DNA of 64,000 nt from Eledone cirrhosa (lineage: Eukaryota): positions 71,486,001-71,550,000 of the forward strand of contig OZ024744.1 of the NCBI GenBank assembly GCA_964016885.1. The letters are read 5' to 3'. Positions 1 through 64,000 of this stretch are shown here, one piece after another (position 1 is the stretch's first letter; each line of letters opens with the position of its first letter). The notes under the pieces are model-generated. The model was given only the letters and a program-made list of their open reading frames with translations. It searched no databases and was not told where the DNA came from. The position numbers were made by a program, and so were the translations under genes.

Positions 1-734
1 GCATGTGTGTTTAAGGATGAGTGTATATGTGTGTGCTTGAATGTATTTGCTGGTGTCATCTGTGTATATGACTGAGAGAGTTTGTGCGTGTTATTTGTCT
101 GTGTATTTATGAATGTGTGTCATTCTAGATCTGTGTAAATGTGTGTGCGAGAGTGTGTATGCAAATGATAGAGGGTGGGAATGTATGGTTCTGTTCCTAT
201 GTATGTTTGTGTGTGTTGGTAATGCATGTGTCAGCTTTTATATGTGTGTGTGTATATGCATGTATGCCTGTTGGGATATGTGTTGTGTCTACGTGTGTAT
301 GTTAGTGTGTGTGTAATTTTACCAATGTGTTTGTGTGTGTGTGTGCTTGTTGCGTATTGTTAGAGACAGTGATTGTGTTGGGATAACTTCATGTGTATGT
401 TCGGATGTATATGTATTCACGTGTATGTGAGAGTGTATCGTACGGCCTATGTGTGAGTACATGCGTTACTAGTGTGTGTGCTTGTCTGTGATGGGGTGTG
501 TGAATTTATGGAATTTATGTGACTGTGTGTTGCACATGTGTCTTTACATGTGTGTGCTTGGTCTATGTGTGCATCTGTGTGTGTAGGAGTTTAAGTGTTA
601 TATTGTGCATGTATAGAAGTGTGTTAATATATCTGTGTATGGCGGCGTTCGTTGCCATGTGGTGTTGTGGATAGTGCATGTGTATTGTAGGAAGTAGGTG
701 GGGGATGAGTTGACAAAAGCAAAGGGGTGATGAA

Positions 735-1010
735 TCAAGGCTATTGGGAGTAAAGGTTTGGAGAGAGATGATGGAGTTCTGTTCCCATTGGGGCACGTGT
801 CTGTGCGTCCAGTGGAGGCACGTGTCTAAATCAGAGATGGTGTGTGGAATGTTTGGCGGGGTGAAAATGTCGGTGATTGGAGGCTGGTTGTCGAGTGAGA
901 TGTCTCAAAGATGTTCGTCAAATTTGTCCACCGCCGACGGTCAGCTTGGTCAATTTAGACGGTCTCATGTAAGATGTAGGCAATTTAAACATGAGTCTTC
1001 ATTGCAGCCA
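735..1010 (-). pseudogene. Degraded 3' end (GIY-YIG region) of a Penelope-like element; 1-735 is its CA-rich 3' UTR-like region
   Basis: Minus strand reads ...DKFDEHL*DISLDNQPP...WEQNSIISLQTFTPNSL, resembling the PLE GIY-YIG C-terminal RFxEHLRDI...EQxxIxxLxTxxPxGLN pattern. Confidence 0.55.
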
Positions 1011-1077
1011 TGCTAATATAATCTTAGACGATCATATTGAGCCAAGAACTTATTTTTAAAAAACTAGCATATGTTAA

Positions 1078-1255
1078 AACAATGAGACAAAGTAAGAGTG
1101 TATTTGAATACGTATAAAAATGGGAAAACTAATCGCTAGAAAAGCCGATAAAACAGCTAAATGTTGTCAAAGACAGTGATAAGAAACTTGCCTTAGAGGA
1201 CAGACATCAGCAGCCAGTGGTCAACAGATGGTGGGTGACAGCCAGATAAAATATA
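1078..1255. repeat. Dispersed repeat, probably PLE UTR-derived; other copies at 16100-16280, 16330-16473 (inverted) and 27085-27230
   Basis: Shared core cgctagaa.agccg.taaaacagctaaatg.tgtcaaagaca in several copies. Confidence 0.7.
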
Positions 1256-1511
1256 GAAAGGATTGAAAGAGGAGGGGACAAGCAGAAGAGTGCAGGCACA
1301 CAGAAGTGACTGGAAGGACATAAAGAAAGGCAATGTAGAAAATAAGTTTACACAAACACGTCTTCAACGTCATCAGCTCTCAAACCAGCAAAATGGAAAG
1401 AAGCAGGTGCCTATGCAAACCAGTCTCCCCTCTCCATGTTGTCCAAGGGAAAGGCAATGACCAGTGGCACCAGTGATGTCGCAACTCATTTCTGCAGATT
1501 AGTGAAATAAC

Positions 1512-1610
1512 GAGTTCAAGGACACAATGCATTGTCATGTCCAGGAATCGAACTCACAATCTCAGGATTGGGAATCTAACTCTCTAACCATTAAACTGCG
1601 CCCCTTCACA
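1512..1610 (-). mobile_element. tRNA-derived SINE, family 2 (5' part)
   Basis: Reverse complement: gtgaaggggcgcagtttaatggttagag (A box), gagttcgattcc (B box), ttgtgtccttga; similar to 14095-14215 and 14665-14773. Confidence 0.65.
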
Positions 1611-1811
1611 CATACACGGGCGTGTGCATCCCCGCACACCTGGACACATACATAATTCACAATGCTTACCGAACGAAGCGGAAGGGAACCACAGTTAAAT
1701 AAGACATAATTATATATATATATGACCTCTATATCACTAGAACTGTTTCACTCCTTTCAAATCATCTACTGACGTATTGTGTATTATTTAACTGTGGTTC
1801 CCTATATATAG

Positions 1812-1945
1812 GAAAAGAGTCGAAACGGCCGGAGCTCAGCCGCCGGGGTCCTGACTCTTCCTATTACTCACTCTACTACCCTAAGTATCGAGTACTCTGG
1901 TGCGTTATGGTTCACCTGGTTCCTTACCACACTTTCTTTGTTTCA
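1812..1945 (+). repeat. Short (TA)n-flanked repeat carrying the 3' half of a hammerhead; copies at 20548-20675, 21698-21750, 28094-28177, 51582-51782
   Basis: Shared gtcgaaacggc...gagctc.gccg.cggggtc...ctctacta...gagtact...gtgcgttatgg...ttccttaccaca. Confidence 0.75.
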
Positions 1946-1994
1946 TATATATATATATAATAATAAATGGAAACTATATTTATAAAACCATATT

Positions 1995-2059
1995 TATTTT
2001 ATTATATATATTTCAAGGGCAACCAAACCAATCTTGGTGCATTTTCATCAGATAAAATA
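1995..2059 (-). ncRNA. Type I hammerhead ribozyme motif
   Basis: Reverse complement: TATTTTAT CTGATGA [stem II gcaccaa...ttggttgc] GAAA TATATA TA ATAAAATA; 8-bp stem I, palindromic stem III. Confidence 0.7.
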
Positions 2060-3103
2060 CAAAATTTGTTTTATAAATAAAGACATACCCATGGAAATCA
2101 CACCTTAACGGTCAAAAATTTCGCTGGATAGTGGAAACTTATTAGGGGTAATTCAAAATTATGTGTGAATATGCAAATGAATGTATGAAAAATTGAAAAA
2201 AACAGCCGTTTATTTAAATTACGCTTGGGGAAGGATGAGAAGAAATAGAGAGCGAAAAAATTACTGTTATGAGATATATAGAGAGATAGAGAGAAGAAAG
2301 AAATTTAACAGAGGATGAACTCATGTAACGTAAATAAGTCTTAAGTTTATATTAATGTTACGTATATTTACTAAGTATTTTGTTGTTAGAATTCTAATAT
2401 AATACAATATAATTTTTACTTTTATAAATATATAGAAAAAATAGATATATAGAAAAAATAAATATATTTAAAAAATATAAGAAAATATATTGAAAAATAA
2501 ATTGAGAATGAATAGATATAAAGTAGAAATAGATAGAAAAATATAGATAGAAGAATAGATATATGAGTGGATATATGGGTATATCCTGTTATAGATAATT
2601 GTTTTAATAAGTTATGAGGGATACTGGTTTATATTTAGTGTAAGTAATTAAATTAACTGAGTTAATATGAATATTTATATGTTTTTAATATTTTAAATTG
2701 GGAAGATACTGGGAATCCCAATTTTGTTTATTTATTAGTTAGTATGAGACCATTTTGACGAAGATATGTGTTGAAAGATATATTTAGCCAGAATTATATA
2801 TTGGTTATAACTCTAATATTAAATAATTAAAAAATATTAAAAATTAAAAAAAATATAAAAAAATATAAAAAAATATAATATAAAAATACTAAAAGTTCTG
2901 GAAAAAATTCTTGAAAAAATTTCTGGAAAAAAAAAACAAACTTTTAAGAATCTCATAAGATACTAAAAAAAACCCTTTTAAAAAAAACGCCAAAATACTT
3001 AAACTTTTTAAAATGTTTAAAATTATTTAAAAATATTAAAAACATAAAAAAAAATCTATAAACAAAATAATTTTTAAAGAAATAAGTAATTTAAAAAAAA
3101 TAC

Positions 3104-3139
<36 letters not shown>

Positions 3140-3140
<1 letters not shown>

Positions 3141-3686
3141 AATGGAAAAAAATGAAACGAAATTTCATTTCTCACTCACTCTTAGTACGGCTGTTACTTA
3201 AATATAAGTATGTATACGTACATACATATATGTATACAGACGTACAGTAGTATGTATATATATATATACATACATGCACATATATATATATGTATATATG
3301 GATTTACCGAACATTTATTATAATGCTCGGTTTGTTTGTAAACAAACATCCCGAATTAAACCGTACAGTGTTTAGCAACCATCGTTGCCCTTTTTTCAAC
3401 ACTGGCAAAGGAACGATGTACTAGTTTCAAGCTTATTAGCTATCGTCAGCACTGTATACCTTCCTGCCAGATGATTGAACGTCTAAAAGTATTTACTTTC
3501 CTTATGCATATTAACGGCCGAGCAGCCTAATTTGCATATCGAGTGAGTTAATCGGCCGAGCGCACCGAAAACGATAAATGGAAAAAAATGAAACGAAATT
3601 TCATTTCTCACTCACTTTTAGTACGGCTGTTACTTAAATATAAGTATGTATACGTACACACATATATGTATACAGACGTACAGTAG

Positions 3687-3734
<48 letters not shown>

Positions 3735-3892
3735 CATGCACACATATAATTCGGGATGTTTGTTTACAAACAAACCGAGCATTATAATAAATGTTCGGTA
3801 AATCCATACGTACATATATATATGTGTGCATGTATGTATATATATACACACTACTGTACGTCTGTATACATATATGTATGTATGTATACATA

Positions 3893-3900
<8 letters not shown>
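3140..3900. mobile_element. Non-coding hammerhead-bearing element with direct (3140-3265 / 3575-3695) and inverted (about 3195-3355 / 3750-3896) duplications, flanked by (TA)n; related copy at 17440-17945
   Basis: Direct sequence comparison between copies. Confidence 0.7.
3412..3456 (-). ncRNA. Minimal type I hammerhead ribozyme
   Basis: Reverse complement: tacagtg CTGACGA t agct aata agct t GAAA ctag TA catcgtt. Confidence 0.75.
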
Positions 3901-3972
<72 letters not shown>

Positions 3973-4101
3973 TAGAAGGAATATTTAATTTGTTGGAAAC
4001 AAATATAAATGTTTATAACTGATTCAGAGCACTCGACAAATTTATGGAGTAAATATTCAATGATATTAAATAAATGGAAACTATATTTATAAAACCATAT
4101 T

Positions 4102-4164
4102 TATTCTATTATATATATTTCAAGGGTACCAAAAATCTTTTGTACGCTTTCATCAGATAAAATA
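4102..4164 (-). ncRNA. Type I hammerhead ribozyme (same family as 1995-2059 and the degraded 13088-13140)
   Basis: Reverse complement: tattttat CTGATGA aagcgtacaaaagatttttggtaccctt GAAA tatata TA atagaata. Confidence 0.75.
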
Positions 4165-5202
4165 CAAAGAGTGTTTTATAAATTTTGACATAGCCAAGGA
4201 TAATCATTCTTATCAGTTGAATATTCCCAGGGAGTTTTAATATTATTCAAAATATTAACAAATGAAGATATTCAAATAATCAAAATATATGCTTTATTAT
4301 ATATATTTCGAAGGATTAAATTTTAGTTATATTTACTCTCAAAAGTTTTATTTCGTTAATTTATATTTACTTCAGTAATTACAAATTATTAGTTTCCTTT
4401 TAAAGAAATTCTTATATTATTCAACTATATAATTTATGTCAAAAATTAAAATAACAAGCTATTCAAATTTAATTATGTCAAAAATTAAAATAACAAGCTA
4501 TTCAAATTTAATCCTGTAATTATACGATAATTAAAATTTGAAACGATTTTAAAAAGGTGATATATGCATGTATTTTAATATAGTTTTAATAATTATTTAA
4601 ATATGCTTTAAAGATAAATTTTTTAAAAGTTGTAACAAAATACTTATGGAATATATTACCTAAACCAGAAATTAAAATCTATAATGAGTTAAATTAAATT
4701 ATATAAATTTTTAATTAAATAAATATGTGACGGCTATGAAAAGTAATGTATATTGATTAATTTTGATATATTATATTAGTATAACCAAATACTAGAGGTA
4801 TTCAATGGTCTATGGTAATTGGTTGCCTCAATTGACCTAATATTTGAAAACAACGGTTTTTTTTTACTTATTTGCCTCCCATAATTTCTTTTGTCGTTAT
4901 TTCTTCTTTTTTCTTCTTTTTTATATATTTCTTAATCTATTTCACCCATCTATTTATTCATTTAAATATTTTATATATGTATTTTTTTAATTTTTTCTCT
5001 TTCTTTTTCTTATTTTTTCTTGCATCTCCTCTTCTTTACACCCTCCCTTATATCTCTAATTCGCTGTACGTCCTTTTCTTCTTTAAGTTTATCATATTAT
5101 TATTTGTGGTATATAAATGTTGAGATTTGATGAAATAAATCACTGCCAATACTGGAATTGAAATATCAAGACCGTAGAGGTATGTCATATATCAAATCAT
5201 AT

Positions 5203-5268
5203 ATTTTATCTGACGAGGACTACTGGAACAAAAGCATCACAGTACCTTCGAAATATATATAATAAAGC
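5203..5268 (+). ncRNA. Type I hammerhead ribozyme
   Basis: ttttat CTGACGA ggactactg...cagtaccttc GAAA tatata TA ataaag. Confidence 0.7.
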
Positions 5269-5441
5269 ATGTGTTTTGATTATGTGAATATCTTCATTTG
5301 TTAATATTTTGAATAATATATATATATATATATATGAAGTAATTCCGTCGGAAAGGTTCAGGAAAAAAGAGTGCGCTATGTAGGTTACAGAGCTTAATAG
5401 TTATGTAATAAAATCCACATTCAATAAAAACACCAGGATTT

Positions 5442-5501
5442 TTTCATTCTGATGACTGAAAGCACATTTGTTTGCTTTCAAGAAACCACTGGTAAATGAA
5501 A
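5442..5501 (+). ncRNA. Type I hammerhead ribozyme (C10.1/A11.1 mismatch)
   Basis: tttcatt CTGATGA c tgaaagca catttgtt tgctttca a GAAA cca c tgg TA aatgaaa. Confidence 0.8.
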
Positions 5502-5572
5502 TAATTATCTTATGTTGTTTATTACAAAACTATATATATATATATATATATATTTATTAAAATAACAGATTA

Positions 5573-5624
5573 AAGTTTAAGCAAAGAATCGCTGCTTTCA
5601 CCCTTAACGGGATCTTCTGAAACT
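5573..5624 (-). ncRNA. Hammerhead motif with CAGAAGA core
   Basis: Reverse complement: agttt CAGAAGA t ccc gttaa ggg t GAAA gca gcgattctt tgc TT aaact. Confidence 0.65.
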
Positions 5625-6552
5625 AGCAAAGTCAATCTGTAAACGCAGAACTGGATATTTCAAAAAACGTTGCAACCGGAGGAAGACAGGAAGACGATAC
5701 TTTGGTTCGTGGTAACGTTCGCTGGCAAAGAACAGGAAAAAACGAATAATACGTCATTAATAGGAGCGGTGAAAAACAATTACGCGCAAAGACAAAACCA
5801 CGTTTATGGTATAAAAGAGGTCGTAGACTAATGTTCTCTTAAGTGGTGCATAGAGACGTTCTCTGGCAATGAACGAAAAAACGAAGATAATAAGTCATAT
5901 GTGGAGCGTGGAGAACAATAGCACGCAAAGACAAAACCACGTAAATGGTATAGCAGAAATCGTAGACTAAAATTCTAACTAGGAGACCAAATGAATCTCC
6001 GCTACAGAGTTAAGAACAAAGTAAATAAATACAATACAGAAGTAATAGAAACAAATAAATACATACACGCAAACAGATACGTACATACACAAGCATACGC
6101 AAAACCTTACCATGGGTATACTAAACCACGCACATATAAATATGTGTGTGTGTGTATGCTTGTGTACAAATAAATAAATAATTATATAAACGTATATAAG
6201 TAAATAAATACGTATATAACAAGCGCACACGCATACCTACATATAAATACACGAATGTTCGGAGACGTAAGTCAACTAAAACAAGAAGTACACATATACA
6301 CACACCCACCATACGTACGAACCTGCATACTCACGCGGACGCAAAACTCCCGTATACACATAGCCAAACCCTAAATACCAGAATATGTAAAAATTATACG
6401 CTATAACAGTCAAATATACGTACGAGAAGGTATACATACCTTCACAAAACATACGGGTAATATATACTTACCTATGAAAATAAGTAAAGGAATAAACAAA
6501 ACATATACTTAGCTCCCACATCAAGACGTAAAATATCCACGTATAGATCGTG

Positions 6553-7615
6553 CTATCCGTTAGGGTATAACGTGGGGCTGTAATACAGGAAAGTTTTGTG
6601 CAATTTATGTTTACAAGCCGAAATTACCTCAGAGTTTTTGTTTAAGATGTGGTCTGTAGCGTAGAGTATTTCCAGGGCCTCAGCGGCGCAGAGGTCACAT
6701 GGTCTTTTATTTCCGTTATATGATCTAGCCCTAGCTAGGATCTCCCAGTGTAACTTATATTGGGTGTGGTTGTCTTTTAGACTCCAAATATAAGCTGAAA
6801 GTAACGTCATATTCCTTCTTAGAGGGTAACGAAAAGAATGAGTATGCATGTAAAGACGCTGCTTGAAACTATTGGCGGTTAACCCTATGTAGGCCCTACG
6901 GGACGTGGGTGTTACAACCTTACATTTGTAGACAATGTTACTAGAGAGGCATTTCCCGGATAGGGGGCAATCAGCCCGATTCCTACAATTACAGTTAGTA
7001 CTAACTACAGGGTTGCACGTGTTCCTACGGCTAGGTAGTTTAGCTAAATTTGAAGCTATGATGTTATGTGCAAGGTTAGGAGTCGTAGAGTAAGAAATTT
7101 TAATAGTATTTCTATTAAAAATGTTACTATATTTATGTGTAGGGGGAAAATGCTTCGTAATAAGGGAAAGAAAGATCTTAGCTAATGGTGTGGCCACCTC
7201 CATATTATATGGTGGGTTAAACCAACAAATGCGACGGGATCTATTTCTTCTAGGTCTATTTTCGTACTCTGTATATGCTACCTTATCGACAAATCCACTT
7301 CGAGCAAGAGCTTCATTGTAATAAGTGGAATGGTCGTTGAAAATGCGCTCGTTGGTGGAAAGACGGGAAAGCCTCAACGAAACGTTTCTTACCAGGTTCT
7401 TTATTATGCTGGCAGGATGGTTGGAATGCTTACTTATGTAATTAACCGTATCATTTGGCTTTCTATACGGGTAATACAACCCATTCAATAAATTGAGGGT
7501 AACGTCGAGGTAATTAACGACCGAGAGACTGGCCTCAACCTGTATAGAGAGGTTGAAGCCTTTAAAGAAGGCTGTGAGTTCTTTTCTGAACCTGTCGCAA
7601 GCACGAGGTCCGCAC
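6553..7615 (-). CDS. PLE (Naiad-type) RT C-terminus, Zn-knuckle and GIY-YIG endonuclease; partial, frame stays open upstream of 7488
   Basis: VNYLDVTLNL, YYPYRKPN, SNHP, WFNPPY, CNCR...CPLSGKCL, IVY..YIGLT..FKQR, CDLC motifs. Confidence 0.9.
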
Positions 7616-7718
7616 TTTGCTCTACGGTTCTTATATATTTGATATATACTTTCCTTATATGATATATACTTTCCTTATCGAGCCCTCTATGGATTTTAGT
7701 CTTCAATTTTATTATTAT

Positions 7719-7792
<74 letters not shown>

Positions 7793-8000
7793 TTATAGGT
7801 AATCCACTTAGAGGTAGTCCAGTTAGAGTACTCCGTGTTGTGGATGGTTTTAACGTGTGGCTTAGTTTCACTAAACAAGACGCTTCCATAGTGATGCAGC
7901 TAGTTCGCGGTAATTTCTATGTAGTTTATACTTGGAGTAATAATAATTAAAGAAAGAAGAGTAACATGGTTGTCTGTACAATAAGGGCTTTATTCACAGT

Positions 8001-8107
8001 GCTGACAATTGTTTCGTTGATCTGGTAGGTCTAGAACTCGCTAATCGCTTGATGTTGCGTCAATCGATCTCCAATATTTTGTTTACAACCAGTCAATACA
8101 TCAGAGC
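8001..8107 (-). ncRNA. Hammerhead-like motif with very long stem II and altered core
   Basis: Reverse complement: gct CTGATGTA ttgactggt...accagatcaac GAAA caattg TC agc. Confidence 0.5.
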
Positions 8108-9380
8108 GAATGGATATGAGAATAATACGCAAGGCATGGCTTTTATACAAGAGTGGTGTTAGACCAGAACAATAACATCAGTAACAAAATATCTAGATAG
8201 TGAGTAATTAAAACAATAACATCAATACTAGTAAGAAATAGAATATAATGACAAAACAAGCATGGTAAACAAACAGAGATGATACAAATGTATGAAGTGA
8301 CATGCGAAATCTACCATAGGGTACATTAAAAGTAGTAGTAAAGAGATGAATTAACGTAGATGAAGGGATAAATAATAAAATGTACTTAGAGTCAGATTTT
8401 GGAATCTACACTTTAAGTGCAATTATGAGAGATTTAGATACAAATGAGCTGTGGGTCTGAAACACGACCAACAATAAAACGGAGATTGAGTTATGGTTTG
8501 ACAGATAAGTGCTTGTAGTAGGTATTTTCTCCTGTTGTATCAACTTAGTGAGATTGATGGAGGAAGTGTATAGAGATTTATGATTCTATGGTAGCTGGTA
8601 TTAAGTGAAATTGTGGATTCAGTATGTTAAGGTTTAGGTGGTTTATTCTAAATTTTGGGATTGCTAGTTCGAATCATGGGGGTTTAGTTTTCACAACATC
8701 AATAACAAAATAGCGTATAATTAAGACAATAACATCAACAATAAAACATGCATGGTAAATATATAGAGAACATGATGAATAAAATTAGGGATAGGGTACA
8801 TTGAGATGATAATAATAATAATAAGAAGAAAATAAGAGTTTCAAAGGAGTGTAAGAGTAATAAGATAATGTACTTAGAATTAAGTTCATGGGTCCTAATA
8901 TGAGATATGTAGATATAATTGTGTGGTCCGAAAGAATAAACAACAGCAAAGACGAACTGGTCGTGTTTCAGACCCACAGCTCATTTGTATCTAAATCTCT
9001 CATAATTGCACTTAAAGTGTAGATTTCAAAATCTGACTAAAAAAAGTACATTTTATTATTTATCCCTTCATCTACGTTAATTCATCCCTTTATTACTACT
9101 TTTAATGTACCCTATGGTAGATTTCGCATGTCACTTCATACATTTGTATCATCTCTATTTGTTTACCATGCTTGTTTTGTCATTATGTTCTATTTCTTAC
9201 TAGTATTGATGTTATTGTTTTAATTACTCGCTATCTAGATATTTTGTTACTGATGTTATTATTCTGGTCTAACACCACTCTTGTATAAAAGCCATGCCTT
9301 GCATATTATTCTCATATCCATTCGCTCTGATGTATTGACTGGTTGTAAACAAAGTATTGGAGATCGATTGACGCAACATC
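8053..9380. repeat. About 420-bp inverted repeat (8053-8470 / 8958-9380), PLE pLTR-like; right arm ends where the Tx1-like LINE begins
   Basis: Arms are near-identical reverse complements. Confidence 0.85.
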
Positions 9381-11752
9381 GGCGACCCGGGAAGGGCTAT
9401 GGATTTCGATCCATACCTCGACGACCTACCGCGACTCTCGGACAGCAAGGCCAAGTTCTGCGAAAGGCCGATTTCAGCCGCTGAGATAGGGGACGCGCTG
9501 AGCCAATGCGGCAAACGCAAATCTCCAGGTCTCGACGGTCTACCCTACGAATTTTACGGCAATGCCAGACTTGATCCCCGGTCTCCTGGAAGCGGTCAAC
9601 TGCAGCTGGCAGCAGAACGGGAGAATTCCTAGTTCTGTGACCAGGGGCGTAGTCACACTAGTCAGGAAGGACGAGAATAAGGGGGATGACATAGGCAACT
9701 TCCGGCCCATAACTCTGCTAAACACAGAGTTACAGATTTTGGCCAAGGTGTTGGCAAAGAGGCTGGCGCTTGTCGAAAACCTGGTGGGAGAAGCGCTGAC
9801 ATGCGCAATCCCGACCAGGTCGATACACGAAAACCTCCACCTCATGCGATACATCGTAGAGAGGGCGTGGTGTAAACCCAGCTTCGGTGGGGCCCTGATC
9901 AACTTGGATCAGTCTAAGGCTTTCGATAGGGTTGACCATCGTTACCTGGATACGGTGCTCGAGGCGGCAGGATTCGGACCCGTGTTCAGGGGCTGGATTG
10001 CTGCAATGCATAACGGCAACATCTACTCAAGGGTCAAGGTGAACGGATACCTCTCGGAGCCGTTCCATATCATGCGATCCATCCGACAGGGATGCCCTCT
10101 CTCCTCCCTTCTGTACGTACTGACTCTCGAGCAACTATTGCGGAAGTTGGAGCTATTGCAGGGCATCCCTCTAGAACCGGGACTGCGGAAAGCGGCGTCG
10201 GCCTACGCCGACGACGTAACAGTAATGGTGTCGAGCACCTCGCACATCGAGGAAGTCGGCACCTTACTGAAGGAATACGAAAGTTTCACAGGAGCGAAGC
10301 TGAACTGGGACAAGTCCATCGGTTTGCAACTCGGATCGTGGAGAGCCAAACCGATGCCTTCCGATGGCGTCATCGGACGCTGGACGGAAGGACCGGTGAA
10401 GCTGCTCGGGGTCTAGTTTGGTCCGGACCTCCAGGTGGAGAAGAACTGGTACGAGGTGACGGCAAACTATCCTTGAAAGGTCGAGCGGAGGTGGCGAACA
10501 CTTTTATAGCGTCCGTCATCTACTACTGCTTGACCGTCGTGCCTTGTCCGTATTGCCTTGTCACCAAAATGAAGCGCGCGCTCTTCCAATTCCTTTGGAG
10601 GAAGCGGGCTCCTTTGGTGAGAAGATCCATCTGCTGCCAACACCCTTCCAACGGAGGGCTGGGGATGCCGTGGCTAACGATGCACAAACACGCGCTGGGG
10701 CTGCGGCAACAGGCTGTGGGCCCCGTTCGCGAGGCGAGCCTTCCCACGACTCGTCTCGCTGACCGATCTGCAGTCCTGGATCAAGCAAAGACCGAGGAAA
10801 ATGGGCGACTGGCACATCGAATGTGCTCAGGCGCTCACAGCCCTCTGGCAGGCGGACCCGGCGATCAGTGGAGACTCCACTTCATCATTCTATAGAGGGT
10901 TGATCCGCAGCAAGTGCGACGACGCGCTCGGAGAAACTCTAGGCGTGGAGGAAGACGAACTGGCCAGTCTGTTCGGTAGGACCTTCTGCCCGGGACCGAT
11001 GGACAACTTCCAAAAGTCCCTGGCCTGGCAGTGCTACCGAGGAGCTCTACCAGTTCGAGACAAGCTCTACAGACATGGGCGCCCGGGCAGGGACCCTTCG
11101 AAAAAGATCTGTCCGAGATGCGTGCGAGACGAAGAAACCGTCGCGCATGCATTCATACACTGCCCGAGCGTTACCGACCTGTGGGGCTATGTAGAACGAC
11201 TATTGTCGCGAGTGGAACCAGTCTAGTTGACCACCGAGTCCATTGTCATGATCAAACCGCCACCCTCCTTCAAAAACGAAGGAGAGGCGGTTTTCCTTTG
11301 TGTGATAGCTATGGCGAAAGAAGTTGTATGGTGGACGAGGTTAAAAGGGCTGAGGGCAGACACCTTTCTCTCCGGCCAACAACGGATTCTTTTTTTCAAA
11401 TACCACTTTGGAAGAAGAATCAGGATGGAGAGAGAGATGCTGTACCCCAGCAAGTTTTATGAAAGGTGGGTGAAAGTGGCGAGAATGGGCCTTCTCTCTA
11501 TATCAGCCTGTAGGTTGAGGAAAAAGAGGAAGAGAGGAAAGGGGTACAAACTCTTCGTACTCCTGGAGATGAGAGTTGCACATTTTTTCGGTGGTTTGTG
11601 TTACCCATATGAAATGTCTCCCCCTATTGGGGAAAATCGATTAACTTTTAAATTGTATTTGTGATAATATTTTACACGTTTTTATTGTATGTAAACTTCC
11701 CCCTTTGTATTTGTCCCCTTCTTTTGTGTCCCTGTGGCTAATAAAGAAACAT
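9381..11752 (+). mobile_element. 5'-truncated, disrupted Tx1/L1-clade LINE (RT plus C-terminal zinc finger)
   Basis: KSPGLDGLPYEFY, NFRPITLLN, LDQSKAFDRVDH, IRQGCPLS, YADD, GGLGMP, CPRC..EETVAHAFIHC; stops and frameshifts; tail ...gtggctaataaagaaa then (TA)n. Confidence 0.92.
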
Positions 11753-12049
11753 ATCTATATATATATATATATATTTACAAGTGCTATGTAAATATTACAG
11801 TGCAACTTTTAAAATATGTCCTTTTTTTTTTACTCTCTTTCTGTTGACCTGTAAATGTATCAACCACATCGATCTCATCATCTCGTCAGTCAACGAGAGC
11901 TTGCATAGATTATGGATGCGGCCTCTTTCTTCCTGACTAAATTGAAATAAATAAACAGGCATATAAGTTAAGGAAGCATATACGAACTAAAGTGACACAC
12001 ACGCACTAAAGAGTTATATTAAAACACTAAACATTATTTAAGTGCATTA

Positions 12050-12440
12050 TCCCTGCTTTGCAGTATATAATTACGTCCCTTTATGTTCTGAGTTCAAATT
12101 CCGCCAAGGTTAACTTTGCCTTTCATCCTTATGGAGTCGATAAAATAAAGTACCAGTAATGCACTGGAATAGTTGCTGGCCTTGTGCCAAAAGTAGAAAC
12201 ACTTATATACCCTCATGGTCGAGAAAGATTCGCAGTATCGGTAGAGCGTCGGACAAAATGCCTCGCGGTATTTAGTTACGAATTTCTGCGTTCCGATTTC
12301 ATACGCTCCCGAGGTCAACTTTGTCTTTCATCCCTCCAGGATCGATAAAATATAATACCAGTTAAGTACTAGTGTCGATGTAACCGACTTTACTCATCCT
12401 CCAAACTGCTAACCTTGTGCTAATGTTAGGTAGAATTATT
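12050..12440 (+). mobile_element. Two adjacent partial tRNA-derived SINEs, family 1
   Basis: gagttcaaat B box and ttgcctttcatcct...gtcgataaaata..gtaccag core. Confidence 0.75.
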
Positions 12441-12538
12441 AAATTACAGAAAACTTACACTTTCTCTCTCTCTTCCCACACACAGCCACTGACATACACT
12501 CGCACTGACACACACAGACGCACACACACACACTTACA

Positions 12539-12679
<141 letters not shown>

Positions 12680-12694
12680 TTATATATATATCAT

Positions 12695-12955
12695 AAATCA
12701 TGTCCTCAGAATTATTAGATAAAATATATACCATTTCCTCTCCCAATTAGCATAATTAACAATATAAAAAAATCAATTAGACCAGGCTATAAGAACAAAG
12801 GCTCCTATGAAGAAATATTTGATAAATAACCGAAAGCGGCCTCTTCGCGGTGGCCACAATAGAGTATTTACCCAACATTTCAACAGCATGTAGAAACTGA
12901 CTAAATATACCGTCAACCATACACAATTAGGTGTAAATTTAAACTTAGAAGAAAC
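12695..12955. repeat. Dispersed (TA)n-adjacent repeat; diverged copy at 30680-30935
   Basis: Shared gataaaatatatac..tttc.tctcccaat.agcataattaac...aaccatacacaattagg. Confidence 0.65.
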
Positions 12956-13571
12956 GTGTATATACCGTAATTACATCTCTACCATGGTTTCGTTTGTATT
13001 TTGAGATATCCTATTATTAAGGACGAATCTAGAGTAATATACGATGATATTAAATAAATGGAAACTATATTTATAAAACCATATTTATTCTATTATATAT
13101 ATTTCAAGGCTCCCAAAACTTTGGTACGCTCTCATCAAAGTTTGTTTTATAAATATTGACATATCCAGGAAGAAGATCTTAATGGTTCAAGTTTTTCCTG
13201 GATAGTAAAAGAAAGAAGGAAAAGAGAAGAAAAGTCAAATATTTCAAATTATTAAGATGAGTATGCAAATGAGGTTGAAGTATAGGGCTGTAAAAATGTT
13301 AATTTTAGACGCTAGGTAGATTTAAATAATTATTAGGATATATGTATGTGTAGGAAGAAGAAAGAGAAAGAAATAAGAGCTTGTATTTACGTTAATTTAA
13401 AAAAGAATTAACAGTTTGTAGGAATGGTGGAATACGATTCCAGAATTAAAAAAAACCACCAGCTCTCTGTCTTACATTCTCCTTCTCTGTCTCCTCTCCC
13501 TCTCTCTATGTCTTTCTTTCAATCTACTCTCTCACAACCATTATATCTTTCTCTCTATATATATATCTTTG

Positions 13572-13755
13572 TTTATGAAGGCATCCGGAAAAACCCCATA
13601 TCTCGGGAACCCGTGCTTCGATTTACACGAAACTTGTTTTATTCCATTTGTATTCCCATTTCAGGGTCAACTTCCTTTCAAAGTATTTTCTCAATATGCA
13701 CCCTTTTGGCTGTATTACATTACAGAAAAGCAAGCAAGCAATCACAGACTTTTAG
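13572..13755 (+). repeat. Dispersed repeat, possibly a DNA-transposon/MITE end; reverse copy at 48040-48215
   Basis: High similarity between the two copies. Confidence 0.6.
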
Positions 13756-13947
13756 TAATATATAGATAGATTTTATCTTCAACTACGTCCTTGCATTTTT
13801 ACCTAAGTATAGTTATATTTAACCATCCTACATAATTTACCTCTACCCTTTATCACAACATATAATCTACAGCGCAATGGAGAATAATAATAATATTTTA
13901 TCTATCTATCACCAATATCATTATCGTTAGTGTTTAATTAACATTAT

Positions 13948-14080
13948 CTGGCCCTTTATGGCCTGAGTTCAAATCCCGCCGAGGTTAACTTTGCCTTTCA
14001 TCCTTACAGGGTCGATAAAATAAAGTACCAGTAATACACTGGGTAATTGCTGGCCTTGTGCCAAACGTAGAAACAATTAT
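13948..14080 (+). mobile_element. tRNA-derived SINE family 1, 5'-truncated
   Basis: B box plus core plus ggccttgtgccaaa.gtagaaacaatta tail. Confidence 0.8.
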
Positions 14081-14094
14081 CTGGTATACGTTTG

Positions 14095-14215
14095 TGAAGG
14101 CACGTAGCTTAGTGGTTAGAGAATTGGATTCGCAATCGTGATGTTCGAGTTCAATTTTCGGACCGGGTGATGCGTTGTGTCCTTGATCAAGATACTTTAT
14201 TTCCCGTTGCTCCTT
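14095..14215 (+). mobile_element. tRNA-derived SINE family 2
   Basis: tagcttagtggttaga A box, gagttcaatt B box, gttgtgtccttga.caagatacttta. Confidence 0.7.
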
Positions 14216-15659
14216 CTGCCAAGAGTTACGACTGGTAGATAGTATCAGCAATGGAAAGACCAATGGAAACATTGTTTCCTTCTTCCGTTCGATTTTACGA
14301 GATTCAACCCACTCGACTAGTGAATGAGGTCTGGGATCTTGTCGGTCGATTAGAGCGAGAGGGTATACGTTATACCATCGACTGACCGCTTGACAGCTTT
14401 CTGAGTAACACCCAAGACGCCAAAGTTAGGTTCTATACTTTGAATGCTTGGAATTAATAAATTAATATATGACTGTTCCCTCCCTTTATTATGTGATAAT
14501 TCTTGTTCATTAGTAACCTAGTGTTTTTTTTTTACTTTGAGGAGATAAGGAGAGCTGTTACATCAGCCTCGCGGGAACGCACGTCACATTCACTTTCCTT
14601 TCGCAATACAGACAGGGATCTTTGAATCACAGGTACAACTAATTTTTTCCAGTCGAGAGGACAGAAACAACGTGAAATAAAGCGTCCCCACGGACACAAC
14701 GTGTCAGCGGGAATGGATCTCATGGCATTACAGTGGTGAGCAAAACACCATAAACACTAAAACACACGCCTTCACACTATATAAATACAAAAGAGTTAAA
14801 AAGCCATAAATGTACTAAACCATTAACAATAGCAGCACTGTCGATGAATGAATGCTGTTTAATAGAGAGGGTTTTTTCTAAATTTTTTACCTTTCTCTCA
14901 AGTAAAAACACACATAATACCCTTCTTTCCTTCCCGCAAAAGCCTCTCCTATTTTATTATTTATTTATTTATTTATGTGACAATAGGTGAACAATAGCAT
15001 CATTTGTTACAGGCTTCCAACGGTTCAATTACTGGTTCACTGCATTTGTGATGACGAGAGTGACAAGAGAATGTCTATCTCAATGCAGAACAGCTAGGAT
15101 ATCTTAGGATAAGCTCCGTTATTTATCCCTTCAGGCAGTTTATCTTATTGAAATATTAATCTTTTATTAGTGTACAACTTTGAGTTAACCAGCAGAGGGG
15201 TAAATTGACGGAGCCATTAAAACTTATGACAAAATGCCTTGTCGTACGGTATTTTAGATCCAGCTTCTTGCACTTTAAGTTCAAATCTCCTCGAGCTCTA
15301 CTTTGCTTGTCATTCTCTCGGGGTCGATAAAATAAAATACAGCTCCAGAGCGGTAGATAGGCAGAATTTCTAGAGCATCGGACGTTTGTTTCGTATCTAT
15401 GTGTTAAGTTTTTGTGTAGTTGACGTAATCATTCGTGTGTTTTAACACCGCTATTTGTTCTCTGGGTGAATTTAGTCGATTCAATTTTGTTGTAAGTATT
15501 TGGGCCAGATCTTTGGTTTGAGCTAATCTTCCTACCTTCACTAAAACAGTTTCAAAGTTCTTTAAAATACATAAAGGATTAAGAGTGCTGCTCCATCCTC
15601 CTTGACTAAATCGTAAAAAAAAAATTTTAATAATCTATGCTTAGTTTGTCTAATTAAAA

Positions 15660-15849
15660 TAATTGTTTCTACTTTTGGCACAAGGCCAGCAATTACCCAG
15701 TGTATTACTGGTACCTTATTTTATCGACCCCGTAAGGATGAAAGGCAAAGTTAACCTCGACGGGATTTGAACTCAGAATGGCAAGGGCCGTAACTCTATG
15801 CGTCAAAGCATGGCGTCCGACCCTCTACCGATACTGCCAATCAACCGCC
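15660..15849 (-). mobile_element. Full-length tRNA-derived SINE family 1 (MetaSINE-like central core)
   Basis: Reverse complement: tggcagtatcgg A box, gagttcaaatccc B box, gcctttcatccttacggggtcgataaaataaggtaccag core. Confidence 0.85.
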
Positions 15850-15871
15850 AATTAAAATAATGATATTCAAC

Positions 15872-15963
15872 TATTGTTATACTTTGGGAGGGTCATATTG
15901 CCAATAAGAAACACACGCGTGTGTTTCTTATTGGCAACATGACCCTCCCAAAGTATAACAATA
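15872..15963. repeat. Near-perfect 92-bp palindrome; single-arm relative at 52630-52695
   Basis: tattgttatactttgggagggtcatattgccaataagaaacacacg followed by its reverse complement with 2 mismatches. Confidence 0.85.
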
Positions 15964-16487
15964 TCGGTTTCAACACACGATTTCAGATAAAGAATCTTGC
16001 TAAACAAATTCAGAAACGAGATATTCAACTAATTTCGAATTAATTTTAGGTAAGCATCATTCTTATTAAATTACAAATTAAAACAATGTTGTTTCTGATC
16101 GAGACGAAGCGAGAATGTATTTTAATACATATAAGAATGAGAAAAATCTACGCTAGAACAGCCGTTAAAACAGCTAAATGCTGTCAAAGACAACGATGGG
16201 CAAAATGCCTCAGAGGACAGAGACCAGTGACCAGTGGTCAACAGAGAGACAATCTACAGGGTGGGTGACAGGCAGATGAAATTTCCTTCTTCCAGTTACT
16301 TCTGTGCGCCAACCTCCTCTTTCAATCGTTTCTATATTTCATCTACTTGTCATCCACCTTGAGAATTGTCTCTCTGCTGACCACTGGCCGCTGGGCTCTG
16401 TCTTCTGAGGCATTTTTGCCCATCGCTGTCTTTGACAGCATTTAGCTGTTTTAACGGCTGTTCCAGCGATGAGTTATATATATATAT

Positions 16488-17000
16488 ATTAGGATTGGTG
16501 CTCCGAAATAGCGATGTATACATGAATGTATGTATAGTATATTTGGCTATATACCGTATGTTTAATTAAAAACATTTTGAAGACCTTACGCTATCGGTTT
16601 TAAAGTAGTGACTATGTCACTTACTTCTTTTCGGCGAAAGAAGGCAGAGAAGCTAACAGTCTGTTTCACGCTGGCTGGCGTTCATCAGAGCCACGCTATT
16701 TCAGAGCACCAATCCTAATACCTAATTTTTGCTGGACCGGCAATCGCTCTGTATAATCAGCTCTTGATTATTACTGAATTATTATAAGAATCCAACTTCT
16801 ATAATTTTCGGCAGAAGCAGGGAGTGCGTGGCCCTGATGATTGCCAAACAGCGTGAAACAGACTGTTAGCTTCTCTCCCTTCTTTCGCCGAAAAGAAGTA
16901 AGTGACATAATCACTATTTTAAAACCGATAGCGTATGGTCTTCAAAATGTTTTTTAATTAAACATATGGTATATTGCCAAATATGCTATACATACATTCA
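16488..17000. mobile_element. Fold-back hammerhead-bearing element (arms 16521-16696 / 16826-17000); third copy at 20281-20545
   Basis: Inverted arms, (TA)n on both sides. Confidence 0.75.
16651..16692 (-). ncRNA. Type I hammerhead ribozyme; paralogs at 16830-16871 (+) and 20408-20450 (-, core mutated)
   Basis: Reverse complement: ggct CTGATGA acgc cagcca gcgt GAAA cag a ctg TT agct. Confidence 0.75.
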
Positions 17001-17190
17001 TATATATATATATTTACGTGTGTTGTGTTGAGGCAAATAACTATGTGTATACTCTGGTAATGTATCTTACATTGCCCATTGAGTGCGCTGAGATACAACC
17101 GGTACTGGCATTGATAAATATGGTAGGTCCGTCAAACCTTATTATATATATATATAATATAATTGCAAACTTGACTGTCACCACATATTA

Positions 17191-17229
17191 TGAACCTGAA
17201 GATTGCGAAAGCATGAAAGTACTTGTTCA
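17191..17229 (+). ncRNA. Minimal type I hammerhead ribozyme
   Basis: tgaac CTGAAGA t tgc gaaa gca t GAAA gtac TT gttca; GNRA-capped stem II, palindromic stem III. Confidence 0.8.
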
Positions 17230-17397
17230 ATTAACACTTAGAATTTAATATTCTATCATACTATTTCATTATAATACCATTATATATTTTAAAGGATTGT
17301 AAATAAAACGAGTAAATCAGACAAAGTTGGAATTCCTCTTATTAATATAATCTTCTATACACAATCATACACAACCGTGTATATTTACCTATCTATC

Positions 17398-17430
<33 letters not shown>

Positions 17431-17494
17431 GTATATATATATGTAAGTATGTATGTATACGTACATACATATATGTATACAGACGTACAGTAGC

Positions 17495-17541
<47 letters not shown>

Positions 17542-17559
17542 CATGCAGGCAGATGGGTA

Positions 17560-17604
17560 AACGGTGCTGATGATAGCTAACAAGCTTGAAACTAGTACAT
17601 CGTT
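17560..17604 (+). ncRNA. Minimal type I hammerhead ribozyme
   Basis: aacggtg CTGATGA t agct aaca agct t GAAA ctag TA catcgtt; predicted cleavage after 17597. Confidence 0.85.
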
Positions 17605-17757
17605 CCTGTGTCAGTGTTGAACAAAAAGGTGACGTGGTTGCCTTAACACCGTATGGCATAAATTCAGGCTGTTCAGTTTGTTGACAAACGAACAAAGCAG
17701 CGTTATAATAAGCGTCTGCTAAACTGATGCGTGCATATATGTATGTGTACCTGCATG

Positions 17758-17828
<71 letters not shown>

Positions 17829-17945
17829 GCTACTGTACGTCTGTATACATATATGTATGTACGTATACATACATACTTACATTTAAGTAAGTGCCATACT
17901 AAGAGTGAGAAATGAAATTTCGTTTTTCGTTTTAATTTTTTTCAA

Positions 17946-18418
<473 letters not shown>

Positions 18419-19952
18419 TTCCTCTTTGACACTCCGCACCCACCATGCCCAGCTTGAGGTCCTTTCTCCACCAACTTCACACCCGTCTTAAACACTTCCT
18501 CACCCTCCTCCCACACCCTGCTATCTCCCTTCGGCCCTCCCACTCTCCTATCCCCTCTTCGCCAAAACCCGGCATTCCTCAGCCGCTGCCTCCACCTCCA
18601 CCTCATCCCCCATGGCTTCCGACTCCACTTCCACACCTCCCCCTTCGCTTCCCCCTCCACCCAACGCATCCTCACCCGCTCCTCGCGTCTCCTCATGCGC
18701 AACTCCCTCCGCTCCTCCCTCTCCACCATCCGCAACCTCAACCACAAACTCCCCCCCCCCATCCTCCTCCGCTTAACTCCGCATGCCACCCACTTCTCGC
18801 CCACTCCATCTTGCTCTTCATCAAAAACCTCAGCCACGACCTCTTCTCCTTCCTCACCTCCACCAAAGTCGATAAGCCCCACTTACTCCTCCCCCACCAC
18901 ATTCCACCAACACCCCATCCACACACATCCCACTAACACCTCCACTAATATACACACTAGACCCCCACACACACTGCCACCCTCTCCCTCAACCTTTCAC
19001 ACATACCCATCCTCTCCTCTGTCTACCGCACCTCCGCACACACATACACACATTCCAAACCACATACGTACCATCTCTAAAACCTGTCAGCCTCCTCCCT
19101 AGTTTGCCTGCTGTCACCTTCCTACTGTTATCTCTTTCCTCCCGCCCACCTCCTTCGCCCTTCCGTGACCCTCTGACCACTTCCTGTTGCGCGCGCACCC
19201 CACAACTCTCCACTTCCTCAATACTATACCAAGGATTTTACACCACCGGTCCACCGCTCCAATCATCCACCCTGTTGCACTCGGAATTTTCAACATCCGT
19301 TCCTACAGTCCGTGGATTAACATCCAGGAACATACACACACACAAACACACTATTTTCTCTCCACGCAACCATACATCCACACCACACAAAAACACACAC
19401 ATGCGTATCCTCACATAGACACACTCAACTCCGGACTCCCCCGCCCCCTCTGACCCCTCTCCATCTACACACACACACACCAACTTACGTTCCACCCCAT
19501 GTACACACCTGTCTCCCTATTACCCGAACATGGAACCGCTTTCTTCCCCCAACTTTCACATTCACATCCACACACGTAAACCTACACACATACACACACA
19601 CCACCTTCATCCCTCCCCGCTCGGACCTCCCGTCTCCCGTCTCCCTGCCCCCTCTTGCCCTTCGATCCACCCACCACTACCCCTACACGCCTCACACCCT
19701 TTCACCACTTGTTTCATTTTAATTTTTTTTACCCAATAAACATTTTTTTGTCCCTCCCCCCCCTTTAATGTCTTTTCACCACTCCCCCTCACACCCTCGG
19801 AACTCTTTTGCTGCCCACTTTTCTCCTGATGAAGGGCTTATTCCTGAAACGTCGTCCTCCACCCCCCACTCTCAAGCGTGAAACTAATATTAACATTTTG
19901 TGCTGCCTCTTCTCTTCCTCGTTGTTTTTTTTTTTGTTTTCTGTTTCAACTA
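18419..19952 (+). mobile_element. Internally deleted, C-rich non-autonomous PLE remnant between (TA)n tracts
   Basis: [20 protein letters not shown] resembles a PLE N-terminal motif; GIY-YIG-like remnant near 19140-19325; hammerhead core CTGATGA agg..cct GAAA cg TC at 19826-19853. Confidence 0.6.
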
Positions 19953-19954
19953 TA

Positions 19955-20071
<117 letters not shown>

Positions 20072-20143
20072 ATATATATATATTTATTAAAATAACAGAT
20101 TAAAGTTTAAGCAAAGAATCGCTGCTTTCAATTTTATTATTAT

Positions 20144-20284
<141 letters not shown>

Positions 20285-20688
20285 TGTATGTCTAGTATAT
20301 TTGGCAATATACCGTATGTTTAATTAAAAACATTTTGAAGACCATACGTTATCAGTTTTAAAATAGTGACTATGTCACTTACTTCTTTTCGGCGAAAGAA
20401 GGGAGAGCAGCTAACAGTCTGTTTCACGCTGTTTGGTGACCATCAGAGCCACGTACTCCCTGCTTCTGCCGAAAATTATAGAAGTTGGATTCTTATAATA
20501 ATTCATTAATAATGAAGAGCTGATTACACAGAGCGATTGCCGATATAACAAAGACAGTGTGGTAAGGAACCAGGTGGACCATAACGCACCAGAGTACTCG
20601 ATACTTAGGGTAGTAGAGTGGGTCATAAGAAAAGTGTCAGGACCCCGACGGCTGAGCTCTGGCCATTTCGACAGCTAGATCCGAACTG

Positions 20689-20729
<41 letters not shown>

Positions 20730-20730
20730 A

Positions 20731-20859
<129 letters not shown>

Positions 20860-21131
20860 CAAGAGTAAACCAATCTTAAATAGAGAGATAGAGATAGGAT
20901 AGGAGAGATTGGTGAAGGTATTAGAAGTCAAAACTTAAAAACGGGTGCTCGATGTGCAATATGCAGTGGAAAGCAGTTTGAAAACTGGAATTCATGCGGA
21001 GGTTAGGTGTACAGAGCTGGAAATATTCAGTAGTTAAGGAAATCAAGACCACAAACTCACATAGAAGATAATAATCAAAGAGTATCAACATTAAGTGCAG
21101 TTTAATATAAAAAAGAGAGGATAAGAATGTC

Positions 21132-21256
21132 AGTTTACAATTGTTTCACTACCCCATATAATATTTCTGGATCAATCGATGATAAGATCGTTATTGATTT
21201 GGTGCAGAGAAAGATAAGTAACATAAAATAATATTATGGAGCAGATCCTCGGAACT
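21132..21256 (-). ncRNA. Hammerhead-like motif with CCGAGGA core and long stem II
   Basis: Reverse complement: agtt CCGAGGA t ctgctccataatatt...aatattatatggggtag t GAAA caattg TA aact. Confidence 0.6.
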
Positions 21257-21578
21257 TGAGATGAGATAATGAGATTATTAATTTATATAAAGTAAAAATA
21301 AAAATAAAATAAGAGGTTTACCTGTCCTTAAAGAATCCTCAGATTAGCAGCTCCCTAGATAGGGTCCCTTGGCACTGAAGAATTAAAGTGTATGGTATAA
21401 AAAAACATTACATATCTGTCGAGGCTGAAAGTAAACAATGCCGCCTATCGCATAACAAGATAGCTTCTTATAGGAAAATTACCTTATTATATAGAGATGG
21501 GTTTCAAGGGAGGTAACCCCTTGAAGAGCCAAAGGCCCCAATGAGAGTTGTAACCAAGATAATGCAAGGGAGGTAGCT

Positions 21579-21698
<120 letters not shown>

Positions 21699-21755
21699 AA
21701 TCCAGAAATAGCCGTCGAAACGGCTTGAGCTCTGCCGTCGGGTTCATACTTTTTC

Positions 21756-22050
<295 letters not shown>

Positions 22051-22060
22051 AATCTGTTAT

Positions 22061-22089
<29 letters not shown>

Positions 22090-22091
<2 letters not shown>

Positions 22092-25000
22092 AAATAAAAT
22101 AAAATAAATAAGTCAAATGTTTAAAATTTGGCTTCGTTTATTACTGCTATATATATTTCGGTGACAGCCATCTTTGGCTGTGACCTCTTCAGTCAGTCTG
22201 AATTAGTGTGGTAGAGACGAGTACACATGTTGAGGTGTATAACTTTGTCAATACTTTGATATGCCCAGTTCCTGGTTGGGTTGTTGTTTCATTGAGGAAC
22301 TGGAATCATATAAATTTAAACAAACGAATTTCAGTGTCAGAGGACATCTCAAAAGTCTATAGAAATTCATTCTGAGGCAAGGCAATCTGTAGTGGTTTTT
22401 CCTTGTTATTGCTAAGTACATCTGACCTCTACTCTTATGTTGGTGGTGGTATTGATGTTAGAATCAGCTAAAAAAATGATAAAGTGGTAGAACGAATAAG
22501 GTGGTAGAGGAACCATATAAATAATCAAATAAAATGTGTGTGTGTTATACCCAATCTCAATGTTATAAACATTTGTAAGTTCACTCCTCCCATTGGTCAG
22601 TTTTGAGAGCATTCCTCAGTCAAAAGTCTATAGAAATTCTTTCTGAGGTTAGGTTCCCTGTAGTGTTTGTTTTTGCTATTGTTAGGTACATCTGACCTCT
22701 ACCCTTAATTTGGTAGTGTTGTTGGTGTTGTGGTCAGCCCATGTTTTGCTGCTGCTGATATTTATAAGTATCTGTGTGTGTTTCTTCATCCATCCTGCCA
22801 CCATCTCTCGTGGTGGTGGTGGTGGTAGAGGGGGGGGGGGTCTGCCATGTTTATGAAGAAATAGAAGGCAATAAGATGAAGAAAACAGAAAATAAATAAT
22901 GAATAGAAAATAAATGAAGAATTAATTAATGAAAAATGACAAATGACATGTAAAATGAAATGGAAATTGAAAAATGTAAAATGAAATATGAAAATGAAAA
23001 GTGGAAAATAGAAGTGAAGATTCAAATAAAATAAAATGTGTATGTTCTATAACCAATCTCAAGGTCAGAAAGATGTTGGATGAAGTGGTAGGAGGAACAA
23101 GATGGTAAAAGAATAAAACGAAATAAGATAATTAAATAAAAAGTGTGTGTGTTATAACCATTCTCAACTTAAATATAAGGCATAAATATAAGGCAATAAG
23201 GTGAAGAAAACAAAACAAATGAAAAATCAATGAAAAATCAATGAGAAATCAAGTAAAATAAAATGTGTGTGTGTTATAAAGATGTTGGCCAAATTAGAAA
23301 GGTTGTGTCAGAATCAATCTCTAGGCTATCATGGTGTCAGCTCAGCCGGGGTGGGTCCCTATGGCTTGAGGGGAGTTCTCAACCTATGGTGTTGTTACTG
23401 CCCATATAGCTTGAGGGAGGTCTGGCCGAGAGGTATCTACATGTTCTGGAGAAGCCCCTATAGCTTGAGGGGAGTTCATATCTCAGTGTATTGCTACTGT
23501 CCGTCCCGGCCCTGATGTCTCTGCATGTCCCGAAGAAGTCAGTTCTGAGGTTTATCAGGCGGCTCCACCTCTTAGTATCTCGAGGGTCTCGTTCAGACAT
23601 AGTTTGCATATGCCAGATCCCCCTTTATCGGGTGGTACCTTTCTGATTATGGACCAGGCTAGAGAGTACGGGGTCCTGTCCAGCTTCAGCTTCCAGATCA
23701 GGTCGGAGAGAGCCGTACTTTTCCTTTTGGCCTCCTTGTTGAAGGAATGGCGATGGTTATACCATAGGTCTTTAGAGATCGTTGATGTGGCTCCTATGTA
23801 GAGGTGTTCGGAGTTGGTGGTTTTAACCCTACATCCGTATATTAGGTTCTTCTTAAGGCATTCATTACTAAGGGGCATGTTTCGGGGTTTCTGCAGTTGC
23901 AGAGGGTGGTCGACCTCTCCGTGCCTAGTGTGGGGTTCCCGTTACGTGTTGCCTGGTGGTATTCTCCCGGGCACGGTGGGGGGTCCCCGGATCTGTTTGA
24001 GTTACTTGGGTGGGCACTGGGTCCCCCCTCCCCCCTTCCACATGGTTCTGCTGGGTGCTTATAATGCCATCTTCTGGTTGTGTGTTTTTTTTAAAGCCTA
24101 CTCCTGTTGATGCTAGCTATGTGTTGGGCCAGATTTCTCGTGGTGAAATACGAGAGCTTCACAGTGTGTCTGTTGAAGATCTTGTGGTATCTATGGTCCC
24201 ACGGGAAGCATTTATCAAGTGCTCCAAAGAATGATCGGGCCAAGCTGTTCTTTAGGGCCGCTGAGTAGGGTGGGTTGTACCACGTGATTTTTCTGCGTCT
24301 ACTCCAATATGGGTGGATTGGGGGCGTCGTGTGTTGTTGGAGAGTTGTCGGGTTGCTGATGGTTCCCGCATTGTTGCTTCCCCTTTGGGCGTTATGCGTT
24401 TTGCTATCTCCACGGCCCGAATCTGTTGGGTGGTCGTTGCCTGCGCTGTGGGATCCACTGTGGGGTGGTCCCCCGTTACCCCCCACGTGTCCTGCGGTTG
24501 GGGTCGTCGGGCCCGGGGTGGTTATCATCACCCCTGAGACTGCTACTCATATTGGGTTTCATCTCATGGTTAAGGGTACTTGTCACCATCGCCCGTGTGG
24601 TGGTGTCGGGCTCATGGTGCTTATTTGTTTCTGTTCTGCCTGTATTGTTAGGTTTCGCCTCTTCCCGGACAACGCGGGTGTGGGTGTCCGTTGGGCCATC
24701 CCCATCCGGGCGTTTCGGACTGTATGTTATATTTTGGCCATGTGCCGCCTTATTTAGAGCTGCGTTGTAATATTCCGCGTTGTTATCAAATATTCCTTAT
24801 TAGCGGACAGGCTGGAGATCCTGTCCGAGACACTCTTCACCACGGCCTTGATTATGGATCTAGGGTGGTTTGACTTAGAGTTAACATACACAAGTTTCTC
24901 GTTGGGCTTGTGGTAGGGGTAGTATTGCTCGGTGTTCAGGTTTAGAGTGGTGTCTAGGAAGTTAACTACCTTTCTATTCGGGTCTAGTTCGATACTGAGC

Positions 25001-26900
25001 CCCTGGTTCTTAAAGAAATGGCGAATACGCCTCCTCATTCCCTCCAACCTAGTGGTGCTGTGGTCATAGACTGTGAAGAGAGCATCGTCACGATATAATC
25101 CGCCGCCCAGGCAAGGGATTTCATCTTTTATCTGCTTCAGCAGGAAGAGCCCAACCAGGTCCGTTACCTGTGCTGAGTCGCTGGAGCCCGTCATGATGTC
25201 AAAGTTATTTGGCCAATCACTCCTGGTCCAAAGGTTTCCTTCAAAGTGGATTAAGGTCTTTCTTGCTGCGTGGATGATGCTCACCTCCTCTCGGGTTAGG
25301 TCCGTATTGGACATCGCTAAAAGTAGGGCCTTATTGAGTACTATGGGTGAGATTGAGGAGTAGTAGCCTGCGATATCCAGTTAGATAAAGCTGGTCTTAC
25401 TTTTCTTATGTAGTATCTTAAACTATTCTATTCCCTCTCCCGTGCATGACCATTGCTGTAATCTAGTTTTTTTCCGAAGCTTGGGCAACATCCTATCTAG
25501 TATTCTTTTACTGACGATCCCTAGGGCAGATCTGGAGGGGGATATTAGTCTGACAGGGAGGTCGGACTCAAAGTTTGGCTTGTGATCTTTAAGGGTAATC
25601 CGCGCCTTCCTTGGTTGGTATGGGGCCGTCCTGTCCTCTATGCTGAGTCCAGATATAATCTTGTAAGCTGTCGCATTGATCTCATCCAGGGTAAATCCAG
25701 GTGTTTTTTTGTAGCACTTCCTCAGTTCCCTGAAAATCAGCTTATTATACAGTTCAGTGTCCATTTTGTATAGGTTGTTGGTTTTGTCAGCATGGACAAG
25801 TATTCCAGTTGTCTCTTTAAGTACTGTTATCCGGTTTCTCAGGTGTCTGAGGTACTCCTGACTTCTGGGTGGGTTTCCTGAGAATTTGAGGTATGATATG
25901 ATGTTAATCATCTCCTTTTCAAACTCCTCCATTAGTCTGTTGTTCCATAGTGACTTAAGTCCGCTACTGTTTGAAGTGCTCAACCCGTGGAGGAGCTAGA
26001 TAAATTTTGAGTATATGTTGGTTGTGTACCAACACCTCAGTATGCAGATTGGAGCACTCGACGAAGTGCGAAGGTTGGTTTGGTTACTCCGGAGTAATGT
26101 AAAATAAAATAAAATAAATAAGTTAAATGTTTAAAATTTGGCTTCGTTTATTACTGCTATATATATTTCGGTGACAGCCATCTTTGGCTGTGACCTCTTC
26201 AAGGCAGTCCGAATTAGTGTGGTAGAGACGAGTACACATGTTGTTGAGGTGTATAACTTTCTCAGTAATCTGATATGCCCAGTTCCTGGTTGGGTTGTTG
26301 TTTCATTGAGGAATTGGAATCATGTGAATTTGTTTATTTGGTTCCTCTACCACCTTATTCCTTCTACCACTTTATCATTTTTTGAGCTGATTCTAACATC
26401 AACACCACCACCAACATAAGAGTAGAGGTCAGATGTACTTAGCAATAACAAGGAAAAACCACTACAGATTGCCTTGCCTCAGAATGAATTTCTATAGACT
26501 TTTGACTGAGGAATGTTTTCACAACTGACCAATGAGAGGAGAAGATGTCCTCTGGCGCTGAAATTCGTTTGTTTAAATTCATATGATTCCAGTTCCTCAA
26601 TGAAACAACAACCCAACCAGGAACTGGGCATATCAAAGTATTGACAAAGTTATACACCTCAACAACATGTGTACTCGTCTCTACCACACCAATTCGGACT
26701 GCCTTGAAGAGGCCACAGCCAAAGATGGCTGTCACCGAAATATATATAGCAGTAATAAACGAAGCCAAATTTTAAACATTTAACTTATTTATTTTATTTT
26801 ATTTTACATTACTCCGGAGTAACCAAACCAACCTTCGCACTTCGTCGAGTACTCCAACCTGCATACTGAGGTGTTGGTACACAACCAACATATACTCAAA

Positions 26901-26905
<5 letters not shown>
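22090..26905 (-). mobile_element. Near full-length Naiad-type PLE with 3' pLTR, upstream direct pLTR segment (26001-26325) and inverted pLTR (26345-26905)
   Basis: pLTR copies align; hammerheads at 22143-22197 (-), 26153-26208 (-), 26698-26753 (+); (TA)n flanks. Confidence 0.9.
23515..25983 (-). pseudogene. Disrupted PLE RT plus GIY-YIG ORF
   Basis: ADKTNNLY, ITLKDHKPNF, GSSDSAQVTDLVGL, GLYRDD, VNFLDTTLNL, WYNPPY, CNCR..CP, YIGAT, CKLCL; stops and frameshifts. Confidence 0.9.
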
Positions 26906-26987
<82 letters not shown>

Positions 26988-29820
26988 CATATTTGTGTAT
27001 ATATATATATCTATGCACACACACATAATGTGCGCCTACATACCTCTCCTTGTCCTCCCCCTCTTTCCTTTCAGTTTACTATATTTCATCAGCCTGTCAC
27101 CCACCTTATGGAATGTCACTCTGCTGACCACTGGCTGCTGGTTTCTATCTTCTGAGGTATTTTTTGCCCACCATTTAGCTGTTTTAACGGCTGTTCTAGC
27201 GATGAGTTTTCTAATTTTTATATGTATTTTATATGTATTTAAATTACAAATCTTCCATTAATAAATTACATTGTTATTGTTTAGTATCGGGTTGTCTTTG
27301 ATCACGCAGGCCTATGATCAAATGTATTCCAGCAATAACCATTCCATTTTATTCCAGTTAAATTATATCTAGGGCTACATTTTCCAATATATTCTTCCTT
27401 TTTAAAAATAGAAGGGTATAACGAGTGAGATTTGATTCTTTTTAAAGCAAGTTAAATGATTACATATAAGCTCTTTAATTATTGGTGATGATGATGATGA
27501 TGATTTCCACAGTGGGAATTATCGGGACAATAACTTTGGTTCTTGCTTATCCCAGGTCATCTCTATCAGAGAAGTCTAAATCAAATATATTCCAGTCGTG
27601 ATTATCTTGCCTTTTATTCAGTCAGTGTATTTATCCTAGGATGACCTTAGTCACAGTAGCTAAAACGAACTAAAACACTAAAGGACTACTCTAAACAATG
27701 TATCCTATCTTCCTTTTAACACGGTAGTGTGGAATTTGAGGAACAGTTAGCTGTTTTTTCTAACATTTATATATATATATATTTGGTGAATGGAAATAGA
27801 ATCACAGGAAAACAGAATAAAATCACATTTTATTAAAAAAAGGTAATTTATTTAAAACAGTGAAAACATATCTATGAAGATATTAAAACAACACTGAAGA
27901 TAAACAAATACCACTTTAAATTACATCATAAAATTAATTTTTTGATAATTTTTAAGAATCCAATATCAGTTCTCTACATTACCATATTGAAACTGATTAA
28001 GGCATTATCTTTTAGAGGAAGCGAATTAAACATTTAAAGAAAAACACAATAAAAGAGCTAAAGTTATATATATATATATAGGAAAATGTTTAACCCCCGA
28101 CGGCAGAGCTCAAGCCGTTTCGACGACTATTTCTGGCGTTATGGTCCATCTGGTTCCTTACCACACTTCCTTCGTTATATAAATATATATATATATATAT
28201 ACATATGCATTCGTATATATGTATACTGTGTTTGCATTATGACATTACACCTGTGACATTTTCTATTATGACTTTTCCTTGTAACAGTTTTTTTTATGGT
28301 TTTATCTGGAATAAGGTATTATGCACATGGACTTTGCAGGTACCCTGAAGCCAGTACGTTCGGCATAGTTTATTCCTTTCTACAGTGCTAGTTGACGGCT
28401 ACAGGAAAATTTAGGTTATATATGTACGTTGTTCTATAGTGCAAACAGAATAAACATCACTACTGCTGGGGTTTCAATAATTTATGCCAAGAAAGCATCA
28501 AATATTCTTAGTGATAGTGGCTTCAATACAACTTCACACTGATTAATTAAGAGTAAGAAACGTAATAACAACCCCCTTTTTTTCTGTTTACAGTGAGATT
28601 GTATACGTACAAGTACAGTTTTTAAGACAGAATCTGTTTATATATGCAGTGACGGCTAATATCTCTAGACTTATCTTATATCACATCATTGTATTATTAA
28701 ATACAGACACGCACACATTCGCATACACATATTCACACACCACATAGAAACACTCACACTCACATATACATATTCGCATGCGTACAACATTAAATATATA
28801 CGCATGGTGTCGTCAATGACAAAATGTATTCACAGGGAAACAATAAAATAAAATATAACTATTTATTTATATAGTTTTTGATTTTCTAATCTAAAAAAAC
28901 AACAACAAAACAACTTATACTCAACAATGTAGCGTTATTCAGACTGGATTGAATAAATTATTTCTTCCCACTTGGAATTCTTCTTCAATAATCCTATATA
29001 ACACTAACAATAGGAAGACCAACATCCTGAAGAACAACAATTCTAGCTATTAGTAATGTGAACTATCAAAATCGACGAAAGCAGATCGATAAGATCAGTC
29101 CTATTAAAAGGCTGAAAACATTTTCTAGAAACCAGAAAAAGTGATTAAAAAAAAACATTAAGGCAAAATTGAAAATCTGTCACAGATGCCGATTGTTATT
29201 TCAGCTCCTATAATATCAGTTGATTTTAAAAAGATGTCCAAAACCATCCAAAAGCTGCTATAGAAGGTATCGATAAAATTCTAAACAAATCAATGACATT
29301 ATCGTCATCATCACCCACCACAAGCACCAAACAGTACTCATATAACTCCAAATAGAAACCATCCAACTGAAATAATTCAAGAGCAGATACAGAGATTAAA
29401 AACAATCTGAAACTATAGTTTGAGGAAAATTTTTTTTCGATTTGCCTAAAATAGTATTAGATAACAAACCTGTTTTTGACGGAAATGGAGTCTATATGAA
29501 TATATGTGGTATTAGGTATTGGACAATCAATAATATTTTATATACAACTGCTTTCATTCTGTAAGAACATTCAAAAAATATGCATAGAGTACACATGTGC
29601 ATGAAATTACCCAATATATGCCAATCATGTGAATAAGAAAACTAGAGGAAAAATTAAGAATCCGTACCGCTGAATAAGAAATATAAATACGGTAAGTTCT
29701 ATAAAGTGAATAATAATTTTACTGCACGCAAAGTACATCTTAGGAAAGAAAATACAAACGAATTCATAAGAGAAAACTTGAAATCATGAATTCATGATGC
29801 TGAGTGGAGATCTCTAATAC

Positions 29821-30045
<225 letters not shown>

Positions 30046-30520
30046 CTACTACTTCACTTTAATATTTCAGCATTAACTACTACTTTGCTTCGAAGTCACA
30101 TAGTGTACGTATATTGAATAATATCATAAAACAACATCGCAGGAAAAAAATTATTTTCTGTAAAACTAAATCCATTAGTCTAAGGTTTGGAATAGTATAA
30201 AGAAATATTACGAGCATAATGCATATATGACTGACAACAACAAAGAAAGAATATTCGACAGTAAACCATACGTCAAAAACTGTCTAAAATTTCATTGAAG
30301 CTGTGGGGAAGCTAGTGTGCCAATCAAATCCATGGTCTTCACACTCCCGTTGAAGGAGCATCTCTCTCTCTGGTTGATCTCCACCACTTCTATTTGGTTT
30401 TGGTCATGTCAGGCGTGTAGCTCTACTTACCACACTTGGTCAAATGCGGGTAGGCGAGGCTATTTAACCATTAGTTGGAGTGTATGGCCGTAGACCTTGG
30501 CCGCACCCCCAGCAATGCGC

Positions 30521-30552
<32 letters not shown>

Positions 30553-30559
30553 CATATGA

Positions 30560-30674
<115 letters not shown>

Positions 30675-31129
30675 AAAGTAAGTCCATAGAATCATTTGAT
30701 AAAATATATACAGTATTTCTTCTCCCAATCAGCATAATTAACCCCATAAAAAATCATTTAAACGAGGCTAAAATGTACCTATGAAGAAATAATAGATAAA
30801 TAAATGATAGCTTTTTATCCGCGATCCACAGCCACAGAAGATTTACCTAGTATTTCTAATAGCCCGTAGAAATTGACTAGACATATAGTTAACCATACAC
30901 AATTAGGTACAAAATCAAAGTTAGAAGAAAAAATGTACATGATACGGGTTTCGATGCCAATAAGATCTATATTATTATATAAATTATTATCTCATACTGC
31001 CGGGTAATAATTTCCATGCATCTCCTCAAAGAAGATTCGAAAGAATAACTATATTAAAGCTGCGGAGCAAGTTTAAAGCAGTTACGTACACATAACCCCC
31101 ATGGATACCCTCCCACACACATATATACA

Positions 31130-31445
31130 AACATATGTACGCAAACACAAACATTTCCGTACTTACAAACATACATATATATACATATACACATGCATGC
31201 ATCCGCCAATGTAAGTTCATTTTGGTTGTCTTGAAAGCTTGACAAAATTAGTGTAAGATGTTAGAAGGTCACCCTAACCCTAACCCATGCATACCCTCCT
31301 ACACACACAGATATACATACATATAAACGCAAACACATACATTTCCGTACTTACAAACATACACATGCATGTATCCGCCAATGTAAGTTCATTTTGGTTG
31401 TCTTAGAAACTTGACAAAATTGTGTAAGTTGTTAGTTGGTCACTA
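31130..31445. repeat. Local direct duplication of about 120 bp
   Basis: acatttccgtacttacaaacatac...atccgccaatgtaagttcattttggttgtctt...gacaaaatt occurs twice. Confidence 0.8.
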
Positions 31446-32356
31446 GTGTTCTGGAATTTGGAATTTGGCCAATCTGTGGTGAGCATGGGTCATTAGATAA
31501 ATAGAGAGTGGTCATTAGTGTAACATTATGTTGACCAATGGTAATCATAGAAGGTTAACGAAATACATTAGGTGGTTCTGGGATATTTAGTTTGTTGGTA
31601 TTTGGCCAATCATTGGTCTTCTGGCTTTCAATATTTGAAATTTTACTTTTGTTATTTTACTTTACTTGTTCCCCTTTTTTTCTTTTTTTCTTTTAGTTTT
31701 TAGTTTTTTTCTTTGTTATTACTTGTCGCACTAGCTCTTTTTGATTACCAACTGTAAGGAGTACTCGATACTTCCCATAGTCTGACATGGCTTACTAGCT
31801 CTATACGGACGTTTAAATAAAATAAATATATAAATAAATAAATGGGGAGTGGTTACAAGTGCAAATCAATCTAATAGTAGAGAAGGAAGTATATGGGAGA
31901 AGGGGTAATGATCTGTACGAAAATAAAAAGGGATGGGAGGGGACATGTGTGCCTGCGTGTATGATATTTCCTTTAAAAATTTGTTGATATAGATAACTTT
32001 TTAAAAAAAGTTATTCTTAGAAACTAAAGCCCTGTATTGGAAAATAACGGCGATGCAAGTTTGTAATATTTCAAAGGTATTTCGTCCATATACATGCATA
32101 TACGTATACACTCACAAATATAGACACAACATAATGTGCACCCCCCGCACACGCATATATATATATTTTATATATTTTATATATATTATATATATATATA
32201 TATATTAGAAAGTGAGGTTTTTTTTACAAAATGAAAAATAACCGAGGTGTCCTACACGAGTGAAAGTATAAAGAAAAAGAGATGAAATCGAAAATGCAAC
32301 TGAAGTCTTATTTTTTTTTTTTTTTTTTTTTTTTAAATATATATATTTATTTGGTT

Positions 32357-32394
32357 CCTTTACCGGTTTCGCAGTTCTTCTGCTTTTCAAAAGG
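32357..32394 (-). ncRNA. Minimal hammerhead, U3-A8 variant; mirror copy at 38085-38122 (+)
   Basis: cctt TTGAAAA gcag aagaa ctgc GAAA ccgg TA aagg. Confidence 0.75.
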
Positions 32395-32924
32395 TGAGTT
32401 GAGATGGAGGGTCTGTGGTTTTTCTCACATCTGGTTGGTCTCTGAATGTTACTTGTTTTATATGGAAAAAGTGGCTCGAAATTCCAGGTTTTTCGAGAAG
32501 TAATTTGATTGGTTTGTCAATAATTATAATAAATTTCGCGCCAGTTCGCGTTACAATAGTTCTTCAAATAAGAGAGGGGGGGGGGGGGGGGAGAGGGTTG
32601 TCACAGGTTGGTTTTTCATATATGAGTGTTTGAATTTCTTTTTACTTGAAACAAAGAGGCTCACGAAGGCTTTTTTTTGGTTGGTTATAAATGAAATTTG
32701 GCTGTCATGTGAACAAGTTTTTATTACATTTTTGCGCCCTTATTTGGAAAACTATTCTGTAGTCTTTATAGTGAATGTTATGACAATGGAGAGATAGTGG
32801 TCAAGAGAAAAGGGATTGGGAGAAATGTTCTGGTTCAGTGAATATGGCCAGCTCGCCGGGGTGTCAGAGTTCAGATTTTCTATTGAGACTGAAGATATGT
32901 ATGTTTATTTGTGTGCTTGTGTGT

Positions 32925-33039
<115 letters not shown>

Positions 33040-33520
33040 TATTGGAAGATGATTCTATTAGTAGAGATGGGGGAGGGAGTTGTGTGTGTGTGTATATGGG
33101 TGTTATGTGTGTGTGTGCGAGTATGTTAAGATGGAGAGAATATATATTTTGTGTGTGTATATATATATGTGTGTAGGAAAGTGGTTCTATTAGTAGAAAT
33201 GGGGAGGGAGTTGTAGGTGTGGGGGTTGTTATGTGTGTGTATGGGTGTTATGTGTGTGGGAGTATGGTTAGCATGTTAAGATGAAGAGAATATATATATA
33301 TATATATATTGTGTGTGTGTGTATGTGTGTGTGTAGGAAAGTGATTCCTTTAGTAGGAATATTTTTGAATGAACATATTTTCCTTACTTTTTTGTGTTTG
33401 CTGTTGTATTGCCAGTGCAAACGTATGTTAAGGTTTATTTATTTCGGGTTTTTATTTTCTAAAGTAGAAGGTGTTATGTGTGTGTGTGTATGTCATATTG
33501 CGGTGTTGACATAATGTATA

Positions 33521-35848
33521 TTAAACCTTATTTACTGTTGGTCTATATTTTTGAATAAACATATTTTCCTTATTTATTCGCATTTGTTCTGTTGTATTGT
33601 TAGCGCAAAGGTAAAATGGGAAGACTTGGAATTTGGGTGTCTTATTACTTGCGCAAATGTCTAGATGTGCACTTAGTGGTATTTGTCTCGTGGTTGGATC
33701 TCGTAATTGTTGGCGATGAACTGTCATTCTGTTTCTGAGTGTGAGTTTAGTTTGTCCTATATAATCTTCATTGCATCCTTTACATTTAATGGCATAAATT
33801 AGATTTTTTGATGAGCAAGTGAAGTGATTTTTTACAGTAAAATTTTGTTCTGATTTAAATGTATACGTGTTGCCTTCAATGAGGTGAGTGCAGGTTCCAC
33901 AATTAGAGCGACCACATTTTTTGATACTTGGTTGTGGGTTTGTGGTAGGTAATTTGGCATTGGTGAGTAATGTTTTCAGTGATTTTGGTTGTCTTTTGCT
34001 TTTGATTATTTTGTGTGTTTCAAGGGCTTTTTTCATTCTTGGGTTTTGTTTTAGTAGTGGGATGTTATTGTGAATAGTGTTGTAAGCTTCCGCATTTCTT
34101 GGGTTGTGTGTTGAGATATATGATAGAATATTGGACGTACCTTGAATTTGTTTCTGTTTCCGTAATTCATCAATGCCTATTGCTTTAGCCCTTTCTATTC
34201 CATTATTTATTAGTAATAGTGGGTACTCTCTCTCAAGTAGAATTTCCTTTAATTCTTGAAGTCTTTTATTTCGCGTTTCATAATTGGAGACAATTGTGCA
34301 AATTCTTCTTGCTAGGTTAAAAGGAATGTTCGTCTTCGTGTGCTTTGGATGGTTGGAGGTGAATAGCAGATATTGTTTGGAATCTGTTGGTTTGTAGTGT
34401 ATGTCAGTTTCGATATTTGTGTCTTTTTTTGTGATTAAGATGTCCAGAAATGGGAGTTGATCTTGGCTGTATTCCATTGTGAATTGGATGTGGTTATTGA
34501 TGCCGTTTATTAAGTTTTTGAAATCCTTCAGTTGGTCGAGTGTGTGGGACCAAAGAATGAGGCAATCATCCAAGTAGCGTTTCCAATTCTCTGATAAATA
34601 TTTGTGGAAGTTCAATCCGTATTTTGATTTGGACTGTTCATATATCTGGACTTCTAAGTATGCCATGACTAAGTTGGCATAAGTTGGAGCGGCTTTTGTG
34701 CCCATCGCAGTCCCCGATATTTGCTTGTAAGTATTGCCATCGAAATCAAAAAAGTTGTTCTGTAGGATGAATTTTAATCCCTCGGTGATGAAGCTTTTTT
34801 CTATTCTGTCAGGTATCTCATTGGGATATTTCTCTAGCCAGAATCCTATTGCTTCTAGTCCGTATTGGTGTGGGATCGTTGTGTAGAGATTCACTACATC
34901 GAAAGACACAATAATAGTGTCGTTGTTGACATGTTTGGGGAGGTGGTTTAAGAGGTCCAGATCGTCTCTTACAAGGCTTGGTATGTGTTTCAGTATTGGT
35001 TTCAGTAGTATGTCTATAAAGTTGCTCAATCTGTGTGTTTCACATTGTGGGCCCGCTACAATTGGTCTTAATTTAAGGTCTGTGGGGTATTGTGTGTTCA
35101 CGCAGGCTGAGGTGGATTGTTTACAGGCATCGTTGATTATTTTACATTTGTGGATCTTCGGAAGTCCGTAAAGGTTGCTGGTTTTGTATTCAAAATTTGT
35201 TAAATAATCGCGTTCCTTTTTAGTTAGGTCTTCCTGGTATCGATAAATCAGTGTGTTTAATTTGGTCATTATTTTTGATTGCTGGTAGTTTTTTACTCTT
35301 TCATAGTAATTAGTATTTTGTAAGAGAGAGAACATAGAATTTTTATATTTTTCAGCCTCCATAATGACAACAGTACTTCCCTTGTCCGCTTCCTTAATTA
35401 CAATGTCCGTATTGTTTTTTAGTTCATGGATAATCTCCCATTCCCTTCGACTTGTGTTGGGTTTGGGTTTAGGTTGCGGTAGTTCATGGTATGGGAAAGT
35501 AGCTATGTGGTCACAAAATTTGTCCAGAACTCTGTTTCTACCTTTTGTTGGGTTGTAGCTGCTTTTATTCCGTACAATTGATTCGTCGTTATTCTCCTTG
35601 TCAAAGAATTCCTCTGTGAGACGTAATTTTCTACAGAAGTGTGAGATATCGTCATTTATCTCGTTGGGGTTAGGGTATTGTGGTGTTGGTGTGAATTTCA
35701 GACCTTTGGAGAGAATTTTTACTTGTTGGGCTGAGAGGTTTGTATTTGAAATGTTAATTATTTTCGGTTTTTCAACATCGGTTTGTGCTACCGGGTGTCG
35801 TGAGTCCTGTAGCCTTGGTCTAAAAAAAGGTTTTTTTGGAATGTTTTT
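33521..35848 (-). CDS. PLE ORF2: reverse transcriptase plus GIY-YIG endonuclease; frame open from 35848, first ATG only at 35362
   Basis: Hand translation of 35848-35363 has no stop: IINISNTNLS..ILSKGLKFTPTP...IVIKEADKGSTVVIM; then YGLPKIHK, RPIV, SFDVVNLYT, GTAMG, RYLDD, PFLD, CxxxxCxxC, IYAIKC..YIGQT. Confidence 0.93.
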   Translation of the reverse strand, partial: KNIPKKPFFRPRLQDSRHPVAQTDVEKPKIINISNTNLSAQQVKILSKGLKFTPTPQYPNPNEINDDISHFCRKLRLTEEFFDKENNDESIVRNKSSYNPTKGRNRVLDKFCDHIATFPYHELPQPKPKPNTSRREWEIIHELKNNTDIVIKEADKGSTVVIMEAEKYKNSMFSLLQNTNYYERVKNYQQSKIMTKLNTLIYRYQEDLTKKERDYLTNFEYKTSNLYGLPKIHKCKIINDACKQSTSACVNTQYPTDLKLRPIVAGPQCETHRLSNFIDILLKPILKHIPSLVRDDLDLLNHLPKHVNNDTIIVSFDVVNLYTTIPHQYGLEAIGFWLEKYPNEIPDRIEKSFITEGLKFILQNNFFDFDGNTYKQISGTAMGTKAAPTYANLVMAYLEVQIYEQSKSKYGLNFHKYLSENWKRYLDDCLILWSHTLDQLKDFKNLINGINNHIQFTMEYSQDQLPFLDILITKKDTNIETDIHYKPTDSKQYLLFTSNHPKHTKTNIPFNLARRICTIVSNYETRNKRLQELKEILLEREYPLLLINNGIERAKAIGIDELRKQKQIQGTSNILSYISTHNPRNAEAYNTIHNNIPLLKQNPRMKKALETHKIIKSKRQPKSLKTLLTNAKLPTTNPQPSIKKCGRSNCGTCTHLIEGNTYTFKSEQNFTVKNHFTCSSKNLIYAIKCKGCNEDYIGQTKLTLRNRMTVHRQQLRDPTTRQIPLSAHLDICASNKTPKFQVFPFYLCANNTTEQMRINKENMFIQKYRPTVNKV
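35787..35836 (-). promoter_or_regulatory. Putative -1 programmed ribosomal frameshift signal
   Basis: In-frame CAA AAA AAC CTT TTT TTA, 7-nt spacer, then hairpin GCUAC-A-GG...CC-G-GUAGC. Confidence 0.7.
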
Positions 35849-36960
35849 TCATTGGTATTATTATATCTAATGGTATTTCCCCTGTTGTTGTGTGGTCTTG
35901 TATAGAAGTTTCGGACGTATTGAGGTTCGGTTTGTTGATAGTCCGGGTTGTAGATTTGGTTCCTTTGTGTGGGTTGGGATCTACGGTTTTGGAACAGGCT
36001 CTGTGTGGGCAGGGGTCTACGGTTTTGGAATAGGTTTTGTGTGGGTTGTGATCTGCGGATCAGGTCCTGCCTTGTGTTCGGGGATCTTTGGTTTTTGTTA
36101 GTAGGGTTATAGTTTTGTCTATGGTTTCTGGGATTATCGTTATAGTTTTGCTGGGGGTATGTTGGACGTTTTGTTACTTTTTTTGTTATTTGTTGTGCAT
36201 GTGGTGTGTGAGTTTTAGTTTGTTTTAAAAATGGTTTACCTGTATGTTGTTCATTTTTGAAGTCTATTTCGTAGTTGTTGAACCAGGTGGCGTTTTTTTC
36301 CCATCGCTGGAGGGATGTTAGTTCTTCATCCTCACAGTTTTCTTTCCAAAGTTTTAGGGTTTTTTTGTAGAGTAGGCCTTCAGAGTGCTTTGAGATTTCT
36401 GTATCCATCTGTTGGTCGAGTGACTTGAATTTTTCTTCGTTGGAGTTGGCTCTTAATCGCAACAGTTCTATTTCTGTTTTAAATTTTTCCAATGCCATCT
36501 TTTCCCTAAGTCTTTGTTGGTTTTCTGGTTCATTTGGGATGGGTTTTATTTGGAGTTTTTTGGGGAGGATGATTGGGGTAGAGTTTAGCCACTTTTCATA
36601 TATGTCTGCTTTGCCATTATTCTTTAGGAGATTCCAAAGGGCGAATTTGCGGGTTGTGAGCTTTTGAGTCGATATGTTGATTAGGGTGTTTTTCACTGAG
36701 TGGACATCTCGTAGATTGGGTTCTAACGGTTGTTCAAGCTTTTGGAGCATTGCTGTTTCAATGGTTTCGATTAGCTTAGTTAATACTGGAGTAATATTCG
36801 TCTCTTGGGTATTTTCTGTTTCTTCGTGGGGTCCTTTTTTATAGATGTGTATTTGGTCCACTTTGTTGGTCAAAATTGAGAGTTTAGATGAAATCTCTTT
36901 GAGTTCATTTAAGATGTCCTGGTTCAGTGAGTTGTTGTTTTGTTGAGACTTTGGTGGCAT
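35788..36960 (-). CDS. PLE ORF1, 390 aa; predicted coiled-coil N-terminal part and Q/N/R-rich low-complexity C-terminal part
   Basis: Intact ATG-started ORF; heptad-like segments (ILNELKEISSKLSILTNKVDQI; LEKFKTEIELLRLRA); repeated RRSQPTQ.LFQN. Confidence 0.85.
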   Translation of the reverse strand: MPPKSQQNNNSLNQDILNELKEISSKLSILTNKVDQIHIYKKGPHEETENTQETNITPVLTKLIETIETAMLQKLEQPLEPNLRDVHSVKNTLINISTQKLTTRKFALWNLLKNNGKADIYEKWLNSTPIILPKKLQIKPIPNEPENQQRLREKMALEKFKTEIELLRLRANSNEEKFKSLDQQMDTEISKHSEGLLYKKTLKLWKENCEDEELTSLQRWEKNATWFNNYEIDFKNEQHTGKPFLKQTKTHTPHAQQITKKVTKRPTYPQQNYNDNPRNHRQNYNPTNKNQRSPNTRQDLIRRSQPTQNLFQNRRPLPTQSLFQNRRSQPTQRNQIYNPDYQQTEPQYVRNFYTRPHNNRGNTIRYNNTNEKTFQKNLFLDQGYRTHDTR

Positions 36961-37435
36961 TTTCGGTCTTCGTGTCGTGGGTATATATTAGAAAGTGAGG
37001 TTTTTTTTACAAAATAAAAATAAAAACCCGAAATAAATAAACCTTAACATACGTTTGCACTGGCAATACAACAGCAAACACAAAAAAGTAAGGAAAATAT
37101 GTTCATTCAAAAATATTCCTACTAAAGGAATCACTTTCCTACACACACACATACACACACACACAATATATATATATATATATTCTCTTCATCTTAACAT
37201 GCTAACCATACTCCCACACACATAACACCCATACACACACATAACAACCCCCACACCTACAACTCCCTCCCCGTTTCTACTAATAGAACCACTTTCCTAC
37301 ACACATATATATATACACACACACAAAATATATATTCTCTCCATCTTAACATACTCGCACACACACACATAACACCCATATACACACACACACAACTCCC
37401 TCCCCCATCTCTACTAATAGAATCATCTTCCAATA

Positions 37436-37544
<109 letters not shown>

Positions 37545-38206
37545 ACACACACACATACACACACACAAGCACACAAATAAACATACATATCTTCAGTCTC
37601 AATAGAAAATCTGAACTCTGACACCCCGGCGAGCTGGCCATATTCACTGAACCAGAACATTTCTCCCAATCCCTTTTCTCTTGACCACTATCTCTCCATT
37701 GTCATAACATTCACTATAAAGACTACAGAATAGTTTTCCAAATAAGGGCGCAAAAATGTAATAAAAACTTGTTCACATGACAGCCAAATTTCATTTATAA
37801 CCAACCAAAAAAAAGCCTTCGTGAGCCTCTTTGTTTCAAGTAAAAAGAAATTCAAACACTCATATATGAAAAACCAACCTGTGACAACCCTCTCCCCCCC
37901 CCCTCTCTTATTTGAAGAACTATTGTAACGCGAACTGGCGCGAAATTTATTATAATTATTGACAAACCAATCAAATTACTTCTCGAAAAACCTGGAATTT
38001 CGAGCCACTTTTTCCATATAAAACAAGTAACATTCAGAGACCAACCAGATGTGAGAAAAACCACAGACCCTCCATCTCAACTCACCTTTTGAAAAGCAGA
38101 AGAACTGCGAAACCGGTAAAGGAACCAAATAAATATATATATTTAAAAAAAAAAAAAAAAAAAAAAAAATAAGACTTCAGTTGCATTTTCGATTTCATCT
38201 CTTTTT

Positions 38207-38282
<76 letters not shown>

Positions 38283-39544
38283 ATAATAATAAATTTGAAG
38301 ACTAAAATCCAAAGAGGGCACGATAAGGATAAATATATATCAAATATATAAGAACCGTAGAACAAATATTTATTAAAATAAAAGATTAAAGTTTAAGCAA
38401 AGAATCGCTGCTTTCACCCTTAACGGGATCTTCTGAAACTAACAAAGTCAATCTGTGAACGCAGAAGTGAATATTTCAAAAAACGTTGCAACCGGAGGAA
38501 GACAGGAAGACGATACTTTGGTTCGTGGAAACGTTCCCTGGCAAAGAACGGGAAAAAATGAATATAATACGTCATTATTTGGAGCGGTGAAAAACAATTA
38601 TACGCAAAGACAAAACCACGTTTATGATATAAAAGAAGTCGTAGACTAATATCCTATTAGGTGGTTCATAGAGACGTTCTCTGGCAATGAACGGGAAAAA
38701 CGAAGATAATACGTCATATGTGGAGCGGGGAGAACAATTGCACGCAAAGACAAAACCACGTAAATGGTATAACTGAAGTCGTAGACTAAAATTCTAACTA
38801 GGAAACCGAATGATTTTCGGCTTCAGAGTTAAGAATAAAGTAAATAAAATACAGAGGTAATTGAAATTAAATAAATACATACACGCATCCATATACGTAC
38901 ATACACAAGCATACGCGAAAACACTCGCCACAGGTATACAAATACACGCACGTACACAAAAAAACCCCCGCACGCACATACAGAACCCACACAACGCCTG
39001 TACCCGGACGCATACGAATGTATACACCAAATACGCATAAAAATATATATATAAAAAAAAATATATATATATGTGTGTGTGTGTGCATGTATACATATAA
39101 TTAAATAAACGTATATAAATAAATAAATACGTATATAACAAGAGCGCACACACATACCTACATGTAAATACACATATGTTCGGAGACGTACGTCAACCAA
39201 AACACAAAGTACACATATACACACACCCTATATACGTACGAACCGGCATACTCACACAGACGCAAAACTCACGTATACACATAACCAAAAGCATATGTAC
39301 CAGAATATATAATATATACGCCATAACATATACAATCAAATATACGTACGAGAAAGTATACGTACCGTCACAAAACATCCGATACATAAGTCGGATATAA
39401 TAGAATAGATAACCGCACCAAAGATCACGACCCCGGCGACGGTGAACACTGTAGATTACTCGAACTATTCCCCTATTACAAAACCAACAAAGGCGACGGC
39501 CTACTACCAACGCCTTCCAACCAACATCTTCGTGTACATAAACA

Positions 39545-40602
39545 TGGAAGAGGTAGGAAGAGTGCACCCGAGCATAAAGTGAAAGGGGCACCGAACGGGC
39601 GACTGCGCATTAACACACATAAGAGCGGTCACCTAGATGGAACCAACCGTAGCAAAAGTACAAGGACACGTAATCGCCACCGTAACGTCTTATGGTTCCA
39701 CCCCCCTACTCTCGGAGTGTGGCCTCCAACATACCCCGGATGTTCTTCGAAGCCTTAGAGAAGAACTTCCCGCCAACCATAGGTATAGAAAAATTCTTAA
39801 TAAGAACAATATAAAAATATCCTTCTCTACTACTCCTAACCTAGCAGACATCATAGGAACAACGAACCACAGTAAGATCACCAAGACACAGCACCTCGAC
39901 ACAGACGCACCTACACCTGACAATAACTATATCGGCCTTAACAACTCCCTGGCAGCATCCAATAGTGTTGGCAACGGCATCCGCAGACGCAACCAGCATA
40001 ACCGCGAAATGACTGGGGAACATGCAGGACATGACGTGCGGAATAACAATCGCACCACCCCGCGTGCTGTGGGTTGTAATGGTACTAACGACAGCTGCGG
40101 TAGCGTAGGTAACAACGTAGGCAGCAACAATGATAGCCTTACCGTGGGAAATAGACGGAACCGCGACAGAAATTGCAACTGCCGCGATAGAGGACGCTGC
40201 CCCCTTAGAGGATATTGCTTGACTGATAGGGTTATATATAGATGCACTATTACCAGCCACAATAGCGTTAAACATTATATAGGGGCTACCTCTGGCCCGT
40301 TCAAAATTAGGTTTCGAACACATCTCGACTCTTTCACAAATAGAAAACTAAGGCACTCCACTTCGCTCGCGGACTACATCACATCACTAAAGGACTTAAA
40401 CATCAGCTTCTCCACGCACTGGGAGATTTTCGGCAGGGCTGCACCGTACAACTTCAAGAGGAAATGCGATCTTTGCCTCATGGAGCTCTACCTCATCATA
40501 ACTGCACCCCACGAGCTCATCAACAGCAGAGCTGAAACAGCGATAAGTTGTACACATCGCTTAAAAATATCCTTCTTCAGATGGGTTAAGGATGAGAAGT
40601 GA
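39545..40602 (+). pseudogene. Naiad-type PLE C-terminal fragment (Zn-knuckle plus GIY-YIG), frameshifted near 39770
   Basis: RNVLWFHPPYSRSV in one frame, then HRYRKILNKNNIKISFS, CNCR..CPLRGYCL, YIGAT..FKIRF, CDLCL. Confidence 0.88.
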
Positions 40603-40894
40603 AACCGTACACCGGATCCTCCTGCAACAAGTCTTAACACCCCGGCGGGCAGGCGCTGCAAAACAACACCCAGGAAACATTCCTTGCGTACCAGACCCAG
40701 CCTCAGACAAACAGATGCGGCAAAAAAAAAAAAAAAAATTTGTCCGGGAAAGACTGCCCTAACATCGGCCAGAGTTACCTCCCTTGACCTGCTGCAAAAT
40801 CAAAACAAGCTATTTTTGCGAGCAATGAACCTTGATGTGGATTTAACCCTCAAAACTCTTTCCGAGCTTTATAAGGAACACTTGTGATTATTTA

Positions 40895-40934
40895 TGCCCT
40901 TGAGAAGCCCAACTGGGCGAAACGTACGTAGGTG
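40895..40934 (+). ncRNA. Minimal hammerhead, U3-A8 variant
   Basis: tgcc c TTGAGAA gccc aact gggc GAAA cgtacg TA ggtg. Confidence 0.65.
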
Positions 40935-41153
40935 GTGTTTTAAATAAACATGTTTTAACGGTCTATTCTCCGATTTTTTACTTTCCCACGTGCTTACGCT
41001 CTGCTAACTCTCTAGCCCACTAAATATTAACACTTCGAATATTTAATACTGCCGGCACTAGTATCGAGCACCTTTGGCATACGCTACTTGGCAAATAACT
41101 ATATGTATCACCTATCCTCCCCTTTTTTTCTCTTTCTCGATACGTAAATACTG

Positions 41154-41222
<69 letters not shown>

Positions 41223-41583
41223 TATGTGAGTGTATATGTGTGTGTGTGTATGTTTGTTTGTGTGTGTATGTCTGTGTGTGGATTTGTGTGTCTTAGGTGA
41301 ATAGATAACCTTTTCGAAATATCATTTAGGATATCAATGTTTTTGAAAGTGTACGTCCCAGGGGAATAAATACTCGGATATAAACCACTTGGAAATATAA
41401 CAATATAACCGCATTTTTTATAAATGTTATTTCTATTCGTATATATATATAGATGTATGTATGCATATGTACGTGTGTATGTATTTGGATGTGTGTGTGT
41501 TTGTGTATATAAACACACACATACATACACACACGCATAATATATATGTATGTATGTATATATATATATATAGACACATACAC

Positions 41584-41628
<45 letters not shown>

Positions 41629-41665
41629 TAGATAGATAGATAGATAGATAATATGTTTGTGTGTG

Positions 41666-42138
41666 TAATACAGTATATATAAAAAAAACACAAAAAGGGG
41701 TTATGTTTTCATATAGAGGGTGTAGAGAACCACTAAAGTGAAGGACATAAGGTCTGCGAAAAGTAGAGAAAATACATAACAATTAAGAGGTAAATTTAAA
41801 TGTGAAGAAAAAAATCTATACAGACCTGAACATTCCAAAGAAGAGAATGTTTTGCCAAAGTGCTGGTACCGTACCTTCTCAGTGCTTGTCAACAGGAGTA
41901 AAGAAGGTATAGCCAACACGTCTAAAGATATTTCAGACAACTGAATAAAGCACATGGTGATAGAACGAAAACACGCGTACCAGACAGTATATAGTGGCGT
42001 GAATGGATCAAGAATCCGCTTTATTATGTATTGTTTCCACTTTTCGTAGACCTTATATACTTCACTATAGTGGTTCTCTATCCCCTGTATATGAAAACAT
42101 AACCCCTTTTTGTGTTTTCTTCTCTACATACTGTATTA
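41666..42138. repeat. Diverged ~115-bp inverted repeat (41666-41780 / 42024-42138)
   Basis: Arms are reverse complements, e.g. cacaaaaaggggttatgttttcata. Confidence 0.75.
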
Positions 42139-42218
42139 TTGAGAACCGGGTAATTTATTCCTTGAGCTCATAAAATTACAGGGGATTAACGTGAGTCTTT
42201 AACCCCGTTTTTTCATTT

Positions 42219-42253
<35 letters not shown>

Positions 42254-42300
42254 AAAATTAGTGGATACGTAAATGCATTGGTGAGATTTATATCGAATAA

Positions 42301-42492
42301 TAATAATTGTTTCTACTTTTGGCACAAGGCCAGCAATTATCTCAGTGCATTACTGGTACTTTATTTTATCGACCCCGTAAGGATGAAAGGCAAAGTTAAC
42401 CTCGGCGGGATTTGAACTTAGACCATAAAGGGACGTAACTCTTTGCTGCAAAGCATGGCGTCCGACCCTCTACCGATACTGCCAATCCACCG
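42301..42492 (-). mobile_element. tRNA-derived SINE family 1
   Basis: Near-identical to 15660-15849. Confidence 0.85.
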
Positions 42493-42779
42493 TGGGGGTA
42501 TATAATATGAGGAAACGATCTCTAGGTATTCTCTCACATCTTACATTCAACTCGATTTGATTTTGTCGTATTAATTGATATATAAAAAACCGGCATCAGT
42601 GCGGTTAACTCGGTTGCGTAGGACTAACTACGTGTAGATTGACACGCGAAAAGATTGTTACTATGTTTTGTGTTTCATTTATAATTATAGGTTTTCGTTA
42701 CGTGTTTGTTTTAATGTCGCCAAGATCGAATTTAACTTTAAAATGTAAAAATAACATATGCCAGACGAGTAATACACCA

Positions 42780-43140
42780 CAGGAATGAAAGCCAGTGCTG
42801 CGACGACTGGAACATTCATCCTCTCACGAAAGGCTGCGCAGTGCACTCTGCATGTGAGTGGAGTTACACTGATGGCAGATGGAGAAGTTCAAGTATCTCA
42901 GAGCCGTGTTAGCGAGTGATAGAAGGCAAGAGGCTGAATTAAATGCAAAAATTACTGGAGCTGGTGCAATGATGTGCCAGCTTCAGCACTCGGTAATGAG
43001 AAGGGAGGTAGATGTAAAAGTCAAACGCGCTATCTTTAATTCGTTATTCGTGCTGCTAACCCTTACTTATGGTCAAGAATCTTAGGAAATGACCGAAAGA
43101 ATACAATTACGAATACAAGCTCTCGAAATGGGATTCCCTC
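42780..43140 (+). pseudogene. RTE-clade LINE fragment (post-RT region)
   Basis: EKFKYL...QEAELNAKI...LTYGQES. Confidence 0.7.
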
Positions 43141-43300
43141 GAATCGTCATCAACATCTTCTCGGTTACTTTTGAAAGATTTCTAACACTTAAAAATCTTA
43201 CTTCATAAGCTTGTGTTAAAGAATTAAATGTTTCGGTGGCAGATTTGTTGAGTTTCACCGAAAAATGATTGCGTCCCGTTGTTCGATACATTCCTGCATC
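43135..43300 (-). pseudogene. Mariner transposase N-terminal fragment
   Basis: IEQRDAI / VKLNKSATETFNSLTQAY matches the mariner N-terminal HTH pattern. Confidence 0.7.
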
Positions 43301-43508
43301 GCAAACGTAACAGAAGTTATAAACAAATCGGTACGTAAAAAAGTCTCTACATAAGCAGCAATAACTAACGACTGATCAATTGATCGTGTTGAAATAAGCA
43401 TGCACGTGCAGCCAAGACCATTACTAACACGCTGATATACATCAACGAGGTGCTGTTTTATCATGTCATATATTGGAAAATAGAACTATCTGTACCCTTA
43501 CTTTAGAG

Positions 43509-43549
<41 letters not shown>

Positions 43550-43689
43550 TGGATAGACAGATAGACTGAGAGAGAAAGGGGGGGGGGGGGCAGACATACA
43601 GATAAATAGATAGATAGATAGATAGACTGAGAGATAGATAGATAGATAGATTGAGAGATAGATAGATAGATAGACAGACAGATAGATAG

Positions 43690-45524
43690 ATGTATTTCTT
43701 TATTTGCCACAAGGGCGCACAAGAAAAGGGGACAATACAAGGACATATGCTGGGGATTTTACATACAATCGTGTAAAAAATATTTTAAACAAACAAATTT
43801 AACAATCGAAATCCCCAATAAGGGGGAGGCGCTATAAATGGGTTGTTTAATACCCTGTAGATAAAACAACCCTCAACTTCAGGGGAGTGTTGTGCAAGTG
43901 CTCCTTTCCTCCTTTTGCTCTCATCTTCAACCTACAGGTTTATATTCAGAGAAGGCCCAATCACGCGGGGCATTTTTGCTACATTCACCCACCTTTCAGT
44001 AAATTTACTGGGTGCAGTGCTTCTCTCTCCGCTCTGATTCTCCTTTTAAAGTGGTACCTAAATAAGGGAATGAGTTGTTGTCTGGAGAGAAAGGCATTTG
44101 TCCTCAGTCCTCTCAATCTCGTCCAGCATATAATCTCTTTTACCATAGTCACTACACAGAGGAAAACCGCCTTTCTTTCGTTTTTGAAAGAAGTTGGCGG
44201 TTTGATCCTTACTATGGACTTGGCAGTCAACTGAATTTGTCCCATATGCGACAGCAGTTGTTCTGCGTAGTTCCACAAGTCAGTTACGCCTGGGCAGTGT
44301 ACAATTGCGTGCAAGACGGTTTCAATGTCCTGCTCGCATCTTGGACACGTCCTATTGGAAGGATCCCTGCCGGGGCGTCCGTGCCTGTAGATCTTGTCTC
44401 GAACTGGTAGAGCTCCTCGGTAGCACTGCCAGGCCAGGGATCTCTGGAAGTTGTTCATGGGTCCCGGGCGGAAAGTCCTGCTGAACAGACTGGTGAGTTC
44501 ATCGTCTTTGACGCCTAGAGTCTCTCCAAGCAAGTCGTCGCACTTGTAACGTACTAACCTCTATAGAATGTCGAAGTGGAGTCTCCACTGATTGCTGTGC
44601 CCGCTTGCCAGAGGACTGTGAGCGCCTGAGCGCATTTAATGTGTTAGGCGCCCATTTTCTTCGGTCTCCGCTTGACCCAGGACTACAACTTCGTCAGCGA
44701 GATAAGTTGCGGGAAGGCCTGTCTCACAAACGGGGCCCACAACGGTTGTTTGGTGAGGAATACCTGGAGATGCGTGCCTCAGCGCGTGTTTGCGCATCAT
44801 CAGCCACGGCATTCATAGCCCTCCGTTGGAAGGGTGCTGACAGCAGATGGATCTCCTCACCAGTGGAGCCTGCTTCTTCCAAAGGAATGGAACAGCATGC
44901 GTTCCATATTGGTGAGGTATTCACGGGGACAAGGCACGACGGTCAAGCGGTAGTAGATGACGGACGCTATGAAAGTGTTCGCCACCTCCGCTCGACCTTT
45001 CAAGGATAGTTTGCATCTGCCTACTTCTTGGTGAGCGCAAACAGCTTGGCTGTGACCTCGTTCCAGTTTTTCTCCACCTGGAGGTCCGGACCGAACCAGA
45101 CCCCGAGCAATTTCACCTGTCCTTCCGTCCAGCGTTCGACGACGCTGTTGGACGGCATCGGTTTGCTTCTCCATGTTCCGAGTTGCAAATCGACAGACTT
45201 GTCGGGTTTCAGTTTTACTCCTGTGAGCCTTTCGTATTCCTGCAGTAAGTTGCCGATTACCCCGATTTCCAAGTTTTCCGACACCATTACTGTTACGTCG
45301 TCGGCATAAGCCGACGCCGCTTTCCGCAGTCCCGGTTCCAACGGGATGATCTGCAGAGACTCCAACTTCCGCAGTAGTGACTCAAGAGTCAATACGTACA
45401 GAATGGAGGAGAGAGGGCATCCCTGTCGGATGGAACGCGTGATTGCGAACGGCTCCGACAGGTAGCCGTTCACCTTGACCCTCGAGCAGATGCTGGTGTG
45501 CATCGCTTTGATCCAGCCTCTGAA
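43690..45524 (-). mobile_element. 5'-truncated, disrupted Tx1/L1-clade LINE, same family as 9381-11752, flanked by (GATA)n on both sides
   Basis: IRQGCPLS, YADD, LSLKGRAEVANTFIAS, CPRCEQDIETVLHAIVHC; tail cccttgtggcaaataaagaaa. Confidence 0.92.
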
Positions 45525-45700
45525 GATAGATAGATAGATAGATAAACAGGTGAAACTCTGATTGGTATGTTTAAAGTATGATATCAATGGACTACTAAAA
45601 TCATCTTGAATTTGATAAGAAAATAGTATCTATATCTAAACTATAATAAAGTAAGGAGTGCGGGACTGCGTGCGGTAAAATAAGTTGGATTTCTTTGAGT

Positions 45701-45894
45701 AAATAATTGTTTCTACTTTTGGCACAAGGCCAGCAAATTACCCAGTGTATTACTGGTACTTTATTTTATCGACCCCGTAAGGATGAAAGGCAAAGTTAAC
45801 CTCGGCGGGATTTGAACTCAGAATGGCAAGGGCCGTAACTCTATGCATCAAAGCATGGCGTCCGACCCTCTACCGATACTGCCAATCCACCGCC
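45701..45894 (-). mobile_element. tRNA-derived SINE family 1
   Basis: Near-identical to 15660-15849. Confidence 0.85.
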
Positions 45895-46609
45895 ATATTT
45901 CTTTGAATAAATAATGAATGAATATTACATAATTTATGTACTTTATTTCGTAATTTGTTACTAAATTTGATATAAATAATTTTATTACTTAAAATTGACT
46001 TCTTCTCAAAGTTTCAAATTTCTTCACTTCCGGTATATCGCCGCCGCCACCACCACTTCAACTACCATATATATATAGAAAGAGAGATTGTGTGATGAGA
46101 GAGATACAGATAGAGTGATTATGATTTTCTACACGCTGATGCATATGTGTGTGTATGTGCACATACATATATCTATATGTATGAGTATATAACTATAATC
46201 GCGCAAACACAAACTTATAAAGATACACGTTCACGGACATACATTCACACACATACACATACTTTCTCACATATACATTTACACAAACACACACATACAG
46301 TCATGATAGCGTTCGGTGAATTGGAAATGGGAGGGTAAAACAAGTATAACATTTTATTTATTTACTCACAACACAGTTTTTTAAACTCATTTACTCATTT
46401 GTATAAAATTTAATATAATGGCTACAGAACGAAAACACAAACAAATATGATATATACAAAGGAAAGGGAAAAAAGAAAGAGAGAAAAATACATAAGCACA
46501 CAATACACACATGTAAGACCACATAGAACAATATGCAGGCGAAAGAGTGGGAACGAGACGCTACCAGAGCAAAAGATAACAATATAGCGAGGAGCACAGG
46601 GAAACCGCT

Positions 46610-47055
46610 CTAATAATTTTTGAAGCTAGCCAGCACGCTCGCAGCGTTACCTGGGGTGATGGCGAGGCTGAGGGGCTGGAACAACCAAGTGCCCTCACGA
46701 GCATCACCAGTTACCTCTGTTTGGCGAGACGTCAGTGAAGATAAGAACCTCGCTGTCAGTAGCCCGACTCTCCCAAACGCCTCGAACGCCACAGGCCGGA
46801 TAATGTAGTTAGCTGACAGAACACAGTATTTTAGGATTTTGTTCCGTTCAGCTGTGGCTGCTGTAGCTCTCGTCCTTACCTCTGCATCCAGGATGTGGGA
46901 AGAAGCAAAAGAGTCACTAACTGTGACGTCCCAGGTAAGGCACCTGTCTCTTGACTAGGAGCATAGACTAAGACCACCAAGTCTTTTCCCATCAATTCTG
47001 GTCAACCCAGACGATTCTAAAATTGAGGGGATGTTTGCCCGGCCCAAAGCTCTGA
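46610..47055 (-). pseudogene. CRE-like non-LTR element, restriction-like endonuclease fragment
   Basis: DGKRLGG...LTWDVTV...AERNKILKY...PVAFEAFG...LSLAITPGNAASVL. Confidence 0.75.
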
Positions 47056-47254
47056 AGTGGTAATATAACAGTGTGTGTATGTGCGCGCGCGCGATTTTGT
47101 CGGCGTTCTTAAATTAGAGACGCGTGTGTGTGTGTGTGTGTGTCACTATTTTTAAGTTAGAGACATACATGTGTGTATCCCTTTCCTTCTTTTTACACAC
47201 ACATACATTCACACAAACACACATACACATTGTGTGATGGACGGGTGGACAGAA

Positions 47255-47915
47255 GTCTCTCAAATTTATATACATGTGAATGGAGTTCTACTGAAGTAGT
47301 TAGAGAAGTTCAAGTATCTTGGAGCCGTGTTCATGAGTGATGGAATGCAGGAGGCTGAATTAAGTGCAAGAATTGCAGTAGCTGATGCAGTTATGCGCCA
47401 GCATCAGCATTCAGCAATCAGAAGAAAGGGGTAGGTGTAAAAGCCAAACTCGCTGTCTTCCTGGTATTCCTGCCAATTCTTACCGAGGATCATGAATCTT
47501 GAGTAATGACCAAAAGAATACAATTGCAAATAAAAGCGGCAGAAATGGGATTCCTCCGAAGGGTCTTTGGAGTAACGTTTCTCGATAAAGTGCATAACTC
47601 AGAGACCAGAGTGTCACTCCTGGTAGAGCCGCTACTTCTCCGAATTGCTAGATCACAACTCCGATATTATGAGCATGTGGTTAGAATGTCTTAGTAAAGA
47701 ATCGCTGGACACGTTTTACATGCAAAACCAACTGGGAAGAGACCCAGAGGTAGACCCTGAGCAAGATAGTTGGATAACATCCATGAGCTTGGCTGGTCAC
47801 GCTTTGGGATCCAGGTGGATCAGTTAGAGATGTTTGTTACTGACAGACTCGCTGGAAGGAGTTTTTGAGAAGGAATCTGCCCCGACGACTCTCAGAAATA
47901 AGTGGGAAAAGAAGA
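47255..47915 (+). pseudogene. RTE-clade LINE 3' fragment
   Basis: EKFKYLG, AAEMGFLRRVFGVTFLDKVHNSE, RSQLRYYEHVVRM, GKRPRGRP. Confidence 0.85.
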
Positions 47916-48677
47916 TACTGTCAATTTACGTTTCAATTTAGATATATCTATATACATATATATTTGCGTATTATACCAATATGCACACTACATATGCTAG
48001 CAGAAAACCGCCCCTCGGGCGGTTTTCTGCTAGTAATGTTAAAAGTCTGTGATTACTTGCTTGTCTGTAATGTAATACAGCTAAAAGGGCGCATAATGGG
48101 GAAATACTTTGAAAGGAAGTTGTCCCTGAAATGGGAATACAAATGGAATAAAACAAGTTTCACGTAAATCGGCCGCGTGTTCTGAGATATGGATTTTTCC
48201 GGGTACCTTCATAAACAGAGAGAGAGAGAGAGAGGATAGAGAGGAAGAGATAGCGGTTGTGAGGGAGTAGATTAAATGAGAGACATAGAGAGAGGGAGAG
48301 GAGACAGAGAAGGAGAATGGAAGAGAGGGAGAGAGAAAAATCTGGTGGTGGTGTTGTGTAAATGTATATGTGAGTATGTGTGTGTATATATATATGTGTG
48401 TGTATATGTGTGTGTGTCTATGACCAGTGTGTATAGATCACAGACACCCACATATATATATATACACACACACACACATACATATATATATGTTTATACA
48501 CACACACAGACACACACACACACACATTTATATATATATGTATACACACACGTATATATATGGACCTTCCAGTTTCATTTCACATTATATACATGTCTGT
48601 GTATATTTTAATTATTTAAAAATTATTTTTAAGTGAACATGATTTAAAAAAATATTTTGAAGTGAACGGGTGGTCTA

Positions 48678-48753
<76 letters not shown>

Positions 48754-48869
48754 AAGGAACTATTTATAGTTATGTATATACTATAAATAACTATAAACAG
48801 GAAAGGTCAGTAATTTACCAGTAAGAGAAATAGCTCAATGTAAGAACATCAGGTGTTTTACAGAGCAGG

Positions 48870-50818
<1,949 letters not shown>

Positions 50819-51159
50819 TCAAAATATTAACAAATGAAGATATTCACATAATCAAAATATATGCTTTATTATATATATTTCGCACAGTACCTTCGAAATA
50901 TATATAATAAAGCATATATTTTGATTATGTGAATATCTTCATTTGTTAATATTTTGAATAATATTAAAAACTCGAGGAAACCTTTTTTCTGTTGAGTGCT
51001 TTTAACCTATTGTAAAACTGTATTCATTGAGTAATCAATGAACCTTATTAATCCTTGGTTATATATATATATATTGATCAGCCAGCCTGCTAATATGCAA
51101 ATCAGGCCGATCAGTCACTGTGTATTTTTGAAAGTAGCATATATTTTCACTGACAGTTT

Positions 51160-51235
51160 GGCAGGTGAACATTGAGCTGTACTGATGATGGGTGATACCC
51201 AGAAACATTAATGTCTGCAGTTCAGTTCACATGCC
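51160..51235 (+). ncRNA. Type I hammerhead ribozyme with canonical core and extended stem I
   Basis: ggca g gtgaac at tgagctgta CTGATGA tgggt gat accca GAAA cattaatg TC tgcagttca gttcac a tgcc; predicted cleavage after C51215. Confidence 0.9.
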
Positions 51236-51317
51236 AACACAAGAGGAAGAATGAAGTGTTTATTCTACTGACATGGCTATAAAATTGAGGCTTGTTTGCA
51301 AAATTGCAAACGAATCG

Positions 51318-51502
51318 ACTTGGCAGTATCGGTAGAGAGTCGGACACCATGCTTTGAAGCATAGAGTTACGTCCCTTTATGATCTGAGTTCAAATCCCGC
51401 CGAGGTTAACTTTGCCTTTCATCCTTACGGGGTCGATAAAATAAAGTACCAGTAATGTACTGGGTAATTGCTGGCATTGTGCCTAAAATAGAAATAATTA
51501 TT
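51318..51502 (+). mobile_element. tRNA-derived SINE family 1 (another copy at 55203-55415)
   Basis: A box, B box and core as above. Confidence 0.85.
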
Positions 51503-51780
51503 AATATTCGAAAAACTCAGATTACATTCATTGTATTCAGCCATGTAGAGCGAATATTTTCTTTTATATATATATATATATAGGAACAAGTATGACCCCG
51601 ACGGCAGAGCTCAAGCCGTTTTGACGGTTATTTCTGGACTCAGTCCAGAAAAAGCCGTCGAAACGGCTTGAGCTCTGCCGTCGGGGTCATACTTGTTCCT
51701 ATTACCCACTCTACTACACTAAGTATTGAGTACTTTGGTGCGTTATGGACCATCTGATTCCTTACCACAATTCCTTCGTT

Positions 51781-51840
<60 letters not shown>

Positions 51841-51885
51841 GTATATATATACGTATATATATACGTATATATGTACACGTACACA

Positions 51886-52059
<174 letters not shown>

Positions 52060-53286
52060 CACATATATAGAAATCTATACGTTTAACACTTCAATCTTAA
52101 ATCTAATACGATGTCTTTGTGTGTGTATGCGTGTGTATGCGTGTATGTGTGTATGTGTACATGTGTGTATGTGTGTGTACATGTGTGTGTGCGTATATGT
52201 GTGTATATGTGTGTATGTGTATGTGTACATGTGTGTATGTGTGTGTGTGTATGTGTGTGCGTGTGTGTACATGTGTGTGTGCGTATAGGTGTGTGCGTAT
52301 ATGTGTGTGTATGTGTGTGCGTAAATGTGTGTGTGTGTACATGTGTATATGTGTGTGTGTATGTGTGTGTATATGTGTGCGCGCGTGCTTGTGTGTGTGT
52401 GTGTGTGTGTATGTGTGTGTGTGTTATTTTGATTATTAACAACAAACTTTACAGAAGTGTACAATGTTTTCTTATATTGAAATATATCTACGTATTATAC
52501 TATGCACATCACTTCATCCTTCAACATGAACATTTTTATATAATTTCCCCGTTTAATGTTTTTTCTTTTTTACTCATCGTTTATTTGTTTTGGAATTTGC
52601 TTATTATACGTTAAAGACAATTTACAAATATTGTTATATTTTGGGAGGTTCATGTTGTCCTAATATTGCCAGAAAAATATAGTAAAACACACGCACTGTT
52701 TGGTTTAGTTTTCGCTTCAGTATATTTTTATATTTCTATAAACAATTTACCTGGTAATCAATGTTTATCATTGACCAACAGTTAAACAAATCTAAATCTA
52801 AATATATTTTCTCAAAGTTCTTTCGTCACACATATCTGTGACATACTCAGTGATTATCATGTTCCATGTTTCCTCCTATTGTGTTCTTATAATTAACACA
52901 CGATTTTATATCAAAAACCTTGCAAAATAAATAAATCTAAAGTATATGATTTCTAACCATGACAAAAAATGAAGAGGGATTGGTAGAATTTATTAGATTA
53001 AGGGAAAGGTTTTCCTTAAGTCGTATCGAGTGGAAGGAGTAATTTAAAACCGACTCGAAAAGATTTGAACCCAGAAATACCCCTAAAAGAACAACACATC
53101 ACACTGATAACAAAGCACACAATACAACGTATTAACTTTGAATGAATTAACTATTAAGTTGTCCAAAGGGAAATTATATTTTATCCCTTCGCCTCCTGTA
53201 CCGCATGAAACCACATTAAGCAGAACATTCTTGAAAAGTACAAAACAGCACTGTGGCTGCATACGATTAGAAATTAAAGTCTTTGC

Positions 53287-53442
53287 TCTTCTTCTTCTTC
53301 TTCTTCTTCTTCTTCTTCTTCTTCTTCTTCTTCTTCTTCTTCTTCTTCTTCTTCTTCTTCTTCTTCTTCTTCTTCTTCTTCTTCTTCTTCTTCTTCTTCT
53401 TCTTCTTCTTCTTCATCCAGCACCAGCACCAGCACCACCACC

Positions 53443-53485
<43 letters not shown>

Positions 53486-53486
53486 G

Positions 53487-53540
<54 letters not shown>

Positions 53541-53651
53541 CACCACCACCACCACCACCACCACCACCACCACCACCACCACCACCACCACCACCACCAC
53601 CACCACCACCACCACCACCACCACCACCACCACCACCACCACCACCACCAT

Positions 53652-53730
<79 letters not shown>
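53287..53730. repeat. Compound trinucleotide microsatellite (CTT)n-(CAC)n-(TAC)n
   Basis: Seen directly. Confidence 0.98.
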
Positions 53731-53732
<2 letters not shown>

Positions 53733-54880
53733 CCCAAACGAGACCAGCTGAGATAATTCATGTCATCCAGCCATCTTGCTCGGGTTCCCCCTAGTTCTCC
53801 TGCCGATTGATTTTGGCCGTAAAATCTGTCCAGTGATTCTTTCCTGAGACATTCTAACCACATGTCCAAGTATCAGAGTGGTGATCTCTCAATTCGGAGA
53901 AGTAGCGTCTATACTTGGAACGGTGCTCTGATCTCCAAACTACACACTCTATCGAGTAACGTTACTCCAAAGACCCACCGGAGGAACCACATTTCGACCG
54001 CTTCTATTCACGATTGTATTCTTTTGGTCATTATCCAACATTCATTACCATAGGTAAGGGTTGGCATGAATACCGAATTGAAGATAGCGAGTTTAGCTTT
54101 TATACCTACCTCCCTTCTTTTGATGACCGAATGCTATATACAAATCCTCTCTTCCTATGGGATCCAGTCAATAACACATTCTGACAGCCGGGGCTTGTGA
54201 GCTTCTCCACACCTGCCTTTGAAGTCATTTCTGGCGTCACACCTGAATAATGGAGTGTCCTTGCTCCTTCCAACATTGTTGAGAAAACCCCAACCATATC
54301 TAACCAGAAGCATCTGGCCTCCTCGACTATTTCCTGCTCCTTACCTGTAAGGGTTATAAGGTTCCTGCTGTCAATTATTAACGTGCTCTCTCTTCCAGAC
54401 TCTCTTTTGGATCTCAGGATACGCCAAGACAGGTCGCAAGCTAATCGCAGCGTTAGATGAAGACTGCAATATATTTTTTGAAAAGGCCCTTCTGCATAAT
54501 GCCTGAAAGTGTCCCTTATTATTCCGAGTGAAGGCCGATGCAGTATGAATGCCTTAATTTCTTACCGTACTGCAGTGTTTCGGTGATATTATTCGTACCA
54601 GTCACCAATTTGGTACTTTTCTGACCCGCAAAGACTAAGCCTTTTTAGAAGCAGCCTTTACTCGCCTCATCGTTGCTACATAACTGGGTTGTGAGAGTTT
54701 CCGTGGGAACTAACAGTGTCACCCATTGCTCCATTACCCCTAATAGTTTGCCGCCGTTGGTCCAGGGATGCTTCTTCGTCCAACTATCGTTATCCACCTC
54801 CTGCGACTCGTTCTATGTTAGAACATCTCTACCGAAAAAAGTCTTTACTCTAATATTGCAAATGTTCTCAAGGATCTGTC
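53731..54880 (-). pseudogene. Degraded RTE-clade LINE
   Basis: Reverse complement: FMPTLTYGNECWIMTKRIQ..EAVEMWFLRWVFGVTLLDRV...ARWLD; the part above about 54110 is less certain. Confidence 0.7.
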
Positions 54881-55941
54881 CAGTAGTAAAGATACTGTAA
54901 ACATTTGAATTAACAAACGCATTTTTAGTTATAGAATTACATAATGTTCAAGAAATACAACTATCCTGCCTTACCTCGGTTTATAAATGCCTAAAATAAA
55001 TATAATCATATAAATTCATTATATTTTGATGAATTGCTTTTAAAACCCTCAGTTTGTCTGGGAGTCTGGATTTACTTAGAGTTGTGGAATCCAAGCAATT
55101 CAGAAAAAGATTTCTGTTAAATTTTATAAAAATATGCAAAATAAACATAAGGGACATTTTTTTTTTTACCCTTACATTTTCATTATATTTTCTGAGAAAA
55201 TGACGGTGGATTGGCAGTGTCGGTAGAGATATGAACAACATGCTTTGCAGCATATACTCATGGCCCTTTACGTTCTGAGTTCAAATCCCACCGTAGTCAG
55301 TTTTGTCTTTCATCCTTACCGGATTGATAAAATAATGTACAAATATCGCATTGGGGTCGATTTAATTGACTTCCCTTCAAACTGCTGACCTTGTGTCAAA
55401 TGTAAAAACAATTATATTTTCTGAGAAAAAAAGTATTTCTTTTTTGAAATATTGTTTTGATTTATGAAATTATTCTAAATTAATTATTTTCTAAAAATAA
55501 AAGTAATGTTTTGCAATGTCAAATTTATTATTCGGAGATAAACAATATTCTTAGTCTTTTGTCACCAGTTAAAAGGAAACAAATTCAAAAATATCCTGAG
55601 CTTGTTTCATTTCATCCCATATTGTTGCTATATCATTTGCAAAGAGTATATCATTTAAGATCTCAGGTTTGTGTTTATGGCTTCTTCTGCGGTCAAGCTT
55701 AAATCACAGTTCTTTTTTCTTTCCACTAATAGCTTTTGCATTTCATATTCAAGCAGAATTGCAAAAAGATAGAGCGCAAATATATCTTTGTAACACATTT
55801 GCTAATATCATAAAATACTGTCTCACTATCCGGAATCTATCTATCTATAATATTATAAAGCTGAGTTTCGTGTATATTATGTATGTATGTATGTATGTAT
55901 GTATGTATGTATGTATGTATGTATGTATGTATGTATGTTTA

Positions 55942-56550
55942 TGTCAGGTCACCAGTTGGTGCTACTGGTAACATGTATTCCAGTACAACCTGTCCCATGG
56001 TCGGGTCGTTGGCGACTAAACTGGCAACCCCACCAAGGTTTCTTGGTGAGGAGGGTGACTTTGGACATCCTGCAGGACTAAAAACAAAACCTGTCAAAAG
56101 GCAAAGGAGCTCTTAAGAGTCAATGGCCATCCAAAATCACCGGGAGAGATGACCCCTTAGCCTTTGTCAAGGCAGAATTCTAGGAGAAGGAAAACTCTGA
56201 TATAACACCTGCAACCCTGATGGTATCCAATGATGTTGACTTGTTCTTCTTTTTGGTAAATATCATCTTGGTTAAGAGAGTGGGACTGGCTTTGTGCAGT
56301 GCCTTTGCTCACTATAAAAGCTTCACGGCACAGGCATTGCTTTATATCTGGAGATCTCTCTGCATTTGTCGTCACATGGTACCATGGGCCCAGCACTATG
56401 TGTCAATAATTGTCACAAGTGTAGTGTTTGTACCAGAGCTTTCAAGTCGCTGGCTGGACTAAAAAGTCACACTCGTTCAGCGCATCAGTAGGGGTTCTCC
56501 TACATGGATATAAAGTAGTGGCCGTACTCGAAAACGAGTTGGCAGCCACC
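55942..56550 (+). mobile_element. About 600-bp non-coding element with RTE-like 5' UTR, flanked by (TATG)n; partial copies at 57145-57308 and 57321-57832
   Basis: Copies near-identical; ggtgaggagggtg...caggactaaaaac..acctgtcaaa...gagtcaatggccatcc resembles RTE-BovB-type 5' UTRs as I recall them. Confidence 0.65.
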
Positions 56551-56604
56551 ATGTATGTATGTATGTATGTATGTATCCTTCACATCTCCCTATAGTTTGT
56601 TAGC

Positions 56605-56862
56605 TTTACTCTCTCCGTTGCTCTTCCCTCTCTCTATAATAGATCATTCCCTCTCTCTATAATTTAACTGCTTTACTCTCTCTGTCACTCTTCACTCTCA
56701 AATATTATAAAGCTGAGCGTCGTCTCTCTCTCTCTCTCCCTCTTTTACTCTCTCCGTCGCTCTTCCCTCTCTCTATAATAGATCATTCCCCCTCTCTATA
56801 ATTTAACTGCTTTACTCTCTCTGTCGCTCTTCACTCTCAAATATTATAAAACTGATCGTCGG

Positions 56863-56913
<51 letters not shown>

Positions 56914-57010
56914 TCTCTCCGTCGCTCTTCCCTCTCTCTATAATAGATCATTCCGCCTCTCTATAATTTAACTGCTTTACTCTCTGTCTCTCTTCACTCT
57001 CTATATGACA
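56605..57010. repeat. Three tandem CT-rich units
   Basis: ttactctctccgt.gctcttccctctctctataatagatcattcc...ctctataatttaactgctttactctct occurs three times. Confidence 0.85.
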
Positions 57011-57943
57011 ACACTCTTTTACTTTCCGTAGCGTCGTATGTGTTTATTTCGCCAATTGCCGGATAACATCAAAACAAAACACCCCCCCCCACACACACAT
57101 CTATACTTTATATGTATGTATGTATGTATGTTTATTTCACATAGGCTCAGCACTATGTGTCAATAATTGTTACAAGTGTAGTGTTTGTACCAGAGTTTTC
57201 AAGTCGCTGGCAGGACTAAAAAGTCACACTTGTTCAGCGCATCGGTAGGGGTTCTCCTACATGGATATAAAGTAGTGGCCGTACTCGAAAACGAGTTGGC
57301 AGCCACCATATATGTATGTAAGGTTTCATGGTGAGGAGGGTGACTTTGGACATCCTGCAGGACTAAAAACCAAACCTGTCAAAGGCCAAAGGAGCTCTTA
57401 AGAGTCAATGGCCATCCAAAATCACCGGGAGAGATGACCCCTTAGCCTTTGTCAAGGCAGAATTCTAGAAGGAAAACTCTGATATAACACCTGCAACACT
57501 GATGGTATCCAATGATGCTGACTTGTTCTTCTTTTTGGTAAATATCATCTTGGTTAAGAGAGTGGGACCGGCTTTGTGCAGCGCCTTTGCTCACTATAAA
57601 AGCTTCACGGCACAGACATTGCTTTATATCTGGAGATCTCTCTGCACTTGTCATCACAGGGTACAATGGGCCCAGCACTATGTGTCAATAATTGTCACAA
57701 GTGTAGTGTTTGTACCAGAGTTTTCAAGTCGCTGGCTGGACTAAAAAGTCACACTCGTTCAGCGCATCGGTAGGGGTTCCCCTACATGGGTATAAAGTAG
57801 TGGCCGTACTCGAAAACGAGTTGGCAGCCACCATGTATGTATGTAAGATTATTACCCCTCTCTATAATTTAACTTCTTTACTCTCTCTGTCGCTCTTCAC
57901 TCTCTATATGACAACACTGTTTCAGTTTCTGTATTTCCCTTCA

Positions 57944-58031
<88 letters not shown>

Positions 58032-58033
58032 GA

Positions 58034-58173
<140 letters not shown>

Positions 58174-58444
58174 ATAGAGAGAGAAATAGAGAGAGAGAGA
58201 GAAAGATTAGGAAAACTACACACACACATCTACAGAGAGAGACAGAAAAACAGAAGGAGAGAAAAAGAGAGAGATAGGCCGTTAGACAGAGAGAGATACA
58301 ATTAAAGTGTTAGCTAGTCAGAGAGAGAGAGAGAGAGAGAGACGGAAGGACAATGTGACACAGGAGGGTGTGTGGTATCTTTGCAGTGGAGTGGTGGGGG
58401 CAGGTATACCTAGCCGGTCGCCAGCCGGACGGGCCAGCTAGTCA

Positions 58445-58905
58445 AGTTATAACTGTCACTCTTCAGTTCTCATACATTAGCCCAATTGCTTTCACATGCT
58501 TTTCTGGAATATCATGTTTTTTGAATCTGGAGCATTCCTTCACGGTGAATAGTGTAAAAGACGTTTTTGAAATCTATTAATACGACCACAGTTATTAGAT
58601 TGTCTGTTTTCACTCATTCAACTACTCTCCACAAAGTCAAAATATGAGCTACAGTTGTGTTTACTTTGAAATACATTTTGGTTATGTATTAAATATTTAT
58701 CTATCTTGTGATATTTAAAAGCATCTTATTTACTAATTTAGCTGCTTGGAAATATGTTTTATTCATAAAAATCAAAAGAAATCGTAAATAAATCTATTTC
58801 AAATAACAACAACATTGCATATATTAAAACAAAAAAAAAACAATTAGCTGTTATGGCTGAAAGAGATATACCTCTATAATTATCCCTGGTACTCAGACCT
58901 CCAGA
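58445..58905 (-). pseudogene. Old RTE-like RT fragments
   Basis: DNYRGISLSAITA (58850-58900); LIDFKNVFYTIHREGM...IPEKHVKAIGLMYEN (58460-58600). Confidence 0.65.
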
Positions 58906-58929
58906 CATTTTGCAAATGAACAAGTAAAA

Positions 58930-59160
58930 CGAATGAGAGAAGATAGTCAAATACCGGGGCCTAACAAACCACTTCCTCTTTGCACTGGTCTTCATCAAGA
59001 CCTCTAGCATTCTTGGACCCCGCACTACTGATTTCCTTCGTAAAGTCGGAAAGACGGCGGCCCGCTTGAAGAGGCAGCCCCGTGAGAAAGGATAGTTGTA
59101 GCAGCTGGTGTCCCTGGCCATTCTCCGTGGTAACATTTTTGCCGTTTTGTCCACAGGACG
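58930..59160 (+). pseudogene. Second CRE-like endonuclease 3' fragment
   Basis: KIVKYRGLTNHFLF...ILGPRTTDFLRKVG...QLVSLAILRGNIFAVL. Confidence 0.6.
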
Positions 59161-59879
59161 CAGCTGAGGTACCGCTCAAACTAGAGTGTACTGACGTGAC
59201 TGTCTCTCCACCTATCCCTTTCTTTCACCGCTTGAACCTTCTTCATTGTGCTCCTTTTCTTTTCCTTTTTTCTTCCTTGTTCTCCTTTTCCTTTCCTTAT
59301 TTCTCCTTCCGTTTCCGTTCCTTTTAGTTATGTTTTTTGTTTTTATTAGATACTGTTCAATTATTTTTATATAATGTCAATGTCCTTTCATGAGATTGTG
59401 AGATTTTGTATATTCAATAAAATGTCTTTTTATTTCACACTGAAAATAAAAAAAGGAAGTAATAAAAGACGAATAGGTCGAAGTGGAATGCAACGGTGAA
59501 CAAAAACAAACCCGAAAAAAGACTCAAGCTAAAATATAACATTTAAAATACAAGTAGAATATACCACCAACGAGAAAGCAGTCAGTACTATTCTATCAAA
59601 ATAGCAAAATACCAAACACACTATCACAAAGAATAATCTAGGTGTGACCTTTTACATATAATACCATTGCCTCATTCCTTCACATACGTTATCACAGATT
59701 TCAAGATTAGAAGTGAAAAGTGTCGCAGACCATCAAAAATGAGTAATGAACTTTTAACCAGTTTAATTTTTTAAATATTTTAGTACATTACCATTTTATA
59801 TTACATTGTTAGCATTATTATTATTATGTAAACCCTTGTGGCTAATAAAGAAAGCATTATTATTATTATTATTATTATT

Positions 59880-61905
59880 TGCATTTATCTTGCTTTATGT
59901 TTATACGAGTTATCACCAAGTCACAACCAGTGACCTCAAGAGACAACAAGGTCCGCCATGTTCAAGAAAGAACACACATATTCACACATGCATCCTTAGT
60001 GTTTAGACTTGTGATGTACTTATATTGACAGGATCTTCCTTAGTATATGGGCAGTTCCCATTAGTACTATCTTTTGTATTTCTCCTATACGCGGGTTTCC
60101 TGGGATTTGCGATAAGTAGTCGTTAGACCCCTTAGGTATCATTCCCAGAGCGCCTACAACCACTGGTATTGTTTTAGTTCTCAATTTCCACATTTTTCCA
60201 ATTTCTATCTCCAGGTCCTTATACTTGCTCAATTTTTCAAATGTTTTTATAGATACATTCTTGTCTATTGGAACAGACATATCAATTAGCAGGCATACCC
60301 TCCTTTGAAAGTCCTTCAATATTATATCAGGTCTATTTGCATCTATTTTTCGGTCTGTTTGGATGCTAAAGTTCCACAAGATTGAGATGTGATCTTTTTC
60401 AAGTATGGGAGGTGGTTGATGCTCCCACCAATTCTTTTGATGGGGCAGGTCAAAATGCTTGCACATTATCCAATGTATGTATTGTGCAGCTCTGTCATGC
60501 CTGTTTAGGTATTCGGTTGGAGCTATAGGACTGCACATTGAAATTATATGGACAATGGTCTCTGGTTGTTTTTTGCATACACGGCATAATGGGCTGCACC
60601 CATTTTTTATTATGTTGGCTTGGTAATTTTTTGTTGGCAGACACTGATCTTGTGCGGATATAATCAGTCCTTCAGTCTCCGATTTCAGTCCAGAGGATGC
60701 CAACCACTGATGGGTTAAAGTTTTGTCAACATCAGGATTGTTAGCTCGCTCTGGGTATTTTCCATACAGAGGCTTTTCTTGCCATTTCTTAGCCAGTTTC
60801 TGTAGCAGTTCTTTCTTTGCAGTTACTTTTACCTGCTTTGCTTTTTCTGTGTTTTCCATTTCAGCAGTAAATGGGACTTCTGAAATTTGTAGTCCATTAC
60901 TGTATCTTTGTGCATCTTTTGTAATGGAATATGATCTTTTGGTGCTTACGTGTTTCAAAACGAGTTTGATCATCCAATCATGTGATTCCCTTAGATATGT
61001 GGATAATCCAATTGTTGCAGTTTTCAACGCAATGTCTAACTGGATTAACCCACGTCCTCCTTCTTTCCTAGGGAGATATATTCTATCTATGTCTGCCTTA
61101 GGGTGATGCATTCTGTGCATGGTTAAGAATTTTCGGATTTTTGTATCGAGCCTACGGATCTCTGTGCTTGACCAGTTGATGACATTGTAACTGTAGGTTA
61201 CTACTGGTATGGCAAGCGTGTTTATGGCATCGATCCTATTCCTTGCATTCAATTCCGTTCTTAAGATTGCTCTGACTCTGCGGTAACATTCCTTCCTTAT
61301 CCTTTACCTCATTGTCGAGTGCTTGATTCCGTCTCCTTCACAAACACCTAGATATTTGTAAGTTTGTTCTTGATCAAGCTCTCTTATCACGTTCCCCCGA
61401 TCAAGATTAATGTCTGAACTCTTCAGCAGCTTTCCTCTGGTGAACGTTGCTTTGGCGCATTTATCCAGTCCAAACTCCATTTTAATGTCATCACTGAACT
61501 GCTTCACAGTGGATAATAGCCCTTTCAATTGTTCATCATTTTTTGCAAATAGTTTCAGGTCATCCATGTAGAACAGGTGATTAATGGTTTTGTCATAGAC
61601 TCTATATCCATGTTTTGTTTCATTGAGCATTTTACTTAATGGTATAAGTGCGATGCAGAATAAAAGCGGTGATAAAGAGTCACCCTGAAAAATTCCACAA
61701 TTAATGTTAACTTCTCCAGCTTCCAGTGATTTTGTTTCACTATTCAAAAGGAGTGTCGTTCTCCATGTCCTCATACTGAATGACAAAAACCTCCTGATAA
61801 CGGGGGATATTTTGAAAATCTCTAAACATTTTTCAATCCAACTGTGTGGCAAACTATCAAATGCTTTTTTATAATCTATCCAAGCAATCGATAGATTTTT
61901 GTGTC

Positions 61906-61906
<1 letters not shown>
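59880..61906 (-). mobile_element. 5'-truncated R4/Dong-clade non-LTR retrotransposon (RT, CCHC, restriction-like endonuclease), flanked by (TAA)n
   Basis: WIDYKKAFDSLPH, GIFQGDSLSPLLF, FYMDDLK, GGRGL, CRVC..ETIVHIISMC, RHD, NRPDI, KLSKYKDL; one in-frame TAA at 61304-61306. Confidence 0.92.
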
Positions 61907-61936
<30 letters not shown>

Positions 61937-62150
61937 GAATGCCATGGTTGACGGAGGCTCGGCTCTGTAAGGTATAGTAATTTTTAACCGTTAAAACAAT
62001 TGTAAATTGTTTAAAACTTGAACCAAATTGTTGATAAAGACACCCTCCTCCTCGTGAGAGGGGTCTTTCTGTCCGTTATTTGGCCCTTCGGGGTTAAATA
62101 ACCAGTTATTGGGGTTTTGTACCCAATATTCATTTTAAACAAAAAACAAC

Positions 62151-64000
62151 ATGGCTACGAAAAAGAAATTTCATACGTCACTCCCACTCATTCCGTCTTC
62201 TTCTTTCTCAATCATCACTACAGCAGAGAGAAGATTGTCTCTCTCCCTCCCTTCTTTAAATGTGTCTCTCTCCCTCCCTTCTCTTTCGCAAGTGACGAAA
62301 GAAAAGAAAAGTCTCGTGCAAAGCGTGCAAGGTTTCTCCACGACGACGACGACAGCGACGAAACAGGTGTGCAGGAAATACGAAAACCCAGTTCATTCGT
62401 CTGACGTCAGGAATAATAGCAGTAGCAGCCGTAATAACAACTGCAACAGTGACAATGAAAACAACAGTAGCAGCCGCAACAGCATCACCAGCAGCATAAA
62501 CAACAACAGCATTAGCAGCAGCAACACCAACAACAACCACAGCAACAGCGGCGGAGGCAGTAGTCGTAGTACCTGCAGCAACAACAAAAGTACCAGCAGC
62601 TCTGACGACAACAACAACAGCAGAGAAAAACCAATCTCATTTGCAGGTATTGCGAAAAACCTGGAAACAATCCTCATAACAAATGAGGAATTAGAGGAAG
62701 CGAAGAAGATGGTGACAAAGAACGGACACCGAGCAATCTGCAAGGCAGCGGAAAAATTTTTCGAAACCCAAGAGCACTGTACGGTCACGTACCGTACAGT
62801 AAGTACAAAATCCCGTAGGGTGGAAAGAGCCACAGAGGCCCAAATACAAAAAGCCTTGGGGTCTGTGTGGCAGCGGAAAACGCACATCACCCGAGGCAAA
62901 AAATATGCCACCGTAGACGTACTTTTTGCCACACCCCAGGAGGCAAAGGCCCAATCAGTAGTGACCCTAAGGAGCGAGGAAATGGTGTTGGTGCCCTCCT
63001 ACTGCGGGCAAAAAATTGTGAGGGTCAAACTGACACACGTCCCCCCCGGAATGACCCCTTCTTGGCTGGCCGCGTCTGTCCTCGTCGGAATCGAGGACAA
63101 AACAACTGTACTGCAAGTACAGAAAAAAGTAAGAGAAGATTGGGTCGGCTCCTCCATTGAGATGCTAATCCAAACCAACCAGGAGTGCATCGAAGCTATC
63201 CCGGATGTGATAGACTTCGATAACGGCACTCAACTGCCCATAAGTGTTGAGGGCAAACGCCCGAAATGCTTTCGCTGTGGATCGAAGACTCACCTCAGGG
63301 CCTTCTGCAACGAGAAGACCCTGAGAAAGGAGAAAACCCCCCTCCTTCCGAATCCGGCTCCACGGCTACCAGCAACAGGACAAGCGGCAACCAGGAACGA
63401 TAGGTCCGTGGCACCCATACCCACTCCACGGAAATCAAAAACAGCAGCAGCAGTGGAAATATTAACAACAACAACAGCAATACCAAATGCAGCTGCAACA
63501 GAGACTCCAGTGCAAACATCACCAACAACAAGTGAAAGAGTGGAGCTGGTACCCCTCCCCGACCTCACAGAATCAGACATGGAGTGTGAGGTGGGAGAGG
63601 GATGGCAAAAGGTCGCAAGAAGGCACAAACGCAGAAGCAGCGCATCGTCGCCTTTGAAAAGGGAGGAAAGAAATGAGAAAAGGGTAAAGTCTACTGCAAA
63701 GAGACCCACAGCAGCAACACCACCAACACCATCACCACCCACACCAGCACCACCATCAGCACCGGCGACAACCCCACCGCCAACAACACCTTCAACACCA
63801 CCACCACAAGCACCAACATCGCAAACACAACAACAAAACACACACACCCAGCAACAACGACAAGAAAATAGTAGAACCACACCCCACCCCCAGAAAAACA
63901 AATGCACGGCAATAAATACACACAACAAGAAACTAATGACTTACATAATTGAACACACAGACATTTCACAACAGGACTACATAATACCAGCACCAATCAA
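62151..64000 (+). CDS. ORF1 (gag-like, CCHC zinc knuckle) of a probable Tx1/L1-clade LINE; runs off the window and is absent from the ORF track
   Basis: Hand translation from ATG 62151 is open to the end: MATKKKF..N/S-rich..VRVKLTHVPP..VEGKRPKCFRCGSKTHLRAFC..GWQKVARRHKR. Confidence 0.85.
   Translation, partial: MATKKKFHTSLPLIPSSSFSIITTAERRLSLSLPSLNVSLSLPSLSQVTKEKKSLVQSVQGFSTTTTTATKQVCRKYENPVHSSDVRNNSSSSRNNNCNSDNENNSSSRNSITSSINNNSISSSNTNNNHSNSGGGSSRSTCSNNKSTSSSDDNNNSREKPISFAGIAKNLETILITNEELEEAKKMVTKNGHRAICKAAEKFFETQEHCTVTYRTVSTKSRRVERATEAQIQKALGSVWQRKTHITRGKKYATVDVLFATPQEAKAQSVVTLRSEEMVLVPSYCGQKIVRVKLTHVPPGMTPSWLAASVLVGIEDKTTVLQVQKKVREDWVGSSIEMLIQTNQECIEAIPDVIDFDNGTQLPISVEGKRPKCFRCGSKTHLRAFCNEKTLRKEKTPLLPNPAPRLPATGQAATRNDRSVAPIPTPRKSKTAAAVEILTTTTAIPNAAATETPVQTSPTTSERVELVPLPDLTESDMECEVGEGWQKVARRHKRRSSASSPLKREERNEKRVKSTAKRPTAATPPTPSPPTPAPPSAPATTPPPTTPSTPPPQAPTSQTQQQNTHTQQQRQENSRTTPHPQKNKCTAINTHNKKLMTYIIEHTDISQQDYIIPAPI

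Follow-up and report, generated by a model that had tools for sequence, protein, structure and literature searches.

A conserved U UUU UUA heptamer in a -1 overlap likely joins a helical ORF1 to the reverse transcriptase and endonuclease of a Neptune-like Penelope-like element

Endonuclease-bearing (EN+) Penelope-like elements (PLEs) are the sister group of telomerase reverse transcriptase (RT). Amongst frameshifting heptamers, A AAA AAC is the shift site of MMTV gag-pro and U UUU UUA that of HIV-1 gag-pol. Canonical EN+ PLEs are described as single-ORF elements in the cited parts of PMC8557442. The Neptune group belongs to the C-terminal EN+ PLEs and, as portrayed in the cited parts of PMC8557442 and PMC3846280, shares with the element studied here the RT, a CX2-5CxxC linker, a CCHH GIY-YIG endonuclease, tandem or inverted pseudo-LTRs and a hammerhead motif. 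A Neptune of killifish carries a short ORF1 without overlap, the meaning of which is unknown (PMC12602865), and esterases are said to occur in Neptune-like elements of fish and molluscs (PMC5408684). Two-ORF PLEs are covered by the legend of Figure 1 in PMC8557442, according to which ORF1 is separable by a frameshift with a pseudoknot and CC stands for coiled-coil; the clade goes unnamed in this portion of the source, and the legend may already include Neptune. Like the two-ORF PLEs of that legend, the element has a helical ORF1 that precedes a PLE RT, with the two presumably joined by a frameshift, but as far as the legend goes it differs from them in having an endonuclease, (TA)n ends at many chromosomal sites and no family-wide pseudoknot. 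The elements Chlamys-2/5_cBra are EN+ PLEs, too, and have a hammerhead and an ORF1 that lies upstream, but they belong to the N-terminal-EN group, their ORF1 carries a gag-like zinc knuckle, and no frameshift signal is described for them in the cited parts of PMC8557442. With the -1 signal of HIV-1 gag-pol, as outlined in the cited part of PMC7618472, the element has in common U UUU UUA and the logic of a structural ORF leading into an enzyme ORF, but it lacks a stable conserved stem-loop 5-9 nt downstream, and 10 codons is the preferred distance to its ORF1 stop.

The element lies on the reverse strand of the window, the whole 64,000-nucleotide stretch of Eledone cirrhosa DNA that was analysed. 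It is a two-ORF Penelope-like retrotransposon that carries a GIY-YIG endonuclease and has amplified recently; the initial annotation had already proposed an endonuclease-bearing two-ORF element, which the RT, the Cys linker, the endonuclease and a fixed -1 offset bear out. The alignment of full copies spans 32205..37023 (-) and comprises an upstream pseudo-LTR tail, ORF1, ORF2 and a 1.3-kb 3' region (pseudo-LTR) that terminates with a (TA)n run at 32205, a run also met at the 3' ends of other copies; the terminal motif ends are at 36988 and 32205. Pseudo-LTRs in tandem or inverted arrangement are found, as in EN+ PLEs, and an inverted copy at 37017..38213 (+) is 98.1% identical to 32267-33458, carries a second hammerhead-like motif (38085-38122) and likewise has a (TA)n end. 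The candidate minimal hammerhead-like motif of the element itself (32357..32394 (-)), found by inspection, has a U3-A8 core and a palindromic stem III, and its reading through stem I is the same in 31 of 33 instances from 20 copies; a U3-A8 minimal hammerhead variant has been described (PMC4209133). An Rfam search of the element gave no match, hammerhead included. The host genome holds at least 238 junction-bearing copies of the element's own family (family A) as well as two further families, B (about 56-60% at the amino acid level) and C (about 50%). A search for relatives amongst viral contigs found none.

ORF2 (33521..35848 (-), 775 codons) is in the -1 frame relative to ORF1 and opens just past a TGA at 35851-35849, as initially annotated, and the offset holds family-wide. 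Its frame encodes the N-terminal GxKF and DKG motifs and a PLE-type RT, both as in EN+ PLEs, and 819 homologues were found for it. The RT core (34526..34966 (-), ORF2 residues 295-441) matches RVT_1 with an E-value of 1.3e-06, slightly below the curated cut-off; between RT and EN lies a C-x4-C-x2-C linker (33890..33916 (-)) of the CX2-5CxxC kind found in Neptune/Nematis, and the predicted GIY-YIG endonuclease with CCHH residues occupies 33539..33805 (-) (E-value 2.9e-06). By its sequence the element appears Neptune-like: compared by eye, its EN and RT motifs 3-4 look like those in the Neptune rows of Figures S1-S2, the tree being one without named Neptune references. The EN is C-terminal to the RT, not N-terminal as in Naiad/Chlamys, and the element is not of the EN-deficient Athena/Coprina kind, as GIY-YIG is present and the 3' ends pass into (TA)n, at internal sites, and not into telomeric repeats. 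We take the published two-ORF legend to refer to EN-deficient Athena/Terminon elements. The first ATG of the ORF2 frame in the window copy is codon 163, with no earlier GTG or TTG and with CTG at codons 50 and 108; the absence of ATG, GTG and TTG over 162 codons, as claimed initially, is therefore true of this copy but not of the family, whose ORF2 frame carries a GTG at codon 20. Called ORF2 starts are scattered in 120 homologues, many of them within a conserved motif, and ORF2 has no conserved start.

ORF1 extends from an ATG at 36960 to a TAG at 35788 (35788..36960 (-)) and measures 390 aa in the window copy, the length first reported, but 400 aa in the family. In contrast to canonical EN+ PLEs the element is not single-ORF, and this 400-aa ORF1 overlaps the RT frame in the -1 register. 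Its predicted make-up is five long helices (residues 9-237) followed by a disordered N/Q/R-rich tail, and its homologues form 479 clusters at 50% identity. Searches with ORF1 against Pfam and against esterase families gave no match. The structure model consists of long helices (pTM 0.43), fold searches returned generic helical matches only (best Z 9.1, rmsd 6.1 over 124 residues), and the Atlas neighbours include Gag clusters, every score being 0.85 or lower. Calling ORF1 'Gag-like' is thus mere analogy, without demonstrated Gag homology; the protein may serve as a helical scaffold that probably packages RNA.

Inside the -1 overlap lies a heptamer of the canonical X XXY YYZ form, U UUU UUA at 35821..35827 (-), which is in register with the Phe-Leu codons of ORF1. 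The -1 offset together with this heptamer is kept in 29 of 29 other top copies and in families B and C of the same genome, and in-register U UUU UUA recurs in five metagenomic relatives at 37-47% identity. All eight metagenome or MAG junctions read, from loci of the same RT group (six placed by a quick tree, L039 and L042 by similarity alone), carry an in-register heptamer, namely five T TTT TTA, two T TTT TTG and one A AAA AAC, against a background of in-register T TTT TTR of 2 in 7,149 codons. At the protein level, where Phe-Leu was taken as TTT TTA with DNA backing from 10 junctions, 69 of the 96 ORF1 homologues with a full tail (out of 154) have Phe-Leu within their final 35 residues, compared with 6 of 96 in a control window and a mean of 8 and maximum of 17 in shuffles. 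The residue preceding Phe-Leu is Q, E, K, M or W in none of these 69 (nominal p 9e-8); none of these five residues has a codon ending in T. Of the 100 copies listed out of 238 matches, 93 have an unchanged junction length and one has +3, and homopolymer indels amount to +1 nt in five and -1 nt in one. No indel is listed at the junction in contigs or reads from 4 runs covering 3 organisms. With copies aligned and reads inspected across the homopolymers the -1 offset holds, and the junction is not an assembly error. Weighing against a frameshift, the heptamer is often followed by G and can then be read as a splice acceptor (next residue G, E or D in 49 of 69), and a start-like NTG-G is found about 30 nt downstream of it in families A (GTG) and B (ATG).

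The family-wide features at the junction are U UUU UUA and the -1 offset only. The initial annotation had described two in-register slippery heptamers followed by a hairpin and a possible pseudoknot. Both heptamers are indeed in register in the window copy, but only U UUU UUA is conserved, while A AAA AAC (35830..35836 (-)) is private to this copy: it is present in 0 of 20 sampled copies and missing from contigs and reads, and the pair A AAA AAC plus T TTT TTA has a single occurrence in the genome. The ORF1 stop TAG (35788..35790 (-)) is private as well; the family has TGG in its place and terminates at 35760-35758. The TAG falls exactly 10 codons past the slip site, the commonest spacing amongst homologues. 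Five overlap bases of the window copy (35836, 35830, 35828, 35789 and 35776) are unlike all 20 sampled copies and give rise to A AAA AAC, TAG and UGUUG; UGUUG occurs in 4 copies. The weak hairpin (35787..35813 (-)), preceded by a 7-nt spacer, has a predicted stability of -8.1 kcal/mol (35813-35787), and with UGUUG an H-type pairing of 5+5 bp is conceivable. It could form in family A via a U-G pair, and it is no stronger than shuffles (z -0.47 and -0.43 for the family, -0.63 and -1.99 for the window copy). A conserved 3' stimulatory structure was sought in the clade and not found, z falling below -2 at 2 of 12 junctions (L032 and L036), and the conserved hairpin or pseudoknot of a canonical -1 signal 5-9 nt downstream is absent. 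As a family mechanism the hairpin and pseudoknot do not hold up, as the hairpin is not common to the other families and its family z is about -0.5; the tandem arrangement with A AAA AAC and the pseudoknot of CGACA with UGUUG are ruled out as family features, both being private to the window copy. A search for a sub-lineage with the alleles of the window copy found none, there being one match for the junction and one for the pair of ORF1 alleles. Weak, long-range or protein-bound stimulators may still act at the junction.

An in-register slippery sequence is kept across many distant relatives, and therefore ribosomes likely slip back one base here. We consider it likely, with a probability of roughly 0.85, that -1 ribosomal frameshifting on U UUU UUA yields an ORF1-RT-endonuclease fusion. 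The majority of ribosomes would likely terminate where ORF1 ends, with a minority slipping one base back on the heptamer and producing a fusion of about 1,146 residues, close to the ~1,150 aa predicted initially; the slip itself and the ratio of the products are what we infer. The trigger is probably something other than the hairpin or pseudoknot of the window copy. If this reading is true, a widespread EN+ PLE group has an unannotated structural protein family (the 479 clusters at 50% identity) and uses a gag-pol-like expression switch, and many catalogued RT ORFs would therefore miss their real N-terminus.

ORF2 might instead have a start of its own, with an Arg-Trp codon pair near the ORF1 end giving AUG or GUG followed by G, and reinitiation or a shorter RNA producing a separate RT-EN, which we regard as improbable. 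The codon concerned is ATG in family B and the older copy L232, GTG in family A and CTG in L032, L033 and L042, P0002-P0005 are called with a start near the Arg-Trp pair, and a distant EN+ clade has an ATGA stop-start overlap. A start-like match is automatic, however, because TGG after any base reads as a start-like codon; such a codon is absent in family C, L036, L039, L109, L046 and the window copy, the ORF2 starts are scattered, and an own start leaves the in-register heptamer unexplained. Very improbable, in our estimate, is splicing with TTTTTTAG as acceptor and an upstream donor, by which ORF1 would be wholly or partly removed and ORF2 brought into use. Introns are carried by Penelope-like elements according to the cited parts of PMC8557442, and an AG comes after the T run in five metagenome loci as well as in families A and B, yet it is missing from L109, L046 and family C, the next residue has no codon beginning with G in at least 16 of 69 homologues, and an acceptor would need no fixed register in both frames. 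Four copies with a non-T in the T run are point mutants and not spliced joins, which is weak evidence against splicing, as elements retain introns. The chances are slimmer again for RNA polymerase slippage on the T6 run, adding one base and giving the fused frame in a minority of transcripts: +1 in the A5 or the T6 run is seen in five of the 100 listed copies of family A, which marks these runs as slip-prone, but such slippage has no need of a codon register, yet the register is fixed, and the fused copies of family B arise from a C run, as ordinary homopolymer mutation would give. That the break is an assembly error or dead mutation of a truly single-ORF element can practically be dismissed, since fused copies, which make up 5 of 100 listed in family A and 6 of 20 in a family B sample picked for long open frames, stem from different homopolymer slips, the offset prevails in three host families as well as in distant relatives, and no indel is on record in the 4 runs.

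As to what would stimulate -1 frameshifting on U UUU UUA, our preferred, if tentative, candidate is termination by a ribosome at the ORF1 stop, which lies one footprint downstream or, in family A, possibly two. In 24 of 69 homologues exactly 10 codons separate the slip site from the ORF1 stop, and none of these 69 has fewer; the 24 decapeptides after the slip site are unrelated (on average 1.0 of 10 residues alike). A covarying fold of fixed length would be the chief other reason for such fixed spacing. A trailing ribosome would be blocked exactly on the slippery site, and RT output would therefore rise with the ribosome load on ORF1. That in a large EN+ Penelope clade the stimulator is a ribosome terminating at an ORF1 stop 10 codons, one footprint, from U UUU UUA seems to us rather doubtful. 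Against such queueing, the spacing is 20 codons in family A, 19 in B, 23 in C and 1 in L036, and other than 10 codons in 45 of 69 homologues; on the tree the 10-codon label falls in clusters (9 changes versus 20 shuffled), spacings of 20, 21, 30 and 31 show a weak excess (13 of 42, p 0.03, with non-independent rows), and the protein test equates Phe-Leu with TTT TTA. Alternatively, the heptamer might act alone or with weak family-specific folds. If termination at the ORF1 stop were the trigger, this would be a natural collision-programmed frameshift in which RNA structure is unnecessary. The fixed slip-to-stop spacing offers a cheap and direct test ground for whether colliding ribosomes can program a frameshift in animals.

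A pattern search of the host for further 10-codon families returned an abundant TTTTTTA repeat with a stop so spaced, which was rejected as chance without ORF1 or ORF2 homology. An ATGA stop-start at the 10-codon stop was rejected as well, the last residue being compatible in 19 of 24, about as composition gives, and L039 and L046 lacking such an ATG. In support of frameshifting, the end of ORF1 in a separate EN+ clade (records WLWD01) carries G GGU UUY together with a hairpin that shows paired changes in its inner stem.

The EN+ Penelope-like element (PLE) on the minus strand of the window is built of ORF1 (36960-35788, 390 aa in this copy) and an ORF2 frame (35848-33521, 775 codons) lying in the -1 frame, with its first ATG only at codon 163. 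ORF2 contains a reverse transcriptase domain (RVT_1 profile match, E 1.3e-06), a linker motif of the form C-x4-C-x2-C and a GIY-YIG domain (profile match, E 2.9e-06), and the unit terminates in (TA)n at its 3' end (32205, minus strand). An inverted copy of the 3' region (1.2 kb, 98.1% identity) occupies 37017-38213; both repeats of this region contain a hammerhead-like motif of the minimal type, its core being U3-A8, a variant reported from PLEs (PMC4209133). Other copies of the same family, family A, carry a tandem 3' region upstream of ORF1, which is the usual pseudo-LTR arrangement.

The frame break between the two ORFs is real. The -1 offset and the T TTT TTA heptamer at the ORF1 end are kept in 29/29 other top-scoring family A copies, and two-sided junction anchors match at 238 places in the 3.0 Gb host genome; among the 100 of these listed, the junction length is unchanged in 93 and differs by +1 in five, by +3 in one and by -1 in one. 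No indel at the junction is listed in four runs from three organisms. Because a full ORF1 frame (409-410 codons) occurs together with a 775-codon ORF2 in 7 of 20 sampled copies, we consider family A to be young and the split form to be its majority form. The two offset ORFs described in the initial annotation are thereby borne out, while its interpretation stands in part: the U UUU UUA slip site holds beyond this copy, the additional signals around it do not.

Those additional signals, a tandem A AAA AAC heptamer and the proposed CGACA/UGUUG pseudoknot, trace to changes private to this copy. Compared with the 20 sampled copies it differs at 18 positions, five of them inside the 61 nt of the overlap (binomial p 1e-5 for this clustering). 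These five account for A AAA AAC, for the TAG stop, for a seventh T and for UGUUG. The heptamer pair has a single match genome-wide, as has the ORF1 allele pair of this copy, and the UGUUG version has four. In family A, ORF1 continues through a Trp codon to 400 aa where this copy has TAG, a U-G pair still allows the hairpin (z -0.47), and folding of the junction found no pseudoknot. We therefore rejected the proposed hairpin and pseudoknot as the stimulator of family A. As a separate observation, each of the five clustered substitutions (35776-35836) resembles a stronger shift signal, and the set occurs in no second copy.

The slip site itself recurs in register across related elements. In family B of the same genome (~56-60% amino acid identity) the -1 offset is present in 13 of 20 fetched loci, with six fused and one at +1; the six fused loci had been picked for long open frames, and the fusions were traced to C-run changes. 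These fused copies (L212-L215, L222, L223) form one ORF of 998-1,181 codons. In family C (~50%), TTTTTTA is found in 27 of 28 loci, namely in all 27 that reach the junction. The in-register heptamer is T TTT TTA in five metagenome/MAG loci (L032, L033, L036, L039 and L042; 37-47%) and T TTT TTG in L109 and L046; L038 has A AAA AAC, its upstream DNA being too short to show ORF1. A quick tree places six of these eight loci together with families A-C (SH-aLRT 95-98); L046, L036 and L038 are long branches in it, and L039 and L042 were left out as too short. Outside the overlaps, the in-register heptamer occurs twice in 7,149 codons.

A -1 ribosomal frameshift, to which we assign a probability of roughly 0.85 from these comparisons, is the only reading common to all families compared. 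Ribosomes that do not slip would yield ORF1 ending in a short basic tail; those that slip would yield a fusion of 380 + 766 = 1,146 aa. Translation of ORF2 from a separate start would suit some families but fails in others, and the called ORF2 starts in 120 homologues are scattered, often within the conserved N-terminal motif. Splicing at TTTTTTAG, which would bring ORF2 into use, and polymerase slippage fusing the frames likewise each suit some families and fail in others.

A trace of the heptamer appears to persist in the ORF1 proteins, for which 479 clusters of homologues were found at E up to 0.001. From 154 collected homologues, the 96 whose tail spans 90 residues or more were used to count end motifs: Phe-Leu lies within the last 35 residues in 69, as opposed to six for the 35 residues before these and an average of 8 after shuffling. 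In 0/69 does the residue before Phe have codons unable to end in T (expected share 21%), and the tail is otherwise unalignable. On this evidence, we read Phe-Leu near the ORF1 end as the protein trace of T TTT TT(A/G). The ORF1 structure model consists of five long helices, confident for residues 90-240, and a disordered tail; a Pfam search gave no match and a fold search with the model no clear match, while the Atlas neighbours, all at or below 0.85 and several of them Gag clusters, offer a lead only. From its position and basic tail we infer an RNA-packaging role for ORF1. Animal-type retroelements in bacterial MAGs or symbiont assemblies, L108-L123 and other homologues, bear bacterial labels that probably reflect host contamination.

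The usual -1 signal places an RNA structure 5-9 nt behind the slip site (PMC7618472). In this clade, two of 12 junctions fold with z below -2, and the folds are dissimilar. Of 69 homologues, 24 have their stop exactly 10 codons past the Leu codon and none has it closer, the decapeptides having on average 1.0 of 10 residues in common, while the distance from slip site to ORF2 motif varies widely; judged from the homologues, the slip-to-stop length is kept and its sequence is not. Queued 80S ribosomes are spaced ~30 nt apart. Bacterial ribosomes queued behind a stop are spaced by ~27 nt (PMC7544508). A ribosome terminating at the ORF1 stop might trigger the shift by blocking a trailing one on the slip site, a tentative proposal that we hold to be rather doubtful; a fixed-length RNA fold could also hold the spacing. 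Against the queue, 45/69 homologues have other distances, the 10-codon label is clustered on the tree (nine changes versus 20 when shuffled), and the distance is 20 in family A, 19 in B, 23 in C and 1 in L036. In the 19-20-codon subclade a Trp codon occupies the position of the 10-codon stop, as if readthrough of that stop had led on to a second stop, one footprint downstream, and the TGG to TAG change in this copy brings the distance back to 10. Paper listings from a literature search contained none on a stop-spaced frameshift trigger.

In the literature, canonical EN+ PLEs are called single-ORF (PMC8557442), and one ORF with EN is set against two ORFs without it (PMC6431247); a Fig. 1 legend has ORF1 separable by a frameshift with a pseudoknot, the clade not being named (PMC8557442). 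Esterases are mentioned for Neptune-like PLEs (PMC5408684), and killifish Neptune has a short, non-overlapping ORF1 (PMC12602865). Excerpts of PMC3846280, PMC5718144, 10.64898/2026.07.22.740005, PMC13282606 and PMC7943196 contain no such PLE frameshift. Paper listings from literature searches, with the Terminon paper, the 2007 Athena paper, Arkhipova 2006 and Repbase outside their scope, contained no study describing a slippery site for EN+ PLEs; priority is uncertain.

More distant EN+ loci are likewise two-ORF. In one EN+ clade (L083-L106, e.g. L088:720-767, records WLWD01; ~28% identity to ORF2), G GGU UUY closes ORF1 frames of 200-430 codons, 0-3 codons ahead of the stop, and the inner stem of a hairpin varies in pairs, an apparent covariation seen by eye in single folds; this is a textbook-looking -1 signal, unlike that of the clade of this copy. 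In a linker-type clade (L056, L058, L060, L061, L063 and L065, records JGI858J16261), upstream ORFs of up to ~700 codons have a stop that overlaps or closely precedes the ATG of the RT frame, which suggests termination-reinitiation instead of frameshifting; EN is present in L056, L058 and L063, and the sequences of L060, L061 and L065 end early. Two ORFs may therefore be widespread in PLEs that carry the linker, and their coupling would take at least three forms.

Elsewhere in the window, a 321-aa frame (39637-40602, plus strand) without a Pfam match resembles a GIY-YIG domain in its C-terminal part, with a Cys linker and a terminal CxH; it probably represents the 3' fragment of a Hydra-type PLE. 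Two long inverted matches (10017-11447 and 44010-45495; 450 nt at 84%, 550 nt at 78%) are probably copies of another repeat family, and inverted repeats of ~336 nt (97-98%) at 8051-9380 and 25997-26909, with 656 and 243 nt between their arms, are possibly fold-back elements or inverted pseudo-LTRs. A chance find among the host loci (L229-L231, L235, L244, L250-L252, L254) is an abundant repeat unrelated to the PLE that often occurs in close pairs.
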